NCBI GenBank assembly: GCA_963815195.1
Contig: CAWFGE010000018.1
Coordinates: 224,001 to 288,000, forward strand
Length of the DNA: 64,000 nucleotides
Direction: 5' to 3'
Source: an uncultured Planctomycetaceae bacterium
GTDB taxonomy: Bacteria > Planctomycetota > Planctomycetia > Planctomycetales > Planctomycetaceae
Shown here: positions 1-64,000 of the stretch, in pieces
How the letters are laid out: each line of letters opens with the position of its first letter
How positions within the stretch are numbered: position 1 is the first letter of the stretch
Notes under the pieces: generated by a model
Told to the model about the DNA's origin: nothing
Databases searched by the model: none
What the model saw: the letters and a program-made list of their open reading frames with translations, nothing else
Position numbers and translations under genes: made by a program

Positions 1-678
1 AAGCCCTGGAAGTTCGTCGCCGTCACAAAGCCCGGCACGTGGAATCAATGGTATCACGGCGAAGGCGTGGGGGATGTCAACGGCGACGGGCGGCTCGATT
101 TGGTCTTGAACGACGGTTGGTGGGAGCAGCCGGCGAATGCGAAAGACACGCCTTGGAAAGAGCACAAGGTCCGCTTCTCCAAAGGCCGGGGCGGAGCGCA
201 GATGTTCGTCCAGGATCTCAATGGTGACGGGAAAAATGACATCATCACCAGCCTCGACGCCCACGGCTGGGGGCTGGCGTGGTTTGCGCAAGAGTCCCCC
301 GCGAAATTCCGCGAGCATAAAATCATGGGCGACCGTTCGGAATTGGCGAAGTATCAAGTCGCCTTCACGCAGCCGCACGCCTTGGAGCTTGCGGACATCG
401 ACGGGGACGGTTTGAAAGACATCATCACCGGCAAACGCCGCTGGGCGCACGGCCCCAAAGGCGACATCGAACCGGATGCCGACCCCGTCGTGTATTGGTT
501 TCGGCAAGTCCAAACGCCCGGCCGGGGCACGGAGTTTCTGCCGGTTCTGATTGATGAGACGTCCGGCGTGGGCGTGCAAATTGCCGTGGCGGACGTCGAC
601 GGCGACGGTTTGCCCGATGTGCTGACCACGTCGAAGCTCGGCACGTTTGTGTTTCATCAGCGAAGACAAAAACCTTGA
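1..678 (+). CDS. FG-GAP/VCBS repeat beta-propeller protein (5' partial)
   Basis: Frame is open from base 1 (KPWKFVAV...). Repeated Ca-binding FG-GAP motifs: GDVNGDGRLD, DLNGDGKND, DIDGDGLKD, DVDGDGLPD. Confidence 0.85.
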   Translation, partial: KPWKFVAVTKPGTWNQWYHGEGVGDVNGDGRLDLVLNDGWWEQPANAKDTPWKEHKVRFSKGRGGAQMFVQDLNGDGKNDIITSLDAHGWGLAWFAQESPAKFREHKIMGDRSELAKYQVAFTQPHALELADIDGDGLKDIITGKRRWAHGPKGDIEPDADPVVYWFRQVQTPGRGTEFLPVLIDETSGVGVQIAVADVDGDGLPDVLTTSKLGTFVFHQRRQKP

Positions 679-748
679 CGCGGATTTTTCTAAAGTTCTC
701 GCGGACGTGTTCCGGAGTTCTTCAGGATGAGGAGATCGAGGAGTGATT

Positions 749-2887
749 ATGACTTATCGACTGATCGGCTTGGGGCTATTGGTGGGACTTTTGGGCCTGG
801 GCTGCGGCGGCGAAGAAAAAGAGGCGAAAGGACCAACCGACCCCCTCGCCGGGAATTGGCTGCTCATGATGAGCAAGGACTTCCCGCAGGAAGGCTTCCA
901 CGATGTGACCACCGTGATGCTTTCCATCCAAAAGAACGACGGGAAATACACGGCCAGCCTCAAGGGCAGCAAACCGGCGCTGCCGGGCGCGAAGCTCAAA
1001 TCGTATGAGATCAAAAACGATCGGGTGCACCTCGTGTTGGTCAGCGGGGAATACGCGCTCGATTTTGTGGGAAAGCCCCAGGGCAAAACGATTCCGGGAA
1101 ATGTCGACTACGGCCGTTTGAACATCGAACCCGCCCGGCTGGTCCGTAGCTCGGCGAGCGACATCGACCAAGCGCCGCCGTTTGCGATGCCGGACGCCCG
1201 CGCCGAATTCGAAAAATTCCTGAGCAAGATCAGCGAGGAAAATGCCGGTTCGGCCTCCCCTGACAATCGGTTCTCGGACTTTCAGAAGTTCTGCGACGAG
1301 CATCCCCAAAGCCCCATTTCGGTGCTTGTGTATCACAAGCTTGCGGAGGCCCTTCCGCAAAAAGCGGCGTCCGAAGCCGACGTCAAGAAGTTTGCCGACG
1401 GCTATTTGAAGGCGTCGGCCCACTGGGGAAGCCGGATGGTCGTTCTGGCGAACTACAATCTGAGCGAGAACCTGGGCACGAAACCCAAGTTCGCCGGTGT
1501 CAGCCTGGAGTTTCTCAAAAAAGCCGAGGACCAACTGGCCCCGGCGGACCGCACCCGCCTCCAAGCGCTGTTCGACGGCGTCCGCCGGTATGTGGATCAA
1601 ATGCAAGCCCGCGAACAGGCGAAAGCGATCCGGGCGACGGTGGCAAAGGGCAATGGTGAAGACGGCCTCGAGACGCTGAGAAAACTCCACGAGAAATTTC
1701 CGTTCGATCCGGTGTTGATGTTTTATCACGCCGAGGCCGCCCGCGCGACGGACCACGTCGATGAGGCCCTCCGGTCCTATGCCCGAATCTCCACCTGGCC
1801 GTCGGTCGAGCAGAAACTGACGCAGGAAGACGCCTGGCTGACGGGCGACCGCGAACTGCCCCGCAACCGACTGCTGGAACTGTGGGTCAAACAGCACGGC
1901 AGCGAGGCCGGCTTGGACGACTTCAAGCAGAAAGTCTACGCGGAGGCGACGACGTTGATCGCCGAGCAAATCGGCCATCCCAAAACGCCGCCCGCGGGAA
2001 ACCGCGTCAGCGTGATGGAACTCTTCACCGGGGCGCAGTGCCCGCCCTGCGTGGGAGCGGACCTCGCGACCGCGGCACTCGAGCACTTGTATCCGAAATC
2101 CCATCTGATCGTGCTCCGCTATCACGTGCACATTCCCGCCTTTGACCCCATGACCAACGGCGAAAACTTCGGCCGGTTTGCAGCACTGCTCGGCCCGGAG
2201 GCCCAAGACCAGATGGGGACGCCGACGCTGTTTCTCAACGGGGCCAGGCCTCCGGTGAGCGTGGCGGGATATATCAACCAGGCCACCCGCATCGGCAAGG
2301 AGCTTAATGACTCGGTCCGCCCGGCAATGGACGATCACACGCCGCTTGACTTGAAGCTCTCCGCCTACCAAAACGGCGGTGAGATCACCGTCTCCGCCAA
2401 ACTCGATGGCGTTCCGGAAAACCAGTCCAACAAACTGCGGGTGCTGCTGTTGTTGGCGGAAGGCGATGTGAAGTTCCCCGCCCCCAATGGAATTCTCCGC
2501 CACGAAATGCTGGTGCGCTGGCTGTACAACGGCGAGAAAGGATCCGTGCTGAACACTCCGGCGGGTTTCGACTTCACGACGACGACCCGCGTCACGGACA
2601 TCCGCGAGTTTCTCAAAAACTACTTGAAAAAGGACGCCGACGAAAAACAGCAGATTCCGCTCGCGCTCGAAGGGCTGTATCTCGTGGGCTTTGTGCACAA
2701 CGCGGAAACCCGCGAAATCCTGCAAGCCGCGAGCGTCCCCGTCGAAGTCGTGGAACGAACGGACGGGCCGCCGCCGGTCTCGACGAAGCCCGGCCCCGGC
2801 CCCACGCTGCTGCCCCCGTCCTCCGCTCCCAACCCGGCCAAGGCCGAAAAGCCCGCTCCGCCGATCGATCGGGAAAAGGGGCAATAG
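749..2887 (+). CDS. Predicted lipoprotein with helical/TPR-like region and C-terminal thioredoxin-like (Omp28-like) CxxC domain
   Basis: Lipobox LGLGC after a hydrophobic signal. ELFTGAQCPPCVGAD motif, YHVHIP...DP and GTPT cis-Pro-like motif. Pro-rich tail. Confidence 0.7.
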   Translation: MTYRLIGLGLLVGLLGLGCGGEEKEAKGPTDPLAGNWLLMMSKDFPQEGFHDVTTVMLSIQKNDGKYTASLKGSKPALPGAKLKSYEIKNDRVHLVLVSGEYALDFVGKPQGKTIPGNVDYGRLNIEPARLVRSSASDIDQAPPFAMPDARAEFEKFLSKISEENAGSASPDNRFSDFQKFCDEHPQSPISVLVYHKLAEALPQKAASEADVKKFADGYLKASAHWGSRMVVLANYNLSENLGTKPKFAGVSLEFLKKAEDQLAPADRTRLQALFDGVRRYVDQMQAREQAKAIRATVAKGNGEDGLETLRKLHEKFPFDPVLMFYHAEAARATDHVDEALRSYARISTWPSVEQKLTQEDAWLTGDRELPRNRLLELWVKQHGSEAGLDDFKQKVYAEATTLIAEQIGHPKTPPAGNRVSVMELFTGAQCPPCVGADLATAALEHLYPKSHLIVLRYHVHIPAFDPMTNGENFGRFAALLGPEAQDQMGTPTLFLNGARPPVSVAGYINQATRIGKELNDSVRPAMDDHTPLDLKLSAYQNGGEITVSAKLDGVPENQSNKLRVLLLLAEGDVKFPAPNGILRHEMLVRWLYNGEKGSVLNTPAGFDFTTTTRVTDIREFLKNYLKKDADEKQQIPLALEGLYLVGFVHNAETREILQAASVPVEVVERTDGPPPVSTKPGPGPTLLPPSSAPNPAKAEKPAPPIDREKGQ

Positions 2888-3036
2888 GCGGCCAAGTCAC
2901 ATGTCCTGGTTCCGGCGCGCTCCGACTGGGCGACTTGTGCCGATGCGCTGGGGTTCGGATTAGTGAACGCCACGCCTTGCCGCCGATTTTTTCCGGCGAG
3001 CCGAGAAAAATCCTGGAGATCTCCTCCAAGAAACTC

Positions 3037-3088
3037 TTGAACCAGAGGCCGGTTCATTCGTATGATAGGAAATTCCTTAGCAGGCTAA
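3037..3088 (+). promoter_or_regulatory. sigma70-type promoter of the marR-RND operon with SlyA/MarR-type operator
   Basis: TTGAAC (3037-3042), 18-nt spacer, TATGAT (3061-3066). Palindrome TTAGCAGGCTAA (3077-3088) is one base from the SlyA box TTAGCAAGCTAA. Confidence 0.6.
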
Positions 3089-3112
3089 CGAACTTTGTGA
3101 GACACTGTTTCT

Positions 3113-3613
3113 ATGTTGGCTTATGATTTTGATGAAAGCGTTGGGTATTGGGTGGGGATGACCTCGCATGCCATCCGCCGGGCCGTGGATGCGGAACTGG
3201 CCAAGGAGAACATCACCCTGCGGCAGTTCGAGGTTCTGGCCTGGATTGCCCTGGAGGGTGAGCCGTCGCAGGTGGAGTTGGCGGAGCGCCTGGGGATCGA
3301 AGCCCCGACGCTTGCGGGGATTTTGACCCGCATGGAACGCGACGGCTGGCTGGAGCGCTACGGTTGCCCCGAAGACCGCCGCCGCAAGCGCATCCGGGCC
3401 ACGCCCAAGGCGGAAGCGGTGTGGGCGCGGATGACCGATTGCAGCCGGCGGGTCCGCGCGAAAGCGACCCTAGGCATTTCCGCTGAGGATTTGGCGTCTT
3501 TCAAGCAGATTTGTGGAAAGCTCCGCACGAATTTGGAACCGGATGCCGAAGGCGGGTGTCCCTCCAAGGTGAAGCTGGAGCCTTCCAAACAAAAACTTCC
3601 CGTGGGTCAGTAG
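3113..3613 (+). CDS. MarR/SlyA family transcriptional regulator
   Basis: wHTH SQVELAERLGIEAPTLAGILTRMERDGWLER and DRR wing motif. Confidence 0.92.
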   Translation: MLAYDFDESVGYWVGMTSHAIRRAVDAELAKENITLRQFEVLAWIALEGEPSQVELAERLGIEAPTLAGILTRMERDGWLERYGCPEDRRRKRIRATPKAEAVWARMTDCSRRVRAKATLGISAEDLASFKQICGKLRTNLEPDAEGGCPSKVKLEPSKQKLPVGQ

Positions 3614-3638
3614 ACATTTATTATTATTGAGGGAATCG

Positions 3639-5150
3639 ATGAGATTTCGACAAATCGCACCCCGTTCGCGGCAAATCCTGAAATGGGCCGGATGTTTGGC
3701 CGGGATGTTCTTGGCGGTGACCATGCTGGCCGGTTGCGGGGGCGAGAAAGCCGCGGCCCAAGGCAAAAAAGACGGTCCCCCGGCGTTGGTGCGGGTGGCC
3801 CAGCTTAAACAAAAGCCGATCTCGCGGAAGATCATCGTGGTGGGCAACGTCACGCCCGTGCGGACGAGCGTGGTGGCTTCGGGAGCCAACGGCGTGGTGA
3901 AATTCCTCCATGACGCTCCCCGGGAAGACGACGAGGGCACTCCAGTGAGCCCGTCGGATGCGCTGGCTCTGCCGGAAGTGGAACAAGGCCAGTTCGTGAC
4001 CGAAGGGACCGTGCTTTCGGTCCTGCGAATGGAGACCGCCAACAGCGAAGTGGACCAGGCGGAAGCATTGTTGGAAGAGCGGAAAGCGAACTTCATGGCC
4101 ACGAAAGACACGCACCCGGCAGATGTCGCGCACGCGGAAGCCATGATAAAAATGGCGCAGGCGGTGGAATCCAACGCCCGCACCAAATTCAACCGCGCCC
4201 AAAACCTGTATTCTCGCGGGGCGGCGACGGACGCCGAGTTTGAAGACGCCCGGGAACGATTGACCGCGGCGAGCGAAGCCCTCGTTGCGGCCGAAAAGAA
4301 ATGGGCCAGCGTTAAGGGAGGACAGGAAATCGAGCAGGCCAAGGCCAGCCGGGACGCCCAGGCCGCCCAGGTCAAATATCTGACAACCGAGCGGGACAAG
4401 CGCACGACGAAAGCTCCCTTTGATGGATTCATCGTGGAGATGCACACCTACAAAGGGCAATGGCTGTCCAAAGGCGACCCCGTCGCGACGCTGGCGAAAA
4501 TGGACGAAGTGGACGTGATTGTCAACGTCGACCAGGCGGATTTGCCTTATGTGCGGTTCGGGCAGACGGCCCAGGTCATGGTGGAAGGGGCGGTCACGGC
4601 CAAGGGTGAGCCGAAGACCGAGTGGACGGGAGAGATCGTGCACATCGTTCCGCAAAGCGATTGGGAGCACGGGTCGCGGGGGTTTCCCGTGGTGGTGCGG
4701 ATTCACAACAAGATCGACGACGCCCCCGGAGCCGGGACCGACGCGACCCGCAAGATTCCCGTGCTCAAAGCGGGCATGCTCGCGACGGTGACGATCCTCG
4801 CCCCCGAGGTGGAAACGCTCTTGGCGCATAAAGACGCCCTGGTGCGATCGACTGAGGGCAATGCGCTGTTTCTCTTTGAGCCGAAGGACAAAACCGCCCA
4901 GCTCGATCCCAACAAACCCACGATGGGAGCCGTCCGCCAGATTTGGGTTGAACCCGATCTCGGGCTGAGCGAAGGCGAATACATCGGGATTCGCCCGGCG
5001 AGCGGACAGCCGGGCGGTCAGAATCCCTTCAAAGCCGGGCAATGGGTCGTGACGGAAGGCGGGGAGCGTTTGCGTCCCATCCAAGACAACGTCAACGCCC
5101 TCCGCCGAATCGATCCGAGCAGCGAAACCGGCGGCGATCAACCCGACTGA
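3639..5150 (+). CDS. RND efflux periplasmic adaptor (MFP) subunit
   Basis: Lipobox MLAGC, lipoyl half-motifs (GQFVTEGTVL; KAPFDGFI...GQWLSKGDPV), coiled-coil hairpin, LKAGM beta-barrel motif. Lies directly upstream of the RND permease. Confidence 0.9.
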   Translation: MRFRQIAPRSRQILKWAGCLAGMFLAVTMLAGCGGEKAAAQGKKDGPPALVRVAQLKQKPISRKIIVVGNVTPVRTSVVASGANGVVKFLHDAPREDDEGTPVSPSDALALPEVEQGQFVTEGTVLSVLRMETANSEVDQAEALLEERKANFMATKDTHPADVAHAEAMIKMAQAVESNARTKFNRAQNLYSRGAATDAEFEDARERLTAASEALVAAEKKWASVKGGQEIEQAKASRDAQAAQVKYLTTERDKRTTKAPFDGFIVEMHTYKGQWLSKGDPVATLAKMDEVDVIVNVDQADLPYVRFGQTAQVMVEGAVTAKGEPKTEWTGEIVHIVPQSDWEHGSRGFPVVVRIHNKIDDAPGAGTDATRKIPVLKAGMLATVTILAPEVETLLAHKDALVRSTEGNALFLFEPKDKTAQLDPNKPTMGAVRQIWVEPDLGLSEGEYIGIRPASGQPGGQNPFKAGQWVVTEGGERLRPIQDNVNALRRIDPSSETGGDQPD

Positions 5151-5218
5151 GACCCGCGGCCGTGTTCGCTTTCGGAAACTCCAACAGGCACATAAGTCTT
5201 TCGTCATAAAGGCGAGCC

Positions 5219-8200
5219 ATGAATCTCATTCGATTTTCCATTCAGAACCCCGTGAAGGTGGCCGTCGCCGTCATCATGTCGGTGATGTTCGGTTTGATTG
5301 CGTATTTCGGGACGCCGGTGCAGCTCACCCCCGACGTGGAAGAACCGGAAATCACCGTCACCACCCGTTGGCCGGGCGCGAGTGCCCAGGAAATCGAACG
5401 CGAAATCATCGAGGAGCAGGAATCCCACTCAAAAGCGTGGAAGGACTCCGGGAGTTCAAAAGCGAAAGCTCCGACTCCACCGGGACGATCACCCTGGAGT
5501 TCGCCGTCGGGACCGACCTGGGGGAAGCGGCGGCCCGCGTGCGGGACAAGCTGAACCAGGTGCCCGCATATCCCGAGGACGCCGACGAACCGGTGATTAC
5601 CACCGTCAATCCGAACGCCAACGCGATCGCCTGGTTCATGCTCAAGCCGCTGACGCCGACGACAGAGGAACTGGAGGCGACGGTCCGGCAGTATCCGCAT
5701 CTCAAGCCGGTGCTCGCGGACATGATCTCGGGCAAAAAGACGATCACGATCTCGGGCATGGAACGGCTGGCCAGAAAGCATCCCGAGCTGCTTCCGCTGG
5801 CCCGCGGCAAGAACGCTCCCTCCAAGATGCGCAAGTTCGCCGAGGACAAGATCGAAGCCCGCTTCGAGCGCGTGAAGGGCATTGCGAACTCCAACGTGCT
5901 CGGCGGCCGGGAACTGGAATTCCGCATAGTCGTCAATCCTTCCAAGCTGGCCAGCTACAAAGTGACCATCGACGACTTGCATACCGCCCTTAGAAATCAA
6001 AACAAAAACACCTCCGGCGGCGACATTCGCGAAGGCAAAAACAAAAACGTCGTCCGCACCATCGGGCAATACGATTCCCCCCAAGAAGTGCTCGAGACCA
6101 TTATCGCCCAGAGGGACAATTCGCCTGTCCGTGTGGGGGACGTGGCGACCGTGGGCGTGGATTACAAAAAATCCGAAGGCATCGTTCGGCAGCAGGGCGT
6201 CAATTCGCTCGCAGTCAACTGCCAGCAAACCCCCGGCACGAATCTGGTCGAAGTCATGGGGCCGACGTACCAACAACTCGACATGGACGGCGACGGCGAG
6301 ATCACGCAACTCGAACTCACCCAGGCCGAGCGGCTGTGGGGCGATTCGCTTCGCATTGCCTGCGCGGAACTCAACGCGGGCATCCTCAAGCAAATGGGAC
6401 TCCAGCTCGAACAGGTTTACGATCAGACCGATTACCTCAACTCGGCGACGGCCCTGGTGGAGAACAACATTTTCGTCGGCGGGGCGCTGGCGATTTTTGT
6501 GCTGCTGTTGTTTCTCCGCAGCCCGCGGTCGGTCGTGATCGTCGGGCTGTCCATTCCGATCAGCGTGATTGCCACGTTCTTGTTCGTGAAGGCCTTCGGC
6601 CGCAGCATCAACGTGATCAGCCTCGCGGGGATGGCGTTCGCCGTGGGCATGGTCGTGGACAACGCCATCGTCGTTTTGGAAAACATCTTTCGGCATTATC
6701 AAATGGGCAAAGACCCGGACACCGCGGCGACCAAAGGCGCGACAGAGGTTTGGGGGGCGGTGTTGGCTTCGACTTTGACCACGCTCGCCGTGTTCGTGCC
6801 GGTGATTTTCGTCGAAGGCCAGGCCGGTCAGCTTTTCCGCGACATTGCGATCGCGATCAGCTGCGCGGTCGGGCTGTCCTTGATCGTATCGATCACCGTG
6901 ATCCCCACCGCCGCCCGCCGGATTCTCAAAGAGCACACGTCGGGCGATCCGATCCCCGACAACGCCCCAACCAACGGCCAAAACGGCCACCGCCTGGAAC
7001 CGACCTGGAAACGCCATTTGAAAACCGGCATCGGCGGCGCGGTGAGCTTCGGACAGAAGATCACGGACTTGTTCGCCGCTTCGATCTACCGCCTGCAGAC
7101 GATGCCGGGCAATTTTTTGATTCGGGTGGCGGTCGTGGTGGTGTTCGTGGTGGGGTCGATTCTGGGAGCGATCGCTTTGGCGCCGGCGACGGAATACCTG
7201 CCCGACGGGAACCGCAACCTGGTGATCGCCATCATGAAGCCGCCGCCAGGCTACAACGTGGAGCAAATGATCCGCCTGGGCGAATCCATCGAGCCGGACC
7301 TCGCCAAGTATTGGGAAGCCGAACCCGGTTCCCCGGAAGAAAAGGCCTTGGACGGGCCACGGATCGAGAACTTCTTCTTCGTGGCCCGGGGGACGCGGCT
7401 GTTCATGGGAGCCCGAGCGGCCGATCCGCTTCGGGCGGGCGAGTTGGTGCCGATCATCAATAACGCGGCCCGCAAGGTGCCCGGCGTGTTCGCGTTCGCG
7501 ACGCAGGCCAGCCTGTTTGAAAGCGCGATCTCCGGCGGCCGGTCCATCGACATTGAAATCACCGGCCCCGATTTGGAAACCTTGGTGAACGAAACCCAAT
7601 TCGCGATGGGCATGTTGATGAAGGAATTTCCCTTGGCCGATGGGAACCAGCTCCAGCCCACGCCGAACCCGTCGCTGTCCAGTCCCGAATTGCACGTGAC
7701 GCCTCTGCGGGAAAAAGCCGCCGAGCAAGGCGTCAGCGCCAGCGGTCTGGGCTATGCCGTGAACGCACTTGTGGATGGAGCCTACGCCGGCGACTACTGG
7801 CACGAAGGCGAAAAGATCGACCTGGTGATTTACGGGTCCGATGAATACTCCCGGCACACGCACGATGTCGCTTCTCTGCCGATCGCCACGCCGCAAGGCA
7901 ATGTCGTGCCGATCTCGGCGGTGGCGGATGTCGCCCTAACCCGCGGCCCGGAAGCGATCCATCACAGCGAACGCGTGCGGACGTATACATTGCAACTCAA
8001 ACCCAGCCCGGCGATTCCCCTGGAAACGGCCCTCCAAACCGTCAATGAAAAAATCCGCGGGCCAATGCTCGAGCGCCCCGCGTTTCGCAGCGGGATGTAC
8101 CACATCCGCCTTGCCGGGACCGCCGACAAACTCGAAGAAACCCGGCTGGCTTTGCAGTGGAACCTCGCCCTGGCCATGATCATCACGTACCTGTTGATGT

Positions 8201-8862
8201 CGGCCCTGTTCGAGTCGTTCTTCTATCCGCTGATCATTATGACGAGCGTGTGCCTCGCGATGGTGGGCGGCTTCGGAGGATTGGCCCTCTTGAACGCCTT
8301 CACCCCGCAGGCCCTGGACATGCTCACCATGCTGGGCTTCGTCATTCTGATCGGGACCGTGGTCAATAACGCGATTCTGATCGTGCACCAGGCGCTCAAC
8401 TATATGCGGGAAGAAGGCTGGGACGAAAAACGGGCGGTAACCGAAAGCGTCCGCACCCGCATCCGTCCGATCTTTATGACCACAATGACCACCGTGCTCG
8501 GCATGCTGCCCTTGGTCCTGCCCGTGCCCACTTGGGGGCCCGACGGATTGATGTGGGTCTCGGGGGCCGGCAGCGAACTTTATCGCGGCTTGGGCAGCGT
8601 GGTGTTGGGCGGCCTGATCGTCTCCACGATGTTCACGCTGATCTTGATCCCGGTCGGCTTCAGCCTGGCGATCGATCTCAAACGGTTCCTCTCCGGCATC
8701 ATCGGCCTGAAGCCCGCAGAACCCGCCCCGGCGATGGCCGCGGAATCCCCCGCCTACAGCAGCCGCGAAATCGCTGCCCCCCACGCAACCGCCGCCGGCT
8801 CTCACCGCGAACCCGAAGCCGAACCGGTGAGCGAGTTCACCCCCACAGACCACGTCCCGTGA
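5219..8862 (+). CDS. RND efflux permease (AcrB/AcrD/AcrF family), split by one frameshift near 5427
   Basis: N-terminus MNLIRFSIQNPVKV...WPGASAQEIEREI is in ORF 5219 and continues as LKSVEG in the frame of ORF 5368..8862. Motifs GMVVDNAIVVLEN, GTVVNNAIL and RIRPIFMTT. Confidence 0.9.
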
Positions 8863-8875
8863 ACGAAGGATTCTT

Positions 8876-8930
8876 CCGTAGCGGCTTCCAGCCGCCGAGA
8901 TCGATCTCCGGCGGCAAGATGCCGCTACGG
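8876..8930. repeat. GTAG-type REP/REPIN-like inverted repeat between convergent genes
   Basis: CCGTAGCGGC (8876-8885) and GCCGCTACGG (8921-8930) with an internal GCCGCCG/CGGCGGC stem. A related half copy lies at ~38842-38866. Confidence 0.55.
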
Positions 8931-8961
8931 TTCAGCCAGACTTTTCGGCCCCTCTTCCGCC

Positions 8962-10387
8962 TTACGCTTGCGGTTCGGTCATCTTGTACGGATCGAGCGC
9001 ATCGTTCAGCACATCTTCGGGAAGAATCTTCTGCTCCTGGCAAAGTTCACGGATGGTCTTGCCGGTCTTGAAGGCTTCTTTCGCGAGCGCTGCGGCTTTT
9101 TCGTAGCCAATGTGCGGATTCAAACTCGTCACCATCGACAGACTTTGCTCCACCGCGGCTTCGCAGGCTTCTTCGTTGGCCTCGATCGACTTGGCACAGA
9201 GATCGACGAAAGCATCGGTCGCTTTGGATAGCAGCATCACGCTTTCCAAGACCGTCTGAGCCATCATGGGCATCATGATGTTGAGCTGGAAATTCCCGCC
9301 CGCCGCCCCCGCGACGGCGATCGCCTGGTCGTTGCCCATCACGCGGGCGCAAACCTGCAGCATGCTTTCGCAAAGCACCGGGTTGACCTTGCCCGGCATG
9401 ATCGAGACTGCCGGGCTGCAGATCCGGAATCTTAATTTCATAAAACCCGCACCTGGGCCCCGAACCCAACCAGCGGATGTTGTTCGCCACGTTGAACAAG
9501 GTCGAAGCAATCGCCTTGAGATCGCCGTGACATTCCACGAGCCCATCGCGCTGGGCGTTGGCTTCGAAATGGTTCTTGGCTTCCACAAACCCGATGCCGG
9601 TTTCCTGGGCGAGCACCTTCGCGACCCGGCCGCCGAATTCGGGATGCGTGTTGATCCCCGACCCCACCGCGGTCCCGCCCACGGGCAGTTCCAAGACGGC
9701 ATCCCGCGCCCGCTCGGCCCGCTGGACCGAAAGCTCGATCTGCCGGGCAAACCCGCCGAACTCCTGGCCGAGCCTAAGCGGCGTGGCATCGGCGAGATGC
9801 GTGCGGCCGATCTTGATGATCTTATCCCAAGCCGTCGCCTTCTCGCGGAGCGTTTGCTCGAAGGACTTGAGAGCCGGGATGAGCTTCTTTGTAATCTCTT
9901 GGGCGACCGCGACGTGGATCGCGGTGGGAAAGGTGTCGTTCGTGCTTTGCCCCATGTTGACGTGGTCGTTGGGATGCACGGGCTTGGTCGCGGCGAAGCG
10001 GTCGCCTCCCAAAAGTTCGATCGCCCGGTTGGAAATGACTTCGTTCACGTTCATGTTGCTCGACGTGCCCGAGCCGGTCTGGAACACATCGATCGGAAAC
10101 TGATCGTCCCAGTCCCCCGCGGCCACCTCCCGGCAGGCTTTGAGCATGGCTTCGACCTGTCCGTCACTGAGCGGATTTTTCCCGCTGCCGGTGAGCTTGC
10201 CCAGATCGCGGTTCGCCGTCCCGCAGGCGAACTTGACGAGCCCCATCGCATGAATCAGCGCGGGCGGCAACGTCATCCCGGAGATGGGAAAATTCTCGAC
10301 GGCCCGCTGCGTCTGCGAAGCATAATACGCCTGAGCCGGCACCTGCACTTCACCCATCGAATCCCGTTCCGTGCGAAACTCACTCAT
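8962..10387 (-). CDS. fumC: Class II fumarate hydratase, split by one frameshift near 9407
   Basis: MSEFRTERDSMGEV, FQTGSGTSSNMN, HPNDHVN and GRTHLADA. The signature GSSIMPGKVNP is restored by removing one base. Confidence 0.93.
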
Positions 10388-10519
10388 TGCAATATCCTTA
10401 AGATTTAACCACGAAACACACGAAAAAAGGCAGAGAAAAGATTCCCAGCATAGCCATCCGGCTCAGACGAATCCTGGATCAGGGGAAGAAGAGATGATTA
10501 CAACCGTCATGGTCCTATT

Positions 10520-10903
10520 TTATTTCTTGGGAGATGCAAATATTCTTAATTGAGATTGAAGGGCATCAATAATAGTTTTGTCTGAGGTGGGACTTATGGA
10601 TTCTGCATTTTCGAATACGTCAGGATCAAGAACAATCGCGTCTCTCAATTGGCACCCCGACAGCCTTTTGTATTCTAGATTTGCCAGATTAACGTCATCT
10701 TGTCTGACCCCGAACTCCCATCGCGGGTTACTCCACTCGTCACCGATAACCAAGCGTTCAAATTGCATATCCCCACAAATAAAATCCTCAGTGAAGTCCC
10801 AGTGGAGACAGCTTACGATCAGAACGGATCGATGAAGGTACAAAAACCGATTGCCGGGGTAACTTTCGATCATGCTTTTGACTCGGCGAATGATTTCGTT
10901 CAC
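10520..10903 (-). CDS. Hypothetical protein (AT-rich, 127 aa)
   Basis: GTG-started ORF in a low-GC patch (24/60 GC on line 10561). No motif recognised. Confidence 0.55.
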   Translation of the reverse strand: MNEIIRRVKSMIESYPGNRFLYLHRSVLIVSCLHWDFTEDFICGDMQFERLVIGDEWSNPRWEFGVRQDDVNLANLEYKRLSGCQLRDAIVLDPDVFENAESISPTSDKTIIDALQSQLRIFASPKK

Positions 10904-10974
10904 AATTGTTTCCGCATCCCTGGGTCAACCGGTCAAGCTTTTCGTGTGTTTGGTGTGTTTCGTGGTTCTAAAAT

Positions 10975-11352
10975 TCAACGGACGATGCGTTCGGATTCGA
11001 CCTTTGGGTAATGGCCGAAATTGACGAGCAACCCTAGTCTGTATCCCGTGCTTTTCAAATAGTTGTGGACTTGAGCGCGGTGTTCTTCGGCAAGTTGTTT
11101 CAGTGCTTTGATTTCAAGAATGACCTTTTCGAAGCAGATAAAGTCGGGAACATATTTCTGCTCCAGTACTCGGCCTTTGTATTTGAGATCAAGAGGTTGC
11201 TGAGCTCGAATGGGGATTCCTCTGCTCGCGAATTCCATTTGCAGACACTCTTGATAAACGGCTTCCAGAAATCCGCAACCCATTTCCGTATACACCTCAA
11301 AACAAGCCCCCATAATCTGGTAGCTCTCATTTTTTAGTGCAACCTCCGCCAT
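10975..11352 (-). CDS. GxxExxY protein (PD-(D/E)XK nuclease-like)
   Basis: GCGFLEAVYQE, YVPDFIC...VILEIKA, QVHNYLK and GLLVNFG motifs. Confidence 0.92.
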   Translation of the reverse strand: MAEVALKNESYQIMGACFEVYTEMGCGFLEAVYQECLQMEFASRGIPIRAQQPLDLKYKGRVLEQKYVPDFICFEKVILEIKALKQLAEEHRAQVHNYLKSTGYRLGLLVNFGHYPKVESERIVR

Positions 11353-11487
11353 TGATCTTCCCCCGACGAACAAGTAGGAACCCCCCCAATACCAGAAAGA
11401 TCAATATACGGTGAAACGTCCTGTTTTGAAGTGCGTTTTCTTATCCTTTTCGTGTATTTCGTGTGTTTCGTGGTCCCTTCCGTCGTC

Positions 11488-12351
11488 TCAATAAAGCGCC
11501 GTGGCCAGTTTGCGGCGGTAGGTGCTCACGATGGCGGAGCTTTGGCCGATGAGGTCGAAGATTTTCAGCATGGTCTCTTTCGCCTCCTGGCCGGCACCTT
11601 CGCGGTCGGCTTGGATGACTTCCAGGCACAGGTCCAAGGCTTCCTCGAACTTGCGGGACACCGCGAGCGCATCGGCGAGTTTGATTTTGAGCGCGAGGTC
11701 GCCGGGGTTCGCTTGAACGGCGGCCCGGGCTTCTTCGACGCCTCCGGTTTCCGCGGCGGCCGCGCGGAGATCGAGTTGGGACTTGAGCTGCTCGGCTTCA
11801 TCCTCCAGGTAGCCTCGGGTTTCCAGTTCGCTAATGATTTGCCGAGCTTCCTCATCCCGGCTTTGCGCGAGAAGCACCCGCGCGAGGCGAATGCGAATCG
11901 CATCGTTCGCGGGATCCGTCTGCGCGGCTTCGCGGTAACACTGCTCGGCGGACACGGGATCGCTGACTTCGAGTTCCTCGCCCCGGCGGAGGAGTTCCTC
12001 CTCGGCAGAAGGCATCAAGGCCTTCACCCATTCCCGAAGTTGCGGCTCCGGCAGCATGCCTTGAAACTGATCCACGGCCCGGCCTTCGTAAACCGCGAAC
12101 ACCGTCGGGATCGATTGCACCCCAAACGCGGCGGCGAGTTCCTGCTCCTCGTCGATGTTGACCTTCGCCAAAACAAGTTTTCCGCCGGCTTCGTTCACCA
12201 GCTTTTCCAGCACCGGACCCAACACCTGGCAGGGCTGGCACCAGGGGGCCCAGAAGTCGATCAGCACGGGGCATTTCATCGAGCGGTCCACGACCTCTTC
12301 TTGAAACGTGGCGGCCGTGGCGTTGATGATCCATGCAGAAGACTCGGGCAT
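11488..12351 (-). CDS. cnoX: Thioredoxin-TPR chaperedoxin (YbbN/CnoX)
   Basis: DFWAPWCQPC thioredoxin domain, VQSIPTV, TPR helices and C-terminal YRRKLATALY. Confidence 0.88.
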   Translation of the reverse strand: MPESSAWIINATAATFQEEVVDRSMKCPVLIDFWAPWCQPCQVLGPVLEKLVNEAGGKLVLAKVNIDEEQELAAAFGVQSIPTVFAVYEGRAVDQFQGMLPEPQLREWVKALMPSAEEELLRRGEELEVSDPVSAEQCYREAAQTDPANDAIRIRLARVLLAQSRDEEARQIISELETRGYLEDEAEQLKSQLDLRAAAAETGGVEEARAAVQANPGDLALKIKLADALAVSRKFEEALDLCLEVIQADREGAGQEAKETMLKIFDLIGQSSAIVSTYRRKLATALY

Positions 12352-12451
12352 GACGGGACTTTCGGAGCAAGCGACCGGGGAAGCGGACCTATTTTTTCCC
12401 TCAGTCTAGGAACTCTCCGAAGGGATTGAAACAATCCCGGGCCAGGCGCAT

Positions 12452-12547
12452 AAAAAAAGCGTCCCGAAACCGCACACGTTCCGAGACGCCTTTTTTAAGT
12501 TGAAAATGCTGACAAGTGCGGGCCAACTCCTGTCATCACTTTCCTCC
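12452..12547 (-). ncRNA. Candidate sigma54-dependent small RNA, copy 1 (~96 nt)
   Basis: Predicted RNA GGAGGAAAGUGAUGACAGG-AGUUGGCCCGCA-CUUGUCAGCAUUUUC, then terminator GCGUCUCGGAAC-GUGUGCG-GUUUCGGGACGC-U7. Paralogous to copy 2 with pairing-preserving substitutions. Confidence 0.7.
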
Positions 12548-12558
12548 AGCCATCAATT

Positions 12559-12573
12559 GCATGTTTCGTGCCA
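12559..12573 (-). promoter_or_regulatory. sigma54 (-24/-12) promoter for sRNA copy 1
   Basis: Minus strand TGGCACGAAACATGC has the GG-N10-GC spacing. Predicted +1 near 12547. Confidence 0.75.
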
Positions 12574-12676
12574 AACCAGAGGGTTAGTTGTTGTTTTGTT
12601 CGCAAGCCATTTTAGTATAACGACTTGAAGAATTATTTCATCCAAAAACCATTGGACTCTCGCTTTCCCAAGGGTG

Positions 12677-12727
12677 AAGCAAAACGCAACACTTGTGGCG
12701 AGATCGCCTCAAGCAAAATGCAACACT
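12677..12727. promoter_or_regulatory. Candidate enhancer-binding-protein sites (direct repeat)
   Basis: AAGCAAAACGCAACACT (12677-12693) and AAGCAAAATGCAACACT (12711-12727). A similar GCAACA pair lies at 12983 and 13023, upstream of copy 2. Confidence 0.5.
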
Positions 12728-12759
12728 CTTTGCCGATTCTCGAACAGGGAATCGGCAAC

Positions 12760-12853
12760 AAAAAAGCGTCCCGAAACCGCACACGTTTCGGAACGCCTTT
12801 GATGCAAGAATCGATGACAAGTGCGGGCCAACCCTTATCATCGCTTCTCACAG
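12760..12853 (-). ncRNA. Candidate sigma54-dependent small RNA, copy 2 (~94 nt)
   Basis: Predicted RNA GAGAAGCGAUGAUAAG-GGUUGGCCCGCA-CUUGUCAUCGAUUCUU, then terminator GCGUUCCGAAAC-GUGUGCG-GUUUCGGGACGC-U6. Confidence 0.7.
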
Positions 12854-12864
12854 TAAAACGGTTT

Positions 12865-12879
12865 GCACATAGAATGCCA
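12865..12879 (-). promoter_or_regulatory. sigma54 (-24/-12) promoter for sRNA copy 2
   Basis: Minus strand TGGCATTCTATGTGC has the GG-N10-GC spacing. Predicted +1 near 12851-12853. Confidence 0.72.
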
Positions 12880-13043
12880 AAACGGGCTACAATTCCGGCA
12901 TTATCCGTAAGTCCCTTTACACGAATCTGTTGTGTCAGTTTTTGGATGACGAGCCAACCCAGCGGACTTCCCGAAAAGTGTAGCAACATCAAACAGTTGC
13001 GGTCGCAGCCCGAATGCAGAATGCAACATTTTTTCGATGGGGC

Positions 13044-13997
13044 TTACTGGTCCCACAAGTTGCGCTGGGACGGATCGGCCGCTGGTTTTCGTTTTTGGTT
13101 TTGCGTTTGACGCTGGCGGTCTTCGAGTTTGATCCCGTCTTTGGTTTGGGGAGCACTGGCGAGCGGGTTCTCGGCCCCATCGAGCGGTTGGCCGGGGCGG
13201 ATTTCGCTCAATCGGCGGTTGGTTTGCTCGGCGTAGTCCGGCGAGAGTTCAAATCCCAAGAACCGGCGATTCAGTTTTTTGGCGACCGCCATTGTTGTGC
13301 CGCTGCCCGCGAAGGGATCGAGCACCAACTCGCCTTCGCGAGAGCAGGACCGCATGATTCGTCCCAGCACCTGTTCGGGCATTTGGCAGCCGTGCCAGCC
13401 TTTGCGTTCCTTGAAGGTCCCGTTGACCCGCGGGATGTACCAGGTGTCTTCGTGGGCTTGGAAACTCTCCGGGCAATCTTGGGGGCGGAGAATCCAGGTG
13501 TCGTCCGGCAATCGGCCATTGGGATTGGCCCGCTTGTCGCCGTAAACCAGTTGCCGGGCCGAGGGCACGCGGACCGCGGGGTCGTCGGCGTTGAAGGTGA
13601 AGGCTTTCGGATCTTTCACCATGTAAAACAGATGCACGTGGGACCGGCTGAATTTGTGTTTGCAATTCACCCCGAAGGTGTAGTACCAGACGACCCAACT
13701 CCGGCAGGAAAGCCCCAATTGCCGCTGCATGAGGACTTTCAGCTCGGCCGCAAACTCGTCGCCGATCGCCAGCCAGAACGTGCCGGCGGGTTTGAGCACC
13801 CGCTTGACCTCGGCCATCCAGTCGCAAGACCAGCGGAGATATTCCTCCGCCTCGCGCTGGTCGTCGTATTGGTCGTATTCGTAGCCGATGTTGAAAGGCG
13901 GATCGGCAAACGCCAAATCCACGCACTCCGCCGGCAGCGACCGCATCCCGGCGATGCAGTCCCCGTTGATAACTTGATCCACAGGCAATTCGGACAT
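13044..13997 (-). CDS. Orphan DNA N4-cytosine/N6-adenine methyltransferase (beta class)
   Basis: Catalytic DPPF precedes HGCQMP and the SAM-binding [11 protein letters not shown]. No adjacent restriction enzyme. Confidence 0.9.
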
Positions 13998-14306
13998 GGT
14001 GGTTTGGAGATTTTCGTTACGATAAGAAGAGGAATCGAAGCGACGGCAGGAGCATGTTAATGCAAATCGGTGTGCAACTGTAGGAATCGCTCGCCGGAAA
14101 TACACAGAATGCACTCGCCCCCACGCGGGCCGCGGTCGAGAGTCGGTTCTTCGGCAAGCCGCTCAAGAGCACGGGGCCTCTGCCGGTTACGTTGGTTTGA
14201 GAATGCTGTCGAAAGCTCATTTCTCGCACCAAAGGCGATTCGCATCCTTAAACGTCGATTGGGAGTAACCGGGGGGCTGACGCCCCGCGCTCGCCCTTTT
14301 GCACTT

Positions 14307-15326
14307 TTAAGAATCCATTGTTTTGCCCACGGCCTCGGCGATCAGCCGGCATTGGGCCATTGTGTCCCGGAACGCCGCGGGCGTGAGGGTCTGGGCTCCG
14401 TCACTGAGGGCGTCCGCGGGGTGCGGGTGCACTTCCAAAATCAGCCCGTCGCAGCCGGCGGCGACCGAGGCCCGGCACATGGAGGGCACCAACGAAGCGA
14501 TCCCGGTGCCGTGGCTGGGATCGACCACGATCGGCAAATGCGTCCGCTCTTGCAGATAAGGCACCGTGGCCAAAGGCAGCGTGAACCGCGTATGCGTCTC
14601 GAACGTGCGGATGCCTCGCTCGCAGAGCACGACCTGCTGGTTACCCTGATCGAGAATATATTCCGCCGCGAGCAAAAACTCGTCCATCGTCGCGGAGGGC
14701 CCGCGTTTGAGCAGCACCGGCTTGTTCGTTTCCCCGACCGCCTGGAGGAGATGATAGTTCTGCATGTTCCGCGCCCCGATTTGCAGCACGTCGGCGTATT
14801 CCGCGACGAGATCGACATGGTGCGGCGTCATCACTTCCGTCACCACCGCGAGTCCCGTGACATCGCGGGCGGCGGCGAGCAGCCGGAGTCCCTCTTCCTT
14901 CAATCCCTGGAACGAATAGGGGCTGGTGCGGGGCTTGAACGCGCCGCCTCTGAGGCCCTTCGCTCCCGCGTCTTTGACCGCGATCGCGGTCTCCATGATC
15001 TGCTCTTCGCTTTCCACGGAGCAAGGCCCCGCGATCACTCCGACGTGCCCGCCTCCCATCCGCAGGTCCCGCACCTCGACCACGGTGCCTTCGAGCTTGG
15101 TTTCCCGGCTGGCGACTTTGTACGGAGCAAGAATGGGCACGACTTTCTCCACTTCTTCGCAAGATTCCAGAGTTTCCCGTTCGCCGTTGCGTTTCTCGCC
15201 GATGGCGGCGATCACGGTGCGTTCGGTCCCGACAATCACATGGGCTTTGAGGCCCAGGGATTCCACACGCGCAGCCATCCGCTGCACCATTTCCTCCGTC
15301 GCATGGGGTTTCATAACGACAATCAT
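14307..15326 (-). CDS. aroF: 3-deoxy-7-phosphoheptulonate (DAHP) synthase, type I-beta, with N-terminal ACT-like regulatory domain
   Basis: [51 protein letters not shown] and SDGAQ. Confidence 0.95.
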
Positions 15327-15369
15327 GTTTTGAACCTTTTTCAGAAAAAGACAGCGGATGATTCAACGC

Positions 15370-15412
15370 AAAAACAAAAAAGGCTCTGAAATCGCGAGCG
15401 ATTTCAGAGCCT
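15370..15412 (-). terminator. Intrinsic terminator of the aroF attenuator
   Basis: Minus strand AGGCTCTGAAATCG-CTCG-CGATTTCAGAGCCT-TTTTTGTTTT: a perfect 14-bp stem plus U tract, ~45 nt upstream of aroF. Confidence 0.85.
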
Positions 15413-15432
15413 GGAGTTTTGGAAGGTGTGAG

Positions 15433-15564
15433 TCAGACCAGATTTGGTCCCTGTTCCCCGCCGGCTCGGAAACCGCGCCCCGTAAACCAAAAATAAAACC
15501 GCCACGCGCCCGCATTGACGGGAGCGGTCGTGGAAAAGTTTTGGGTTAAGAGGGAGGAGGACAT
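15433..15564 (-). CDS. Aromatic amino-acid leader peptide (43 aa) of the aroF attenuator
   Basis: Hand translation MSSSLLTQNFSTTAPVNAGAWRFYFWFTGRGFRAGGEQGPNLV*, with a Trp/Phe/Tyr cluster, ending just before the terminator. Confidence 0.85.
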   Translation of the reverse strand: MSSSLLTQNFSTTAPVNAGAWRFYFWFTGRGFRAGGEQGPNLV

Positions 15565-15611
15565 TTCAGGATTATTATTGCGGGTTTGTTGGTTCGTCTC
15601 ACCACCCCCTT

Positions 15612-15641
15612 AAGGTATCCGCGAACGGAAAGGAATGTCAA
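15612..15641 (-). promoter_or_regulatory. sigma70-type promoter for leader-aroF
   Basis: Minus strand TTGACA, 18-nt spacer, TACCTT, ~50 nt upstream of the leader ATG. Confidence 0.55.
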
Positions 15642-15774
15642 CTCAAAAAAATCCAATTCGCTCGGCGAGTTTTGATTTGGTTGGTATCTGCTGGCGGATT
15701 GGGTAATATCGGTGGGAGTTGATTTGTTTCGCGCTCCATGAAGTTTTAGGAAGCGGCCGGAATTGATGGGATCA

Positions 15775-17220
15775 ATGCAAAACCAAAGCGGGAACGACAG
15801 GGAACAGCGCGGCGGATTGATCGACCGCCGGGCGATGATCCAGGTGGGTTCGCTGGCGTTCGCCGGTTCGGTGCTGCCGGGGTTCGCGGCGGAATCGAAT
15901 GCGCCTCCGGTAACAATCGAACCAACGGGGACAGCGAAGCAGGTCTTGTTTCTGTGGATGGGCGGCGGGGTGACGCAGCTCGAATCCTTCGATCCCAAGC
16001 CTCTGGCCCCGGAGACCATTCGCGGCACGCTGGGGGCGATTTCAACCTCCCTCCCCGGCGTGCAGTTCGGCGAGCCGATGCCCCGGCTCGCGCGGATCGC
16101 GGGGGACTTGTGCGTCGTGCGCAGCTTCTCCCACGACAGCAACGACCATCTGCTCTCGCAGGTTTACACGCTCTCCGGGCGGAAAGTGAACCAGAGCGAC
16201 CTCTTCAAGCATCCGAACATCGGCTCGATCTTCTCCTATCTGTACGGCCCCCAAAACGGGCTGCCCGGTTACATCGCGGTGCCGGGGATCACCTGGCCGG
16301 GACCGCCGCCGCACAATCTGTTCGTGGGCGGCTGGCTGGGCGACCGTTATGCTCCGTTCGCGGTGGGCAACCCGCCGGAGTTCGCCAATTTCGTATCGGG
16401 GCCGAACCTCGAACATCCCGATCCGTTCAAGACCGAAGACCTTCGCCCCAAGGCCTTGAATCTTCCCGACGGTCTGTCGGCCGGGCGGCTGGATCGGCGG
16501 GTGGATTTGCTCAGCCGGCTTGATCAGACCGCAGCCTCGGCGGAAAAGACCCGGCCGGTCGCGGGAATGGAAGGGCATTACGAGTCGGCGATGAATCTGC
16601 TCACCGCGCCCGAAATTCGCGGAGCCTTCGACATCTCCCAGGAACCGGCCAATCTGCGGGACGAATACGGCCGGACGAAAATCGGCGGCCGCTGTCTGTT
16701 GGCCCGGCGGTTGATCGAAGCCGGGGCTCGGTTTGTGATGGTCGATTACGGTTACGATCCCGACTACGGCAACCTGTGGGACAACCACAACGCCGCCAGC
16801 CAGAAATTCCCGCACATCTCGGAAATGTGCCAGCGTCCTTACCATCTGGCCGGAATCGACCGCGCGTTTGCGGCACTCATCGCCGACCTCAAGAACCGAG
16901 GCCTCTTGGAAAGCACGCTGGTCCTGTTCCTCACCGAGTTCGGCCGGACGCCTAAGATCAACGCCCGCGGCGGCCGGGATCATTGGGGGGCGTGCGGTTC
17001 GATTTTCTTCACCGGCGGGGGGACCCGCGTGGGGCAAGTCATCGGAGCCAGCGACAAAGAGGCCGCGTATCCGACCACAAAAGGCTACACCCCCGCCGAC
17101 ATTGCGGCCACCATTTACCGGGCCGTCGGCCTCGAACTGGAACACCGCGTTTACGACCTGCAAAACCGCCCCTGGCCGATCCTCGGCGAAGGCCAGCCCA
17201 TCGACGGCGTGTTGGCATAA
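15775..17220 (+). CDS. DUF1501 domain protein (Tat-like signal)
   Basis: IDRRAMIQVG signal, LWMGGGVTQLESFDPKP, CLLARRLIEAGARFV, WDNH and EFGRTPKIN...GRDHW. Confidence 0.9.
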   Translation: MQNQSGNDREQRGGLIDRRAMIQVGSLAFAGSVLPGFAAESNAPPVTIEPTGTAKQVLFLWMGGGVTQLESFDPKPLAPETIRGTLGAISTSLPGVQFGEPMPRLARIAGDLCVVRSFSHDSNDHLLSQVYTLSGRKVNQSDLFKHPNIGSIFSYLYGPQNGLPGYIAVPGITWPGPPPHNLFVGGWLGDRYAPFAVGNPPEFANFVSGPNLEHPDPFKTEDLRPKALNLPDGLSAGRLDRRVDLLSRLDQTAASAEKTRPVAGMEGHYESAMNLLTAPEIRGAFDISQEPANLRDEYGRTKIGGRCLLARRLIEAGARFVMVDYGYDPDYGNLWDNHNAASQKFPHISEMCQRPYHLAGIDRAFAALIADLKNRGLLESTLVLFLTEFGRTPKINARGGRDHWGACGSIFFTGGGTRVGQVIGASDKEAAYPTTKGYTPADIAATIYRAVGLELEHRVYDLQNRPWPILGEGQPIDGVLA

Positions 17221-17264
17221 ATCCGATCGATCAACCCTGCGTCTATTTCATCGGGAGACTCGGC

Positions 17265-18344
17265 ATGCGGATGGCGTTGTTTGTTTTGCTCGTGCTGGTT
17301 TGCGTCCGGCCGGTCTCGGCGGCGGCTTGGGTTTATGTTTCCATCGCGGGCGAGAAGCGGATTGCGATTTATGACGTGAATCCCGCGACGGGAGAACTCG
17401 CCCATCGAACGAATGTCTCCACGCCGGGGGAACCGGGATCCCTCGCGACAAATCCCAAGAACCATTTCCTGTTTGGCTCCATGCGGTCCACGGGGGATTT
17501 GATGAGCTTTCGGTTGGACCCGGCGAACGGAAATCTGCACGCCCTCAGCCGGGTTCCCGCCGGGGCGGACCCCGCCTTCGTGGCGACCGACCGCACCGGC
17601 GCGTTTTTGCTGTCGGCGTACTATCAAGCCGGCAAGGTCGAGGTGCACCGCATCGGCCCAGACGGCCGCCTTTCGAACAAGCCCGTCATCAGCGTCAAAA
17701 CCGATGAGAAAGCCCACGCCATCCAGACGGAGGCCTCGAACCGGTTCGCCTTCGTGCCGCATACCGGACCGAATGCGATCTTTCAGTTCCTCTTCGATGA
17801 AAAGTCCGGCCGCCTGACGCCCAATCGGGTTCCCAAAGTCGAGACCGGCGCGCACACGGGGCCGAGGCATCTTGCCTTTCACCCGCAGCTCGACGTCGTG
17901 TATTTCGACAACGAACAAGGCAGCAGCGTCACCGCGTTTCGGCTGAACCGGGAGCAGGGGACGCTGGCCGCATTTCAAACGTTATCGACCCGGCCCGCGG
18001 ATTTCCCAAAGCAAAACTCGTGCGCCGATTTGGAGATTTCGCCGTCGGGGAAGTTTCTCTATGCCGCCAATCGCGGGCACGATAGTTTGGCCGGCTTTGC
18101 CGTGGATGCCGCCACCGGCGGGCTGACATCGCTGGGTCAAACTCCGACGGAAGCCACGCCCCGCTCGTTCAACATCACGCCCGACGGCAAGTTCTTGTAT
18201 GCCGCCGGCCAAAGTTCCGGCAAGTTGGCCGCCTATCGCCTCGACCCGAAAACCGGAGCGCTTTTCCGCTTTGCGACCTATGCCGTGGGAGAACGGCCGT
18301 GGTGGGTCCTGGCGGTTGAACTCAAGGAGCAGCCGAACGAATAA
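17265..18344 (+). CDS. Lactonase family 7-bladed beta-propeller (6-phosphogluconolactonase-like), secreted
   Basis: Signal peptide, then KAHAI, GPRHLAFHP, FLYAANRGHDS and PRSFNITPDG. Confidence 0.88.
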   Translation: MRMALFVLLVLVCVRPVSAAAWVYVSIAGEKRIAIYDVNPATGELAHRTNVSTPGEPGSLATNPKNHFLFGSMRSTGDLMSFRLDPANGNLHALSRVPAGADPAFVATDRTGAFLLSAYYQAGKVEVHRIGPDGRLSNKPVISVKTDEKAHAIQTEASNRFAFVPHTGPNAIFQFLFDEKSGRLTPNRVPKVETGAHTGPRHLAFHPQLDVVYFDNEQGSSVTAFRLNREQGTLAAFQTLSTRPADFPKQNSCADLEISPSGKFLYAANRGHDSLAGFAVDAATGGLTSLGQTPTEATPRSFNITPDGKFLYAAGQSSGKLAAYRLDPKTGALFRFATYAVGERPWWVLAVELKEQPNE

Positions 18345-18461
18345 GCCCGCTTTGCGGTTCGTCGCGATTTGCTCTCTCGAAGCGACCCGCTATAGTGAAA
18401 AAGCCGTTCTTCGACCGACAGACTTTGCACAAACCGCACACAGACGAGAGCCGATCCACCG

Positions 18462-19708
18462 ATGCGAACCTCTGGAATGGTTTTGAGTTTTTCCCTGCTG
18501 ACGGCAGCCTGTTTCTTTTTGAACCAGGGGCCCGATTTGAACGCCGATCCGGCCGAGTCTTCCGCCGCCGAGCGCCTGGAGCCGCTGGTCGATTTGCTGT
18601 TGGAAATTCCCGATCCCGCGGTGCAGATGGATGTGCTCAAGGGCATGCACCAGGCGATCAAAGGCCAGCGGGACTTGCCCATGCCCGCGAAGTGGCCCCA
18701 GGCGGCGAAGCAATTGGCCAAAAGCCCCAACAAGGAAGTCCGTCAACTGGCCCGGTCGCTGTCGCTGATTTTCGGCGACCCCCAGGCCATGCAGTCGCTG
18801 CGGGAACTCGTCATGAATGACAACGCTCCGCTCCAAGCCCGCAGAACCGCGATCGCGGATCTCGCCCAGGTGCGGGACAAAAAGCTGCTTCCGATTTTGC
18901 AGAAGCGAATCGCCGATCCCGAACTCTCCGACGCGGCGATTCGCGGACTGGCCGCCTACAATGCCCCGGACACGCCCGCTTTGCTCATCGAGCACTACGG
19001 TCAATTCGCGCCGACCCAGCGGCAGTCGGCACTTTTCACTTTGGTCTCCCGCCAATCGTATGCGAAGACGTTGTTGGACGCTGTCGAACGGAAACAGGTG
19101 CCCGCGCGGATCTCTCGACCTATCTCGTCCGGCAGATCGCGGCGTTCGAGAACAAGGACCTGGACGCCCAGCTTCGGAAGGTCTGGGGCGAATTTCGGCC
19201 CACGTCCGCGGACAAAGCCCAGAAAGCGGCCGCCATCAAATCCAAGCTGACCGAAGAAGCCCTCACCAAAGCCGACGCGGCGCAGGGGCGGTTCGTGTTC
19301 GAGAAGACCTGTGCCGGCTGCCATCAGTTGTTCGATGCGGGCCGGCTCGTCGGTCCGAACCTCACCGGCTCTCAGCGGAACAATCTCGATTATGTTTTGG
19401 AGAACGTGCTCGATCCGAGCGCGGTCGTGGGCCGGGATTATCGGCTGACGACGATCGCCACCGCGGACGGCCGGGTGTTGACGGGCATCGTCACCGAAGA
19501 AACCGCCGAGTCGCTGACGCTCAAAACACCCAAGGAGGATGTGCTCCTCGCGGTCAGCGAAATCGAAGCCCGCAAGCAGTCCCGCCTGTCGATGATGCCC
19601 GAAGGCTTATTCGACAAACTCAGCGACGAGGAGATCCGCAATCTGGTCGCGTACCTCGCTTCGCCGGTCCAAGTTCCGCTGCCAACCGGCGTGAGCGGGA
19701 GGGATTGA
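18462..19708 (+). CDS. HEAT-repeat / c-type cytochrome protein (planctomycete heme-binding type), frameshift near 19102
   Basis: Helical repeats, then GRFVFEKTCAGCH...VGPNLTG...NVLDPS...SMMPEGL. The two ORFs join (PRADLSTYLVRQI) if one C is added. Confidence 0.82.
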
Positions 19709-19723
19709 TAACCCCCGCAACCT

Positions 19724-19826
19724 CAAGGCCGGGGGCTAGCGCCCGGCCGCTCAGTTTTGCAATGTGAGCGGTACGGCGCTAGCCGCCGGCTTGTGTGCGG
19801 AACCGGGGGCTATCGCGCGGCGCTCA
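19724..19826. repeat. Cluster of short REP-like palindromes (CCGGGGGCTA.CGCC..CGCT type)
   Basis: Related copies at ~19729, ~19764 (inverted) and ~19801. Similar units at ~14268, ~38814, ~42408 and ~55948, all intergenic. Confidence 0.5.
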
Positions 19827-20612
19827 GATCGTCATGCCCGTAAAGCCGCCGTCCACGACGATGTTGGCTCCGGTCAAAAAGCTGCCGGCCTTGGGGGACG
19901 CCATCAAGAGAATCGCCCCGGCGAGTTCCGAGGGTTCGCCGAAGCGGTTCATGGGCGTGTGCCGCATGATGGATTCGATGCGGTCCGGCGTGAGGACTTT
20001 GCGGTTCTGCTCCGCGGGGAAAAAGCCGGGCGAGAGGGCGTTCACGCGAATCCCCTTGGTCGCCCATTCGCGGGCCAGGTTCTGCGTGAGGTTGATCACC
20101 GCCGCCTTGGTCGCGGCATAGGTGAAGACCCGCGAGAGCGCGGTAATTCCACTCAGCGAAGCAATGTTGATGATGGAGCCTTCCGTTTTTTTCTCGAGCA
20201 TATACCCGCCCAGGATCTGGCAGGCCAAGCGCACGCTGCGGAGATTGATGTTCAAAATCCGCTCCCACTCGTCATCGCTGATTTCCAGAAACGGCGTCGC
20301 GGAGTTGATGCCCGCTCCGTTGACCAGCACATGCAGCTCCCGCCCCGCCGATTTCAGATGATCGATCAAGCCGTTCAAATCGTCCCGGCTGGTGGCATCG
20401 GCCGCGAAGAACTCCGCGCTGCCCCCAGCGTGGGTGATCCGCTGGACCGCCACGTTTCCATGCTCGGCATTCCGCCCGACGACAACCACATGCGCCCCGG
20501 CAAAGCCCAAGGCTTCGGAAAAGGCTCCGCCCAACACGCCCGTCCCGCCGACGACCACCGCCGTCCGGCCGTCCAACCCAAACATCTCGGTCAAGTATTC
20601 CGCCGCGGACAT
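19824..20612 (-). CDS. SDR family oxidoreductase (sugar-acid dehydrogenase-like)
   Basis: GGTGVLG, NGAG, IINIAS, YAATK and VNALSPGFF. Confidence 0.9.
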   Translation of the reverse strand: MSAAEYLTEMFGLDGRTAVVVGGTGVLGGAFSEALGFAGAHVVVVGRNAEHGNVAVQRITHAGGSAEFFAADATSRDDLNGLIDHLKSAGRELHVLVNGAGINSATPFLEISDDEWERILNINLRSVRLACQILGGYMLEKKTEGSIINIASLSGITALSRVFTYAATKAAVINLTQNLAREWATKGIRVNALSPGFFPAEQNRKVLTPDRIESIMRHTPMNRFGEPSELAGAILLMASPKAGSFLTGANIVVDGGFTGMTI

Positions 20613-20654
20613 GGCTCTTCGTTCCCGGTTTGAAGAAATTGTCGTTTATAAAAT

Positions 20655-20830
20655 CTCAAACTGTAAGGTGGGGGTCAGGGTGGCTGGGGCGCAAAGGAAT
20701 GCATCAAGCGAAAGACGCGTTCCGAAAACTGGGGCCGCGGGAGTTATTTCTCTCGCGTCCATCGCCCCAGGATTCATTTGCCTCACTTTATTGATAGAGG
20801 AATCTGTGCCCCAGCCACCCAACCCGTTTG
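20655..20830. repeat. ~143-bp REPIN/MITE-like element
   Basis: Terminal inverted repeats GGGTGGCTGGGGCGCA / TGTGCCCCAGCCACCC (20678-20820) with internal CTGGGGC...GCCCCAG stem. Reverse-complement homolog of the copies at 42121-42619. Confidence 0.8.
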
Positions 20831-20942
20831 AAAAAATTGTCAATTACAAAATCATCAGCGCAGAATCATGGGAAGCCTCAGTGTCCCTCTCGATGAGGAA
20901 CGCCAAACAGGATTCTGTTGCCAGTCATCAATCCTGCCGGAA

Positions 20943-21789
20943 TCAGCCGATGAACTCAATGCTGACGGGGTGCGGAATGATGCCTGCCTTGTGGCCGCGC
21001 TCGAGCAGCGTGGCGACGGCTTCGCGGCCGCGCTCGCCGAAGTCGAGCGTCCAATCGTTGACGTACATGCCCACAAATGTGTCAGCCTTGGAGCGGTCCA
21101 AATCCCGCCCATATTGGAGGGCATAGTCCAAAGCTTCGTCGCGGTGATCCAAGCCGTACCTGATGCTCTCCTTCAAGAGCCGGGTCACATCTTCCATCGC
21201 TTCCGCGCCTAAATCTTTACGAATGGCGTTCGCCCCCAAAGGCAAAGGCAATCCGGTTTCATCGTACCACCATTGCCCCATATCGACGATCAGCTTCAAT
21301 CCCTGATCGCCAAACGTCAATTGTCCTTCGTGGATGATCAGCCCCGCATCGGCTTTGCCCGCTTCGACCAGGTTCAGAATCTCGTCAAACGGATGCACTT
21401 CAGGAGTGAAATCGTCGCCCAACAGCAGCTTGAGCGTCAAAAAGGCCGTGGTGTAGGTTCCGGGAACGGCGATGGTTTTGCCGCGGAGATCGTCGATGCT
21501 CATCGGTTCGCGGGCCACGACCATCGGGCCGTATTTCTCGCCCATGCTGGCCCCGCAGGCACACAGGGCGTAAGTCTCCGTGAGATACGCATAGCCATGC
21601 AAACTCACCGCGGTGAGTTCCAGTTCCCCCTTGAACGCCCGCCGATTGAGCGTCTCGATGTCCTGGAGCGTGTGCGTGAATTTCATAGTTCCCCGTGTCG
21701 ATTTTGTTATTCGCGAGGGCGTGGAACATGAAGGCATCATCGGGGTCGGGGCTGTGTCCCACGTGGATTTGCGTTTTGGTCTCGAGCAT
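20943..21789 (-). CDS. mqnD: 1,4-dihydroxy-6-naphthoate synthase (futalosine pathway), frameshift near 21682
   Basis: HSPDPDDAFMF, DIETLN, YGPMVV, GLIIHEGQLT, LPLPLG and FVGMYVN. Confidence 0.88.
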
Positions 21790-22009
21790 CGTCTGAAGTT
21801 CCATCAACAAAGAGAGAAAAGTCCCGCCAAGAAGGCCGGGCCATCACCTTAGCGGTGAATACGCCCGCCCGCAACCGTATCGTCGGGCAGCGGCCCATCT
21901 TGCCCGATTGGAGGCGGATTCACTACGATAACCGAATCGGGCGATGCGCTGGGCACACACTTTAACCGATGGTCTGAGACATCCTTAACTCCCTGATCCT
22001 CTTCCCTCG

Positions 22010-23937
22010 ATGATTTTGCTGACGGTTCGCGATCTTTCGCGGCAATTTGATGTGGACCCCGTGTTTCGCGATGTCACGTTCGACGTCCGCGCGGGGAAAA
22101 GATTGGATTGGTCGGCCCCAATGGGACGGGGAAGACGACGCTGCTGCGAATTCTCGCCGGCCTGGATGAGCCGGACACCGGGCAGATCGAGATCCCCGCC
22201 GGGGCCGCGGTGTCGCTGCTCGAGCAGGATGCCCGCTTCGCCCCGGACCGCACGCTGATCGAAGAAGCCAAGGCCGGCCTCGCTCATTTGTATGCCCTTC
22301 AGCACCAGGCTCTGGAACTCGCCGAGCAGATGGCCAAGATGGCCGACGACGACAAGGAACTCGCCCGGCTCCACAAGCGCTACGACGATTTGCAACACGA
22401 ACTGGAAAAGCACGATGCCTACCACATCGATCACCGGGTCGATGAAGTGCTCACCGGGCTGGGTTTTTCCGCCGAGGAATACGACCGGCCCCTTCTCCAA
22501 TTCAGCGGCGGCCAGCAGAACCGCGTGCTCCTGGCCCGGCTCTTATTGCGCGAGCCCGAAGTGATGCTCCTGGACGAACCCACGAATCACCTCGACATCG
22601 CCGCGACGGAATGGCTCGAATCCTGGTTGTCCAAGAGCGAGCAGGCGGTGATCCTCGTGAGCCACGACCGCTATTTTCTCGACCGGGTGACGACGCGGAT
22701 TCTGGAGATGCATCAATCGCGGGTGACCGATTTCAAGGGCAATTTCTCCGCCTACTGGCAGCAGCGCGAGGAACGCGCGAAGGTCTTGGAGCGGACCTAC
22801 GAGAAGCAGCAGGAGTTCATCGCCAAGACGGAAGATTTCATCCGCCGGAACAAATACGGCCAGAAGCACGCCCAGGCCGCCGACCGCGAAAAAAAGCTGG
22901 ACCGGCTGGATCGCGTCGAGCAGCTTCAGGATTTCCAGCAGTTTTCGATGGGCTTTTCCGAACCCGACCGCACCGGCGATTGGGTGATCGATGCGGCGGG
23001 CGTCGCCAAGGGCTTTGGCGGGGAACCGTTGTTTCGCGATTTCACGTTGCGGATCGAGCGCGGCGACCGGGTGGGCATTCTGGGACCCAACGGCAGCGGG
23101 AAGACGACGCTGCTTCGCACTTTGATCGGCGAACTGCCGCCGGACGCCGGCAGCGTGCGGTTGGGCACGAACGTCAAAATCGCCTATTACGACCAGCAGT
23201 TGGGCAGCGTCGATCCGAGCCTCGACGCCGTGGAAGCGATCCGACCGCCGGGCAATCCCGACATCACGCCGGGCACGCTCCGCAGCATCTTGGCCCGGTT
23301 CGGGATTCGGGGCGACCAGGCGTTTCAAACCGTGGGCTCGATGAGCGGCGGCGAGCGGAGCAAAGTCGCCCTCGCCCGCATCGCGGCGATGGATGTCAAC
23401 GTGTTGATCCTCGATGAACCGACAAACCACCTCGATTTGTGGGCCCGGGCTTCCTTGGAGGAGACGCTAAAAACCTATGGCGGGACGCTGCTCTTCGTCA
23501 GCCACGACCGCTATTTTCTGGACCGAGTGGCGACGAGCGTGATTGTCCTGGAAGGCGGGAACTGGAAGTTTCACGAGGGCAATTATTCCGATTATGTGCG
23601 TTTCAAAAAGAACCGCGCCGCGGAAATCACCGCCGCGGCTCCCCCGCCCCAACAGACAAAGCCCGCCGCTTCTAAACCCGAACCTTACAAATCCGACGGC
23701 GGAAAGAAAAAAGACGCGAAGCGAAAACGCAAGTTCCCCTACCGCAAGGTGGCCGACCTGGAAGCGGAGATCGCGGACTACGAAGACCTTATGGAACGCC
23801 TGCAAACGGACCTCGCGGATCCCGAAATCCTCCGCGACGGCGACCGCGTGAAAGAAACGATGGAAGCCTTCGAAGACGCCCAAGAGCACCTCGAGGAACT
23901 CTACGAGCATTGGGAAGAAGCCGTGGAGTTAAACTGA
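22010..23937 (+). CDS. ABC-F family ATP-binding protein (Uup/YheS-like), frameshift near 22093
   Basis: Two ABC domains (GPNGTGKT/FSGGQ/LLDEPTNHLD; GPNGSGKT/MSGGE/ILDEPTNHLD), no TM segments, C-terminal coiled coil. N-terminus is in ORF 22010. Confidence 0.9.
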
Positions 23938-24033
23938 AATCCCAATAACCAAGCCCCAATGCAGAGGCCGTTGAGCGGTCGTCGAAGTGTGTGCTTGATC
24001 GGCCCAATACCAACCGCAAAAAGGAATGGTTTC

Positions 24034-24819
24034 ATGCCGCGAGATTTGTTTTCGGTGAAAGACCGCGTGACGTTGGTGTCCGGCGGCAGCCGGGGGATCG
24101 GACAGGCGATTGCCCAAGGCTTTGCAGACCGCGGGGCTAAGGTGATCATCACCGGCCGCGAAGCCGAGACGCTCAAGCAAGCGGTGACCGCGATGTCTTC
24201 GCCGGAAAACAAGGTTCTATTTGAAGTCGGCGATGTGTCCGACGTGGACGCCATTCGCCGCGTGGTTGCGAAGGTTCATAAGGACCACGGCCGGATCGAC
24301 ACGCTGATCAACGTTGCCGGCGTCAACCGCCGCAAGCGCATGGAAGAAGTCACCGTCGAGGATTACGATTTCATTTTGGACATCAACCTCAAAGGGGCGT
24401 TTGTGATGTCTCAGGAAGTCGGCCGATTGATGATCGAACAAAACGCCGGGAACCAGATCAACATCGCCTCCTTGAACAACTACGCCCCGCTCACCGGCGT
24501 GTCGCCTTATGCCATCAGCAAAGGCGGCCTGTTGATGATGACCCGCTCGCTAGCCTTGGAATGGGGCAAGCACGGCGTCCGCGTGAACGGGCTCGCGCCG
24601 GGGTTCATCCTCACCGACCTGACCCAGAAACTCTGGTCCGATCCCACGATGCAGGACTGGGCCAAGACCAACACCCCTTTGGGCCGATTGGGAGAAGTCG
24701 AGGATCTCGTGGGCACTGCGGTGTTCCTGGCGTCCGACGCCTCCGCCTTTATGACCGGCCAGACCCTGTTCGTGGACGGCGGCATGTCGGCCGGCTTCAA
24801 CTGGCCGATCCCTTTGTGA
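24034..24819 (+). CDS. SDR family oxidoreductase (gluconate 5-dehydrogenase/KduD-like)
   Basis: SGGSRGIG, NVAG, YAISK and VNGLAPGFILT. Confidence 0.9.
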   Translation: MPRDLFSVKDRVTLVSGGSRGIGQAIAQGFADRGAKVIITGREAETLKQAVTAMSSPENKVLFEVGDVSDVDAIRRVVAKVHKDHGRIDTLINVAGVNRRKRMEEVTVEDYDFILDINLKGAFVMSQEVGRLMIEQNAGNQINIASLNNYAPLTGVSPYAISKGGLLMMTRSLALEWGKHGVRVNGLAPGFILTDLTQKLWSDPTMQDWAKTNTPLGRLGEVEDLVGTAVFLASDASAFMTGQTLFVDGGMSAGFNWPIPL

Positions 24820-24871
24820 CTCGCTTCTTTTTCCGCGAAGCTCACCTGTGCAATAAGCGCTGGTTTTGCGT

Positions 24872-25771
24872 TCAAGGCGAGGATCGATCATCCATCAAAT
24901 ACGCGATGAGCCGGTTGGCTTCTTGGAAGTCGGGGACGACGATGTTGGCCCCGGCACCGATCAGGCGGGCGCGTTTCCAGGCGTCGGGGCGGCCGCTCTT
25001 ATGGGCTTCGTCGCTGGCGACGGCGACCGCGGTGCCGCCGGCGTCGCGGATGTTTTGAATCTCCACATAGCCGTCGCCAAAGCCTGCCAACTGCGACCCC
25101 TCCACCTGGTTTTCCGCCAAAATCCGCTCGATGACCTGGGCCTTGGAAAACGACCGGAAATCATCGAGCGCCCCGTAGATCCGGGGGCCGAAATACCGGT
25201 CCAGGCCGAGCAGACGGGCTTCCTCTTTGACGTAGTTTTCATCGGTGCCGCTGGCGAGATACAAGGTCAACCCGCGGGACCGGAGCGCGTCGAGAAACTC
25301 GAAGCTGCCGGGGACGAGCAGGTCTTCGGGCGAGAGGCTCCCGCGTCGCAGGGCTTCGCGGCGGCTTTCGATCCGCTGCATCAGGCGGGCGTGGTATTCC
25401 TGCTTGTAGGCCAGCGGATCGAGCGGCGTTCCGCCCCGCGTGCCGATTTCCTCGGCCAGGCGGATCATCTGGTAGATCGTCTGCTTGCCGTTGAGTTCCA
25501 TCACGAATCGCGAAACGATGTGGCCGAGCTCTTCGGGGGATTCCGCAGTGCCGGTGTCCGCGAGACACTCGACCATCATGGGAATCATCACCTCGGGCCA
25601 GCCTTCGCGGATCAGGCTCAGGGTCCCGTCAAAATCGAACAGGGCGTGCCGGGGCGAAGCGGCGGGGGCGAAACCGCCGATCAGTTCGATTCGGCTGTTG
25701 GGAAGAAACCGCGTGGCCACGGTTTGGACATCCACGACTTCGCGAAAGTTGTCTTCGTGCGGCTGGGGCAT
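24872..25771 (-). CDS. HAD family hydrolase
   Basis: Motif I DFDGT, motif II LASGT, conserved K, motif IV GFGDGYVE. Confidence 0.88.
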   Translation of the reverse strand: MPQPHEDNFREVVDVQTVATRFLPNSRIELIGGFAPAASPRHALFDFDGTLSLIREGWPEVMIPMMVECLADTGTAESPEELGHIVSRFVMELNGKQTIYQMIRLAEEIGTRGGTPLDPLAYKQEYHARLMQRIESRREALRRGSLSPEDLLVPGSFEFLDALRSRGLTLYLASGTDENYVKEEARLLGLDRYFGPRIYGALDDFRSFSKAQVIERILAENQVEGSQLAGFGDGYVEIQNIRDAGGTAVAVASDEAHKSGRPDAWKRARLIGAGANIVVPDFQEANRLIAYLMDDRSSP

Positions 25772-25999
25772 GCCTGGGGGATCTTTTCTTTCGGAGGCAA
25801 AGCTTCGGTTCTTGGCGGTGCGTCTGGTTTTCGTCCGCCCAGGAACATCGTCCTCGTTCCCGCGCGGTTTGTCAAAGATGACCCTGGGGAACGGGTGAAA
25901 GCCGATTGTTCCTGCGTTGCCCGGCGGGGTGGGGTTTTCTAAACTCGCGCGGGTGCCACGCCCTGAAAGGTCGTCTGGCGGACAATAGGTTACCGCCGG

Positions 26000-28900
26000 T
26001 TATTTCCAGTTCACCGGGATGGGTTCGGTCTTGGACGTGGGCCAAAGCCGGACGGTCTGTCCCTGTTCATCATAGGCGGCACTGGCCAGCAAGCGGCCGT
26101 CGGGTGAGAAGGCCAGCGACCAGACCAAAGCGACTTTGTTTTTGCTGCCTGGCGTATGGCCGGCGTATTCCAAAATCTTTCGGCGCGACGCCAGATCCCA
26201 CAGGCTCACACGTCCCGTGGACTTCCCGAGGGCGATGCGAGTTCCATCCGGACTGAGGGTCATCGAAAGCACGGTTTCAGGTGTACCCAGCCGCAACACA
26301 AACTCCTTTCGTTCCTTCACATCGAAGAACAGGACCTGGCCGGCTTCATTTGTCGCAGCCAAAACCTGGCGGCCGTCGGGGGTGAATTGGACGGCATTGA
26401 TTCGCCCCTGGTGTCTGCCGAGGACAGCGACCTGGCTTCCGCTGGCCGTCTCCCACAAAACCACTTCGCCTTCGTTCGATTGCACCCAGTCCCCCGAACT
26501 GGTGACGAATTGCGTCCCGTCCGGCGAAAAGGCGACCGCCTGCAATTGGTCGCTTTGCTCCGGGGTTTCTGATTTGACGGCACCGCTTTCGATGTTCCAG
26601 AGGCGGGCCTTCTTGTCATCGCCGACGGCGGCCAGGAGTTTTCCGTCGGGAGAAAAGGCTAAGGCTCTCACATAGTCGTCCGTGGGGATTTCCTTAAACA
26701 ACCTTCCGGAGGGGATTTCGCAGATTCGGATGGATTTTTTGGGTTGGCTGGCCGCGAGATATTTGCCGTCCGGGGACAACGCGCCGGCGCGAATGTGTCC
26801 ATTTTGCGCCTGAAACTCGCGCACCCGATCTCCGGTTTCGACACTCCAGACGCGACACAACCCCGAGAACTTGTCGGTCGCCACCAGGAATTGCCCGTCG
26901 GACGTGAATCCCGCAAAGGACGCGGAGGCCCCGGGTCCCCCCGTCATGCGATGGGCGATTTCTTTGAGCGGCGCGGCGACGGGAGCCCATTGCTTTGTCG
27001 TCTTATCGTAGCTGACGCTGACCAGCGAGTTGGAATTCGGAACGAAGGCCAAACCGCTGACGATGTCGGAATGCCGGCGCAGGATCTGCCGCCGCGTTCC
27101 GCTTTCGCTGTCCCAAATGAAGATTTCTCCTTGCATCCCGCCGGTGGCCAACGTCTGGCCCGTTGGGGAAAACGCCAGAGACCAGATCATCTTTTCGTGC
27201 CCCCCCAGCACAGAGCGCACGTTGCCGGTCTCGAGATCCCACAGGCGAACGGTGGCATCTTCGCTGGCGGTGGCGAGCCGGTTGGCTTTCGGTTGAAACG
27301 CGACCGCCCGGATTGCGCTCGTATGTCCCTTGAGCGTGAATTTTTCTTCGCCCGTTTTTGCATCCCAGATCTTCGCCGTGTGGTCGCTGCTGCCGGTGGC
27401 CAGCAGCGTTCCATCGCCGGAAAAAGCCACGGCCCGCACCGACGCGGTATGCCCCTTCAGTTCGCGTAATAGATTCCCTTTGGCCACGTTCCAGAGGCGG
27501 ACGGTTTTGTCGTATCCGGCGGAGGCCAACGTCTTGCCGTCGGGAGAGAAGGCCACCGACATCACCCAATTGCTATGGCCTTTGAACGTGTGCGTTTCCT
27601 TCCCGGTCGCCACGTCCCAGGTCTTCACGTCATGATCGTAGCTGCCGGTCGCCAGCGTCGTCCCGTCCGCGGAAAACGCAACCGACGACACGAGGTCGTT
27701 ATGCCCGGAGATCTGACGCACAACGCTCGTTGTGGCGAGATCCCGAATCAAAACCGTGCGGTCTCCCTGGGCGGTGGCAATCAGCCGGCCATTCGGAGAC
27801 GATGCGACGGCGGTCACAATGTTCGGTTCCTGATCCGGGCCAAGGCCCATCTCCAGGCGGTCGCGCACTTTCCAGTTCGAGGCGTCCCAGAGGCGGATGA
27901 TCGCATCCTGACCGCCGGTGGCCAACGTTTTTCCGTCCGGGGAAAAGCGAACGCTCATCACGTCGCCCTGCGCTTCTTCCAAGAGGGCCACTCGTTGGCC
28001 GGTCTCGACGTTCCAAACCGTCGCCTTGTCGTCGTAGCTCCCCGTGGCGAGCAACTTGCCGTCCGGTGAATAATCCACCCACTCCAAGGGCCAATTGCTG
28101 CGGGTCAGCACTTTGATCGACTTTCCGGTCTCGGCGTTCCACAACCGGGTTGCCCCATCGTGGCCTGCTGTGGCCACTTGTTTTCCATCTCGGGAGACGG
28201 CGATGCCTAACACGGCGTCCGGCATGCCTTCCATCTTGGCCACTCGCTCGCCGGTGGCGATATTCCAGACGCCCGCAAACCCGAATTTTTTGTCCTCCCA
28301 GGGACCGCCGCCGGCGGCCACGTGCTTGCCGTCGGGAAAGAAGGCCACGGATTGCAGATTAAAATCCAACTTGGCCAATTCTTTGGCTGGCGCAAGCATG
28401 GGCTGCTTGCCTTCAATGATCTGTCCGAGATCCCAAAGTTGCAGCAGGCCGTCCATCGAGGCCGTGGCCAGCAGGTTCCCGTCGGGAGAGAACCGCACCC
28501 GCGTGTGCCCGTTCTCGGTGGGAATCTGGGTGAGGACGTTTCCCGTCTCCACATCGTAAACGCGAATCATCTGATCGCGCAACCCGCAACCGGCGATCCG
28601 CTTGCCATCGGGGGAAATATGAACGCCGCAGAGGCCGTTCTTTTGGGGAATGATCGCGATGGGCCGCTTCCGCGAAACGTCCCAGACATTGAGGCTGCCG
28701 GGGGAGTTTGCGTTTCCGTAAGAGGCGACCAACCGCTTGCCATCGGCGGAGTAAGCCAAGGCGCGAATTTTTTCGCGTTGGCCGTCGAGGGAAATCGGCT
28801 CGGCTTCGAATTTGCCGGATTCGACCGTCTCCGGAAATCGGAGGTTCTTGTTGTCCCTCGGCTTGGGGCTGGGCTGCGTCTTCTTGGCGGCCCGCTGCGA

Positions 28901-30106
28901 ATTGGAATCGGGCGAATCGCCCGTCGCGAAGGTCGGGGCCAGGCAAAGACAGGGAACCGCCGCGGCAGCCAACGCGAGCAGCCCCCAGCGGCCGAGCTCC
29001 TGGCGGGGCGTTTCCACCATGATCGCCGTCAACCGCTTCGTGGCCGATTGCAAGTTGCCGATGCCGCTGGACGCCGGGGGCAAAGCCGGCCGGCGATCGG
29101 CCAGAAAATCCAACACCGCGATCAAAGCCCGCGCATAAATCGGGCGGAACTCCGGCGAATGGGAGATCACCCAACCATCGCAGCAATCCTCCTCGGCCGT
29201 CCGCATCTCCCGGCGAATCCACCACAGGCAGGGATGCCACCAATAGGCGATCGTCACCAGCATTTCCAGCACGCGCGTCCAATGATCCCAGCGGCGATAG
29301 TGGGCCAACTCGTGCAGCAACAACGTCTCCCGGGAAGGAGCGTCCAGTTGCTCCGCGAGTTTCGCGGGAAAGAGAATCGTCGGCCGCGGGAACCCCCACA
29401 GCATCGGCGAAATCACGCCGGGGAGCATCCGCACCGGCGGTGCTTTCCGCAAATGAAGGTGAGCCGCCAGTCGAGCGGCTTCGCGTTCCAACTCCGGCGA
29501 GGCGGGCAAGGCGTGCCGCAGAAGCCGCTTAAACCGACGGACCCGCGCCGCAATGATCGTCAAAATGACGCAAGACCCAAGCCACCACACGCAGAACAAA
29601 ACTCTGGGAAGGATCCACGCAAATTGTGACGGACCCTGAGCGGCGCCCGAAGCGGACGCCGTGCGTCTTTCCGAAAGGGTACTTGGAGCTCGCTGTTTCG
29701 TCTGCACAGAAGCAAGGAGTGCAGCGGACGACGCCGCTTCTCCGCCGAGCGCGGCCGCAGCGGGGGCAGGCTCTTCATGCACTTCACCCAGCCCGGAGGG
29801 AACGACCGCGGGGAAATCGGTTCGCAATTCCGGCGTGTTGGCCGCCTCGGTCTTGAGCGATACGCTGGAAGATGCCGGCACCGTTGCCGCGGGTGGGGAA
29901 ACCCGTTCGGGGGACGTTTCGCTCATCCAGCCTTTAGGCAAGGGAAGGTCGATCAGCGGCGGCGTGAGCAGCTTCACCAAGAGCAGCACCCAGAGGCCGT
30001 GGATGAGTGCGGGCCGACGATAGAGTCGGCTGAAGCAGCACACCAACAAGGCCAGAACGGCTACGGTCGCCGCATTGCTTGCGCCGATTTCAAGGAGCCG
30101 ATGCAT
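26000..30106 (-). CDS. BlaR1/MecR1 (peptidase M56) sensor fused to a long WD40 repeat array
   Basis: TM segments, LLHELAH zinc motif, WWHP...EDCCD. About 20 repeats of GH..V..VAFSPDG..LAT...D.TV.LWD. Confidence 0.9.
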   Translation of the reverse strand: MHRLLEIGASNAATVAVLALLVCCFSRLYRRPALIHGLWVLLLVKLLTPPLIDLPLPKGWMSETSPERVSPPAATVPASSSVSLKTEAANTPELRTDFPAVVPSGLGEVHEEPAPAAAALGGEAASSAALLASVQTKQRAPSTLSERRTASASGAAQGPSQFAWILPRVLFCVWWLGSCVILTIIAARVRRFKRLLRHALPASPELEREAARLAAHLHLRKAPPVRMLPGVISPMLWGFPRPTILFPAKLAEQLDAPSRETLLLHELAHYRRWDHWTRVLEMLVTIAYWWHPCLWWIRREMRTAEEDCCDGWVISHSPEFRPIYARALIAVLDFLADRRPALPPASSGIGNLQSATKRLTAIMVETPRQELGRWGLLALAAAAVPCLCLAPTFATGDSPDSNSQRAAKKTQPSPKPRDNKNLRFPETVESGKFEAEPISLDGQREKIRALAYSADGKRLVASYGNANSPGSLNVWDVSRKRPIAIIPQKNGLCGVHISPDGKRIAGCGLRDQMIRVYDVETGNVLTQIPTENGHTRVRFSPDGNLLATASMDGLLQLWDLGQIIEGKQPMLAPAKELAKLDFNLQSVAFFPDGKHVAAGGGPWEDKKFGFAGVWNIATGERVAKMEGMPDAVLGIAVSRDGKQVATAGHDGATRLWNAETGKSIKVLTRSNWPLEWVDYSPDGKLLATGSYDDKATVWNVETGQRVALLEEAQGDVMSVRFSPDGKTLATGGQDAIIRLWDASNWKVRDRLEMGLGPDQEPNIVTAVASSPNGRLIATAQGDRTVLIRDLATTSVVRQISGHNDLVSSVAFSADGTTLATGSYDHDVKTWDVATGKETHTFKGHSNWVMSVAFSPDGKTLASAGYDKTVRLWNVAKGNLLRELKGHTASVRAVAFSGDGTLLATGSSDHTAKIWDAKTGEEKFTLKGHTSAIRAVAFQPKANRLATASEDATVRLWDLETGNVRSVLGGHEKMIWSLAFSPTGQTLATGGMQGEIFIWDSESGTRRQILRRHSDIVSGLAFVPNSNSLVSVSYDKTTKQWAPVAAPLKEIAHRMTGGPGASASFAGFTSDGQFLVATDKFSGLCRVWSVETGDRVREFQAQNGHIRAGALSPDGKYLAASQPKKSIRICEIPSGRLFKEIPTDDYVRALAFSPDGKLLAAVGDDKKARLWNIESGAVKSETPEQSDQLQAVAFSPDGTQFVTSSGDWVQSNEGEVVLWETASGSQVAVLGRHQGRINAVQFTPDGRQVLAATNEAGQVLFFDVKERKEFVLRLGTPETVLSMTLSPDGTRIALGKSTGRVSLWDLASRRKILEYAGHTPGSKNKVALVWSLAFSPDGRLLASAAYDEQGQTVRLWPTSKTEPIPVNWK

Positions 30107-30163
30107 CGATTCGCCTTTCGTGGTCGGTGATTCGTTGTGATGGAACGCTAAAGGTTCTCCAAT

Positions 30164-30568
30164 TCACTTTTTCTTCCGCTCCTTGCGGGCTCGCTGTGCG
30201 AGTTCATCGATCAGCCCGCGCAGCAACTCCCGTTGCGACCCGGTGAGTCCTTCATGCTTGGCGGCATGCGTCAAAAGGGGCGCAATGGATCCTTCGCACA
30301 GGGTCTCGGCGACTTCGCTCAACCGGCGGTCGATCAGCTCTTCCCGATCCACCGCCGCGGTGAAAACGTGGACCATCTCGCTGCGGTCCCGCGTTACGCA
30401 ACCTTTGGCTTCCAATCGCTCCAGCAACTTCTTGACAGTGGCATATTGCGATTGGACATCGGCATACAGCCGCTCCGTCAACTGACGGATGGTGGCCGGT
30501 CCATGTTTCCAAAGCATTTGCATCACGGCCATTTCCGCATCGGTCACGTCCCGCGCCTTGCGTACCAT
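30164..30568 (-). CDS. BlaI/MecI/CopY family repressor
   Basis: TDAEMAVMQMLW...YATVKKLLERLEAKG. Directly upstream of the M56 gene. Confidence 0.92.
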   Translation of the reverse strand: MVRKARDVTDAEMAVMQMLWKHGPATIRQLTERLYADVQSQYATVKKLLERLEAKGCVTRDRSEMVHVFTAAVDREELIDRRLSEVAETLCEGSIAPLLTHAAKHEGLTGSQRELLRGLIDELAQRARKERKKK

Positions 30569-30663
30569 GGTGGTCTTCCCAGGACTGGAGGAAACAAAAA
30601 GTCGCGGCCAATACCTCCGGGCGAGAGGCTCCGAAGCGTGTGGCCCACCCAATGCATCAACTG

Positions 30664-30710
30664 TAGGACATTTTGTCCTAGGCATCAACCCCTAATAACG
30701 ACAAAATGTC
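30664..30710. promoter_or_regulatory. Candidate BlaI-family operators
   Basis: Perfect palindrome TAGGACA-TTT-TGTCCTA (30664-30680) and a second GACA-AAA-TGTC (30700-30710), upstream of the repressor gene. Confidence 0.6.
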
Positions 30711-30902
30711 TTTTTTGCGGTTCCCGCGGCAAAAACCGGACAAGCTGGTGAGGGGCATGCGGCGTCCCGCGACGTTTTTCGTGTCGGCGGATCGGATCAC
30801 GGTTTCGCTGCCGCCGTCGCCCCAGGCCATGCGGGACGTGAACGCCTCGGGGCAAAGCGGGGTCGGTAAGGGGCGGCCGCCAGCTACGGGGGAGATCTTT
30901 CG

Positions 30903-32990
<2,088 letters not shown>

Positions 32991-32992
32991 TT

Positions 32993-33124
32993 AACGCAAA
33001 GGCGCAAAGAGAAGACGCAAAGGCTGCAAAGGGATCGTCGAGGAAGGGGCGCGGCCGGAACTTCCTCGTTGGCTAAGACAAGAATCCTCACATTCTTCTT
33101 TCCGGCCTTTGCGTCTTTGCGTCA
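32993..33124. repeat. Degenerate inverted repeat (CGCAAAGGCGCAAAG ... CTTTGCGTCTTTGCG)
   Basis: AACGCAAAGGCGCAAAGAGAAGACGCAAAGG at ~32993 faces CCTTTGCGTCTTTGCGT at ~33106. Confidence 0.55.
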
Positions 33125-33189
33125 AAAAGGTCTTTCGATCGGCGAATGGGCTCGTTGTTTTTGGTATACGATACAAATGGCGCGTATTT

Positions 33190-33489
33190 TCAGGTTTTCT
33201 CAGAATTCTCCGAGGGCGTTTGGGAACCGCGGCGGGTTTGCAGGCGGTCGACGATCAGGGCCAATAAGCCCACGACCAGCGTGACCGCGACTTCCGCGGC
33301 GATCAAGCGGCCGGCGTGGGCGTTGAGGAACTTCGCGAGCGGGGCGGCGGGATCGCTGAAGATCACCGCGACCATCGCCAGGATCGTCACCACAAACACC
33401 GTGGCCGAGAACACGACCAGCGGAAAAAACGGGTTTCGTTTCGCTCCGGCTTTGGGGGAATTCTCAATCGGGGGAAGCTGCTCTTTCAT
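33190..33489 (-). CDS. Small two-TM membrane protein
   Basis: RNPFFPLVVFSATVFVVTILAMVAVIF and VAVTLVVGLLALIVDR hydrophobic helices. Start codon uncertain. Confidence 0.7.
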   Translation of the reverse strand: MKEQLPPIENSPKAGAKRNPFFPLVVFSATVFVVTILAMVAVIFSDPAAPLAKFLNAHAGRLIAAEVAVTLVVGLLALIVDRLQTRRGSQTPSENSEKT

Positions 33490-33861
33490 GTTTGGGAATT
33501 TTGATGTTTTCTTCGACCTCGGCGAACCCGCGGCGGATGCGTCGGTCTCATTTGAAGGACTTTTGATGCGAATGGATTTCATAAACATTCATCCCGCAAG
33601 AGAAAGTGTCGCGGCGGGGGACGAACGGTTTCGGAAGGATTATAAGCCGACTTTCCCCGGGATGCGAACATCCCGCCGGCTTTTGCGGTCGCTCCCGCTT
33701 CGCCTAGCCAATATGATAAGGTGAAGCGTTCAAACCACGAATGAAAACAAGACGACTGTCGTAGGATTTTGGTCATTGGGGTTTGGTCATTTTGGAAATC
33801 ACGGGGCTGACGCGGGCACCGACCGCAGGTAGGTCCGCTCGCCTTTTTTCTTTGAGAGTTC

Positions 33862-36800
33862 ATGTCCTTACCGCGTTTTAGTGTCGAGAACCGCGTCCTC
33901 GTGAATATGTTGATGCTCGTCATTCTGGTGGCGGGCGGGGCGTTTGCGTTGACCTTGGTGCGGGAGATGTTCCCCGAAAGCCGGCCCGACAAGCTGTCCG
34001 TGATGGTGATTTACCCGGCCGAGCAGCCGCAGGAAATCGAAAAGGCCGTCACCATCAAAATCGAGGAAGCCCTCCGGGACATCGACGCGATCGAGAAGAT
34101 CGATTCCACGATCGGCGAGGGGATCAGCAACACCGTCGTCACGCTCTACAACAGCGAAGACGACGTCGATTCGGTGATGCAGGAAGTCAAAATCGAAATC
34201 GACGCCATCGAGGACCTGCCCGACGAAATCGAGCAGATCACGCTCCGCAAGATGGAGCCCATGCTGCCTGTGATCAGCGTGGCGATCTTCGGCGGCGGCG
34301 ACGAGGCGGGGCTGAAGCGCTCCGCCCGCGAGATGCGGGACGACCTGTTGCTCCTCCCGGGGATCAGCAACGTGCAGCTCACCGGGACCCGCGATGATGA
34401 AATCAGCGTGGAGATCCGCCCGGCCCGGCTGCGGGAATACAACATCACGTTCGACGAGGTCGCCGAGGCGATCCGCCTGACGAACGTCGATGTCTCCGGC
34501 GGGCAGCTCAAAGGCAATCGCGCGAAGATTTCCGTCCGCACGCTCGGCGAGGAATCGGCGGGCCGGGATCTGGAAGACATCGTGGTGCGGACCGATCCCG
34601 ACGGCCGAAAGGTTTATCTCCGCGATGTGGCGGACATCCGCGACCGGTTCATCGAGACCGATCTGGAGTCCCGCTTCAACAGCCTGCCTTCGGTCAATTG
34701 CACCGTTTACAAGAACAGCAGCGAAGACGCGATCCAGATCGCCACGATGGTGCGGGCTTATGTGCGAGGCAAGCAGGGCGAGCCGATCGATCCCTTCGGA
34801 TTTCGCGAGGCCGAGGCGTCGGCGTGGTACGTCAAACCGTTCAAATACATTGGAGCGTTCGCGGCGAAGGCGCTCAACAAACTTTCCGGCCGGCCCAATC
34901 CGAACGATGTCTGGGCCAACAGCAGCCAGGCACCGTTCGAGCACCATTACCAGATCGCGATGCACAGCGATCTGTCGCGGTTCGTGGAAGGCCGGCTCGA
35001 TCTGCTGCTGCGGAACGGCAAGATGGGCCTCTTGCTGGTGCTGGTTTCGCTGAACCTGTTTCTCAACTGGCGGGTGGCGCTCTGGGCGGCGGTGGGGCTT
35101 CCCGTGGCGTTTCTGGGCACGTTTATCGTGATGTATTTCCTGGGTTCGACGATTAACCTGCTCTCGATGTTCGGGCTGATTATCGTGTTGGGGATCGTCG
35201 TGGATGATGCGATCGTGATCGGGGAGAACATCTTCCGGCACGTCGAAGAGGGAATGCCTTCCGAGAAGGCCGCGGTCTATGGGGCGGAGGAAGTCATGTG
35301 GCCGGTGGTGATCGCCGTCGCCACGACCATCGCCGCGTTCGCGCCACTGTTATTCATCAAGGGGCAGATCGGGGACTTCATGAAGGAGCTGCCGATCGTC
35401 GTGGTGGCGGCGCTCTCGGTCTCGCTCTTGGAAGCCTTGCTGATTCTGCCCTCGCACCTCAGCCATCTGCCGCGAAAGAAAATCCGCGAAGAAACCGCCG
35501 CCGAGAACGGAAACCCGGGCCGGCACGGCTGGTACACCCGCTTCGCGATCCGGCGGGACCGCTTCGTGCATGGGGTGTTGATGACGAACTACGAACGGTT
35601 TTTGCGGTTCTCGATGCGCTGGCGGTACGTGACCATCGGCATCGCCGCGGGGTCGCTGCTCTTGGCCTTGGGCATGGTCGTCGGGGGGATTGTGAAGTGG
35701 GAGTTCCTCCAGAAGATGGACAGCGAAACCATCATGGCCAACCTGGAGATGCCCGTGGGCACGCCTGCCGATCTGGTCCGCGACCGGCTGCAAACGCTGA
35801 GCGATGAAGCCGTCAAATTGCCCGAAGTCAAAAACGTGCAGATGATCGTGGCCCGGCAATACGACCTGGCGGGAGCCGGGGCCGTGGGCACGAGCGACCA
35901 GTCGCATCTGGGGCAGCTCATCATCGAGCTCGAGCCGGCCGACGAGCGGGAAACGAAAGGCCTGCGTTCGAGCACCGCCGTGATGCAAGAGCTGCGGGAG
36001 GTCTCGCAGAAGCTGCCGGGGATCAATTCGGTCGCGTGGGAGGAACTCAACGGCGGGCCGGGCGGCAAGGACATCGAACTGCGGATCAGCGGGAACGATT
36101 TTGACGAGATCATCGCCGTCGCCGAACAGCTCAAAGCCCATCTGCGAAACTACACGGGGGTGGTCGATCTCGATGACAACTTCGACAGCGGGCTGCGGGA
36201 AGTCCGATTGAAGTTAAGGGAGACGGCCGAACCGACGGGCCTTACCGTGGGCGAGCTGGGGCAGCAGGTTCGCTCGGCGATCTACGGCCGGGAAGCCCGC
36301 CGAATCACTCGCAACCGCGAAGACGTCAAAATCATGGTTCGCTACCCCGAGGAGTTCCGCAAGAACCTCTATCACCTGGATTCCATGTGGATTCCCGTGG
36401 GCCTCGGCCCGGACCGGCATTGGGTGCCGTTGGGCGAAGTCGCGGAACTCACCGAGGCCCGCAGCTATGCCACCATCCACCGCAGCCAGCAGCAGCGGTC
36501 GATCAGCGTCTTAGGCGATGTCGATCACGAAGTCGCCAGCAGCGACGACATTTTGAGCCAGGTCCGCGCGGAGTTCGTTCCGCGGATGGCCCAAGAGCAC
36601 CCCGGCATTCGCATCGAGTTTCTAGGCAGTGCCGAGGAGCAGGCCAAGTCCTTCAGCAGCCTGAAGATGGCGTTGCCCGTGGCGCTTCTGATGATCTATA
36701 CCCTCCTCACCGGGCTGTTTCGCTCTTATGTGCAGCCGGTGGTCGTGATGTCCGCGATCCCGTTTGGATTCCTGGGCGCGGTGGTCGGGCATTGGGTCAC

Positions 36801-37308
36801 GGGCAATCCGATGACGATCATGAGCATGATCGGGATGGTGGCACTCACGGGGATTCTCGTCAACGATTCGCTGGTGCTCGTGGACTTCATCAACACCCGC
36901 ATCCGCGCCGGCCGGAGCGAATTGGAAGCGAGCGTCGAAGGGGCCAAGCTCCGCCTGCGGGCGATCCTGCTCACCACGGCCACCACCGTCGCGGGGCTGT
37001 TGCCTTTGATGTTTGAAACCAGCTTTCAGGCCAAGTTCTTGATCCCGATGGCCGTGACGCTAACCTTCGGCTTGATGTTCGCGACCGCGCTCACGTTGCT
37101 GATCGTGCCCTGTTTGAACATGATTTTCTTCGACATCCGCAACCTGTTCGGCAGCGACACGGGCGGCAGCGAAACTCCCGCGACGCCCGCCCAACCGAGT
37201 CAACCGGCACCCGAGCCCGCCGCCGAGGAAGCCCAAGAACCCAACCGCCATTTCAACCCACAGATTGTGGTGAAGACCCTTAAAAAGAGGAACGCGAATT
37301 TACGCTAA
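33862..37308 (+). CDS. RND efflux permease (stand-alone)
   Basis: [25 protein letters not shown] and RLRAILLTT. Two-repeat 12-TM layout. Confidence 0.92.
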
Positions 37309-37375
37309 TCTTCGCTAATTCAAAGGCTCTGCTTTGCCTGTTTCACTGTTTAGTGCCCGCCGTTTTGGATGTCCT

Positions 37376-38806
37376 ATGAAACACGTTCCTCCCATTCCAC
37401 CCGCCAGTCGCAGAGATTTTTTGTACGGCCTCGGTGCGACGTTGGGCACGGTGGCGTTTCGTGCGATTTTGCAAAGTGAGAAAACCGCGCGGGCGGCGGG
37501 GGACTCGGGGGGGCCTTTGGCTGTTAAGCCGCCGCATCTTTCGCCCAAGGCGAGGAACTGTATCTTTCTGTTTTTGGAAGGCGGGCCGAGCCATATTGAC
37601 ACCTTCGACCCCAAGCCGAAGTTGGCGGACCTGCACGGGAAGAAGTTCGAGCGGCAGGACAAGTTCGCGTCCGCGATGGCCAGCGGCACCCGGTATTATG
37701 TGAAAAGTCCCTTCGAGTTTCGCAAAGCCGGCCGAAGCGGATTGCCGATGAGCGAACCGTTCGAGCATCTGCCGACGGTGGCCGACGAGTTGTGCATTTA
37801 TCATGGGCTCGAGGCCGAGTCGATCAATCATCCGACGGCGTGTTACCACATCAACACCGGCAACCGCTTCGGCGGCGACCCGGCGATGGGGGCTTGGGTG
37901 ACCTATGGCTTGGGGTCCCCCAATCAAAACCTGCCGGGCTTCGTCGTGCTGCCGGAGGCCGCCTATCCGCAAGGCGGGGCCGCGAACTGGTCGAACGGTT
38001 TTCTGCCCGCGTACTACCAGGGCACGGCTCTTCGTCCCACCGGTTCGCCCATTCTCGATCTGGAACCCGCCGACCACAAACCCCGCGACATGCAGCGGAC
38101 CAACCTGGATTTGCTTTCCGCCTTGAATGCGGACCATCAAAACGAGCATCCGCATCACGAAGAACTCGCCGCCCGGATGGAAGCCTATGAGTTGGCGTTC
38201 CGCATGCAGGCCCAGGTGCCAACGTTATTGGATCTCTCCCGCGAATCGGCGAAGACCCGCGAGCAATACGGCGTCGGCGGAAAACTCACCGACGAGTTCG
38301 CACGCAAATGCCTCCTCGCCCGGCGGCTGATCGAAGACGGCGTGCGGTTCGTGCAGGTTTTTAGCGGCGGCTGGGATTCGCACGATTACATCGAACGCTC
38401 CCACCGGGCGAGGATTCAAAGCATCGACCAACCCGTGGCGGCTCTCGTTTCCGACCTGCGGGAGCGGGGGTTGCTCGATGAGACGCTCGTGGTGATGTGC
38501 GGCGAGTTCGGGCGGTCTCCCGATAACGGTTTGCGGGGCGGCGGCATGGCCTATGGGCGCGATCATAACGCGAAAGCGATGTTCGCGGTGCTCGCGGGCG
38601 GCGGCGTGAAAGCCGGCGTTTCCGTGGGCGCGACCGACGACATCGGAGCGGCCGCGGTCGAGACCGTGCGGCCCATCAAAGATTTTCACGTCACGCTGTT
38701 AAAACTCCTGGGCCTCGACGACAACCGCTTGACCTACTTCCACGCGGGCCGCTTCAAGCAACTCTCCCAGACCGGCGGGAAAGTCATTCAGGAACTCATC
38801 GCCTGA
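37376..38806 (+). CDS. DUF1501 domain protein (Tat signal)
   Basis: SRRDFL Tat motif, FLEGGPSHIDTFDPKP, CLLARRLIEDGVRFVQ, WDSH, GEFGRSP and GRDHN. Confidence 0.92.
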   Translation: MKHVPPIPPASRRDFLYGLGATLGTVAFRAILQSEKTARAAGDSGGPLAVKPPHLSPKARNCIFLFLEGGPSHIDTFDPKPKLADLHGKKFERQDKFASAMASGTRYYVKSPFEFRKAGRSGLPMSEPFEHLPTVADELCIYHGLEAESINHPTACYHINTGNRFGGDPAMGAWVTYGLGSPNQNLPGFVVLPEAAYPQGGAANWSNGFLPAYYQGTALRPTGSPILDLEPADHKPRDMQRTNLDLLSALNADHQNEHPHHEELAARMEAYELAFRMQAQVPTLLDLSRESAKTREQYGVGGKLTDEFARKCLLARRLIEDGVRFVQVFSGGWDSHDYIERSHRARIQSIDQPVAALVSDLRERGLLDETLVVMCGEFGRSPDNGLRGGGMAYGRDHNAKAMFAVLAGGGVKAGVSVGATDDIGAAAVETVRPIKDFHVTLLKLLGLDDNRLTYFHAGRFKQLSQTGGKVIQELIA

Positions 38807-38861
38807 GATCAAAACCGGCGGCTAGCGCAGTGCCGCTCAGTTTGGCGGCAGGACGCCGCCG

Positions 38862-40031
38862 CTACATTGCGAAATCTTCGTGGAGAATTCGCAGATAGCT
38901 TTCGTAGCGGGAGACGAAGATCAAGCCGTCTTCCACCGCGTGTTTGACGGCGCAGCCTTCTTCGTGATCGTGGGTGCAATCGGGGAATTTGCAGTAGGCG
39001 ATGAACGGGCGGAATTCGATGAAGTAGGCCTCGACTTCTTCGGGAATCACGTCCCACAAGGCGAACTGCCGGATGCCCGGCGTGTCCACGACCCAGCCGC
39101 CGAACTCCAAATCGTGCAAGATGGCCCGGCGGGTGGTGTGGCGGCCTTTGCGGGTCCAATCGCTGACCTGGGCCGTCTTCAGATTGAGGCCCGGCTGCAG
39201 GGCGTTTAACAGGGACGATTTTCCCACGCCGCTTTGCCCCGCGAACACCGATTGCTGATCTTTGAGGAGTCTCCGCAAGGGATCGATGCCCCGCCCCGTC
39301 CGGCCGCTGGTCGCCAGGACTTGATAGCCCATGCGGGCATACATTCCGAGCACCGGCTGCAAGTCGGCGAGGTCGATCAAGTCGGTCTTATTAATGCAAA
39401 CAATCGCCCGCACGCCGCCTTTCTCGGCACTCACCAGAAAGCGGTCGATGAGGTGCGGCTTTAAGGGCGGGTCGGCGGCGGAGACGACGATTACCACCTG
39501 GTCCACATTCGCGACGATGATGTGCTCGCGGTGCTGGCTCACGCGGGAGATAATGCCTTCGCGGGGTTCCACGCGTTCGATGACGCCCTGCTCCAAACCG
39601 CTGGGCAGTACCTGTCCCGTGGGCAAAAACCAGACGCGGTCGCCGGTGACCACAACGTTTCGGGCGTCGCGGGCCAGAGTGCGAACGACCCGCCGGACGC
39701 TGCATTCGTATTTCACGCCCCCCGCGGTTTGCACGATGGTGTTGAGCCCCGCGGCGGCGACGACTCGCCCGGCGAGGCATTTTTCTTCATCAATTTCGCG
39801 GAGGACCTCGTCGCCTCCTTCGCTCTGTTCGCCGATGATCGTGCGGTAGCGGGTGAGGTCGCCTTTCCCGGACAGCCGTTCGTGCTTGGACAGCGCGTCC
39901 GTATCGCCGGTTTCCAAGAGCCTGTCTTTTAGAACCTCCCGCGTGAGATCGTTTCGGCGGGCGCGTTTCTCGCGGTTCTTCTTGAACGCCACGCGGTGTT
40001 TCTGTTTGGACCGCTTTTTGTTTTTCGCCAC
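38862..40031 (-). CDS. rsgA: Ribosome small subunit-dependent GTPase A
   Basis: OB fold, circularly permuted GTPase (NKTD, GQSGVGKS, GRHTT, DTPGIR) and zinc motif CKFPDCTHDHEEGC. GTG start inferred. Confidence 0.93.
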   Translation of the reverse strand: MAKNKKRSKQKHRVAFKKNREKRARRNDLTREVLKDRLLETGDTDALSKHERLSGKGDLTRYRTIIGEQSEGGDEVLREIDEEKCLAGRVVAAAGLNTIVQTAGGVKYECSVRRVVRTLARDARNVVVTGDRVWFLPTGQVLPSGLEQGVIERVEPREGIISRVSQHREHIIVANVDQVVIVVSAADPPLKPHLIDRFLVSAEKGGVRAIVCINKTDLIDLADLQPVLGMYARMGYQVLATSGRTGRGIDPLRRLLKDQQSVFAGQSGVGKSSLLNALQPGLNLKTAQVSDWTRKGRHTTRRAILHDLEFGGWVVDTPGIRQFALWDVIPEEVEAYFIEFRPFIAYCKFPDCTHDHEEGCAVKHAVEDGLIFVSRYESYLRILHEDFAM

Positions 40032-40033
40032 GG

Positions 40034-40540
40034 TCAATCCGACTCGTTGAGCCATTTCATGGCGAGATCCTCGTCCTCATCGCTCGGCTGTGCCGAACCC
40101 GGCGGCTCGGCGGTTTCCGTTTCGTTCTGCTGGGGGTCGGATTTCTTGGGGTGCCGTTTGCGCAGACGGTCTTCGCGTTTGGCGAGTCCGGCTTTCTCCA
40201 TCAGACTCATCGCGAAGGCATCCTCTTCCACGGGCGGCGGGGCGCTGGGGTCGGGTTGATAATGAATCTCGAAACGGTGCTTCGCGATGGACACCACGTC
40301 GCCGGGCATCAGCCATTTGGAATCGCAGCGCTCGTCGTTGACTTTGATTCCGTTTCGGCTGTTGAGATCGCGGATCTCCCAATAGCCGTTCTTAAACACG
40401 AGTTCGCAGTGCTGCGAGGAGATATTCGGAAAGGCTAACGTAATGTCGCAACGGTCCCGCCGACCGATCACCAGCGCGGGCTTGAGCAAGGGGATCGGAT
40501 CGCCGCCGCCACAGGGGATGAGTTCGCCCAGCATCGACAT
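40034..40540 (-). CDS. FHA domain protein
   Basis: IGRR...ISSQHC...DLNSRNGIKVN FHA signature. Confidence 0.9.
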   Translation of the reverse strand: MSMLGELIPCGGGDPIPLLKPALVIGRRDRCDITLAFPNISSQHCELVFKNGYWEIRDLNSRNGIKVNDERCDSKWLMPGDVVSIAKHRFEIHYQPDPSAPPPVEEDAFAMSLMEKAGLAKREDRLRKRHPKKSDPQQNETETAEPPGSAQPSDEDEDLAMKWLNESD

Positions 40541-40801
40541 GAAATCCTCCGGAAAGGGTCCGCGATTTTCCTTCACCCGAGAGGCCCGCCTGCGGGGAAA
40601 GAAGCCAAAAAGATCAGGTTTTGCCAAGGAAGTGGGGGTACAAACGCCGGAAGGCGACGCTCTCCAAACAATCTACCGCCCCGGATCTGCTCCGTCAATC
40701 GGGGGATTTTCTTGGAATGGACTTTTAGCCGGCTCGGCGGGGATTGTGACAATTCCGCGGAAAGACAGCAAAAAGTCCTTCGATTCCCTGTCGGATCCAG
40801 T

Positions 40802-40830
40802 TTGACCTGTTTCTCGCGTCAATTTAGAAT
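40802..40830 (+). promoter_or_regulatory. sigma70-type promoter for the ArsM-like gene
   Basis: TTGACC, 17-nt spacer, TAGAAT. Confidence 0.55.
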
Positions 40831-40871
40831 CCTCACTGGATTATACGCCAATTCGACGGGAGACACCAAAC

Positions 40872-42075
40872 GTGACGCCTTCATCCGCTTCGCTTGATTC
40901 CACGAAAACGCCCGCCGCGACCTTGAACGTGGACGCCGCCGTGCGGGACCGCTACAGCCGGGCCGCCCAGCGAACCGAGCCCGAACTCTGCTGCCCCATC
41001 ACCTACAACGCGGACTATCTCAAAGCCTTGCCCCAGGAAATCCTGGAGCGCAGATTACGGTTGCGGGGATCCGTCCCGGCACGTGGGCGAAGGCGATGTG
41101 GTTTTGGATCTGGGATCGGGCGGCGGGAAGATTTGCTACATCGCCGCGCAAAAGGTCGGTCCAAAAGGCCGCGTCATCGGCGTGGACTGTAACGAGGACA
41201 TGCTCGCGCTCGCCCGGAAATACCAAGGGGAGATGGCGGAAAAAATCGGCCATCCCAATGTCTCGTTCCGCAAAGGTCGGATACAAGACCTGGCCCTCGA
41301 TCTCGAAGAGTTCGAAAGCTATCTGCGCGAAAACCCCATTGGCACGAGTGCCGATTGGCTCAAGGCCGAGGAACACGCGAATCGGCTGCGGGAAACCTCC
41401 CCGATGATCGCCGACGCCTCGGTGGATGTGATCGTCTCCAACTGCGTGTTGAACCTCGTCCGCCCCGAAGACCGCGTGGCGCTATTTTCCGAAATGTATC
41501 GGGTCCTCAAACGCGGCGGCCGGGCCGTCATCAGCGACATCGTCTGCGATGAGATCGTCCCCGAGCATCTCCGCCGCGATCCGGCGCTTTGGAGCGGCTG
41601 CCTGAGCGGAGCGTTTCACGAGGAGGAATTCCTCAAAGCCTTCGAGGACGCGGGGTTCTATGGGATGGAACTCGTGGATCGCCAAACCAAACCTTGGACC
41701 GTGGTCGAAGGCATCGAGTTCCGGAGCCTCACCGTCAGGGCCTGGAAAGGCAAAGACGGCCCCTGCCTCGAACGCAAGCAAGCCGTGATCTACAACGGCC
41801 CCTGGAAAGCGGTGATCGACGATGACGGGCACAAGCTGATCCGCGGCGAACGGATGGCCGTGTGCGATAAAACCTTCAACCTCTACACCAAACCGCCTTA
41901 CGCCGATGCGATCACGCCGATCCCGCCGGCGGAGGAAATCCCGCTCGCCGAGGCCAAGCCCTTCGATTGCCACGGCAGCCCCAAGCGATCGCCCCGCGAA
42001 ACCAAAAACCGCGCGGCGAATTTGACGATCCTTTCCGCAGGCGATTGCTGCGAGCCCGCAGGCTGCTGCGAGTGA
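40872..42075 (+). CDS. Arsenite methyltransferase-like SAM-dependent methyltransferase, frameshift near 41051
   Basis: LCCP, ERDYGCGDP (restored by removing one A), VLDLGSGGG, VSNCVLNL, WSGCLSGA and C-terminal CC...CC. Confidence 0.8.
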
Positions 42076-42120
42076 TCGGAAACCGAATGCAACGACAGAT
42101 TCTAAATCAACTCGAATTGC

Positions 42121-42619
42121 AACCGGTTGGGTGGCTGGGGCGCAGAGTCCTCTATGAATAAAGTGAGGCAAGCGAATCCTGGGGCGATGGACGCGAGAGA
42201 AACAACTCCCATGGCCCCAGCGTTCCGGTTGGGTGGCTGGGGCAGATTCCTCTATGAATAAAGTGAGGCAAGCGAATCCTGGGGCGATGGACGCGAGAGA
42301 AACAACTCCCATGGCCCCAGCGTTCGAAACGCATTTTTCGCGTGATCCATTCCTTTGCGCCCCAGCCACCCTCACTCTTACAGTTTGAGTAATAAAGACA
42401 CACAAGAACCGGGGCTAGCGCCCTGCGGCTAATAAACTGTAACCGGTTGGGTGGCTGGGGCGCAGAGTCCTCTATGAATAAAATGAGGCAAGCGAATCCT
42501 GGGGCGATGGACGCGAGAGAAACAACGCCCATGGCCCCAGCGTTCGGAACGCATTTTTCGCTTGATCCATTCCTTTGCGCCCCAGCCACCCTCACCCCCC
42601 CTTACTCTTAGAGTTTGAG
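42121..42619. repeat. Tandem cluster of the ~143-bp REPIN/MITE-like element (one truncated and two full copies)
   Basis: Near-identical units at 42129-42224 (truncated), 42231-42371 and 42449-42591. Each full copy is followed by TA(C/G)AGTTTGAG. Confidence 0.88.
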
Positions 42620-42627
42620 TTAAAACC

Positions 42628-42969
42628 ATGCGATTGTTCGAGGGCACGAAGTGGGACCGGCCGCCGCGCTGCGAAGTCTGCGGCGAGTTGGAAGAGGAAT
42701 GCACCTGCCCGCCGCCGGTGGCTCCCAAAATCCCGCCCGAAAAACAGACCGCCCAACTTGCAATCGAGAAGCGCAAAAGAGGCAAGATCGTCACCGTCGT
42801 CCGGGGCCTCCCCGCCGAAGGCAACGACCTGCCGGCCTTGCTTGCGGAACTCAAAACCGCCTGCGGCGCGGGCGGCACGATCAAAGACGACGCCCTCGAA
42901 ATCCAAGGCAAGCACCTGGACCGCATCCGCGAGCACCTCACGCAACTCGGCTACCGCACCCAAGGTTGA
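42628..42969 (+). CDS. yciH: SUI1/YciH family translation initiation factor
   Basis: EKRKRGKIVTVVRGL, LKTACGAGGT and LEIQG, plus N-terminal CEVC...CTC. Confidence 0.85.
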   Translation: MRLFEGTKWDRPPRCEVCGELEEECTCPPPVAPKIPPEKQTAQLAIEKRKRGKIVTVVRGLPAEGNDLPALLAELKTACGAGGTIKDDALEIQGKHLDRIREHLTQLGYRTQG

Positions 42970-42972
42970 TTT

Positions 42973-45900
42973 CTATTTGGGAACGTCATTCTTCACGGCA
43001 TTCCCTTCCCTGAGCCGTTGTTCCGCCTGCGGTTTGAGGTTGACGAACCGCGGCTGCCAGGTGCCGGCGGCGAGTTTTTCGTAAAGCTCCTGGGCGGCCT
43101 CATCCCGCTCGTTCTGGCGAAGGAACTCCGCGTGATCCCAGAGGATTTGGGCGTTGGTTTCTTCCGCGCTGAAAAGCTTGGGCAAAGGCCCGGTCCGCGA
43201 GATCGATCTTCTTTTGGCCGGCGAGTTCCTGAGCGAGTTCGAGCCACGGGGCCGACTCGTTCGGCTTGTCGGCGAGCGGCGTGGTGAGATAATCCCAAGC
43301 CAATTCGTTATCCCCAAGCTGAGCCAAAATTCTGGCCGCGGCCTGGCAGGGAGCGGACTCTTCGGGATCGAGCACTCGCCAGCGGTCGGCCACGCGAATG
43401 GCCCGTTGTTTAAGGTCGGCTTCGGGATCGGCCATGCCCGCAAGCGTGAGCATGCGTCCGAGCAAATTCCCGTAGTCGCCGCGGATCTTGGCGAGATTGA
43501 TAAGGTCGGGGAGATCCTCGTATTCCAGTTGCAAGGCCCGTTCCAGGCGGGCTACGGACAATGCTTCGTCATTTCGCTCCTGGGCAATCTCCGCCGCCTT
43601 CCGCCAGATCGCGGGCTGCTTGTTCCAGCCCTCGGCTTTCAGGAGCGGAGCGATCAAGCCCTCGGCCTTCGCGTATTGTTTTTGCTCCATCAAATGCCCC
43701 GCGGCCAACATCGCGGCGAACGGGTGCTTGTTGGGATCGAGATTCTCCAAAGCCGCCTGCATCAAGCTTTCGGAGGTCGCGTCTGTCTTGACCTGCGCAG
43801 CCAGGATCGTCAATTGCATCGCGGCAAAGCGTTGATCGTCTTTCAATAGCTTGGCTTCCAGGTCTTCCAGATACCGCGACCAGGCTTTGAGGCCGTCGTG
43901 ATTCACAAAGGCGGTTCGCAGCGATTCATCGATCGGCGGCAGCTGGCCCCGATCGAAAAGCTCTTTCGACAACGCATTCAATTCTTGGATGGCTTCCGCC
44001 GTCTCGCCGTTGTCCGACCGCCAATACGCGGCCTGGAAGCGGGCGGTCATCGATAACCCCGGTTTGCCGGCGAACGCATCGGCCGCTTGGATATAGTCCG
44101 AAAGCCCCCTGGGATCGGTGTCGGTCGCCTGCATCAGGAGGAGCAAGCTCCAGGCCAACTGGGGCGACTGAAGTTTTTGGAGCGACTCCAAACCCCGCTG
44201 GCGTTCAATGCGGATTTCGATCATCGAGCGGTTGTTGACGGCCCGCTTCGTTTGCCACTGGGCATACAAGTTGCGGGCCATTGCCAGCCGCTGGACAAAT
44301 CCGTCCTCCGGGCCGTGGACGATAAAGTCCTGGTTCGTATTGCCCGTATTGGCCCATTGGAAATGCTGAGCCAGGTATTCCGCGAGCGGCGACTTGGGAT
44401 GCCGCTGCCTCAACTGGGCCGAGAAATCCGCAAAGCCGGTGTATTGATAGGCACTCGCCAGAAGGACGTACAAACCCAGCCGATGGTCTTCCCTGCCAAA
44501 GAACCGCTGTTGGAGGAGATTGGTCAGCATGCCGGGGTTGTACGTGGCGAAATAGCTGCCCAACAGATTCAACGCGGCCTCGTCTTTCAAGGTCCCAAAC
44601 TGTTGGCTGTTGGCCAATTGTTGCTCGGCCGCGGTGAGAAAACTGACTTGGCTGCGGAGCGGCATGGACAGCACGACCAGATCTTTTTGTTCCGGCTTGA
44701 GGTTCGGAGCCTGCGCCGGCTTTCGTTGCCAGTGGGCCTGGGCGAGACGCTTGCCGTCTTTACCGAACATGTTGACGGTGCCGGTTTGATCGTAGGTGAC
44801 GCGGAAGAGCGGTTTGTCAGAATCGGCGATCATCCACCGCCGTTCCGCAAGCCCGCCGTCGTCGCCGAAGATCAGCAGCATGTAACGCCTCGGGGATGAG
44901 GATTTCTCATCGCCGGCTTCATCTTGAAGCGGAACCACTGCGAGCGTATGCTCGTCGACGAATTTCACGTTCGATCCCACCGCCAAATCCTCGGCGGGGG
45001 GGACGAACCAGGGAATGAGTCGCTGAAGCTGCGCGATGGAACCGGCTTACACTCCGCTTGCCGCCGAGTCCCAGTTCTTTATAGAGATGCCAAAGACTCT
45101 CGCCGTCGCAGACCACTTCTTCCTTCAAGCCTTCCGAGACCGTGCGCTCATAAACATATCGGCCCTCTCCGTCAGCGCGGATCGTCAATGCCGGTTGGCC
45201 ATCGGCTTTGGGCAGCGTGACGGCTTGCCAGCCGGCTTTCCGGCGCGGTCGATCAAAGCTTTCGCCTGCGGATCGACCTCGCCGCGCTTCGGCAGCAGCT
45301 TGGCCGGCCCTTGGGATTCTAAGAGCGTCAGAATATCCGACTGCAAAGTATTTAGCCCCGGCGCCTGAGCCAGCAAATCTCCAAACCGCCCCATCGACCA
45401 GTCAAAATTGACATTCAGCGGCCTCGCCCCGCCTTTCCGATCCCGCCCGAAGAAAGGCGTGTGTCGCTGTATTGGTGTCGCGAATCCTAAATTCCAAGAT
45501 TGGGTTCCTGCTTTTCCCCATGTCAGCGTCTGGTAAGCAGAATTGAGATGGAATCGTTCACGATAACTATCGATTTCCGACTGATAAGCATCCTTGAGAA
45601 GCATCAATTGAGGATTGAGAAGGGCATCTCCAAAATTATTCACTTGATAGGCTGAGATAAAATCGAGTTGTGGCATTCCCAATCGGCCCAGGTTTGTGGG
45701 TTCGGCCATTGGGCCATTGAAAGTTCCATTTTGGATTCGCCTGTAGGCGTCGAAATCCCATTCGACCAAGTCACCACCGAAAACTTTGGGATTGAATCCT
45801 TTAATGTAGCCCCGAAGGCTGTCATTCCTTCCGTAGAACCGGCCATTGAAGGAATAAGAGTCAAACGGCACAGAGACTGTGTTTCCAAGAGCCGGGCGGA

Positions 45901-48900
45901 TGAAGGAGACTCCCGCTTGTCCCGAATCTTGCCCGTGTTCGAGGACGAACCTGCCAGGGGTTTCGACGAAATTCTTCACGTCAAACCAGACATTGGGACC
46001 GGAAAAATTCCCGTAGGATCCCATTGCGAATCGCCCCCTTTGGCTGCCACCCATGCTTTTGACATCACGCCGGGAGGCGGGACCGGAGAAATCCTCGCTC
46101 GGATACTGCACGCCGACAAAATACTGGTTGTAGCTCACCGGATCGATCCAGAACGCCGGGTATGCCATCGGCATCGCAATGGCACCCGTGTAAGCCTGCC
46201 AGGCATCGATGCCTTGCAGCACCGAGTGCGCGCCGTTCGCCCAGCGGTAGGTGATCGGCGGCGTTCGCACGAGGATGGTTTTGAGCAAATCCTCGGCCGA
46301 CTTCGCCCGCGTGTTTGAGGAGATGAGCAGGGGAATCTTGCGGGAGCCGGGTTCGTAGACCACCGGAATCTTGGGCGGGCAGGGATACAAGGCCCAGTGG
46401 TCCTTGCGGCCGCGATCGACGTGGAACTGCTCGTACATCTGCTCGTTTTCCAAAACCAACAGCGACGTGAACGGCGACATCACGTACATGGCTTTGCTGA
46501 GCGCGATGATCTCCTGCTTGTGATGCTCGGCTCCCTCGGCCACCAGGCGGTCGATCTCTAACCGGGCCCAGGTCCGCGGCAGATAGCCCGCGCCCTCGGC
46601 TATGTTTTCCACCGGAATCGTCTTCTCGAAATCCTCTCCCCCGAGCCGGCCTGTGATCGTTAATTTCTTGGGCAGGTCTTCTTTGGAACCGAGGCGGGTC
46701 AAGGCGCACAATTCCTCGCCTTGGGCCAAGGTCTCCGCGAATTTGAGGAAGCGGTGTTTGTCCCCTTCGTCTTTGACTTTCACTTGCTCGAGCCGGGGCG
46801 TGTTTAATAGCGACAAGAGTTCAAACGCCCGCCAGCCGACTGGCTCGTCGGGGTTGATCTGCGTGATGCAGCCGCCCGTGCGGTTGGCGGCGGCTTTCAT
46901 GAACGTATTCGACCACCGCTTGCCCACGCCGACGCCGACGTATTTTGTTTTGGCGGGAATCTGCTGGAGCAGCGGTTCGGTTTCCTTCTCGCCCAACACC
47001 GGAATGCCCGCCCCCAAATGCACGAGGCAGGTTTCCGTATCGGCGGTTGTTGTCTTTGATTTCAAGAACGGCCCGCACGCGGCAAGGGCTTTTTCCAAAT
47101 CGAGCGCCCCGACCAGATGGACTTCGTTCAAATGTTTGACGGCCGCTTCGATGTTCTCCGCGGTGCAAGGAACCGGTTCCGTTTTCCAAGTCTGGGAGCG
47201 CGTGGCGGCGGTGACGATCGAAAACCGGTCGCTGTGCTCGGCATTCTTTAAGAGCGTTTCCAGCACATCGATCTGCACGCGGGCCAACAGCGAATCCCGA
47301 TTGCCCGCCGACTCGAACAGGAACACCCAGTTCCGCGGCCGGCGTTTTAGCTCGCCTTGGAGATCCGGCCGATAGCGGAGCATCAAATACTGCTGCCCAT
47401 CTTGTTCCATTCGCGAGAAACGGACCCTATGGCGGGTGTCCTCGGCGAACGGATCCTCCAGTTCGAGCAATAGGTCCCGGTCGTCAATCACGCCGGTGGC
47501 GGAAGCTTCCAGGATCAAATCCTCGCCCTCGGCCTGGCTTTTCAGTTGATGCGACGAACTCTTCCAGGTCTGGCCGACGTGATTTTTCACCCGGATTTGT
47601 GTGGACCAATCGCGGATCAGTTCCAGGCTATGCCCGGCGGGAAAGCGGTAGTGCACTTTGCCGTACGCCACGGGCAGCCGTTGGGTGTAGCTGAGGACGA
47701 TGCGTTTTTCCTGGCGGGCTTCCAAAGGGAACACCCGCATCTTGAAGGTGCTGCCGTCCACCCATTCGAGCAATGCGGGGTCGCGGCGGGTGTAGCGGAT
47801 TTGCTCGAAGACGTTGCGGGCATGATCGCGTTCGGCCATGCCGCCTTCCATCAGGTTCTCGCCGACGTACATCGCCAGCCGGGACAGCGAAGCATCCGCC
47901 GGCAGCGGGAAATAAAACGTGCCCTCCATCTGGCTCCAACTGGCGTTGAAATACGTCTGATCGATCGTCGTGCGGGCGAAGCCGTCTTCGATGTGCACAT
48001 CGATGTGCTGCTTGCGGAGCGAAAGCTGCATTTCCTGACCGGCGGGATCGACCGCGACCAGCGCCCCGCCCGCGTGTTCGCTTTTGGGAATCAGCGGCGA
48101 CTCGGCCGCGGCCATGAGTTCCTTCGTCCATAACAAGGCTTCCGAAGCCCGCGGCGCGGGAAGCCGCTCGGCTTTCTTGAGCAGCTGACCGGCGGTGAGC
48201 GGTTCCTCGACGCCGGTGACTTTGACTTTCCCCTGCGTGACCAACACATCGGTGTCGGCGCGGTGGGCTTTGACGGCGAACTTCGTCCCCAAAGCCGTGA
48301 TCTTCCGCTGCGGAGTTTCCACCACGAAGGCGGTTTTCGATTCGGTCAACTCCCAGGGCACGACTTCCACGAAGACTTCCCCGGACGAAACCTTCAATCG
48401 GCGGGCCGATGTCGACCTGCACGGTCGTGTTCTCATTCAGATAAACCACCGAACCGTCCGGCAGCGAGATTCGCTTTCGCTCGAAGGGTTTGGTTTCGAT
48501 CACCGAACCCACGTGGACTTCCTCGGCTGGGGCGGGGCGGGTTTTTTCGCGGCGGTGAGTTGCTTAAACGGATGAAACTCCACCGCGGCGACCGGGGCCG
48601 GTTTGGGAGAATCCTTCACGTCGGCATCGCGGTCTGAGTTCAAGAACAACACCGCGACGGCGAGCAGCAGAAGTCCCGCCAGCACGACCGCCGAACCGGA
48701 TCCCGCCCGGTGGGAACGCCGAGGATTGGGCTTGGGCGATCCTAGTTGCCGGGGGAACTCGCGGCGGCGGATTGTTGAGGCGAACGCATCGTGGGCCGGG
48801 GTATGAGTCGCCATCGTGGAAGCCTCCCATTGGCGGATGAGGTGTTGGGCTTTTTGCAGAATGTGATCGTGCTTGGAATCCGCAAGCGGTTCGCTCGCGG

Positions 48901-49015
48901 CGGAATCCAACAGGCGTTCCAATTCGGAATCGCTGAGTTGGTCCCAATCGGGCGAACTCAAAGCCTCGGCCATCAGCCGGGCCATTTTGGAAAAATCAGG
49001 CGAAGAGTCGCTCAT
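42973..49015 (-). CDS. Giant (~2000 aa) TM-FecR-VIT-vWA-TPR protein, putative anti-sigma factor, broken by about 5 frameshifts
   Basis: Contiguous pieces: N-terminal domain plus TM (VVLAGLLLLAVAVLFL), FecR (ISLPDGSVVYLNENT...ALGTKFAV), VIT (ARTTIDQTYFN...EGTFYFPLP...DPALLEW...RVFPLE), vWA-like domain, WARLEID...SPFTSLLVLE, and TPR C-terminus. Shifts near 48530, 48412, 45241, 45030 and 43173. Confidence 0.75.
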
Positions 49016-49057
49016 GTCAAATCTCGGACGCAACAGGTTTGGTCATTGGGGCTTTTT

Positions 49058-49681
49058 TCAGTCGGGAACATCGTGCCCGCGCTGGCGGAGTTCCTTGCGG
49101 ACTTTTTCGATCGCCCGTTTGCGGTACACGGGGACTGCGGTCGCGGGGATGTCCAGTTCCGCGGCCAGGAATTCGCTCGAGGCCACGCGGTCGCGGGAGA
49201 GGGCGTCGGCAAGCAGGATCCGCCGCTGCGTCTCCGGCAGGTCCGCGAGAATCTCCCGCAGGTCGCTGTGAGACGGGTGATCCAGCAGGCTCGTTGCAGG
49301 GGGTTCGCTGGAGTGATCCGCGCGGCCGTTTTTTCGCGGGTCGGCGTGTTCCGCGAGGCGGGGCGGATCGGTCGAGACTTCCCGCCGGCGGGCTTTGTAC
49401 CAGCCGAACTTGAGCACGTCCCGGGCCGCGTTCTCGGCGATCCGCAAAAACCAAACTCGCAAGGACGACTTCCGCGCATCGTAATTCTCTCGGGCTTGCC
49501 ACAGCCGAAACAGGGCGATCGACAGGACATCGTCGATGTCCGAGGCATTCAACACCCCGTGAAAGCGAGCGCGGAGCACCGCCCCGACCGAAGGCCCGTA
49601 CAGGCGGAGAATCTCCGCGAGCGACTGATCCTCCGCGGCCCGCAGACGCTCTCCCAAATCGGGTTGTTGGGTCAACGACAT
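49058..49681 (-). CDS. ECF-type RNA polymerase sigma factor
   Basis: Region 2 (DIDDVLSIALFRLW...SLRVWFLRIAENAARD) and region 4 (LADLPETQRRILL...LAAELDIPATAV...RAIEKVR). Confidence 0.88.
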   Translation of the reverse strand: MSLTQQPDLGERLRAAEDQSLAEILRLYGPSVGAVLRARFHGVLNASDIDDVLSIALFRLWQARENYDARKSSLRVWFLRIAENAARDVLKFGWYKARRREVSTDPPRLAEHADPRKNGRADHSSEPPATSLLDHPSHSDLREILADLPETQRRILLADALSRDRVASSEFLAAELDIPATAVPVYRKRAIEKVRKELRQRGHDVPD

Positions 49682-49876
49682 CCCGCGTGGTTCTTTCTGA
49701 AAAGCCCCCGCCGCGGGAATGCTGCAAAGCGTGGCGGGGTTCAATAGCAATTACGAACCACGATTACAGAATCTCCGCCGCCGGTCAATTTTGCGCCCGA
49801 TCTCGGCCGCTGTTTGCGGCACGGCGTTACCTACGAACGCCCGGCGGCTGATGAAGCTAAGGACGCCATTTTCGTC

Positions 49877-50233
49877 CTACGTGAATTCCCGGCTGGCTTC
49901 GAGCAGCCGGCCCCATTCCTCCACGCAGGCATCCGTGGAAATCACCGCCTGTTGAAAGTTCGTGTGCGCGGAGGCTTGCGGAGCGTCGATGCGGAACTGG
50001 TCGGCGGCGCGGCGAAGCTTGCCGAGCTTTTTTTCCAGCATGCGAAAGTAAGCCGGCGGATCGCTCGCGCGGGATTCCAAAGCCATCGCCGAGTCAAACA
50101 CCGCGCGGGCGATGCCCATCAATTCGGGAAAATCCTCGACTTCGTCCGAATGTTTGATAAATGTCCGCACCATCCACGCGTGCGCGAACACCTTTTGGCT
50201 TCGGTCGACGAGTTCCTCGAGAGATGCGGACAT
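49877..50233 (-). CDS. Conserved hypothetical helical protein
   Basis: Clean 118-aa ORF with genome-typical codon use (AHAWMVRTFIKHSDE...HTNFQQA), co-oriented with apt. Confidence 0.75.
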   Translation of the reverse strand: MSASLEELVDRSQKVFAHAWMVRTFIKHSDEVEDFPELMGIARAVFDSAMALESRASDPPAYFRMLEKKLGKLRRAADQFRIDAPQASAHTNFQQAVISTDACVEEWGRLLEASREFT

Positions 50234-50301
50234 ATTTGGAATCTCTTGGCGAAAGTGCGGGCAGCGAGCGCGGCGTCGCTGTGCGGCCTTTGCTCCTGAT
50301 T

Positions 50302-50835
50302 TTACTCGGTATCGTAATGGACCAGGGAATAAACATCGTAGGGCCGAAGACGCTCCCGGCCGTTGAGGAAATCCAACTCGATCACAAAGGCGCAGCCGAC
50401 GACATTGGCTCCGGCGCGCTCGGCGATGCGGATGCAGGCTTCCATCGTCCCGCCGGTCGCGAGCAGGTCGTCCACCAACAGCACGTTGTCCCCCGCCTGT
50501 AGGGCGTCTGTGTGCATTTCCAGCGTGTCGGTTCCGTATTCCAATTCATAATGGAACGCGTGCGTCTCGAACGGCAGTTTGCCGGGCTTGCGGACCGGGA
50601 TAAAACCGGCGCCCAGTTTCAATGCCAACGGGGCCGCGAAAATGAACCCCCGCGCCTCGGCGGCGATCACGTCGGTCACGTTGCGGTCCGCGAAGTGCTC
50701 GGCCAACAAATCGATCACGTGCCCAAACGCCGCGGGATTCGCGAGCAGGGTGGTGATGTCGCGAAACATGATCCCCGGTTTCGGGAAATCCGGGATGCTG
50801 CGAATGTGCTCTTTGATGTCGATTTTTGGAGACAT
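50302..50835 (-). CDS. apt: Adenine phosphoribosyltransferase
   Basis: [31 protein letters not shown] and [10 protein letters not shown]. Confidence 0.96.
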
Positions 50836-50873
50836 AAACGGCTCATTGTCTTTCGGAAAGAGAATGGCATTCG

Positions 50874-52505
50874 TTAAAGCGGGGTTCGGTCCGAGGCGGG
50901 CTTGGGCGCATCGACTTTGGCGGCGGGAACGCCCCCGGAACTCGCCCCCTCCTTGCCGCCCAGGAATTCCCGCGCTTTGGAGACTTCTTCCTTGCAGTTG
51001 GGATGATCGGCGTAAAGGTCCACAATCGTCCGCCAAATCTGCCTCGCTTCGGTCACGCATTTTTTTTGCCTCAACTCCTCGGCGGAATACAAGAGTTGCC
51101 GGGCGATGGCTTTTGGCTGATCGATCTTGTTCCGCGCGTCCTTCACGTCGTGAAGATCGTCGAGGGCGTTGTTCACGGCTTCCTTCAGATCCGCATATTT
51201 CTCCTTTTCCCCGAAACTCGCGATGAGCCGGTTCAGGCTAAATAAAACCCGTTCGGCCTTGGCGATGTCGCCGGTGTCCAAAGCGTGGATCGCCTGCCGC
51301 AAGAGCGGATCGGTCGGATCGAGTGCCGAGGTTTTGAGCTGCATTTCGAGATTTTTTTGAGCTTGCGTCAACAGGCGGACTTCCTCGATTCGTTTTTCGT
51401 TGGCGGGTTCGTCCGGGCCGGGATGGCCCGCCATCTGGAACCAGGCCACGCCGCCGAGAATCAAGATCGCGAACAACCCCACGAGGACCCAGGTGTTGTC
51501 GAAGAACCGGGAAACCGGCGAACCGGCCTGGGTTTGCTCGACTTCCGCCCGGACCAGATCCCGCATCAGCGTGCCGCCGACCTGTCCCTGCGGCTGGATC
51601 GATTCGTCCTTGAGCACGATGGTCGCCGAGCTTCCTTCTCTGGGCGTTTGGCCGTGCGCGATTCGGGTTTCCTCTTGATTGGCGACATCGGCCCGGCGGA
51701 CGATTTCCTCGAGCTTCCGCGCGAGGACCAAGGCATCGGGGAATCGCTTGTCCGGATCCTTGTGCAAAAGCTGGCAGACGGTTTGTTCCAGCCGGCGGGG
51801 AATGCCTTCGACAAATCGGCTGGGCCGGTCGAACTGGCCGTATTTGTGTTTTTGAATGACTTCGAGCGTCGTCTTTCCCACGAAGGGCGGACGGCCGGTG
51901 AGCATTGTAAACATCACCGCCCCCAACGAATACAGATCGCTTTTCTTCGTGGCCCGCCGCCCTTGCGCTTGCTCGGGCGACATGTACTCGGCGGTGCCGA
52001 TGATCCCGCCCGTCACCGTCAATCGGCCCGCGGCGAACACCTGGGCCACGCCGAAGTCGGTGAGCTTGATGTTGTTGTCCTTGTCCAAGAGCAGATTGGA
52101 AGGTTTGAGATCGCGATGCACGATCCCGGCATCGTGGGCGGCTTTGAGGGCCGAGCAAATCTGCAACGAATGCCTGACCACATCCCGCCAGGGCAGGCGT
52201 TTGTCCCGGCGGAGGCGGTCGGTCAGCGTTTCGCCTTCGACGTATTCCATGGCATAGTAGTAGGTGCTGCCGTCCACGCCGCTGTCCAAGAGGGCCACGA
52301 CGTGAGGATTCACAAGCTTTCGCAGCGATTCGATTTCCCGTTCGAAGCGGACGACGAAGCCTTCTTCGCGCGCGAGTTCCGGCGGCAGCACCTTCAGGGC
52401 CACATCCTGGCCGGTCTCGGCGTGCTGGGCGAGATAGACCGTCCCCATTCCGCCGCTGCCGATTTTTTGATCGATGATGTAAGGCCCGATGCGTTCCAAA
52501 TCCAT
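50874..52505 (-). CDS. Membrane-anchored Hanks-type Ser/Thr protein kinase
   Basis: [35 protein letters not shown] and DLYSLG, then one TM segment and a helical C-terminal domain. Confidence 0.93.
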
Positions 52506-52734
52506 CGGCGTGCTCGCGACGTGTAAAGAAAACGGACATGCAAAACCTGGCCAATCCTCGGGAATGGTTGGCGTTTCGAGTGTATGCCGGAACAATTCGC
52601 GGGGTCAATCGTGTCTTCGCCATTCCGCCCTTCCACGCCGTGTCTCACAGAGGGCATTTTTAAATGCGGGCAAGTCCAGAACTTGGGAAAAGTACCGGCG
52701 GCTGATACATGCGAGAATGACTCCGCCAGCGGCC

Positions 52735-53628
52735 CTAGTCCGCGTCGCCGGTCTCTGAATCCCGCGAGACGTCCTCATGTTGGGAGAAGTCCGGCGGCTT
52801 GGCGTAGAACTGGCTGAGATCCATTTTGTCCTGCGTCTCCATTTCCAGGATCTTGATTCGCTGCTCGAGCCGCTTGAGCCGTTCTTCGAGGGCCGGGTGA
52901 ATCGCCGGGTTGTCGTCGCGCCGCTTTTGCCGGGGGACCGCGGGATAATCCAGTTGCCGCTGGAGGGCGGCGAACATGTAGAGCGGATCTTTGCCGCGGT
53001 TGGCTTTGGCGATCCGGCCTTCCTGGACGCCGAAGAACAGCGGATAAGGCAAGGTGAATCGCTCGTCCCGCTTTCGCCGGCGATGCTCCTGCTGAAAATG
53101 TTCCGACCGGCGGTAGATCAACTCGGAAAACTCGACCGCCCCGAGTTCCCGCCGGAGTTGGCGGATCCACGCCCGCCAATCCTCATCGTACATCGGATCG
53201 GACGCGATCGCTTCCAGCCCGCGGTCGTAGCCCAGGCGATTCCGGGCCAGACATTCGAACTGATATACGAACAACCCCGCCTCGGTGGGGGACTGGGTGA
53301 GATATCCGGCTTCGTGCTCCAGGATTTTGAACGCGATCACCTGATCGAACCGGCCGCGCTCCGCCTCGGCACACTCCATCACGAAGGTTTGGAACTTCGT
53401 GAAGTAGTGCGGCAAATGGCCCATGCCCGCGCTGAGCTTGCCGGAGTGTTTGACCTCGTCCTTGAGCAAATCGATCGCCATCGGCAGGCGGGTCGTGGCC
53501 AAAACTTCCTCGCGAATCGCCGCCAGGATTTCCTGCGAGGGGGCATTCGCCTCCAAGCGTTCGCGGTACACGCGAAAGAAATACGCCTGCTCGACGTATT
53601 CTTCGCGATCCAATCGAGGGGTGGACAT
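52735..53628 (-). CDS. Conserved hypothetical protein
   Basis: Long ORF with genome-typical codon use (REEYVEQAYFF...LQRQLDYPAVP) and C-terminal coiled coil. Confidence 0.78.
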   Translation of the reverse strand: MSTPRLDREEYVEQAYFFRVYRERLEANAPSQEILAAIREEVLATTRLPMAIDLLKDEVKHSGKLSAGMGHLPHYFTKFQTFVMECAEAERGRFDQVIAFKILEHEAGYLTQSPTEAGLFVYQFECLARNRLGYDRGLEAIASDPMYDEDWRAWIRQLRRELGAVEFSELIYRRSEHFQQEHRRRKRDERFTLPYPLFFGVQEGRIAKANRGKDPLYMFAALQRQLDYPAVPRQKRRDDNPAIHPALEERLKRLEQRIKILEMETQDKMDLSQFYAKPPDFSQHEDVSRDSETGDAD

Positions 53629-53992
53629 GGCGGCGGGACTCTTCGCGAAACTCCGAAGAAAAGCGGGAGCAAAGGCCAAACAAGCGTCGCTTGGGCTCTT
53701 GTTCGATCATATCCGCTCGCAACCGCCGCCGCCACTAATTTCGAAGTCCTCGAGCGGCACCGGCCTGGAGTTTTTCCGGTTCTTCCTTTGGACCGGTTGG
53801 GACCCCTCCCGGCCGGCGGACGTTTGCCCAATCGTTAAAAGTCCGGCGGCCCGAGGCGGTTTGGGCGGCGGGCCGATTTCCGGGAATCGGTTCTTTTGCC
53901 GACAATGTTTTGCCGGTAACATGGAGCGTGCCCCGCCGATGTATCGGCGGCCGATCCATGCATTCCTTTCAAACCGCACGAGTGGTCTTGCC

Positions 53993-54370
53993 ATGCAGAA
54001 TTTCACCGCGGATCCGCATTTGGAAGCCTCCGAACTGTTCACGAAACGCACGTTTCGCGCACTGCGCCGGAAACTGCCGCGGGTCTCGTTCGGAACGCGC
54101 GCGGGGCTCGTGATTCTGTTAAGCCATTTGCTCGACCAAAGCGCCAGGCACGCCGGGGCCGAGCGCTGGTTCCGCTGCACTGAAGACGCCTTGGCGACGG
54201 ATCTTGGAATGTCGCCCCCCGTGCAGCAGCGGTTGATCGCATTGCTGACCGGGCTCGGCTACATTGAAACGAAGCACATCGGCGAGCGCTCGCCGATCCG
54301 CTATCTGCGGGCGAATCTGGACCTCATCGAACGCGACGTCCTCGCCGAGACCGCCCCGACGGAACCTTGA
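53993..54370 (+). CDS. Small winged-helix protein, resembling a phage replication-initiator N-terminal domain
   Basis: WFRCTEDALATDLGMSPPVQQRLIALLTGLGYIETKH pattern, judged by eye only. Confidence 0.55.
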   Translation: MQNFTADPHLEASELFTKRTFRALRRKLPRVSFGTRAGLVILLSHLLDQSARHAGAERWFRCTEDALATDLGMSPPVQQRLIALLTGLGYIETKHIGERSPIRYLRANLDLIERDVLAETAPTEP

Positions 54371-54388
54371 ACAACCAGAGGAGAACCT

Positions 54389-55930
54389 ATGCCACGCACA
54401 CCCTTTGCCGCGTTCGTGTCGATTTTCGCGATCGTTTTGTCCGCCTGTGGGGGCGCAGACACCGCCAGCGCCGCTCCTCCGAACATTGTGCTCATCCTCT
54501 GCGACGACATGGGCTTTTCCGACGTCGGCTGCTACGGCGGCGAGATCCATACCCCCAACATCGACCGCCTCGCCGCGGAGGGGCTCCGGTTTCGGCAGTT
54601 CTATAACAACGCCAAGTGCACCACCACGCGGGCTTCCTTGATCACCGGACTTTTTCCGCGCCAGACCGGGCCGCTGTTGAAGCCCGGCATGGTCACGATC
54701 GCCGAGGTCCTCAAACAAGCCGGCTACCGCACGGCTCTCAGCGGGAAATGGCACCTGGGCAGCAGCAAACCCCGCCGGCCCATCGACCGCGGGTTCGATG
54801 AGTATTACGGCCTTCTGGACGGCTGCTGCAATTATTTCAATCCTGCGATGCCCGATCCGAAATTCAAAGGCGGCCGGGTGCGGGTCTTCGCCAAGAACGA
54901 CCAGCGGATCACCGAGTTCCCCGACAATTTCTACACCACCGACGCCTTCACCGATTTCGCCCTCGACTTCGTGGACCGCGCGGCCAAGGACGAAAACCAT
55001 CCGCCGTTCTTTTTGCACGTCTGCTACACGGCTCCGCATTATCCGCTGCACGCGAAACCCGAGGACATCAAAAAGTACCAGGGCAAATACCTGGAAGGCT
55101 GGGAGAAGATCCGCCGGGAACGGCATCGGCGGCAAATCGAGATGGGTCTTATCGATCCCGAATGGAAACTCCCCAAACCCGGCCGCGAAGTCGAGGACTG
55201 GGAAGACGCCGCCAACAAGGATTGGCAAGACCTGCGGATGGCGGTGTATGCCGCGATGATCGACTGCATGGACCAGAACATCGGCCGGCTGATGGCGAAG
55301 CTCAAGGAAACCGGCCAGGACGAGAACACGATCGTGATGTTTCTCTCGGACAACGGCGGCTGCGCCGAGACGCCGGGCGGCAACGACCCCAAACAAGTCC
55401 CCGGCCCCAAGGAGTTCTATTCCCACGTCGGCCCCGGCTGGGCCTATGCCCAGAACACGCCGTTCCGCCGGTACAAGCAATGGGTCCACGAAGGCGGCAT
55501 CTCGACGCCCTTCATCGTCCGCTGGCCCGGCCATGTCAAACCGGACACGATGACGAACCAGGTCGGCCACATCATCGACGTCCTGCCCACCTGTGCCGAC
55601 CTCGCCGGCACGACGTATCCCAAAACCCATCACGGCGAAGAGATCCTGCCGGTGGAAGGCTTGAGCCTCTTACCCATCTTCCAGGACAAAACGCGCGAAC
55701 CGCACAAAACCCTGTATTGGGAATGGGCCGGCAACCGCGCGATCCGGGAGCGGCAATGGAAGCTCTGCTGGGACAAAGGCGTGAAGAAGTGGGAGCTTTA
55801 CAACATCGAAACCGACCGCACCGAAACCAACGACCTCGCCAAGTACAACCGCAACCGCGTCCAAGAATTGAGCGAAGCCTGGTACGCCTGGGCCGAAAAA
55901 ATGGGCGTGAAGAATCTCAAGAGGGAGTAA
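54389..55930 (+). CDS. Arylsulfatase (Cys-type formylglycine sulfatase)
   Basis: PNIVLILCDDMG, CTTTRASLITG, SGKWHLG, APHYPL, SDNG and HEGGI, plus signal peptide. Confidence 0.93.
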   Translation: MPRTPFAAFVSIFAIVLSACGGADTASAAPPNIVLILCDDMGFSDVGCYGGEIHTPNIDRLAAEGLRFRQFYNNAKCTTTRASLITGLFPRQTGPLLKPGMVTIAEVLKQAGYRTALSGKWHLGSSKPRRPIDRGFDEYYGLLDGCCNYFNPAMPDPKFKGGRVRVFAKNDQRITEFPDNFYTTDAFTDFALDFVDRAAKDENHPPFFLHVCYTAPHYPLHAKPEDIKKYQGKYLEGWEKIRRERHRRQIEMGLIDPEWKLPKPGREVEDWEDAANKDWQDLRMAVYAAMIDCMDQNIGRLMAKLKETGQDENTIVMFLSDNGGCAETPGGNDPKQVPGPKEFYSHVGPGWAYAQNTPFRRYKQWVHEGGISTPFIVRWPGHVKPDTMTNQVGHIIDVLPTCADLAGTTYPKTHHGEEILPVEGLSLLPIFQDKTREPHKTLYWEWAGNRAIRERQWKLCWDKGVKKWELYNIETDRTETNDLAKYNRNRVQELSEAWYAWAEKMGVKNLKRE

Positions 55931-55976
55931 AGGCGAGTATCACATAAACCGGGGCTGCGCCAGCGGCTGATTTGCC

Positions 55977-56897
55977 TCAAGGCGATTCCGCGTCCAAATG
56001 GTCCACCAAAAAGTCGTAGGCTTTTTCCAAGGTCGGCGGGTGGATCGCGGTGAGGAGGTGGCCCATGCCGTCTAAGGCGATGAACTCTGTTTCCACGCCT
56101 AAGGACTTGAGGGCCGCGGACATCGCCTTGGCTTGCTCGTATTTCACGAGCAAATCGCTCGTGCCGTTGTAGAAGAACATCGGCGGCGCGGATTTGCTGA
56201 CAAAGGCGATCGGCGAGGCGGTTTTGTATTGCTTGGGGACTTGTTTCGGCGTGCCGCCCAGCCAAAAGGCGAGACCCCAGTTGTTGGGGGCGACATCGCG
56301 GAAGTCGCAGGGAGCCCCGCCCGCGCACACGACGGCGAGGCGGGTGTCGGTTTCGGGCCGGGCGGGATCGCCGGGCTTGCCGGTCACGCCCAACAGCGCC
56401 ACGAGATGCCCGCCCGCCGAGTAGCCGATCGCCCCGATGCGGTCGGGATCGACTTTATAATCTTCCGCGTTCTGGCGGATCCATTTGAGCGCCGCCCGGC
56501 AGTCGTCCAGCTGCGCGGGGAATTTGTATTTGGGCGAGAGCCGATAATTGATGGCGAACGTCACGATGCCCCGGGCCGCGAGGTCGCGGGCGTATTTCAT
56601 GAGTTGCCGCTTGCTGCCGCTCCGCCAGGCCCCGCCGTGCACGACCATCACCGCGGGCAAAGGTCCCGCGAGCTTAGGGACATAAGCATCGAGCAGCAGT
56701 TCCACCCCGCCGGGCGATGCGTATTCAATGTCTTCTTTGATGGAAAACCGATCCGCCGCCCGCAGCGCGAAAAATGCCTCGGCCGAAACGGATCTCGCCG
56801 CCGGCTTCTCCGCAACCGCCGGACCGTCGTCCGCCCCGGCCGATCCCATCCCAATCAGCAAAGCTCCCGCGACCAAAATGCTCTTCCCCATCGGCAT
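55977..56897 (-). CDS. Secreted alpha/beta hydrolase (HSL-like esterase)
   Basis: HGGAW oxyanion motif, GYSAG nucleophile, and catalytic D (SDLLV) and H (GMGH). Confidence 0.9.
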   Translation of the reverse strand: MPMGKSILVAGALLIGMGSAGADDGPAVAEKPAARSVSAEAFFALRAADRFSIKEDIEYASPGGVELLLDAYVPKLAGPLPAVMVVHGGAWRSGSKRQLMKYARDLAARGIVTFAINYRLSPKYKFPAQLDDCRAALKWIRQNAEDYKVDPDRIGAIGYSAGGHLVALLGVTGKPGDPARPETDTRLAVVCAGGAPCDFRDVAPNNWGLAFWLGGTPKQVPKQYKTASPIAFVSKSAPPMFFYNGTSDLLVKYEQAKAMSAALKSLGVETEFIALDGMGHLLTAIHPPTLEKAYDFLVDHLDAESP

Positions 56898-57117
56898 CGA
56901 TTTCTCCTTTCAGGCTCAAACAATCTCGGTTGCCCTTCAATTCATTGTATTCGGCGAAATTCTCCCGACCAGCCACAATTTCTTCGCGGCGAGGCGGAAC
57001 GCGCCCTTCAGAGAGGCGGAGAGATTTCCCGAGCCTGCAAAATCGGCAAGGCGAATTGGGTGGCACGGGTGGCACGCCCTTCGCTGCGCTCAGGGGCGTG
57101 CTACCCAGGAACGGGCT

Positions 57118-57927
57118 TCACGAAATCGCCGATCCGCCGCCGGCTCCGGGGGTTGGCAGAATGCCGGGCGGCGGGCTGAGCGTGGAGAGCTCGCGGCGGA
57201 GCCGGCCGGGAAAATCCGTGGTGACGGCCTCGACTCCCATCATCGCCAGCCGGTGCGCTTCGTGCACATCGTTGATCGTCCAGGTGCACAACCGAAAATT
57301 CTCCGCGAGCAACCGCGAAACCGTCTCGGCTTCGAGCAATTGTGTGATGCCCAGGTCGAACCCGTCGAGACCCGCTTCCCGCGCGGCGAGGATCCGCTCG
57401 GCCAACGTGACGCTCGCCTCTTGCGGCTTTTTGGGAGATTTCGAGAGACGCAGGATCTGAAGAACCACGACTCCTGGCAGCCGGCGTTTGAGCTCCGCGA
57501 GCACGTCAAACCCGTAGCCGATCACCACCACCCGCTCCAACGCCAACGGCTTTTCCAGCAGGCGGATTAAGGGGGGGATGATCTCCGGGCCGCATTTGAT
57601 TTCGACGTAAAGCCGTTTGCCCGTGGGGACCGTGGCGAGCACTTCCTCCAATGTGGGGACGCGTTCCTCGGCCCATTCCTCGCCTTTCCAAAGCCCGGCG
57701 TCGAGAAGCCGGAGTTCTTCCAGCGTCAACAGCGAGACCGCGTGTTCCTTGCGCGTGATCCGCAATGTGGACTCGTCGTGAAACGCCACGATCTCGCCGT
57801 CGCGGGTCAGGCGGACATCGATTTCCACCGCGTCGGCTTGCTGCCTCCATGCCAGGTGGATGGCCGCCATGGTGTTTTCGGGGGCCTCGCCGGAAGCCCC
57901 CCGGTGTCCCACGATTTCGATGCCCAT
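57118..57927 (-). CDS. Glycerophosphodiester phosphodiesterase
   Basis: GHRGASGEAPENT, EIDV, FHD, EIK, WTIND and TTDFP. Confidence 0.93.
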   Translation of the reverse strand: MGIEIVGHRGASGEAPENTMAAIHLAWRQQADAVEIDVRLTRDGEIVAFHDESTLRITRKEHAVSLLTLEELRLLDAGLWKGEEWAEERVPTLEEVLATVPTGKRLYVEIKCGPEIIPPLIRLLEKPLALERVVVIGYGFDVLAELKRRLPGVVVLQILRLSKSPKKPQEASVTLAERILAAREAGLDGFDLGITQLLEAETVSRLLAENFRLCTWTINDVHEAHRLAMMGVEAVTTDFPGRLRRELSTLSPPPGILPTPGAGGGSAIS

Positions 57928-58116
57928 AAGCGGGTCGCCTTGAAAGGAGAGAAATCAAATCGAGGAATTGTATCCCGCCGGCCCCGTTTGCGGATAGAGG
58001 GATTTTCCACTCCTGGGCTCTTCGACTGCCGAGAAGGGACGTGTTATGATGGGCCGTCGGTTCGGGGAACCGAAAACCGCAGACTGAAGACTGAAAACTC
58101 CTACGGAGAGACTGCC

Positions 58117-59514
58117 ATGCGATTGTGTCTCGCTCTTGTGGTGCTGCTCTTTTGGCAGGCATGGGGAGTCGCCCAAGAAAACGATTCGCCCGCCAAACCC
58201 CAGTCCGCCAAGACGCCCGCCGAGGAAGTGCAGGAACTCATCACCCAGATGGACGACAAAAACCCCGTGGCCCGCTACCAGGCCGCGCGGTCGATCGTGT
58301 TGATGGGCCCCGCCGCGGAGAAGGCGGTGCCCAAGCTCATCGAGAGACTTTCGAGCGACAAGGACGAACCCGCCCGCGCCGCCTACGCGGAGGCGTTGGG
58401 CATCATCGGCCCGGTCTCGAAAGACGTGATCCCGGCCCTCATCAAGGCGGTCGACGATGAAGGCGGGTATGTCCGCTACTCCGCCGCCACCGCGATTGCC
58501 CGGCTCGGCGACAAAGCCAAGCCCGCCGTGCCCGCGCTCGTCAAGAAGTTCGAGGCCAGCCAAGGCAACGACCGCGAGGTTCTGGCTTCCACCTTCGGCA
58601 AGATCGGCCCGGCCGCGTCCGCCGCGCTTCCCGCCTTGGAAAAAGCGTTGGACGACAAAGATCCGTTCCAGCGAATCGCCGCGGCAACGGCAATGATGCG
58701 GATCGATCCCAAAACCACGAAGCCCGTCCCGGTCTTGGAAAAAGTGCTCAAGGACAAAAACGACAAAGCCCGCGCCGATGCCGCCGATGCGATCGCCGAT
58801 CTCGGCCCCATCGGTAAAGCCGCGGTGCCCGCGCTCACGGAATCTCTGAAGGATGAAAAGAGCCTCGTCCGCCGGAATGCGATGCGGGCGCTCGGCGAAA
58901 TCGGGCCGCCGGCGGTCCCGGCCGTGCCGCAAATCTTGACGACGCTCGCCGAGGACAAAGAAAGCCTGGTGCGGGAGTTCGCGGCGTCGGCTTTGCCGCG
59001 AATCGCGCCCGCGAATGCCGACGTGCCGCCGGTTCTCGCGAAAGCCCTCGAAGATGAAGTGACCGAGGTCCGCATCGCCGCCGCCAAAGCGATGGCGTTT
59101 TATGCCGGCCAGTCGGAAGAGGAAATCCCGCAGCTCATCGCGGCTCTGAACGACCCCGAACTCGAAGTGACGTCCGCCGTCGCCGTGGCCTTGGCGGAAA
59201 TCGGCGGCCCGGCGCTCGAACCGCTGTTGGAAGCGGCCGATTCCAAAACCCGCCAGGTTCGCCAGAACGCGATGACCGCCTTGGGCATGTTGGGACGCGG
59301 GCAGGAGACGGCTCCGAAAGAGATCGTGCCCAAGCTGATCGCCGGTCTCAAAGATTCCGACTGGCAGGTTCGCCGGGCCTCGGCCCGCGCGTTGAGCACA
59401 ATGGGCAAAAAAGCCAAGGACGCCGTGCCCGCCCTGACCGCCGCCATGCGGGAGCCGAACAAATTCGTCCGCCGAGCCGCCGCCGCCGCGATATTAGAAG
59501 TCGACATCGAATAA
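58117..59514 (+). CDS. Secreted HEAT (PBS-lyase-like) repeat protein
   Basis: Signal peptide, then repeated A.ALG.IGP.A..AVPAL...L.D units. Confidence 0.9.
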   Translation: MRLCLALVVLLFWQAWGVAQENDSPAKPQSAKTPAEEVQELITQMDDKNPVARYQAARSIVLMGPAAEKAVPKLIERLSSDKDEPARAAYAEALGIIGPVSKDVIPALIKAVDDEGGYVRYSAATAIARLGDKAKPAVPALVKKFEASQGNDREVLASTFGKIGPAASAALPALEKALDDKDPFQRIAAATAMMRIDPKTTKPVPVLEKVLKDKNDKARADAADAIADLGPIGKAAVPALTESLKDEKSLVRRNAMRALGEIGPPAVPAVPQILTTLAEDKESLVREFAASALPRIAPANADVPPVLAKALEDEVTEVRIAAAKAMAFYAGQSEEEIPQLIAALNDPELEVTSAVAVALAEIGGPALEPLLEAADSKTRQVRQNAMTALGMLGRGQETAPKEIVPKLIAGLKDSDWQVRRASARALSTMGKKAKDAVPALTAAMREPNKFVRRAAAAAILEVDIE

Positions 59515-59535
59515 TCGCCTTCTCGTTTTAGCTTA

Positions 59536-59704
59536 CTCAAACTGTATGTCGAAAGTGCAGACGGTGGCTGGGGCGCAAAGGAACGTTCCAAGGGAAAAGG
59601 AGATTTGAGGCCTGGGGCGGTGTGAGATTTTTCTCGCCTGGCCACAGCCCCAGCATTTGCGGTTCAAGCCTTATTCCAAGGGGGATTTGCGCCCCCAGCC
59701 ACCC
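59536..59704. repeat. Diverged copy of the ~143-bp REPIN/MITE-like element
   Basis: CTCAAACTGTA flank, GGTGGCTGGGGCGCAAA...TTTGCGCCCCCAGCCACCC ends, and internal CTGGGGC...GCCCCAG stem. Confidence 0.7.
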
Positions 59705-59829
59705 AAACGCCTATAGTCCGAGATGTTACGAGTTTCAAGTTTCGTTCCTCCTGATGATCCGTAAGAACCCTTGAAACTTGTCCGGCTCGTCAAAACTTAA
59801 AACTTTCAACTTGAAACTTGAAAAGTAAC

Positions 59830-61284
59830 ATGCCCGTCAACTTCGCCGACCGTCTGCACGCTGCCGTTCGGAGCAAACACACCGCCGCGTTGGTGGGGCT
59901 GGATCCGCGTTTCGAGCGATTGCCCGCTCCGGTGATTCGCGCCGCGGAAAAACGCGGAGCCACGGATCAAAACGCTTTCAAAGCCGCGGCGTTCGAGGAG
60001 TTTTGCTTTCGCATCATCGATGTGGTGGCCCCGCTGGTGCCGGCGGTCAAACCGCAGGCGGCGTTCTTTGAGGAGTTGGGACCGGCGGGGATGAGCGTGC
60101 TCCAGCGGGTCATTCGCCGGGCCCGCGGCGCCGGGCTGATTGTGATCTGCGACGCCAAGCGCGGGGACATCGGGTCCACGGCGGAAGCCTATGCCCGCGC
60201 CTATCTGGCCGGCGAGGATCCGAACGCCGCGGTGTGGGCCGCCGATGCGCTGACGGTCAATCCCTATCTCGGCCGGGACACGCTGGAACCGTTCGTCCAA
60301 GTCGCCCGGGAACGCGGGGCGGGGATTTACGTCCTCGTTCGCACGAGCAACCCCGAAGCGGGCACGTTTCAAGACCGGAAGACCGAAGGCGTGCCGGTGT
60401 ATCGGGCCGTCGCCGAGGTGGTGGAACGTTTCGCCGCCGAGACCGCGACCGGCAGCGAGTTCGGCCCCATCGGTGCGGTCGTGGGGGCGACCTACCCGGC
60501 GGAGCTTGCGGAACTCCGCGCCGCGATGCCGCACGCTCCGTTATTGGTCCCTGGCTACGGCAGCCAGGGCGCGGGAGCCGCCGACGTGGCCGCCGCCTTC
60601 ACCAAAGCCGGCTTGGGAGCAGTGGTCAACAACTCGCGAGGCATCAACTTCGCCCACGAGCGCGCGCCCTATGCCGAGGAGTTCGGCCCCGAGCGCTGGG
60701 AACAGGCCGTGGAAGCCGCGACTCGCCAAATGATTTCCGACCTCGAGAAAGCTCTTGGCGAGCGTGGGCGCCAGTCCCGTGATGACTTGCGCCGATCGAG
60801 ACGTTTCCAATTCCATGAAATCTTACGCGGGCACCGACCGAAGGTTGGTCCGCTCGCCAGTTTATTCTTTCGCGATGCAATACAGCGTCTTGCTCGTGCG
60901 GATGAAGATCTCGCGGTCGGAAAATCGCCGAGGTCAGGGAAGGCCGTCTTCCACGATTGTTTCGCCGGCGACCTTCGCCACCTGGCGGTCTTCTTCCGTG
61001 AGCCGCGTCGTTTTCCAGCCGCCGTGGGCGAACCACGCCGCCGCGACGATGGGCACGAGAAGATTCGTCACCGGAAACGACCACCACAAGCCTTCGGAAC
61101 CGAGCGGTGTGTGCTTCGAGAGAATGTAAGCCAGCGGAAATTGCACGACCCACTGCGCAACGAGCGCGATCACCATCGAGATCAGCATGTTCCCCGACGC
61201 CCGAAACGTGGACACCATGCAAAGCTGCACGCCGATGCCGCCCCACGCGAGACACATGATGCGGATGAACCGCGCTCCTTGTGA
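59830..61284 (+). CDS. pyrF: Orotidine-5'-phosphate decarboxylase; the recognisable domain ends near 60760 and the 3' extension is doubtful
   Basis: [51 protein letters not shown] and NNSRGI. Confidence 0.88.
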
Positions 61285-62355
61285 AATCACCTCGGGATCG
61301 CCCGGCACGAAAAACGCGACCAAATGATCCGCGGACACGTAGGCCAAAAGACCGACGCCGGTCAGAATCGCAAATCCCCAACCCGCCCCCAACACCGCCA
61401 CCCGTGCGGCCCGGTCGAGATTGCCCGCACCGATATTCTGGCCGACGAGCGTGGAGACGGCCATCGACAGCCCCATCGCCGGGATGGTGACGAACTGCAG
61501 AATGTTCGCCCCCACGCCGTACGAGGCGATGGTCAAGGTTCCGAAGCTCGCCACCAGAAACGACATCACGATCAAGCCCAGCCCGCGCGTGGACAGCTCG
61601 ACCGAACCCGGCAATCCCAGAAAAAACGCCCGGCGGATATAAGGAAAGTCGGGCCGAAAGTCGCGCCACTTGAGTTGAATCCCGTGCCGGCCCCGCAGAA
61701 AAATCATGAGCCCGATAAAGGCCGCGATCGCCTGGGTGGCCAATGTCGCGAGCGCCGCGCCGCGGACGCCTTGGGCCGGGATCGGCCCCCAGCCGAAGAT
61801 AAACAGCGGGTCGAGAAAGATATTGAGGAGCACGGTGCCGGAGACGATCAGGAGGGGCACCGCGGTCCGTCCGATGCCTCGCATCAGAGCTTGAAACATC
61901 GCGTACAGAAACACGAAGATGATCCCCACGAACGAGACGCGCATAAAGCTCAGCGCGCCTCGATACACCACCGGCGCGACGCCGAGCCACGTGAGCAGAT
62001 GCGGCGAGAGCAGAAAGCCAGCCGCTCCCAGCACAACCGACGTGAGGGCGACCATCATCATGGTCTGGGCCGCGATGTGATTGACCATCTCCTGCCGGCC
62101 GGCCCCCATGTATTGGGCGGAGAGCGTCGCCCCCGCAATCGCGAGGCCGGACCCGATCGCGATCACCAAAAACGTGACCGGAAAACTGATGGACACGGCG
62201 GCGACCGCCGCGGCCCCCAACCGGCCGACCCAGAAGGCGTCGGTCAATTGATAGCCCGTTTGCAGGACGTTGCCCAAGATGATCGGCACGGCCAGCCGAA
62301 ACAGCGCCCGGCCGATGGGGCCTTCGAGAAAGAGTTCTTGACGATCGTAAGCCAT
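60934..62355 (-). CDS. MATE family efflux transporter
   Basis: LAVPIILGN...[24 protein letters not shown]...GVRGAALAT, and a two-repeat layout. Confidence 0.93.
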
Positions 62356-62379
62356 GCCCTCGCCGAGTCAGAAGAACGG

Positions 62380-62566
62380 AACCACGAAACACACGAAAAA
62401 AGACAACACCGAACCCGCCATCTTTTCTTCCAACGGCATTGAGCTTTGGGGAACCACGAATGACACGAATCACACGAATTTCTGAGTTCATCCTTCAGTT
62501 CCGATAGCAATCCAATTGTCTCTTTTTCGGGTGTTTCGTGGTCCCTTCTTGTCTTTTTTCGTGGTG
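62380..62566. repeat. Cargo-less copy of the ACCACGAA-repeat element
   Basis: 62380-62402 is identical to 10407-10429 (23 nt) and 62531-62548 is identical to 11463-11480 (18 nt). Internal ACCACGAATGACACGAATCACACGAA. Confidence 0.75.
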
Positions 62567-62570
62567 GATC

Positions 62571-64000
62571 TCAGTAGCCGGCGGGTTCGCCGTGTTTGCG
62601 CGGGTCGCTGGCGGCGCGGAGTCCTTCCTTCGTTCTGTGAATCGCCTGGACCACGGCCAGGCCGTTCCGCTTCTCCACTTTGTGGCCGCGCTGCTCCATT
62701 GCACTTTGCATCGCCTTATACAATGGGTTCTCGATGGAGAGCACGTTGGGCAGCCATTGGTGGTGGATCCGCGGTTCGGCGATCGCCTGGCGGGGGAGCA
62801 TCTCGAACCGCATCAGGTTCAACAGCACCTGCAGCGTCGAACTGATGATCCGCGGGCCCCCGGAGCCTCCCAACGCGATCACCGCCTGGCCGTCGTCCAG
62901 CACGATCGTGGGCGTCATGCTCGAGAGCGGCTTCTTTCCCGGCCGGACCGTGTTGGCTTCGCTTTGGATGAGACCAAACGCGTTCGGCTCCCCGGGGATC
63001 GCGGCGAAGTCGTCCATTTCATTGTTCAAGACGATCCCGAACTTCGGCTCCACAAACAGGCTGCCGAAAAGCGTGTTGACCGTCTCCGTGCAGGCCACGG
63101 CATTTCCCGCGGCATCCATTACGGAATAGTGGCTCGTCCCGGCGTCTTTCATCGGCATGGTGCGGCCGTACGTTTTGAGCGGTTTCGTTTGCCGAAGGTC
63201 GATTCGCTTGGCGATTTGTTTCGCATAGTTTGGGCTGATTAATGTTTGAATGGGCGCCTGCACAAAATCGGTGTCGCCCAGGTACTCCGCCCGGTCGGCG
63301 TAGGCGTGCTTCATGGCTTCGGTGAGGAGTTGCAGAAACTCGCCTTCGTTGTGCTTCATCGCTTTCGCCTCGGCGGGATGCTCCGCGGTCCACGCCGTAA
63401 GAATGTTTAAGATCTCCAACAGGGCCGTGCCTCCGCTCGACGGCGGCGGCATGGTGAGGATCGTCCGCCCGAGATATTCCCCGCGAAGCACCGGCCGCTC
63501 CTTGGCGGCGATGCCTTCGAGATCCTGTTTCGTCACAATGCCCCCGGCGTTCTGCAACGACCCGGCGATCGCCTCCGCGACTTCGCCTTCATAGAAACCG
63601 GCCCGGCCCTGCTTGGCGATTCGCTCGAGCACCGGACCTAAGGGCGAATAGAACCGCGCGTTCTCCGGCCAGGGCACGCCTCCGTTGAGATAGTTTTTAT
63701 AGAGCGCGGCATAGGTCTCCCGCATTTGCGGCTTCTTCTCGAACGGCTTGAGCATCGTCCGCTGCGTTGAGCGCATGTGCTCATCGACGGGAATGCCTTC
63801 TTTGCAGTAGCGAATCGCCGGGGCGAGGACGGTGGGCAAATCGAGCGTGCCGTATTTTTCCAAGGCGTGACACAACCCCGCCACCTCGCCCGGCACCGCG
63901 ACGGCGAGGGCTCCGTCCCGGCTGGGATAGCGGTCCGCCGGGTTCTTCTTGCGGGCATTGACGTACATCTCCCGCGACGCGGCCGCCGGGGCTGTTTCCC
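62571..64000 (-). CDS. ggt: Gamma-glutamyltransferase (5' part outside window)
   Basis: AVPGEVAG, MPPPSSGG, autocatalytic Thr in GTSHYS, LNNEMDDF, PLSSMTP, GGSGGPRI and DPRK. Confidence 0.94.
   Translation of the reverse strand, partial: ETAPAAASREMYVNARKKNPADRYPSRDGALAVAVPGEVAGLCHALEKYGTLDLPTVLAPAIRYCKEGIPVDEHMRSTQRTMLKPFEKKPQMRETYAALYKNYLNGGVPWPENARFYSPLGPVLERIAKQGRAGFYEGEVAEAIAGSLQNAGGIVTKQDLEGIAAKERPVLRGEYLGRTILTMPPPSSGGTALLEILNILTAWTAEHPAEAKAMKHNEGEFLQLLTEAMKHAYADRAEYLGDTDFVQAPIQTLISPNYAKQIAKRIDLRQTKPLKTYGRTMPMKDAGTSHYSVMDAAGNAVACTETVNTLFGSLFVEPKFGIVLNNEMDDFAAIPGEPNAFGLIQSEANTVRPGKKPLSSMTPTIVLDDGQAVIALGGSGGPRIISSTLQVLLNLMRFEMLPRQAIAEPRIHHQWLPNVLSIENPLYKAMQSAMEQRGHKVEKRNGLAVVQAIHRTKEGLRAASDPRKHGEPAGY

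Follow-up and report, generated by a model that had tools for sequence, protein, structure and literature searches.

The Qrr RNAs of Vibrio are encoded in several copies, depend on LuxO and sigma-54, and act by Hfq-dependent pairing with the mRNAs of master regulators. To our knowledge, gene regulation in the planctomycete phylum has been little explored. According to an excerpt of PMC11443567, qrr1 adjoins luxO. In Cystobacter, the Pxr RNAs are tandem paralogues with a sigma-54 promoter each, and the excerpt of PMC5568312 describes Pxr as having three stem-loops, as always adjoining the sigma-54-dependent regulator nla19, and as located between nla19 and a NADH dehydrogenase gene. A third system, GlmY/GlmZ of Enterobacteriaceae, consists of homologous paralogues with sigma-54 promoters and upstream response-regulator sites, and in some species a sigma-70 promoter overlaps or replaces the sigma-54 promoter (PMC3045617, as excerpted). 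Our literature search found no description of a planctomycete small RNA (sRNA) and none of the element presented here. This element occurs twice in a 64,000-nt stretch of DNA (the window) from an uncultured Planctomycetaceae bacterium, and we believe, at a probability of roughly 0.55, that the two units are tandemly arranged paralogues of a family-wide sRNA gene (product of ~95 nt) that is controlled by sigma-54 plus an NtrC-type activator and whose RNA loop base-pairs with mRNAs.

The features of the locus are summarized in Table 1. Read on the minus strand, both units contain a pair of palindromes upstream, a promoter of the form TGGCA(C/T)-N6-TGC, a hairpin whose loop is GUUGGCCCGCAC, and an intrinsic terminator. 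Copy 1 is laid out as a 5' hairpin, an A-rich linker, a terminator hairpin and a U-run, and copy 2 has the same architecture; the predicted 5' end of copy 1 was placed 12 nt past the GC of the -12 element. The initial annotation had described two direct repeats of ~120 bp, ~306 bp apart, each with a GG-N10-GC promoter on the minus strand. The promoters were found as described (TGGCACGAAACATGC at 12573-12559 and TGGCATTCTATGTGC at 12879-12865) and so was the spacing (305-307 bp), but the repeat length was too short: besides direct repeats of 46 nt (12448-12493/12755-12800, 89%) and 32 nt (12510-12541/12815-12846, 88%), the duplicated unit extends over ~300 bp with 79% column identity and includes the upstream motifs, the two units together falling within 12440-13045.

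Table 1. Features of the tandem sRNA locus (window coordinates)
Feature	Position	Strand	Basis or remark
CnoX-like gene (thioredoxin + TPR), downstream of copy 1	11488..12351	-	Pfam Thioredoxin 1.2e-24, TPR_20 3.2e-25
Copy 1 UGCGC motif, directly 3' of U-run	12446..12450	-	conserved 3'-flank element
sRNA copy 1, predicted, ~96 nt	12452..12547	-	fold and covariance-model match, 81.9 bits (G000:C18:236452-236549)
Copy 1 loop GUUGGCCCGCAC, presumed functional module	12516..12527	-	same in both copies
Copy 1 sigma-54-type -24/-12 promoter TGGCACGAAACATGC	12559..12573	-	sequence
Copy 1 proximal activator-site-like palindrome	12675..12691	.	centre about -136
Copy 1 distal activator-site-like palindrome	12709..12725	.	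centre about -170; 34 bp from proximal
sRNA copy 2, predicted, ~94 nt	12760..12853	-	fold and covariance-model match, 76.7 bits
Copy 2 loop GUUGGCCCGCAC	12821..12832	-	identical to copy 1 loop
Copy 2 sigma-54-type promoter TGGCATTCTATGTGC	12865..12879	-	sequence
Copy 2 proximal activator-site-like element	12979..12995	.	degenerate, 3 mismatches to palindrome; centre about -134
Copy 2 distal activator-site-like element	13012..13028	.	centre about -167; just 3' of methyltransferase stop codon
N6/N4 DNA methyltransferase gene, preceding copy 2	13044..14114	-	Pfam N6_N4_Mtase 1.9e-50

An Rfam scan of positions 12000-13400 yielded Pxr (RF01812) as the sole near-significant match (26.6 bits, E 0.033, gathering score 80) and no match to the Qrr model at E ≤ 10, while the other copies and the homologues gave no relevant Rfam match and no Pxr at E ≤ 1. 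The family had not been recognized as a known one when the locus was first annotated, and a sub-threshold match of this kind is consistent with that view. The Pxr match was full-length but weak; both systems have predicted sigma-54 promoters and each is restricted to one lineage. However, the alignment of the first hairpin to the Pxr model was marked with non-canonical pairs, the loop sequence is not shared, and no nla19-type neighbour was present among 85 flanking ORFs at 43 loci, so that the genomic location given for Pxr in the excerpt of PMC5568312 is not that of the present element. GlmY/GlmZ differ from it in structure and in the upstream site motif, and gave no Rfam match.

The minus-strand RNAs were predicted to fold at -44.5 (copy 1) and -46.5 kcal/mol (copy 2), with z-scores of -5.4 and -5.8 and none of 200 shuffles folding as well; plus-strand folding was weaker (-24.3 and -33.7 kcal/mol; z -1.9 and -4.5 for copies 1 and 2). 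The stems and terminator arms named in the initial annotation agree with these folds, the G-U wobbles pair on the minus strand only, and the loop, claimed to be invariant, is the same in both copies. Homologues extended this picture, since both helices covary strongly. Compensatory changes were present in 16/21 pairs of a MAFFT alignment and, with 58 sequences, double changes affected 18/21 pairs and 96.1% of the cells were paired, versus 36-54% when the partners were slid; none of 500 shuffles reached the observed values. Constraint on the loop itself was also evident: G(U/C)UGGCCCGCA showed no variation through a 32-sequence alignment, and even divergent lineages retained the core GGCCCGC. 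The four uppermost base pairs of the hairpin were conserved in sequence as well as in pairing, with C-G in 49, A-U in 54 and G-C in 55 of the 58 sequences, plus an invariant G-C. At the 3' flank, UGCGC was contiguous with the T-run in 64/138 homologues, while in the own genome it followed 5/183 terminator-like sites and 240/20068 T-runs.

An invariant loop could in principle be a coding one, i.e. a very small protein (…VGPHL…) might be translated through it. In copy 1, GGAGGA is followed by an AUG that opens a frame of 13 codons, and 41/58 homologues have a start codon in frame with the loop, compared with 22 and 21 for the other two frames. Nevertheless, this start was an ATG in only 17/58 and an in-RNA stop codon occurred in only 20/58; moreover, the apparent start falls on covarying stem positions (U in 27, C in 11 and A in 7 of 58). 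The third-codon positions of the loop are nucleotide-invariant, which points to a constraint acting on RNA rather than on protein. We give translation almost no credence.

For the distribution of the element we used a covariance model (R1) trained on the RNA portion only, promoter and upstream sites being excluded. At E ≤ 1e-3, R1 matched 115/151 genomes of the family, in 50/52 genera, 102 of these 115 genomes also at E ≤ 1e-5, and a second comparison yielded 26/35 positive family genomes. No matches were obtained in 115 genomes of 16 other families of the class, and five non-family matches in a phylum search were discarded as terminators devoid of the loop. An exact 20-nt pattern retrieved 112 stretches across 185,579 species genomes and, among the 80 of 112 listed, nearly all were labelled as planctomycetes, including Gimesia, Planctopirus hydrillae and Schlesneria; these named records (Gimesia, Planctopirus, Schlesneria) place the element in Planctomycetaceae. 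In Planctopirus hydrillae JC280, it lies at NZ_LYDR01000063.1:56760-57379. By its sequence matches, it appears to be near-universal in this one family. The complete architecture was found again in dozens of genera, and because of this recurrence that of the present locus is not due to chance; some lineages carry a short, one-hairpin form. In the sRNA-negative genera, a search for divergent sRNAs by means of the upstream palindrome revealed a single site with a sigma-54 promoter, which preceded a protein-coding gene, and exact loop 11-mers in sRNA-negative genomes looked like chance matches within coding sequence. The genome under study holds four copies, two of them outside the tandem pair, and the neighbours of its loci are the methyltransferase and CnoX-like genes, panB, and a sulfate permease. 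Both the family-wide presence and the two further copies had escaped the initial annotation, which underestimated the scope of the element.

These numbers bear on a passive repeated element, either REP-like or a duplicated terminator, with no function of its own. The terminator hairpins of copies 1 and 2 are indeed nearly identical, and that of copy 1 has an A-run on one side and a T-run on the other and could therefore work in both directions. Yet a genome with four copies, each with its promoter, instead of tens to hundreds of promoterless ones does not carry a REP element, and a passive repeat would hardly be kept in 50 of the 52 genera with covariation, an invariant loop and likewise conserved promoter and upstream sites. 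We regard this explanation as extremely improbable.

The neighbouring genes are relevant to another alternative, namely, a cis-acting leader or attenuator in which sigma-54 promoter, hairpin and terminator together tune read-through into the downstream gene, here that of the CnoX-like thioredoxin. This gene lies ~100 nt 3' of copy 1 on the same strand, and at 25/43 loci the long ORF that follows most closely shares the strand of the element; several of these ORFs encode redox enzymes (Pyr_redox_2 in five loci). On the other hand, the terminators are strong and have full U-runs, and the existence of two complete tandem units means that read-through from copy 2 would enter only copy 1. Since the downstream genes are not conserved, vary by locus and are on the opposite strand in 18/43 loci, the sRNA unit appears, from these comparisons, to be independent of its neighbours, and an attenuator is very unlikely.

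As to the promoter, a GG-N10-GC motif of the sigma-54 pattern preceded 53/58 homologues found with the RNA-only model, at the same distance (50/58 in the strict form), and 27/32 sequences not used in model training. The frequency of the motif in random 50-nt windows was 5.7% (strict form, 0.85%). The consensus was TTGGCAC-N6-TGC, and among the homologues of the 20-nt-pattern set the motif was present in 73/79. Retention of the -24/-12 motif in homologues, on which the first interpretation hinged, is borne out by both sets; the motif was absent from 5/58 and 6/79 homologues, respectively. In two genera, g88 and g30, the promoters are of a sigma-70-like type, and thus sigma-54 control appears not to be universal across the family. 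This parallels the promoter replacement reported for GlmY/GlmZ in the excerpted PMC3045617. The sigma-70-like promoters of some lineages were missed in the initial annotation, and so were the enhancer-like palindromes upstream.

In the 58 upstream regions, the 7-mers ATTTTGC and TGTTGCA occurred in 36 and 30, respectively, compared with ~1.5 in shuffles. A palindrome of consensus TGTTGCATTTTGCAACA had at least one site in 49/58 homologues and at least two in 34/58, mostly located about 115-190 nt upstream (-115 to -190); with up to three mismatches allowed, it was absent from 9/58 and 31/79 homologues. The consensus includes TTGCA-W3-TGCAA, which is the LuxO site as given in the excerpt of PMC11443567, although single sites are looser than the consensus and the LuxO core was found at ≤1 mismatch in 10/79 upstream regions. 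In the own genome, good palindrome sites and a strict sigma-54 promoter were combined at the four sRNA genes only. As expected for the general class, the GG-N10-GC at a fixed distance goes with a genomic rpoN (G000:C5:23199-23672), and the sites at about -100 to -200 go with encoded enhancer-binding proteins: there were 18 PF00158 matches, two pairs of which resemble split genes (hence about 16 genes), and several of these proteins have a REC-AAA+-HTH_8 architecture, with conserved regulators of this type at C22:352467, C13:918061, C11:46928, C17:234448 and C21:59349. An Hfq gene is also encoded.

The element shares several features with Qrr. A genome has several paralogous genes for ~100-nt sRNAs (four here), every one of them equipped with a separate sigma-54 promoter and an intrinsic terminator; at about 100-190 nt upstream there are activator sites with a consensus that contains TTGCA-W3-TGCAA (PMC11443567, excerpt); the paralogues keep an invariant segment while the remainder diverges; and activator sites and promoter are combined at sRNA genes only, here in the own genome. 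In contrast, the present RNAs have a single 5' hairpin whereas Qrr RNAs have several stem-loops, they belong to another phylum, and no activator gene lies beside any copy, unlike the qrr1/luxO arrangement in that excerpt.

The search for an activator covered both gene neighbourhoods and regulator phylogeny. The Sigma54_activat domain was found in 0/85 flanking ORFs at 43 loci. A rapid tree built with 61 regulators of three sRNA-positive and three sRNA-negative genomes (ORFs of 440-560 aa, nine motif-filter failures left out) disclosed no enhancer-binding-protein orthogroup that tracks the presence of the sRNA, and three candidate activators compared with solved structures all gave one generic list of NtrC1, LuxO and ZraR. 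Neither the tree nor the structure comparison pointed to one regulator as the LuxO orthologue. The genes are presumably transcribed, and would be driven by sigma-54 together with a single activator.

Target searches were carried out in the own genome. Words complementary to the loop were not enriched genome-wide, with counts that matched those of reversed-word controls, and intergenic complementary 10-mers numbered 56 versus 60 in controls. When 6218 crude gene starts were scanned, duplexes of ≤-22 kcal/mol near start codons were found for 27 genes versus 3, 18, 6 and 13 for four control seeds, a weak and not robust enrichment. The best such site, GCGGGCCAACG, abuts the ATG of a gene for a PrsW-like protease (C12:558426); we dismissed this gene as a conserved target, since only 2/61 family genomes have it. 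The conserved neighbour panB was also rejected, since the pairing did not surpass that of shuffled seeds at 16/16 loci. A pairing site 3' of a regulator gene on contig C17 looked like chance, the best tRNA pairing (tRNA-Gln, -22.9 kcal/mol) was judged likewise, and no outstanding pairing was detected in the 5' regions of regulator genes and rpoN.

It is at this point that a protein-binding sRNA has to be weighed, in which loop and stem top would be bound by an RNA-binding protein, the RNA serving as a decoy or sequestering it, under the same transcriptional control. Precedents are GlmY with RapZ, and the CsrB and RsmZ RNAs with CsrA. The loop-adjacent stem pairs kept in sequence would fit protein recognition too, the target searches gave no mRNA, and the genome encodes Hfq as well as nine paralogues of CsrA that pass the Pfam cut-off. 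Against this, there is a single motif per RNA, the loop lacks GGA (the motif recognized by CsrA according to the excerpted source), no candidate partner gene adjoins the sRNA at 43 loci, and little weight attaches to the failed target searches, which covered one genome with crude gene calls. We consider protein binding a less probable alternative, and the loop would rather be an mRNA-pairing seed.

Under the preferred reading of a sigma-54-controlled, base-pairing sRNA, an NtrC-type enhancer-binding protein would bind the paired upstream palindromes, the activated sigma-54 RNA polymerase would transcribe the predicted ~95-nt RNA, and its invariant 12-nt hairpin loop would base-pair with mRNAs and regulate them. 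In this reading, the copy by panB, on another contig, occupies the ancestral locus, and the tandem pair is a genus-level duplication. The proposal of an sRNA family comparable to those known, in a planctomycete-like genome, gains support from distribution, covariation, promoter retention and the Rfam negatives. A bolder version is that of a Qrr-like switch, in which a sigma-54 regulon consisting essentially of the multicopy sRNAs would be under one NtrC/LuxO-type regulator that also binds at a type IV pilus ATPase locus and turns a signal into a post-transcriptional programme by way of one invariant seed; this we find doubtful.

The element is a candidate for a new Rfam family, for which a seed alignment (A2/A4) and the model R1 exist. 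Cultured genera (Gimesia, Planctopirus) carry it and are hence amenable to testing, and the sigma-54 majority, the sigma-70-like lineages and the short one-hairpin forms can be compared as a natural case of promoter turnover on a single RNA. If the Qrr-like switch were true, the phylum would gain its first defined regulatory RNA circuit, which would perhaps govern the transition from motile to attached life. In any event, the element would provide Planctomycetaceae with a regulatory RNA that is close to universal and has a control region, made up of a sigma-54 promoter and paired enhancer sites, that can be read.

Two repeat pairs of 46 nt (89%) and 32 nt (88%), spaced 305-307 bp, were found by repeat search between a CnoX-like gene and a DNA methyltransferase gene. 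The initial annotation had described two direct repeats of about 120 bp here, and it was right about their presence but not their size: on the minus strand, 12440-12740 aligns with 12747-13045 at 79% column identity along about 300 nt, and the duplicated unit is therefore about 300 bp. Each unit presents, in minus-strand order, a promoter, a long hairpin, a variable linker, a G+C-rich hairpin and a U-run. The minus-strand folds reach -44.5 (copy 1) and -46.5 (copy 2) kcal/mol, with z-scores of -5.4 and -5.8, and the plus-strand folds of both units are weaker. Sequence and folds agree with the minus-strand promoter, hairpin and terminator previously read in each repeat, including the stems and terminator arms quoted for them, and with an identical loop joined to a variable linker. 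A PD-(D/E)XK nuclease-family ORF (PDDEXK_3, 3.7e-42) lies less than 2 kb from the methyltransferase gene, and the CnoX-like gene and the sRNA pair sit between the two.

Features of the tandem units (window coordinates) and of other loci named in the text
Feature	Position	Strand	Remark
PDDEXK_3 ORF	10975-11373	minus	
Thioredoxin-TPR (CnoX-like) gene	11488-12351	minus	one border of the intergenic region
UGCGC, copy 1	12446-12450	minus	directly 3' of terminator U-run
Loop GUUGGCCCGCAC, copy 1	12527-12516	minus	caps long hairpin; identical to copy 2
Promoter TGGCA(C/T)-N6-TGC, copy 1	12573-12559	minus	sigma-54 type
Activator-site-like palindromes, copy 1	12675-12691 and 12709-12725		
Loop GUUGGCCCGCAC, copy 2	12832-12821	minus	caps long hairpin; identical to copy 1
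Promoter TGGCA(C/T)-N6-TGC, copy 2	12879-12865	minus	sigma-54 type
Activator-site-like palindromes, copy 2	12979-12995 and 13012-13028		
N6/N4 DNA methyltransferase gene	13044-14114	minus	other border of the intergenic region
Palindrome TGTTGCATTTTGCAACA	G000:C18:43810-43826		L086 3311-3327; outside the window
PilT-like gene	G000:C18:44004-45137		L086 3505-4638
GGGTCCGCTGTGCGGGCCA sites	G000:C18:95140 and G000:C6:72281		intergenic
Short-form loci	L110, L113, L119, L172; G060:C137:22976-23028; G124:C1:5097251-5097303 and 5386152-5386203		

BLAST, a motif scan and a covariance-model search found exactly four copies in the 8.87-Mb, 25-contig genome: the tandem pair (81.9 and 76.7 bits) and single copies on contigs C7 (68.4 bits) and C10 (55.1 bits). 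The tandem pair of the first reading is thus retained, with two copies to be added to its total. All four have the same loop, different terminator sequences and their own TGGCA(C/T)-N6-TGC, and this number of copies, each with a promoter, rules out a dispersed REP-type repeat. Of 43 loci of other genomes, 15 have panB as the divergent gene upstream, as does the C7 copy, and the panB-side position appears to be the ancestral one. Beyond this genome, the methyltransferase/CnoX-like context is confined to the three further genomes of its genus, all of which have two adjacent sRNA copies, and therefore the tandem duplication predates the genus. Downstream genes differ among loci and lie on the opposite strand in 18 of 43, an arrangement that argues for the predicted sRNA being an independent transcription unit.

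With copy 1 as query, BLAST matched 27 of 201 same-family genomes, only over the hairpin top and loop, and all hairpin-bearing matches had the same gene anatomy. We then used R1, a covariance model built on the RNA part only, promoter excluded, from an alignment of 32 distinct RNA portions (A2). In the order sample, all of one family, R1 matched 115 of 151 genomes and 50 of 52 genera at E<=1e-3, with one to four copies per genome, and 102 of 151 genomes at E<=1e-5 (hand count from the search table), counts that are not independent because the samples contain related genomes. Since 18 of twenty inspected matches at 33-48 bits were judged genuine and two false, the first tally holds a few false positives and the second leaves out some true members. 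The class sample yielded 26 of 35 family genomes and none of 115 in 16 other families, and the phylum sample five of six family genomes; five outside matches in the latter (30-37 bits) were rejected as terminators without the loop. By R1 search the element is mostly absent from genera g6 (0/5), g71 (0/4), g84 (1/19) and g64 (1/5); exact loop words in five genomes of these genera look like chance matches inside coding sequence. An exact 20-nt pattern, searched in one genome per species (185,579), returned 112 stretches, and the titles of the 80 listed were almost all Planctomycetaceae, Planctomycetota, Gimesia, Schlesneria or Planctopirus hydrillae. The sole non-planctomycete title among those 80, a Rhodopseudomonas sp. 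record (L120, JBQTCH010000002.1:736253-736872), is coding-like sequence in which the match is probably chance, because promoter, hairpin partner and terminator are missing.

That the helices covary, a check proposed at the outset, was seen in two ways. RNAalifold on a MAFFT alignment predicted 21 pairs, 16 of them with compensatory changes, which is an independent check on the alignment of 58 distinct sequences, whose fitting to the model favours the structure. In the latter, 96.1% of cells pair, a figure that falls to 36-54% once partners are slid; double changes occur in 18 of 21 pairs, and none of 500 shuffles reached the observed values. We consider a coding role for the RNA unlikely. No sequence in A2 departs from the loop G(U/C)UGGCCCGCA, and its core GGCCCGC is kept even by the most divergent members. 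In 64 of 138 homologues, sigma-70-type and short forms included, the terminator U-run leads straight into UGCGC; in this genome the same five bases come after 5 of 183 terminator-like sites and 1.2% of T-runs.

As the promoter is not part of R1, it was scored apart from homologue detection. Of 58 homologues, 53 had GG[CT][AGT][CT]-N6-NGC no more than 45 nt upstream and 50 had its strict form, and the motif preceded 27 of 32 sequences left out of model training; random 50-nt windows from the same loci gave 5.7% (loose) and 0.85% (strict). The pattern-derived set gave 73 (loose) and 68 (strict) of 79, so that the proposed -24/-12 motif is retained among homologues. These promoters have the consensus TTGGCAC-N6-TGC, their -12 GC standing 24-34 nt before the loop, and the genome has one rpoN gene. 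Genera g30 (TTGCAT/TTGCAA-N16-TAAGAT/TAGAAT) and g88 (CTTGCA…AAGAAT) show sigma-70-like promoters, and PMC3045617 describes a similar sigma-54 to sigma-70 exchange for GlmY/GlmZ. A short form (~53-70 nt), in which the single long loop-bearing hairpin itself ends in a U-run, has no sigma-54 motif and shares its genome with a canonical copy (genus g61 and four MAG loci).

Further upstream, 36 of 58 regions contain the 7-mer ATTTTGC and 30 contain TGTTGCA (shuffles expect about 1.5), and the aligned sites form the palindrome TGTTGCATTTTGCaaCa. Counting sites with at most three mismatches to the 13-mer, 49 of 58 regions carry at least one and 34 at least two, often about 33 bp apart and mostly 115-190 nt upstream. 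In this genome, a good palindrome and a strict sigma-54 promoter come together only at the four sRNA genes. The consensus contains TTGCA-W3-TGCAA, which excerpts of PMC11443567 give as the LuxO site that precedes qrr genes; the likeness is at consensus level only, and the LuxO core (at most one mismatch) was found in just 10 of 79 regions of the pattern-derived set. Two type II/IV secretion ATPase (PilT/PilB-like) genes flank a perfect copy of the palindrome, TGTTGCATTTTGCAACA, which stands some 190 nt ahead of a PilT-like start codon and is followed by no clear sigma-54 promoter at that locus. Similar sites (at most three mismatches) occur in 5 of 27 orthologous loci, this genome included, three being upstream of the gene. 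The PilT-like gene appears interrupted: in L086, the retrieved stretch, the frame from the ATG at 3505 is not continued into the ORF at 3664-4638, and translation across both meets a stop codon, which could reflect a frameshift, a pseudogene or an assembly error.

We propose that the sRNA would be a trans-acting regulatory RNA, switched on via sigma-54 by a phosphorylation-controlled NtrC-type activator bound to the upstream palindromes, and that the invariant loop would be its acting part. Five REC-AAA+-HTH_8 regulators are conserved with or without the sRNA in a quick six-genome tree, and structure-database comparison gave generic matches and no single activator candidate. A serious rival for the role of the loop is a protein decoy, because the stem top beneath it is conserved in sequence (largely so in four base pairs across the 58 sequences) and the genome encodes nine CsrA paralogues; CsrA-family matches fall at ten places, nine above the Pfam cut-off and one below (e.g. 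C8:497348, C23:426310, C17:134073). Base pairing with mRNAs is the mode that we would prefer, on indirect evidence: Hfq is encoded in this genome, the terminator has a U-tail, the linker is A-rich and only the loop is common to the paralogues. Target searches, made in this genome on crude gene calls and, for panB pairing, in 16 loci, found no mRNA target. Two intergenic sites share the imperfect palindrome GGGTCCGCTGTGCGGGCCA, which overlaps a 10-mer complementary to the loop, and a predicted gene lies 107-150 nt downstream of each.

As to known RNAs, an Rfam 15 E-value scan gave no strong match, the only one being to Pxr, full-length but sub-threshold (26.6 vs 80 bits), and the other copies and homologues, Gimesia and Planctopirus loci included, had no relevant match. 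According to excerpts of PMC5568312, Pxr too is preceded by a sigma-54 promoter and forms tandem paralogues in Cystobacter, but its loops differ from those described here and an nla19 neighbour is a Pxr feature. No small RNA of Planctopirus was found in the literature searched, which covered few subscription journals; the element was not found in the titles and abstract openings of Planctomycetota sRNA papers, and a word search of a 2025 cross-phylum sigma-54 regulon survey covering Planctomycetia (PMC12316311) met no mention of an sRNA. On its sequence features, we rate the element as a putative, newly found enhancer-dependent sigma-54 sRNA, of a kind already known from other systems.
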